Source: Promethearchaeota archaeon
Lineage (GTDB): Archaea > Asgardarchaeota > Lokiarchaeia > Sigyniarchaeales > SOKP01
DNA: 12,689 bases
NCBI GenBank assembly: GCA_048941265.1
Contig: JBHLNT010000118.1
Span: 1-12,689, forward strand
Direction of reading: 5' to 3'
Shown here: in pieces, positions 1 through 12,689 of the stretch
Numbering within the stretch: position 1 is the first letter of the stretch
Layout: every line of letters begins with the position of its first letter
The notes under the pieces: model-generated
Told to the model about the DNA's origin: nothing
Database searches by the model: none
Seen by the model: the letters and a program-made list of their open reading frames with translations, nothing else
Program-made: the position numbers and the translations under genes

Positions 1-1957
1 AGAATGGTAAAAGAGATATGTTAAATCGCTTAAAATTTCCTATTTTAGCAAAAATTTCAAACACAGATGCTCTAACAGAACTCGTTGGGTCTTTAATTAG
101 GGATTTAAGTCTAATAATTATATCAGAATTAAATTCTCCAATTTCCATATTTTTTAAGTTTTTAATTGCCGCAGCTCGTATTTCTCTATTAGAATGGCTT
201 ATTTTATTATTAATTAAATCAAGAGGTATTTTTTCAGAAGATTTAGCTAAAATATTTAGAGCTTCAACCTGTACTTGACTATCCGGATCGTTTACCAATT
301 TATTTAGATTTATTTTTGATATTAATCTAACGTTATTTTCAATCAACCTTGATAAAATCTTTAGTCCAACTAACTTTAATCTCCATTCTGAATCTTCAAT
401 TAAATCAAAAATTTCACGTTCTGGTAATTTCTTAATTAGAGTTAAGTTTGCTAAGACTAGTGATTGGGCAAAAGCCAAACTTTTGTCATAATTTGGAGAT
501 TTTAAAGATTCAATTATCCAAGGCAAAACGATATTTGGAGCGTCCTTTTCTAATTGGAGTAGTATTTTATAACAGATTTTTTTTGAATTGGGGTTAGGAT
601 CACATATCCCATCAATCAAAGTATTTTTATATTTCATATCGTTAAGATTTAGGTCTGCTTTTAGAGGTATTCTTTCATACATTAAGGTTAAAGTTTCTTC
701 AGCATATTTTCTTAATTTCTGGTTTTCACTTTTTATAAAATTGAATAGAGGGACCGGATCAAAAGTCTGCCCACATTCAGTTATAAGGGAATATTTGAGA
801 TTGGTGATAAATTCATTTCTTTTTGATAGAAAATAATAACTTGTAATTGAAATTAGAATAATTTCTTCTATTGCTGCAGTCCACGCAAATAATAAATAAT
901 TAGGAACTATTGAGTTTGTATAATTTGAAGCTACTAAAGTTTCCGATATTTTATCAACATTAACAATTAAAAAGTTAACAAATACATTTATACCTACAGC
1001 AGCCATTAAATATGCTGCGAAATAGATGTCAATACCCCGATATTTAATCATTCTGTTCCAAAAACGCGAGAAAAAACCAATAATTCCCATTGCAAGTGCC
1101 ACAAATACAAAACCGGCATAAGAATAAGTAGAAATTAATAAGGTTCCTGAAAAAAAGTAGGCTATCGTTTGAAACATAGATATCCAGGCCCATACAAACA
1201 CAAAGATCATTAATCCTAAAAGTATTCTTGGGGCAGGATCATTTAGAAATTCTTTCAGAGTTCTTTTGCTATCTTCAAAACCAAGAAATAAGGATCTTCT
1301 CATATTAGGTATATGGTAATATACATTAGTTATTCCCGCAATATATCCTTTGGAACCATAAAAAGTTAATATTAACAATGGATAAACGAGCATCCATGTA
1401 ATCCAAATCAATAGAAACGGTAAACCAATCAAAGAGAGAATGAGTGGTGGAAAAAAGAAAACTCCTAGAAAAAAACTCAGGGCAAAAATTACCCGCATTA
1501 ATTTATTGGTTGATTTATTGATAATTTTATCCCCTATAAATTTATGAAAGGGAGTTAATCCCTCATCTGATTCATCACTTAACGCTATAAATAAAAAATC
1601 AATTAAGGGATAGAATGAGATATACGCTAAACATATAATAAAAGGGATTAGAAAAAAATAAGGGTGAATTTTTGGAGGTTCAGTTTCACTAGTTTTCCAG
1701 AATTCTGGAGTTTTTATTGCGAAAATAAAAGCCATTGCTACCACAATCATTACGGCTAAGCTAAAAATTAAGCCAAAAACAATACATTGAAGTCTATCTT
1801 TAAGTTTAAACTCCCCTTTTAACACCAATGCGACTTGAGTATAAATCAATAACGTACCTATAATTAAAACAATAAAAAAAATAATTAGTAAAGCTATTGA
1901 AGCTCCATTTCCAAATGAAACCTCTGATAAGTTAGCTTGTAATATCAAGACTTTCAC
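1..1957 (-). CDS. Polytopic membrane protein (N-terminal ~380 aa) fused to C-terminal HEAT repeats; 3' end runs off the window
   Basis: Not in the ORF track because there is no stop in the window. Hand translation from GTG 1957 (or TTG 1948, MILQANLSEVSFG) was open in every segment I checked, and the same frame is open at position 1. There are many hydrophobic stretches (SIALLIIFFIVLIIGTLLIY, CIVFGLIFSLAVMIVVAMAFIFAI, ILSLIGLPFLLIWITWMLVYPLLILTFY). These are followed by HEAT-like units (LIEDSEWRLKLVGLKILSRL, LVNDPDSQVQVEALNILAK, LIKDPTSSVRASVFEIFAKI). Confidence 0.85.
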   Translation of the reverse strand, partial: MKVLILQANLSEVSFGNGASIALLIIFFIVLIIGTLLIYTQVALVLKGEFKLKDRLQCIVFGLIFSLAVMIVVAMAFIFAIKTPEFWKTSETEPPKIHPYFFLIPFIICLAYISFYPLIDFLFIALSDESDEGLTPFHKFIGDKIINKSTNKLMRVIFALSFFLGVFFFPPLILSLIGLPFLLIWITWMLVYPLLILTFYGSKGYIAGITNVYYHIPNMRRSLFLGFEDSKRTLKEFLNDPAPRILLGLMIFVFVWAWISMFQTIAYFFSGTLLISTYSYAGFVFVALAMGIIGFFSRFWNRMIKYRGIDIYFAAYLMAAVGINVFVNFLIVNVDKISETLVASNYTNSIVPNYLLFAWTAAIEEIILISITSYYFLSKRNEFITNLKYSLITECGQTFDPVPLFNFIKSENQKLRKYAEETLTLMYERIPLKADLNLNDMKYKNTLIDGICDPNPNSKKICYKILLQLEKDAPNIVLPWIIESLKSPNYDKSLAFAQSLVLANLTLIKKLPEREIFDLIEDSEWRLKLVGLKILSRLIENNVRLISKINLNKLVNDPDSQVQVEALNILAKSSEKIPLDLINNKISHSNREIRAAAIKNLKNMEIGEFNSDIIIRLKSLIKDPTSSVRASVFEIFAKIGNFKRFNISLLPF

Positions 1958-2066
1958 AGAATAATAAGGGATATTAATAATTTAATAGAAATTTTATTTC
2001 TCTTATTAAACTTAGTAATGTATATTAAATTAATTTATTTTATTAAATTCTCATGAGATAATTATT

Positions 2067-2639
2067 TTGAATAAAATCGAAGATGATTTTCTTGAATCAT
2101 TACAAAGAATTAATATTGTATTTAGGAATGAAGATATTTATGTAGAATGTATAAAAAATCACCCTGGTTTTTCAATTTTAGGAGAAAAATTAGGGCCATT
2201 TGAGAAAGGAAAAAAGTATAAGTTAAAATTCTTTTTAGTTGTTCCATTTATTAAAAACAATATATTAAAGGTAACATCTGAAAGCAAATGTGATAACGTG
2301 GATTTACAACGCTATGCTATAGAAGAAAGGGATGATCAAAAACTTATACAACGAGAGAATGAATATTTTTTAAATAAGATAAAGGAATTCCATCTTTTTT
2401 TAGAAAAGGATGTAATAGAAAATAATAAGCCTCAAAAATTTTTAGATGATTACAAATCTTACCATACTAGTGTTTTAGATTCTCGATTGTTAAAAATAAT
2501 GAGAATGGCTAAAAGTGATTTATCTGTAGAGGTTGAAAAGAGACTGGCGGCTTCTGAGCATCTTTTATATAACAATATTAATAAGATCGTTAATATCTGG
2601 AGAGAATTTTTTCTAAATTTAACTAGAATTAAAGAATAA
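2067..2639 (+). CDS. DNA replication GINS complex subunit, Gins23 (Psf2/Psf3-like, B-A domain order)
   Basis: 190 aa. The N-terminal beta domain pattern (VECIKNHPGFSILGEKLGPFEKGKKYKL) is followed by a helical domain with EERDDQKL, SRLLKIMRMA and LAASEHLLYNNINKIVNIWRE. This matches the archaeal Gins23 layout as recalled; no search was run. Confidence 0.75.
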   Translation: MNKIEDDFLESLQRINIVFRNEDIYVECIKNHPGFSILGEKLGPFEKGKKYKLKFFLVVPFIKNNILKVTSESKCDNVDLQRYAIEERDDQKLIQRENEYFLNKIKEFHLFLEKDVIENNKPQKFLDDYKSYHTSVLDSRLLKIMRMAKSDLSVEVEKRLAASEHLLYNNINKIVNIWREFFLNLTRIKE

Positions 2640-2656
2640 ATATATTTTATGTATGA

Positions 2657-3346
2657 TTAGGTTAGTTTGATTTCAAAGATACCATACTTTTTAAAATACT
2701 TTTCAACATTTTTCGCTATTTCTATACCTGGTTTATCTTTTTCATAAGCCTTAGGCAATAATTCGAATGCATTACTCATTGGATAGAAATCAATATTTTT
2801 TTCCTCAATGGCTTCTTTAACACTTTTTCCATCATCCCTAATTTCGTTTCTATCTGTTAATCCTATTGTGCCTATGATTTCAACTTTAAATGATAAAAGT
2901 TTCTCAATTGTTTCAATTAATGAGCCTCCAGTTGTAAGCGTATCTTCAAGAATAATAGTTTTCCCCTTTGGAAAACCTAGATAAAATTTATCTTTTGGAT
3001 CACCATGTTCTTTAGGTTTTGCTCTTCCCATTGATAAACTATAGATTCCTTTATTATAATCAGGTTGCTTTTTAGCCCATTTAAATTGAGTAATTATGCC
3101 TAATTTTGTTGCTCCTTCTGGAACTCCATAAAAACAATCCGGTTTTAATCCTATACTCTCAACGAAAGAGATGAGATAATCAGTTAATTTATCTAATAAA
3201 AATACGTCCTCAGATATATTTCTCCAATTCACGTACCAATAAGATGCTCTGCCAGATTTTAATTTTAAAGGTTCTTTAAAAAATCCAATTATCTCATTTT
3301 CAACAATAAAACTATAAAATGAGTCTTTTTGTTTTTCCCAATTCAT
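2657..3346 (-). CDS. pyrE: Orotate phosphoribosyltransferase
   Basis: LKSGRASYWYVN motif, RAKPKEHG catalytic loop and the PRPP-binding motif TIILEDTLTTGGSL. Confidence 0.92.
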   Translation of the reverse strand: MNWEKQKDSFYSFIVENEIIGFFKEPLKLKSGRASYWYVNWRNISEDVFLLDKLTDYLISFVESIGLKPDCFYGVPEGATKLGIITQFKWAKKQPDYNKGIYSLSMGRAKPKEHGDPKDKFYLGFPKGKTIILEDTLTTGGSLIETIEKLLSFKVEIIGTIGLTDRNEIRDDGKSVKEAIEEKNIDFYPMSNAFELLPKAYEKDKPGIEIAKNVEKYFKKYGIFEIKLT

Positions 3347-3475
3347 GAGGAATTTAATTTACCTTTTAATCTAAAATTATATTATTAAATAACTAATATT
3401 AAAGTGAGATATTAGCAGTTCTTAAAAATAAAATATTTGAAAGATTTATATTAAAAAGGTAATTTTCTTAAATTT

Positions 3476-3994
3476 TTAGTCCTTTAGCGTTAGATACTCT
3501 CGTCTTGCTTTAGCATATTCCTCTCCACTAATATTTCCCGCTAGAAATTGTTTTTCTTTTTCTCGCATGATAGTTCTTTTCTTAGCAAGTTCTTTTCTCT
3601 TTTCTGCCTTTTGAAAATTATTTGATATCGATTCAGCAAGTTTTACTATATCCTTATTATTATTTTTACTTAATTTTTCCAAATAAGGTTTTATTGGCCT
3701 TGCCATCTCTATATTCTTCTTAGAAAGGTCTTCAATTCGTTGGAGAGCGAAAATTATTTCATCTTGATCATCACCCTCTAATACAGAGATTAATCGTGGA
3801 ATAGCTATATCCTTAAGGATTTCATCCAGATATTCTGATATTTCCTTTTCTACTTTATTATCTCCATATGTACCGAGCTGTTTATCCCTAATATATTCAA
3901 TAAACACAAGAGGTAATTCCACAGGCCAATCTTGCATTTTTTCCTTATTAATTAACTGAACTATACCACCGTCTTTTTTATGGAATATTCTCAT
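3476..3994 (-). CDS. Hypothetical protein (172 aa) with HEAT-like repeats and a C-terminal SHOCT-like motif
   Basis: Start moved from TTG 4015 to ATG 3994, which has AGGAGGT 6 nt upstream. HEAT-like segment AIPRLISVLEGDDQDEIIFALQRIEDL...PYLEKLSKNNNKDIVKLAESI; the C-terminus FLAGNISGEEYAKARREYL resembles SHOCT. Confidence 0.8.
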   Translation of the reverse strand: MRIFHKKDGGIVQLINKEKMQDWPVELPLVFIEYIRDKQLGTYGDNKVEKEISEYLDEILKDIAIPRLISVLEGDDQDEIIFALQRIEDLSKKNIEMARPIKPYLEKLSKNNNKDIVKLAESISNNFQKAEKRKELAKKRTIMREKEKQFLAGNISGEEYAKARREYLTLKD

Positions 3995-4000
3995 CCAATA

Positions 4001-4007
4001 ACCTCCT
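4001..4007 (-). promoter_or_regulatory. Shine-Dalgarno site (AGGAGGT) overlapping the top6A stop codon
   Basis: The minus strand reads ...ATA TAG GAGGT TATTGG ATG, so a strong SD lies 6 nt before ATG 3994. Confidence 0.75.
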
Positions 4008-5193
4008 ATATCCAATCCCCAGTTGATAATTTCTCTGGGATATATTGTTCGGTTAAAAATTCAAATCCGTGGGTGGAAAATGCCTGAATTTCAGCTTTTA
4101 CTTTTAATTTAAGAGCGAGATTTAGATCATCACGCCATTCCTTATTTTGCTTTACAAAATCTTCATTAAGCATATCTTTCGTTCTTTTGATATCTACTTT
4201 AGTCATGGGTAGTCTTACTTCATTTGGAATATTATATGCATCTAAATCTCTTGTCAGCACTCCTAATAGCTTTATGTTCGGCGTAGCAAGAAAAGGAGAT
4301 TCATAACTCAATCTTTTCGACCCTCGTAGATAAATTGAATGAATATAATGCCCATAAGGATCGCTATCAACTAAACTGAAAACGGGAAGATTTAATTCCT
4401 TAGTTAATCGCTTAAGAAACATCCTTACAGCAACATTTCCCACACCCTGAGCTGTTAGCAAGATACAGGGATACTTCCGCCAAAATCTTGCTTCTGCTAA
4501 TCTCATCATAGCCGCATCTTTTTCAATTACCAAAATAAATTCTGCATCTGATTCTAATATTTCAATATTATCAAGCATAGGCGAAATAGTCCACCCTCCA
4601 CTGCCTAATCCCTCAAGATCGATAATATCATTTCTATCTCTAATTCTAAGCCTTCCAACACAAGAACCTTTTGGTGCCGCAACTATGTGAGTAGCATTTC
4701 TTGTCGTATATAACATTGTGGCAACGTCTTCGATGCTTTTATCACTATTTTTCTGATCTCCAAAAAGTTTTACATCAGTATAGAAAATCTCACGCTTTGT
4801 AGCATGAATATCTTTAACTAACAGTTCATCAACAATTTCGAGTATTCTCATAAGCCTAGTCATGTCAGCTACACTGGTAAGGGAATGAAATTGTTTTTCC
4901 ATAATCTGTCTTCCGAGTAATAATAAGTCATTTTCCTCATCCCATATAATGTTTGAACTCGATCTAGATGGTAATTCTATGGTAGGTCTACCACTTGCAT
5001 AAATTTTTGCTATTACATTATCGATAAGTTCGTAGATTCTGTTTAATGTTTCCTTTTTGTTTAAATCATCAATTTTTATAGTATCTTCTGGAAGTGTAAT
5101 ATCTTTTTTTTCAGTTCTTTTTTCTAAATACTCTTGGAGTAGACTTTTTGTTGCTTTAAAATCCCAATTTTGACTTGTTTTCTTTTTAGCCAT
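4006..5193 (-). CDS. top6A: DNA topoisomerase VI subunit A (Spo11 family)
   Basis: Catalytic Tyr motif TKREIFYTD, TOPRIM motifs VIEKDA and DSDPYG, and C-terminal KAEIQA. ATG 5193 (MAKKK, 395 aa, 11 nt after the top6B stop) is preferred to the track's TTG 5223, which overlaps top6B. Confidence 0.96.
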   Translation of the reverse strand: MAKKKTSQNWDFKATKSLLQEYLEKRTEKKDITLPEDTIKIDDLNKKETLNRIYELIDNVIAKIYASGRPTIELPSRSSSNIIWDEENDLLLLGRQIMEKQFHSLTSVADMTRLMRILEIVDELLVKDIHATKREIFYTDVKLFGDQKNSDKSIEDVATMLYTTRNATHIVAAPKGSCVGRLRIRDRNDIIDLEGLGSGGWTISPMLDNIEILESDAEFILVIEKDAAMMRLAEARFWRKYPCILLTAQGVGNVAVRMFLKRLTKELNLPVFSLVDSDPYGHYIHSIYLRGSKRLSYESPFLATPNIKLLGVLTRDLDAYNIPNEVRLPMTKVDIKRTKDMLNEDFVKQNKEWRDDLNLALKLKVKAEIQAFSTHGFEFLTEQYIPEKLSTGDWI

Positions 5194-5204
5194 AATATAA
5201 ACAC

Positions 5205-8200
5205 TTAATTCTTTAATTTCCAATGTTTTTTACCCATTTTAACATCAACCATAACTTTTCCTTTCCGTTCTAGTTCTTTTAATTTGATCTGTAAAAATCT
5301 TGCATCCATCATATCTTTAATGCGTAATTTAAAAATTAGATGTTTTATAGTTTGCCATTCATCTGTCAAAGCATCTATCAAGCTCTCAGTGGTTATTACT
5401 GGTAAATGGGTTTGTATTGGTTTAGGAGGTTTAACAGAAGGTTTAGGTCTGGGAGGTGCCTCCCTTTTTGTAGCTTGCATTCGGGCCTTAGCAGTTTTTA
5501 GTTTTTCAGGTTCAAGAGGTTTAATTTCTGCTATTTTAATTTTTTCAGGTTTCTTCTCTTCTTCAAATTCTTTTTTCACTCCCTTAAGTTCATCCTGAAT
5601 TCTCCTAATTATCTCTTTTTTATTTATTTTAGACGGAAGTTCGATATCTTTTTCTTTACAATATACCCTCAATTCTTTCACAGTCCATTGATTGAAAGAA
5701 TCAACATCGGGCATTTCCTTTTTGGTAATAATTTCTTCTATAATTGTTAAATCTTTAGTAGGTGGCTTTTCTTCTACTTTAACTTCTTTCTTTTCTACTT
5801 TTTCCTCTTTTACTTCTAACTTCTCCTCATGTAGTTCAATAACTTTTGCTCCAACTTTTTTTGCTATTGGTTCTTGGATAACACTAGGAACAACTTTACC
5901 TCCAATCGCTTCTTTCATTAAATTTTGGAGTTCATTCTCATCAATCTGATTTTTATATTTCCCATCTCCTCGAGAAGCAATATTATATACACTTTTAACG
6001 AATTTTGGAATATATTTTTCAATTAAACTTGCTCGTTTTTCACTTTTACGTAGAGTTGCTTTTCGGTTAAGGTAAACCCTCAATCTGCGTCCAATTGCTT
6101 CAAGACAAAATTTAATTTCTCTTATTAAACCTTCATCATCTGCTAAAGCATTCTTAGATTGAGATTTAAACATTAAATGAACAAAAGGCCCTGAAACATT
6201 AACCAATAATCTTATTGGTCCTTTAGGTAAATTATTATCATAAGTATCTAATTTATAATTTTTCCAATTAACTGATTGAACTGCCTTAGTTATAGCACAA
6301 TCTGCACTATCTCTTAATTTAGGAGTTCTATTCACAAATCGAGATAAGACATCTCTAGATCGTTTTGGTACTTCAATCCGGTTTGAATATGCCATAACTG
6401 CTTCCACAACATAAGCTAGCCCTTTTCCACTTGTAGGAGGTCTTGTTTCAGCTGAAATAAAATCATCCTCTTTGGTATAACTTTCTAAAAAGTACTCGAA
6501 TACCGTACTATAACTCTCAGCAGTTTCCTCTGTATCTTCTTCTATAATATGGCCTATACTTTGTTTTACTTGATCTAAATCCAAACTCTCTTCTTTAATA
6601 TCGATGTTCTTTAAAATCTGAGTGCTAATATCGATAACTTCTTCTGAATCAACAGAAACGCTATTTAAAATTTCTTCAGAAGCATGTGAATCTTCTTGTA
6701 ATATTAAGGTTTTTTTATCATTCAGCAAAATATCAACTGTTTTACTAACTTCTTCGCTTGGTGTATCAAAATCATCCAAACTCTCTGAGACTCGTAAGCC
6801 TAAATCTTTGATTAAAGTATTTTCCAAGACGTTATCTCCTACTGGAATCGCAGTGTCTGTTGGTGGCGCCATATACTTAATTGATTTAAAAGCAAGAAAC
6901 AATGAATTAAATTGATCATTTGTTAGTTCTGCTGGTTTTACTTTGGCTAATTGGACTTGGTTAATTAAATCCTCGAATTCATTTCTATTTTTTAATTTCT
7001 TTAATTCGGTTAAACCATCTTGGTTATTTTTCAATAATTTATCGAAGTTTTCTTTAAGTTTATCCTTTTCTTTCCTAATTTCATCTACATCATCTAATAA
7101 TTTCTTTATCTCACCTTGAATTGATTTTTCGTCTTTTTTTGTCTCAACTTTATCTAATTGGTCATAATATTTTTTTATTTTTCGATTAATTTTTTCTCTA
7201 TTTTTGATTAATTGATTATATTTTGAAATTAAATCCCAATACTTGGATTTTAAATCATCAGATACGACCTCATAAACTATTAATTTATCTCGGGGTTTTT
7301 GAGACCTCCCATAGACTCTCTGTTCATAACGAATGAAATGAAAGGGATCACTTTTTTTTTCTGGAATGTTGGCAAATCCTGTACTAAGTATAAGAAGTTT
7401 AATTTTATCTTGCAAATCTCTTTCAGCTAAATCAATAATTTCTTTAGCTGTTTTAGAACTTACTCTAACAAAGTTATCTTTTAAAAATGAATTAATTGTA
7501 AGGTTTTCTGTTTTGATTAATAAATCTTGAAGGTCACCGATATTAGTCGAAGATGGATGAGGTAATGCATATTTAGGTTCTAAGGGAAATGAAGATACTT
7601 TTCTTGGATATATATGTTCTTCATTATAGGGATCAATGTAAATAATAGTGATGTGGGGATTCATTAAAGCTGTTTCTTTTATATAAGTGTCAACATAACC
7701 TCTAATATATTTCACATTTAGATAATGTAATTTTATATAAGTCCCATGAAGAAATGGGCAATCAACATCAGTAGGATTAATAAAATATTTTTTTTCATTT
7801 TTGGAAGTAGTAGAGAATTCTGAAACTGTGGCATACACATTATCTAATGATTTTGAGACTGCAACAATTGGTTTACCAGTTGTATTTTGCGAATCGCTGA
7901 ATGCACTAGGTGCTCCGAAACCCTGAGAACCCCGTGTTTGTTTTAATTGAGTGCTTTTACTGGAAGCGAGATATCTCCCAAATTTTCTTAAATCTACTTT
8001 TGACATCCCAGTCCCATTATCAAAAATTTCGAAAGTATAACTCATTACGTTCTTTTGACTTAATTCCAAGGTTAAAAAGGAAGCTGCTTCGGTTTCACTT
8101 ATGCGCATTATTACAATGGGTTCATCATCAATAATAGATTCTACAGGTTTAATAATTTCTTCCATATCGACAATAATTTTTATTACTTCCTCCTCTATCT

Positions 8201-8655
8201 CGAGTTCAGATTTATCAGTTATTTCTCCAGATTTTGCTAGTTCAGCTTCTTCTTCTAACTGAACTTCTAAATTTTCAGATTCATTAGGTTCTAGACCAAA
8301 TTCTTTCATTAAAGTATGTTTTGCCTCATCATCTAGAGGCTTAAATGTTGTCCCATTTTCAGTTTCTTTTTGGAGTATTGAGAGATTTTCTAGGGATAAT
8401 TCTTGGTCTAATGTGAACTTAAGTTTTGAATTTGGTTTTTTGATCTCTCCCCATTGAAAGGATTCAATAGCATCAAGCGCATTGTCTAAAAATTCGGCAA
8501 CATATTGTTTACACGGTTTTAGCTAATCTAAAAAATCCTGTATGCTTCCAGTAACCGAATTCGAATCCTACTAGCTGGGTTCGCTTACGCATAAATTCCG
8601 CTATTGTTCCTTGCTTAATAGTGGATTCGTCATCTCTAGAGGTAATTTTTACCAC
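5205..8655 (-). CDS. top6B: DNA topoisomerase VI subunit B, split gene: join(8655..8540, 8508..5205), predicted 1139 aa after removal of a 31-nt intron
   Basis: GHKL and transducer motifs in the long ORF: DNGTGM, QTRGSQGFG, HGT, ALMNPH, PHP, RFVNRTP, WKNY and FKSQSKNAL. The frame stays open for 66 codons upstream of the track's ATG 8309 and contains the N-box QYVAEFLDNALDAIE. The preceding conserved segment IAEFMRKRTQLVGF is in a different frame that starts at GTG 8655. Confidence 0.92.
8509..8539 (-). other. Putative 31-nt bulge-helix-bulge/loop (tRNA splicing endonuclease-type) mRNA intron in top6B
   Basis: RNA: AGGAUUUUUUAGAUUAGCUAAAACCGUGUAA. The central 4-bp helix is GCAU(8545-8542)/GUGU(8514-8511). 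The 5' bulge AC|A is closed by GG/CC, and the intron hairpin is UUUUAG/CUAAAA. The 3' site AA|A lies in an internal loop, which is closed by the exon-exon stem AAUUCGGUUAC/GUUGCCGAAUU. Excision gives CAT ACA CAA TAT (H-T-Q-Y) in frame. Confidence 0.8.
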
Positions 8656-8713
8656 TCTTTTTCGTAATTTTTTTCATTTTCTAAACATTAATGCTATCTA
8701 TATTATGTGCATT

Positions 8714-8725
8714 TTTATATATAAA
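8714..8725 (-). promoter_or_regulatory. Candidate TATA box for the top6B-top6A cluster
   Basis: Palindromic TTTATATATAAA about 60 nt upstream of GTG 8655. The AT-rich background weakens the call. Confidence 0.4.
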
Positions 8726-8844
8726 TAAGAAGATATTTTCTAAGAACTATAATTGTAACATACTCTCTAATATTTCTAAGTTCAAAATCCTTCTTTTACT
8801 TCAAATCTTAGAAAAACTGATTTATTATTTAAATTTTATCACCG

Positions 8845-8870
8845 AAAAAAAAGATTTAAAAGAAATAAAA
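8845..8870 (-). terminator. Candidate oligo-U terminator of coaBC
   Basis: The minus strand reads TTTTATTTCTTTTAAATCTTTTTTTT, 30-55 nt after the coaBC stop. U-tracts are the usual archaeal intrinsic terminator. Confidence 0.4.
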
Positions 8871-8900
8871 GTTAAATATTGCTTTTTACATATAATTTTA

Positions 8901-10172
8901 TCAGATACCCTTTATTCTGTAATTTTCTAAAGCAATATCTAAAATCCTTGAAGCTACATAACGCTTCGAATGTCTTTCGACATGAGTTATGTGTTTTTCT
9001 TTATCAATAATATATACTTCATTATCTTTGCTCACAAATCCAATATCATCCCTTCCTACATCATTAGCAATAATCAAATCTGCGTCAGAACGCTTAAGAC
9101 GGTCATAGGCTCGATCAATTAATTGACTTCTTGAAACGTTTGTTTCTGCTTTAAAGGCTACAATAAATACCTTATGATTCTTTTTCCTAGCCTCATCGAT
9201 AATCTTCGGAGTGAGTCTCATATTGACTTGTAATGTTTTAACATTGTCAGATGATATTTTTCCCTCAATACATTCTGTCGGGGCATAATCACTTATCGCT
9301 GCAGCACATATGAAAAAATCATAATCTTTGTAGCCTAACTCATCTTTGATAGTTTTTATAAAATCATCTGTTGAGGTAACATTAATTGTATTTATATAAT
9401 CTGGGATCTTCACTAAGCAATTACCAGCTACTAGGACAACTTCTGCTCCTCTTGCTAATGCTTCCTTGGCAATTTCTATACCCATCCTTCCAGAAGAATT
9501 ATTTGAGACAAACCTAATTTCATCAATATATTCTCTTGTAGGTCCTGCAGTGATTAATACGCGTTTTCCTTCTAAATCTTTTTTCGAGATTATTAAATCA
9601 ATTACACGATCTATAATATCATCGATTTTGGCGATTTTAGCTTTTCCCTCTGAAATTCTAGGCCCTAAAATATCAACACCATATTTTTTTAGTTTCTTAA
9701 TGTTTTCATGAAATATTTGATGCTTCATCATACTTTCATGAGCAGCGGGTACTATTACAATTGGAATAGAAGAACCAAAGGCAGTTGAAACTACAGTAGT
9801 AACTGGAGTATCATCGACACCATTAGCTATTTTTGAGACCGTATTTGCGGTTGATGGACATACTAAAATTAAGTCTGCTTTTCCTAATTCTTTAGGACGC
9901 TCTCCCGCTAAATAAACATGTTCTACCGCACCTGTTAAATTAGTGATAACTGGATTTCCTGTAGCCCAGTGCATTAAGGCAGGAGTTATTAATTCAGTTG
10001 CAGCTTTACTCATTACCGCAATAACTTCAGCTCCAAGGCGCATTAATTCACGAGCCACAATTGGAGCAGATATAACCGCAACAGAACCAGTTAAACACAT
10101 ACATATTGTCTTTCCTCTAAGAATTCTTCCTTTACTCTCAATAATATCTTTGGATGGATGCTTATATGACAT
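8901..10172 (-). CDS. coaBC: Bifunctional phosphopantothenoylcysteine decarboxylase / phosphopantothenate-cysteine ligase
   Basis: N-terminal flavoprotein domain (LTGSVA, PSTANTVSKIANG, VPAAHESM). C-terminal CoaB domain (VLITAGPTREYIDEIRFVSNNSSGRMG, AAAISDY, FKAET, IIANDV). Confidence 0.96.
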   Translation of the reverse strand: MSYKHPSKDIIESKGRILRGKTICMCLTGSVAVISAPIVARELMRLGAEVIAVMSKAATELITPALMHWATGNPVITNLTGAVEHVYLAGERPKELGKADLILVCPSTANTVSKIANGVDDTPVTTVVSTAFGSSIPIVIVPAAHESMMKHQIFHENIKKLKKYGVDILGPRISEGKAKIAKIDDIIDRVIDLIISKKDLEGKRVLITAGPTREYIDEIRFVSNNSSGRMGIEIAKEALARGAEVVLVAGNCLVKIPDYINTINVTSTDDFIKTIKDELGYKDYDFFICAAAISDYAPTECIEGKISSDNVKTLQVNMRLTPKIIDEARKKNHKVFIVAFKAETNVSRSQLIDRAYDRLKRSDADLIIANDVGRDDIGFVSKDNEVYIIDKEKHITHVERHSKRYVASRILDIALENYRIKGI

Positions 10173-10323
10173 AATTATCTGCTATTTTTTGATTATCATT
10201 TATTTGATATTCTATGTAAAAGTTAATTCTAACGTTTTAAAAATTTTTGCTAAGATTAAGTTAAAAGATTTAAAAAAAAGGCTGAATACATACTATTTTT
10301 AGGCTAAATATATTCATATCTTT

Positions 10324-10339
10324 GAAAAACCTTTAATAA
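10324..10339 (+). promoter_or_regulatory. Candidate BRE-TATA promoter of the lysX/argX cluster
   Basis: GAAAAACC TTTAATAA: a purine-rich BRE-like element directly followed by a TATA-like box, ending about 46 nt before the start codon. Confidence 0.4.
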
Positions 10340-10385
10340 TTTATTATTCTTAAATTCATTAGCTTTAAAGATTCAAACCAAACAG

Positions 10386-11270
10386 TTGTTTAATTTGAAA
10401 ATTGGAATAATATTTAACAGAATTACTTGGGAAATTAAGCAATTAATTAGTGAGATGGAAAAAAATCAAGTTAATTACAAATTATTAAATAATCAAAAGA
10501 TTTACTTAAAATTATCTAAGGAAAAAGACTTAGACGATGATTTCGATGTAATTTTAGAGAGATCTCTTTCTTATTTAAGGGGATTATATTCTTGTGCGAT
10601 TTTAGAATCAAAAGGCTATAATGTTATTAATAATTTTGAATGTTTGAATTTAAGTGGAAATAAATTATTAACGAATTTAAAATTAATAGAACAAAATATT
10701 CCGACACCTGACACATGTATTGCTTTTAAAATGGAATCTGCTCTAAAAGCTATCGAGGAAAAGATCAAATATCCAGCAGTTTTGAAACCTATTATTGGTT
10801 CTTGGGGTAGGCTTGTTGCGAAATTAGACAATTATACTAGCGCTTCTAGCAATTTAGAATGTCGAGAGGAAATGGGCAATATTTTCCAAAAAATTTTTTA
10901 TATTCAAAAGTTTATCGCACCAGAAGAGGAGCTTAGTCAAAATAATCCAACTGATTTGAGAGTTTTTGTTATAGGAGAAAAATGTGTCGCAGCGATGGGT
11001 CGATTTCATACAGATAAGGATTTTAGAAGTAATATTGCAATTGGAGGTACAGCTGAACCTATTGAAATTTCAGCTGAGTTAAGAAATTTAAGTCTTAAAG
11101 CTTCAAGGGCAGTAAAAGGAGAAATAACTGGCGTAGATTTAATGAATGACCGAGGAAATTTAAAAGTAATTGAGGTAAACGGAACACCTCAATTTAAAGG
11201 AGTTTCTAGCACCACAAATATCAATGTGGCATCAAAAATTATTGAATATCTTTTAAAAAAATACAAATAA
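10386..11270 (+). CDS. lysX: LysX/ArgX-family ATP-grasp ligase ([LysW]-amino acid ligase); signature residues look glutamate (ArgX)-type
   Basis: Motifs NKLLTNLKL, PAVLKPIIGSWGRLV, YIQKFI, DLRVFVIG, FRSNIAIGG, GVDL and IEVNGTPQFKG; adjacent to lysZ and lysK. The start could be TTG 10386 or TTG 10395 (MKIGII). Confidence 0.85.
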   Translation: MFNLKIGIIFNRITWEIKQLISEMEKNQVNYKLLNNQKIYLKLSKEKDLDDDFDVILERSLSYLRGLYSCAILESKGYNVINNFECLNLSGNKLLTNLKLIEQNIPTPDTCIAFKMESALKAIEEKIKYPAVLKPIIGSWGRLVAKLDNYTSASSNLECREEMGNIFQKIFYIQKFIAPEEELSQNNPTDLRVFVIGEKCVAAMGRFHTDKDFRSNIAIGGTAEPIEISAELRNLSLKASRAVKGEITGVDLMNDRGNLKVIEVNGTPQFKGVSSTTNINVASKIIEYLLKKYK

Positions 11271-11280
11271 AAAGAATTTG

Positions 11281-11316
11281 GCTCGTTGTAATAAAGATGC
11301 TAGTTGTAATAAAGAT
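11281..11316 (+). repeat. 18-nt tandem duplication spanning the lysZ start codon
   Basis: GCTCGTTGTAATAAAGAT followed by GCTAGTTGTAATAAAGAT, 17/18 identical. Confidence 0.85.
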
Positions 11317-12124
11317 AGGAGGCGCGTTAATTGCAAAGAATTTTGAGAATGTAGTTAAAGATATAACCAGTGTTTATACCAAATATAGAGGTAAATATTC
11401 ATTAGTTGTAGTCCATGGAGGAGGACCTCAAATAAATGAAACTTTAAAAAAAATGAATAAAGAGCCAAGGTATTTTCAAACTCCATCTGGGGTTACTACA
11501 AGATATACGGATCAAGATGCAATTGAAGCAGCCATCATGTCTTTAGGAGGAATTAATAATAAAAGATTAGTTGAAGCTCTACAAAAAAGCAATATAAACG
11601 CCTTTGGTTTTTCCGGAATAGATGGTGGCGTGATAGAAGCTGAAAGAAAAGATAAAATATTAATTCTTAAAAATGGAAAGAGAATTATGAAAAGAGGGGA
11701 ATATTCAGGAAAAATTATAAATGTTTCTCCCCTAATTATTAAATTTTTATTAGAAAACAAATATTTACCTGTTATAGCAGCCCTTGCTAAAAGTAAAGAA
11801 GGCGATATTGTAAATGTGGATGGAGATAGGGCAGGTAGTTATGTGGCTCAAGCATTAAATGCTGATGTCTTAATTAGCTTAACTGATGTTCAAGGAATTT
11901 ATAAAAATTTTGATGATAAAAGCTCAATGATAAAAACTATAAATTATACAAGTTTAGAAAATCTCTTAGAAACCTTGGAAGGAGGGATGAGAAAGAAGGC
12001 ATATGCTGCCTTAGAAGCTTTAAAATTAGGTGTTAAGAAAGTCATTATATGCTCAGGACTAATAGAAGAACCGATATTTAGTGCATTAGAAAATAATGAG
12101 GGAACTGTGATAACTAATGATTAA
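11297..12124 (+). CDS. lysZ: [LysW]-aminoadipate/[LysW]-glutamate kinase (ArgB/NAGK family)
   Basis: Motifs VIKIGG, VVHGGG, SGVTTRYTD (LysZ-type), NVDGDRA, LTDVQG and GGMRKK. Confidence 0.9.
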   Translation: MLVVIKIGGALIAKNFENVVKDITSVYTKYRGKYSLVVVHGGGPQINETLKKMNKEPRYFQTPSGVTTRYTDQDAIEAAIMSLGGINNKRLVEALQKSNINAFGFSGIDGGVIEAERKDKILILKNGKRIMKRGEYSGKIINVSPLIIKFLLENKYLPVIAALAKSKEGDIVNVDGDRAGSYVAQALNADVLISLTDVQGIYKNFDDKSSMIKTINYTSLENLLETLEGGMRKKAYAALEALKLGVKKVIICSGLIEEPIFSALENNEGTVITND

Positions 12125-12689
12125 TGATGCTACAGATTTTTTAAAGGAATGTTTAGAAATTTATAGTCCTTCAGGACAAGAAAAGAAATTTTCAGAATTT
12201 CTTGCTACATATTTAAAAAAACATGATTTTACGGTGAATTTTGACAAAGTTGGAAACATTATTGCTGAGAAAGGGTCTGGAAAACCTGTTTTATTATTAG
12301 GGTCACATTTAGATACTATACCTGGAGAGCTTCCCGTATTTGAAAAAGATGGAAAATTATATGGGAGAGGCGCAGTAGATTGTAAGCCCTCATTGGCGTC
12401 AATAGTGTATTCTATTGCAAAGTATGATTTCAGCAAAATTAGTGGGGGAAAAATCATTTTTACTGGCATAGTGCGGGAAGAAGATAGTTTAATTGGTATA
12501 GAACAGATTTTTAAATCGGATATTCACGCTGACTGTGCTATATTTGGGGAACCTACTAAGAATAATCAAATATGTATTGGATATAAGGGAAGGATATGTA
12601 TTGGTTTTAGAGTTTTAACAGAATCAGGTCATGTTGCGAGCTCTTGGCAATATATAAATGCAATTGAAGTCAGTTTAGAAATTTGGAAC
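12117..12689 (+). CDS. lysK: [LysW]-lysine/[LysW]-ornithine hydrolase (M20 peptidase, LysK/ArgE family); 3' end runs off the window
   Basis: Not in the ORF track. ATG 12117 overlaps the lysZ stop by 8 nt. Translation: MINDATDFLKECLEIYSPSGQE...DKVGN...SHLDTIPG...LYGRGAVDCK...VREE...FGEP...GYKGR...GHVA, which carries the M20 metal ligands. Confidence 0.88.
   Translation, partial: MINDATDFLKECLEIYSPSGQEKKFSEFLATYLKKHDFTVNFDKVGNIIAEKGSGKPVLLLGSHLDTIPGELPVFEKDGKLYGRGAVDCKPSLASIVYSIAKYDFSKISGGKIIFTGIVREEDSLIGIEQIFKSDIHADCAIFGEPTKNNQICIGYKGRICIGFRVLTESGHVASSWQYINAIEVSLEIWN

Follow-up and report, generated by a model that had tools for sequence, protein, structure and literature searches.

A candidate splicing-endonuclease intron interrupts the only topoisomerase VI subunit B gene of a Loki-type Asgard archaeon

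How could an archaeon make subunit B of topoisomerase VI (Top6B) if its gene for that protein changes reading frame ahead of the ATPase active site? We analyzed the whole of a 12,689-nt stretch of DNA (the window) from Promethearchaeota archaeon, assembly GCA_048941265.1, contig JBHLNT010000118.1, positions 1-12,689; the genome studied here is called G000. The top6B gene is on the minus strand and is read in two frames. Frame 1 runs from GTG 8655-8653 to TAA 8511-8509, and its 48 residues end in ...GYWKHTGFFRLAKTV. Frame 2 is open from just past TAG 8525-8523 (first codon at 8522) to the stop at 5207-5205, a total of 1105 codons, and its product starts LKPCKQYVAEFLDNALDAIE. Over a few codons (8522-8509) both frames are open; they differ by +1, so that excising 31 nt (8539..8509) joins them. 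This excision was proposed in an initial annotation made from the sequence, and we found the frames, the stops, and the resulting join to be as it had described them.

Excision of the 31 nt would restore a conserved stretch of Top6B. Exon 1 (8540..8655, minus strand) runs from the GTG to AC, the first two bases of the Thr codon in which the intron falls, and exon 2 (5205..8508, minus strand) runs from the third base of that codon through QYVAEFLDNALDA..., with the Bergerat-fold N-box (E..N, at about 8495-8470), to the stop codon. Joining the exons rebuilds the Thr codon (AC+A) and the conserved ...WKH-T-QY..., five codons ahead of the catalytic Glu of the ATPase. Relatives conserve both the GTG start and the exon-1 peptide. 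As the DNA reads, the annotated top6B open reading frame would begin inside exon 2, at ATG 8309.

The interrupted gene is the only top6B in the genome. It matched profile NF003218 with 287.5 bits as protein and 298.6 bits in the genome (cut-off of 274), and a search of the genome with this profile found a single copy. PF09239 (Topo-VIb_trans, E 6e-29) and PF13589 (E 1e-5) were also matched, and the product has both the Bergerat-fold ATPase with its N-box and the transducer domain. The gene for the partner subunit, top6A (4006..5223, minus strand; TOP6A-Spo11_Toprim 8e-58, TP6A_N 5e-18), is in the same operon, is intact, and overlaps the end of top6B by 19 nt. The neighbors at this locus are top6A, coaBC, and genes for a RimK/LysX-type ligase, an amino-acid kinase, an M20 peptidase, and a HEAT-repeat protein. 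A Pfam search of the open reading frames found no homing endonuclease gene adjoining the intron among these neighbors, and gave no match for those at 2067-2639 and 3476-4015 (downstream, beyond top6A) or for the short one at 8691-8930, immediately upstream of top6B.

The 31-nt insert is real DNA and not an error. We compared the locus with contigs assembled from DNA sequencing runs (Logan); no RNA run was among those listed for the locus, and the DNA contigs showed no spliced joint. A 550-nt contig from run X1 spans 8300-8568 with 0 differences and 0 gaps, and a 1505-nt contig from run X2 spans 8300-8760 with 1 difference and 0 gaps, in both cases including the insert, which the initial annotation had asked to see confirmed in DNA. 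Runs X1 and X2 come from a single study, and the assembly itself may have been built from them; in run X3, from a second study, the insert falls outside the region covered. An artefact of assembly or sequencing might be suspected in a fragmented MAG of 361 contigs, but diverged homologous inserts were present at the same site in ten other assemblies, and a relative's contig in run X2 carried an insert of the type found in one of the related genera (g2, below). Together with the two gapless contigs, this leaves such an artefact next to no likelihood. Within G000, the intron sequence is confined to this locus: a blastn-short search of the whole genome returned the locus itself and low-complexity matches of 19 nt or less.

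Related inserts interrupt top6B at exactly the same codon in ten other genomes of the same family. We searched 154 genomes of the order, of which 139 had a top6B match. The match was split at query residues 39-41 in 11 genomes, G000 among them, distributed over three genera (2 of 7 genomes in g1, 5 of 41 in g2, and 4 of 7 in g3). About 127 relatives were uninterrupted at the site, and in one genome (G093) the locus was cut by contig ends; in a smaller comparison, the insert was missing from the loci of 27 of 29 relatives. A quick tree required at least seven changes of state within the one family. The inserts were 31 nt (four alleles), 29 nt (six), or 32 nt (one) long, never a multiple of 3, and create two different frame offsets. 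Excision in a single register (NC|N) yielded ACN or UCA, that is, Thr or Ser, in every one of the 11 alleles and brought back the conserved WKH-(T/S)-QY junction; at this residue the intron-less alleles vary among T, S, V, A, Q, and M. The introns of G000 and a second allele, G008, were 61% identical, and the intron was better conserved than synonymous sites.

The spliced frame is colinear with intron-less orthologues, the intron being within the coding sequence and breaking its frame. Using 800 aa of the nearest intron-less relative as the query, we found gapless alignment over the junction with the solved Top6B chains 1mx0_A (residues 13-51) and 2q2e_B (14-54), in agreement with the ungapped spacing that the initial annotation had given for Sulfolobus Top6B. 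These N-terminal stretches are weak when taken alone (i-Evalues of 350 and 14) and lie inside whole-protein matches with E values of 6e-24 and 3e-39; the 138-aa N-terminus by itself gave no match to solved structures at E ≤0.01.

We considered whether the ribosome might deal with the insert, either by shifting frame or by hopping over all or part of it, to give a Top6B that might or might not carry about 10 additional residues. There is a precedent in phage T4 gene 60, which has a 50-nt ribosomal bypass and is likewise a topoisomerase subunit gene. The overlap of the two frames in G000 would accommodate a shift, and the AAA in frame 1 (8519-8517) and the AAA before CAA in frame 2 (8510-8508) are a possible take-off and landing pair. 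However, two different shifts would be required over the 11 alleles, +1 where the insert is 31 nt and +2 where it is 29 or 32 nt, and inspection of G000 and G008 by eye revealed no common slippery site or take-off/landing pair. The peptides that the inserts would encode are not conserved (GFFRLAKTV*, GFTRSTVPVQ..., and SRFYRHPKPV...); the conservation is instead in RNA pairing, which shows the compensatory changes described below. In addition, the place where 10 residues would be added lies five codons ahead of the catalytic Glu, and no gap occurs in this stretch in comparison to the solved Top6B chains and the approximately 127 relatives. We consider recoding very unlikely.

Strong purifying selection acts on exon 1 in frame 1 and on exon 2 in frame 2. 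For exon 1, pN/pS was 0.051 (27 codons, 55 pairs of the 11 intron-bearing alleles), and G000 and G008 had 9 synonymous and 0 non-synonymous differences. For exon 2, dN/dS was 0.085 with a pS of 0.69 (two intron-bearing g1 alleles, 618 codons). In all but one of the 11 alleles, exon 2 was open over 1050-1274 codons; in the remaining one it was cut at 642 codons by the end of the contig.

We consider the interrupted top6B not to be a pseudogene. MAGs do contain pseudogenes, and the apparent start at ATG 8309 is what might be expected of a decaying or N-terminally truncated gene, in which the insert would be a disabling indel and the cell would have no Top6B or a shortened one. Yet a protein starting at 8309 would be without the N-box, and this is the sole top6B of a genome in which an intact top6A overlaps its end. 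The insert has been kept at one site in 11 genomes of three genera, with downstream frames open for more than 1000 codons where the contig allows, and the low ratios for both exons also speak against decay, which we regard as extremely improbable. A second intact top6B and relaxed selection on this copy had been named in the initial annotation as outcomes that would count against splicing; the gene proved to be single and constrained.

The boundaries of the insert coincide with a splicing motif in the RNA, and this coincidence exceeds chance. The end of exon 1 contains GCAU (8542..8545, minus strand), which is followed by a 5' bulge in which the cut would fall between A8541 C8540 and A8539. 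Near the 3' end of the intron is GUGU (8511..8514, minus strand), followed by a 3' bulge with the cut between A8510 A8509 and A8508. The two strands form a 4-bp central helix, with pairs G.U, C-G, A-U, and U.G between 8545-8542 and 8514-8511, and the cuts, AC|A and AA|A, each come two nucleotides 3' of one of its strands. The helix, its two G.U pairs, and the cut positions had all been proposed previously, and a script reproduced them. The mini-intron itself (8509..8539, minus strand; 31 nt, BHB-type) thus begins with the third nucleotide of the 5' bulge, continues through a hairpin (h') and then the 3' strand of the central helix, and ends with nucleotides 1 and 2 of the 3' bulge.

Over the 11 alleles, 90.9% of the cells of the central helix were paired. 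All four pairs were present in seven alleles and three of four in the remaining four, all of genus g3; the C-G and A-U pairs were invariant, and the outer pair was G.U or G-C in seven alleles and mismatched in four. There are four cut offsets that keep the frame, and the other three never reached four central pairs. At arbitrary boundaries, the chance rate was 0.40% for the class with four pairs and 2.5% for at least three, although the 11 alleles are not 11 independent trials because they are related.

The hairpin beside the central helix has changed in a compensatory manner. In G000, hairpin h' (8515..8538, minus strand) has GG 8538-8537 paired with CC 8516-8515, UU 8535-8534 with AA 8519-8518, and UAG 8530-8528 with CUA 8522-8520, around a loop at 8527-8523. 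A8536 and A8517 are mismatched, and U8533-8531 are unpaired in the scheme that we counted; alternatively, the upper stem can be read as a longer one of 6 bp (8533-8528 with 8522-8517). Compensatory double changes occurred in four of five lower-stem pairs and in one of three upper-stem pairs over the 11 alleles, and in none of the pairs of the 4-bp central helix. The initial annotation had looked to relatives for intron-less alleles or for inserts of variable sequence at the same site with a covarying 4-bp helix: the intron-less majority and the variable inserts were found, but it is the hairpin, and not the 4-bp helix, that covaries.

The structure as a whole was paired in 89.8% of cells, compared to 22-43% when the partners were slid, a control that favors the structure in that it was derived from the same sequences. 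Double changes in seven pairs were matched by 8 of 500 shuffles, and the covariation score of 0.238 was matched by none of 500. RNAalifold found the hairpin and an outer helix (below) unaided, and paired columns 29-58 and 30-57 in place of the central helix. The fold energy of the 61-nt region was no better than that of shuffled sequences (z of -0.34), and the minimum free energy fold of the single sequence contained UACA/UGUA, not the proposed central helix. Cutting by the UACA/UGUA helix would remove 29 nt from G000 and leave the frame unrestored, and its second pair (A with U) is available only in the four alleles with U at alignment column 59. A further register in genus g3, CAUA/UGUG or CAUA/UAUG, has four pairs, but the length that it would excise also leaves the frame unrestored.

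A longer helix between the exons surrounds the motif. Its exon-1 strand (GAAUUCGGUUAC, codons E-F-G-Y; 8551..8562, minus strand) is 5 nt upstream of GCAU and makes 11 of 12 pairs with 8501-8490 of exon 2 (GUUGCCGAAUUU, codons V-A-E-F; 8490..8501, minus strand). The mean number of pairs was 10.5 of 12 in intron-bearing alleles (n=11) and 8.4 of 12 in intron-less alleles (n=28). The helix is therefore largely a by-product of the codons, being only somewhat stronger with the intron. We rejected it as a mark of selection, since the difference is modest and follows from the E-F-G and A-E-F codons in alleles that are related; at most it is a weak hint.

The motif belongs to class HBh'. In all 11 alleles, hairpin h' abuts the 5' bulge with 2-6 contiguous pairs (two or more make a flanking helix), and this bulge lies between the central helix and h'. 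Because no exon helix adjoins the 3' cut in any of the 11 (h of 0 pairs), the class is HBh' (BHL-like) and not hBHBh'. The title of the initial annotation, "bulge/loop", had allowed for this. The passages available from a preprint rank HBh' among the canonical classes (bioRxiv 10.64898/2026.10.13.758758).

We also considered that the insert might be removed from the RNA by an activity other than the tRNA splicing endonuclease (EndA) and the ligase RtcB, either another nuclease-ligase pair or a ribozyme-like reaction that recognizes the conserved hairpin. Group I and group II introns are far larger than 29-32 nt. The hairpin, with its CAG/CUG, is indeed the most conserved feature in place of the central helix, which is mismatched in four alleles, and the 3' site is without a canonical bulge. 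On the other hand, in every one of the 11 alleles homology demands the cut register that the EndA rule gives (two nucleotides 3' of a 4-bp helix). Furthermore, cutting of HBh' and BHL motifs outside tRNA by (alpha-beta)2 EndAs is on record, that of cbf5 pre-mRNA among them (PMC2738675, PMC5829648). We consider removal by such another activity improbable.

G000 encodes the predicted machinery for cutting and joining at a relaxed motif. There are two PF01974 (EndA) paralogues (107 and 69 bits). The putative alpha subunit (201 aa) is nearest to the catalytic chain 3p1z_B (E 2e-37), in an alignment that presumably covers the stretch holding the catalytic motifs, and it has a Lys aligned with the Lys in DVEKPR of 3p1z_B (residue 44 by count). 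The second paralogue (198 aa) has Phe and Ser at the positions of a Tyr and a His of the Methanocaldococcus jannaschii enzyme that we take to be catalytic, and because of these replacements its sequence suggests a structural beta subunit. RtcB is also encoded (569 bits). The host thus appears to have a two-subunit (alpha-beta)2-type EndA plus RtcB, the kind of enzyme set that is capable of processing relaxed motifs. Aragorn found only 12 tRNAs in G000, nine of which had introns. As far as the available parts of PMC5829648 describe it, the key Lys of the specificity loop is K44, Asgard archaea have (alpha-beta)2 EndA with an L1 loop, and HBh' introns are processed even by a loop-less (alpha-beta)2 enzyme. 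Two EndA paralogues are given for 44 of 60 Asgard genomes in the portion available of bioRxiv 10.64898/2026.10.13.758758.

We believe that the segment 8539..8509 (minus strand) is, with high probability, an archaeal splicing-endonuclease intron in the sole top6B of this Loki-type Asgard archaeon. Translation of the unspliced mRNA would stop after 48 residues and could not produce a functional Top6B, and with a tRNA-intron-like insert in its only copy, the top6B mRNA very probably must be spliced by the tRNA-splicing enzymes. In the proposed mechanism, GCAU at the end of exon 1 and GUGU close to the intron's 3' end would form the 4-bp central helix, with the intron hairpin directly beside it. 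The 5' splice site would be a 3-nt bulge (AC|A), and the 3' site (AA|A) an internal loop closed by the long exon-exon helix. [quoted passage not shown]

The intron in top6B would be of the same kind as that in cbf5, but not the same intron. The pre-mRNA of cbf5, encoding a pseudouridine synthase, was reportedly found by Watanabe in 2002 to contain a BHB intron in Crenarchaeota. It is described for the Desulfurococcales and Sulfolobales in the portions available of Yokobori 2009 (PMC2738675). Both are short coding-sequence introns whose removal is required for the protein, often with a relaxed motif and in hosts with an (alpha-beta)2 EndA. The distribution of each is patchy, close relatives having alleles that precisely lack the intron, a pattern read as lineage-specific loss. 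They differ in host gene, in phylum (Asgard and not Thermoproteota), and in intron sequences, which are unrelated; the number of state changes is at least seven within one family for top6B on our quick tree versus two losses for cbf5 (PMC2738675). Splicing of cbf5 was demonstrated experimentally, whereas we infer that of top6B from sequence.

The top6B intron also resembles tRNA introns of the HBh' and BHL classes as these are characterized in the material available (PMC5829648; bioRxiv 10.64898/2026.10.13.758758), with a 4-bp helix, a 3-nt bulge bounded by h', cuts two nucleotides 3' of the helix strands, and a size within the range of tRNA introns. Unlike theirs, its substrate is an mRNA without a tRNA body, and Lys and His codons make up the motif's exon half. 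In Haloferax volcanii, the BHB intron of HVO_1309 is likewise an EndA substrate in an mRNA, neither tRNA nor rRNA, according to what is available of Schwarz 2020 (PMC7714728). By that account, it is in the untranslated 5' leader and leaves the frame uninterrupted, and the host EndA is of another type.

A further likeness is to the HAC1 and XBP1 mRNAs of eukaryotes, which undergo unconventional splicing in the cytoplasm, with cleavage by Ire1 and ligation by RtcB or Trl1, in a regulated manner. There, as proposed for top6B, a small intron that changes the frame is removed from an mRNA without a spliceosome, the tRNA ligase joins the exons, and splicing sets which protein is made. The nuclease there is Ire1, not the tRNA endonuclease, and it recognizes two stem-loops and not a BHB. 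It is conceivable, though we think it unlikely, that the intron is not passive: it might be old, having arisen near the base of this Asgard family, and have been kept in some lineages as a switch that permits Topo VI to be made only when EndA and RtcB capacity allows, and further endonuclease-spliced protein genes might exist in Asgard archaea, missed by gene callers, with top6B as one visible example. If the switch reading were true, the closest relatives of eukaryotes would have a prokaryotic equivalent of the RtcB-dependent unconventional splicing of HAC1 and XBP1.

In 2020, the available text of PMC7714728 called cbf5 the only coding-sequence example besides one 5'-UTR case. Consistent with the initial annotation, which named no described case in top6B, our literature search found no report of an intron in an archaeal top6B; the search covered papers apart from their supplements, and those of bioRxiv 10.64898/2026.10.13.758758 could list non-tRNA intervening sequences. 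If it is spliced as we propose, top6B would be the second gene beside cbf5 for tRNA-type introns in archaeal coding sequences. It encodes an essential DNA-topology enzyme, homologous to the Spo11-partner subunit of eukaryotes, in the closest known relatives of eukaryotes. Gene callers will call such a top6B truncated or split, and surveys of Asgard topoisomerases and counts of pseudogenes would therefore be wrong at this locus. The eleven diverged alleles and the many precise intron-less ones provide a natural series for studying intron recognition, gain, and loss. Together with the heavily interrupted tRNA genes of this organism, the top6B intron suggests that a splicing machinery of broad specificity reaches mRNAs.

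The top6B coding sequence is divided between two frames of the minus strand. Frame 1 starts at GTG 8655 and encodes 48 residues before the stop TAA 8511-8509; frame 2, offset by +1 from frame 1, is open from 8522 to its stop at 5207-5205 (1105 codons). We re-read both frames, and the coordinates and peptides from which the initial annotation had proposed, from sequence alone, a 31-nt endonuclease-spliced intron in top6B were all correct. The long frame encodes DNA topoisomerase VI subunit B (Pfam Topo-VIb_trans, E = 6e-29, and also HATPase_c_3; NCBIfam NF003218, 287.5 bits, cut-off 274). A genome-wide family search (G000, an Asgard archaeon; 5.0 Mb, 361 contigs, 91% complete) found a single copy of top6B; the sole second match in the NF003218 search, on another contig, had an E value of 4e-5, far under the cut-off. 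Another member of the family, G013, has two full-length copies (contigs C29 and C91, open for 1186 and 1142 codons), both intron-less. At 38 + 1105 codons (5205-8655, minus strand), Top6B of the window is roughly double the normal size (470-620 in solved chains), with large insertions and a weak SAP-like match near the C-terminus (PF18953, E = 0.007, exon-2-frame residues 946-987). The downstream gene, top6A, shares 19 nt with the end of top6B. Downstream of top6A are open reading frames without a Pfam match of 179 aa (3476-4015, minus strand) and 190 aa (2067-2639, plus strand), and the window also holds a HEAT-repeat protein of at least 652 residues, with the repeats C-terminal, that runs off the window (2-1957, minus strand).

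The insert (8539-8509, minus strand) is present in DNA, and an assembly artefact is excluded. A 550-nt Logan contig from sequencing run X1 spans 8300-8568 across the insert with no differences, and a 1505-nt contig from run X2 spans 8300-8760 with one difference and no gaps. The two runs belong to one study that is perhaps the source of the assembly, so the independent support comes from ten other assemblies that carry inserts. Contigs of co-occurring relatives had an intron-less junction in X1 (loose end 8539; window 8539-8573; depth 25.6) and a 29-nt intron of the type found in genus g2 in X2 (loose end 8540; window 8540-8582; depth 68). These sediment runs thus contain strains with the intron as well as strains without it.

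Substitutions among the alleles show that the two exons are both maintained as coding sequence in their respective frames. Exon 2 (8508-5205) is open for 1050-1274 codons in ten of the 11 intron-bearing alleles; that of the congener G008 ends at codon 642, at the end of its contig. Between the intron-bearing alleles of G000 and G008 (both genus g1), dN/dS for exon 2 was 0.085 (618 codons, pS 0.69), comparable to the 0.06-0.15 of pairs involving intron-less alleles. Exon 1 (8655-8540) had a pN/pS of 0.051 (27 codons, 55 pairs, 11 alleles), with nine synonymous and no non-synonymous changes between G000 and G008. These values, together with the single copy, contradict the view that top6B of the window is a pseudogene. 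Because both exons are kept coding in separate frames, the only option that makes sense is that they are joined, either after transcription or during translation.

The comparison with relatives uncovered both intron-less alleles and variable inserts at one site, as the initial annotation had anticipated. Among 29 related loci having the exon-1 motif, top6B is continuous in 27, reading ...GYWKH-X-QY-x-AEFLDNALDAIE (X = T, S, V, A or Q); the other two, G000 and G008, have 31-nt inserts at the identical site that are 61% identical. As query for a search of the order (154 genomes, 139 matched) we used the N-terminus from the nearest relative, which is uninterrupted there. Among the matches listed, the match was split at residues 39-41 in 11 genomes, from genera g1 (G000, G008), g2 (G113, G118, G135, G143, G148) and g3 (G149, G151, G152, G153), and the junction was uninterrupted in the remaining rows; in G093, contigs end at the junction and are uninformative. 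A phylum sample of 400 genomes (258 matched; 126 rows unlisted) contained no further split genome among the matches listed. Measured from the His codon to CAATAY, the insert is 31 nt in four alleles, 29 nt in six and 32 nt in one. It is never a multiple of three, and two different frame offsets are needed.

The insert boundaries fit the cleavage rule of the tRNA splicing endonuclease EndA, scored as a 4-nt helix strand ending two nucleotides 5' of each cut. Of four length-keeping offsets tested, NC|N (5' site) was best in 11/11 alleles. At this offset all four central pairs form in seven alleles and three of the four in those of g3 (four alleles); directly next to the bulge, the intron helix h' comprises 2-6 contiguous pairs in all 11. 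No allele had 4/4 central pairs at the other three offsets. Of 75,654 arbitrary boundary pairs in the window, an h' of two or more pairs accompanied a complete (4/4) central helix in 0.40% and a central helix of at least 3/4 in 2.5%. Excision at NC|N rebuilds an ACN or UCA (Thr/Ser) codon in all 11 alleles; in intron-less alleles, too, T and S occur at this codon. In the window (all on the minus strand), the central helix pairs exon strand GCAU (8545-8542) with intron strand GUGU (8514-8511). The 5' bulge is A8541 C8540, with the cut before A8539, and the 3' bulge is A8510 A8509, with the cut before A8508. Helix h' has GG 8538-8537 with CC 8516-8515 at its base, an upper stem above and a loop at 8527-8523. 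An exon helix next to the 3' bulge is absent in all 11 alleles, making the motif HBh' (bulge-helix-loop-like) and not a full hBHBh'. The loop is closed by a long exon-exon helix between the codons for E-F-G-Y and x-A-E-F (8562-8551 with 8501-8490; 11/12 pairs in G000). Removal by an RNA enzyme other than EndA is unlikely, given that the cut register fixed by homology matches the EndA rule in all alleles.

Pairing in the insert is conserved among alleles. In a MAFFT alignment of the 11 alleles, which are related to one another and from which the tested structure was itself derived, 89.8% of cells were paired, compared with 22-43% when partners were slid. Double changes occurred in seven pairs (reached by 8 of 500 shuffles) and the covariation score was 0.238 (reached by none of 500), both from these related alleles. 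The initial annotation had hoped for a covarying 4-bp helix. The central helix shows G-C/G.U variation but no more, with two pairs invariant and two varying on one side only; the compensatory changes are instead in the intron hairpin (4/5 lower and 1/3 upper pairs). Unaided, RNAalifold recovered the intron hairpin and the outer helix from the 11 alleles; it did not recover the central helix, pairing columns 29-58 and 30-57 instead. Single-sequence folds of the 61-nt region were not better than shuffles. BHB motifs frequently differ from the minimum-energy fold. Ribosomal frameshifting or bypass across the insert, the option of joining during translation, would have to be by +1 in some alleles and by +2 in others. 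By eye, no slippery site or matched codon pair is common to G000 and G008, and the peptides encoded by the insert are not conserved, whereas the RNA pairing is. We regard this option as very improbable.

The genome encodes enzymes for such splicing. The endonuclease catalytic domain occurs in two paralogues, at loci L052 (1453-2058, minus strand) and L053 (1219-1815, plus strand), and RtcB is also encoded (569 bits). The 201-aa paralogue is closest to chain 3p1z_B (E = 2e-37), aligned over the Tyr, His and Lys motifs, which we take to be the catalytic triad from work on M. jannaschii. The 198-aa paralogue aligned best with 1a79_A and has Phe and Ser at the presumed catalytic Tyr and His positions, and thus looks like a structural beta subunit. 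The two paralogues suggest an (alpha-beta)2 enzyme like that of Crenarchaeota. A further Lys of the 201-aa protein (...NKPR...) aligns with that in DVEKPR of 3p1z_B, residue 44 by count on the alignment. According to PMC5829648, broad substrate range hinges on a Lys of the specificity loop, K44, non-canonical introns are cut by (alpha-beta)2 and epsilon2 enzymes alone, Asgard archaea have (alpha-beta)2 EndA with an L1 loop, and an HBh' intron is processed even by a loop-less (alpha-beta)2 enzyme. A 2026 preprint (10.64898/2026.10.13.758758) reports two EndA paralogues in 44/60 Asgard genomes and extensive interruption of tRNA genes. In agreement with this picture, aragorn found 12 tRNA genes in G000 (5.0 Mb, 91% complete), nine of them intron-bearing; most are probably too interrupted for recognition, as the preprint reports for Asgard archaea.

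The simplest reading of the intron's distribution is that it was gained long ago and has since been lost precisely, and repeatedly. The N-terminal halves of 61 Top6B proteins (330 columns) were placed in a quick maximum-likelihood tree. Genera g1 and g3 were included in full (eight and seven sequences) and g2 with 35 sequences (five intron-bearing and 30 of 36 intron-less); eight further genera were represented by one or two sequences apiece, g11, g6 and g8 being mostly omitted. Eight changes of intron state were needed, at least seven of them forced by well-supported branches; the four g3 intron alleles form one clade (SH-aLRT 97), and G001, the nearest relative of G000, is intron-less (support 98). 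Intron sequences track the host gene tree, within the resolution of 30 nt, which favors gain and loss, a reading like the one that PMC2738675 proposes for the cbf5 intron. Alternatively, the intron may have spread laterally into one and the same site. There was no homing-endonuclease gene near the intron and no further copy of the intron sequence in G000. The outer exon-exon helix, 9-12 bp long, is also present in weaker form in intron-less alleles (8.4/12 pairs, n = 28, versus 10.5/12 in intron-bearing alleles, n = 11), because GAATTC is self-complementary. It arises largely from the codons themselves and may have predisposed the site to holding an intron.

As of 2020, according to PMC7714728, cbf5 held the only reported archaeal mRNA BHB intron besides the 5'-UTR case described there, and our literature search, supplements aside, found no published intron in an archaeal top6B. 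Comparison of the alleles gives good support to the top6B insert being an intron of a known archaeal kind that would be removed from the mRNA, and, within the literature searched, supplements aside, top6B would be a new host gene for such an intron.
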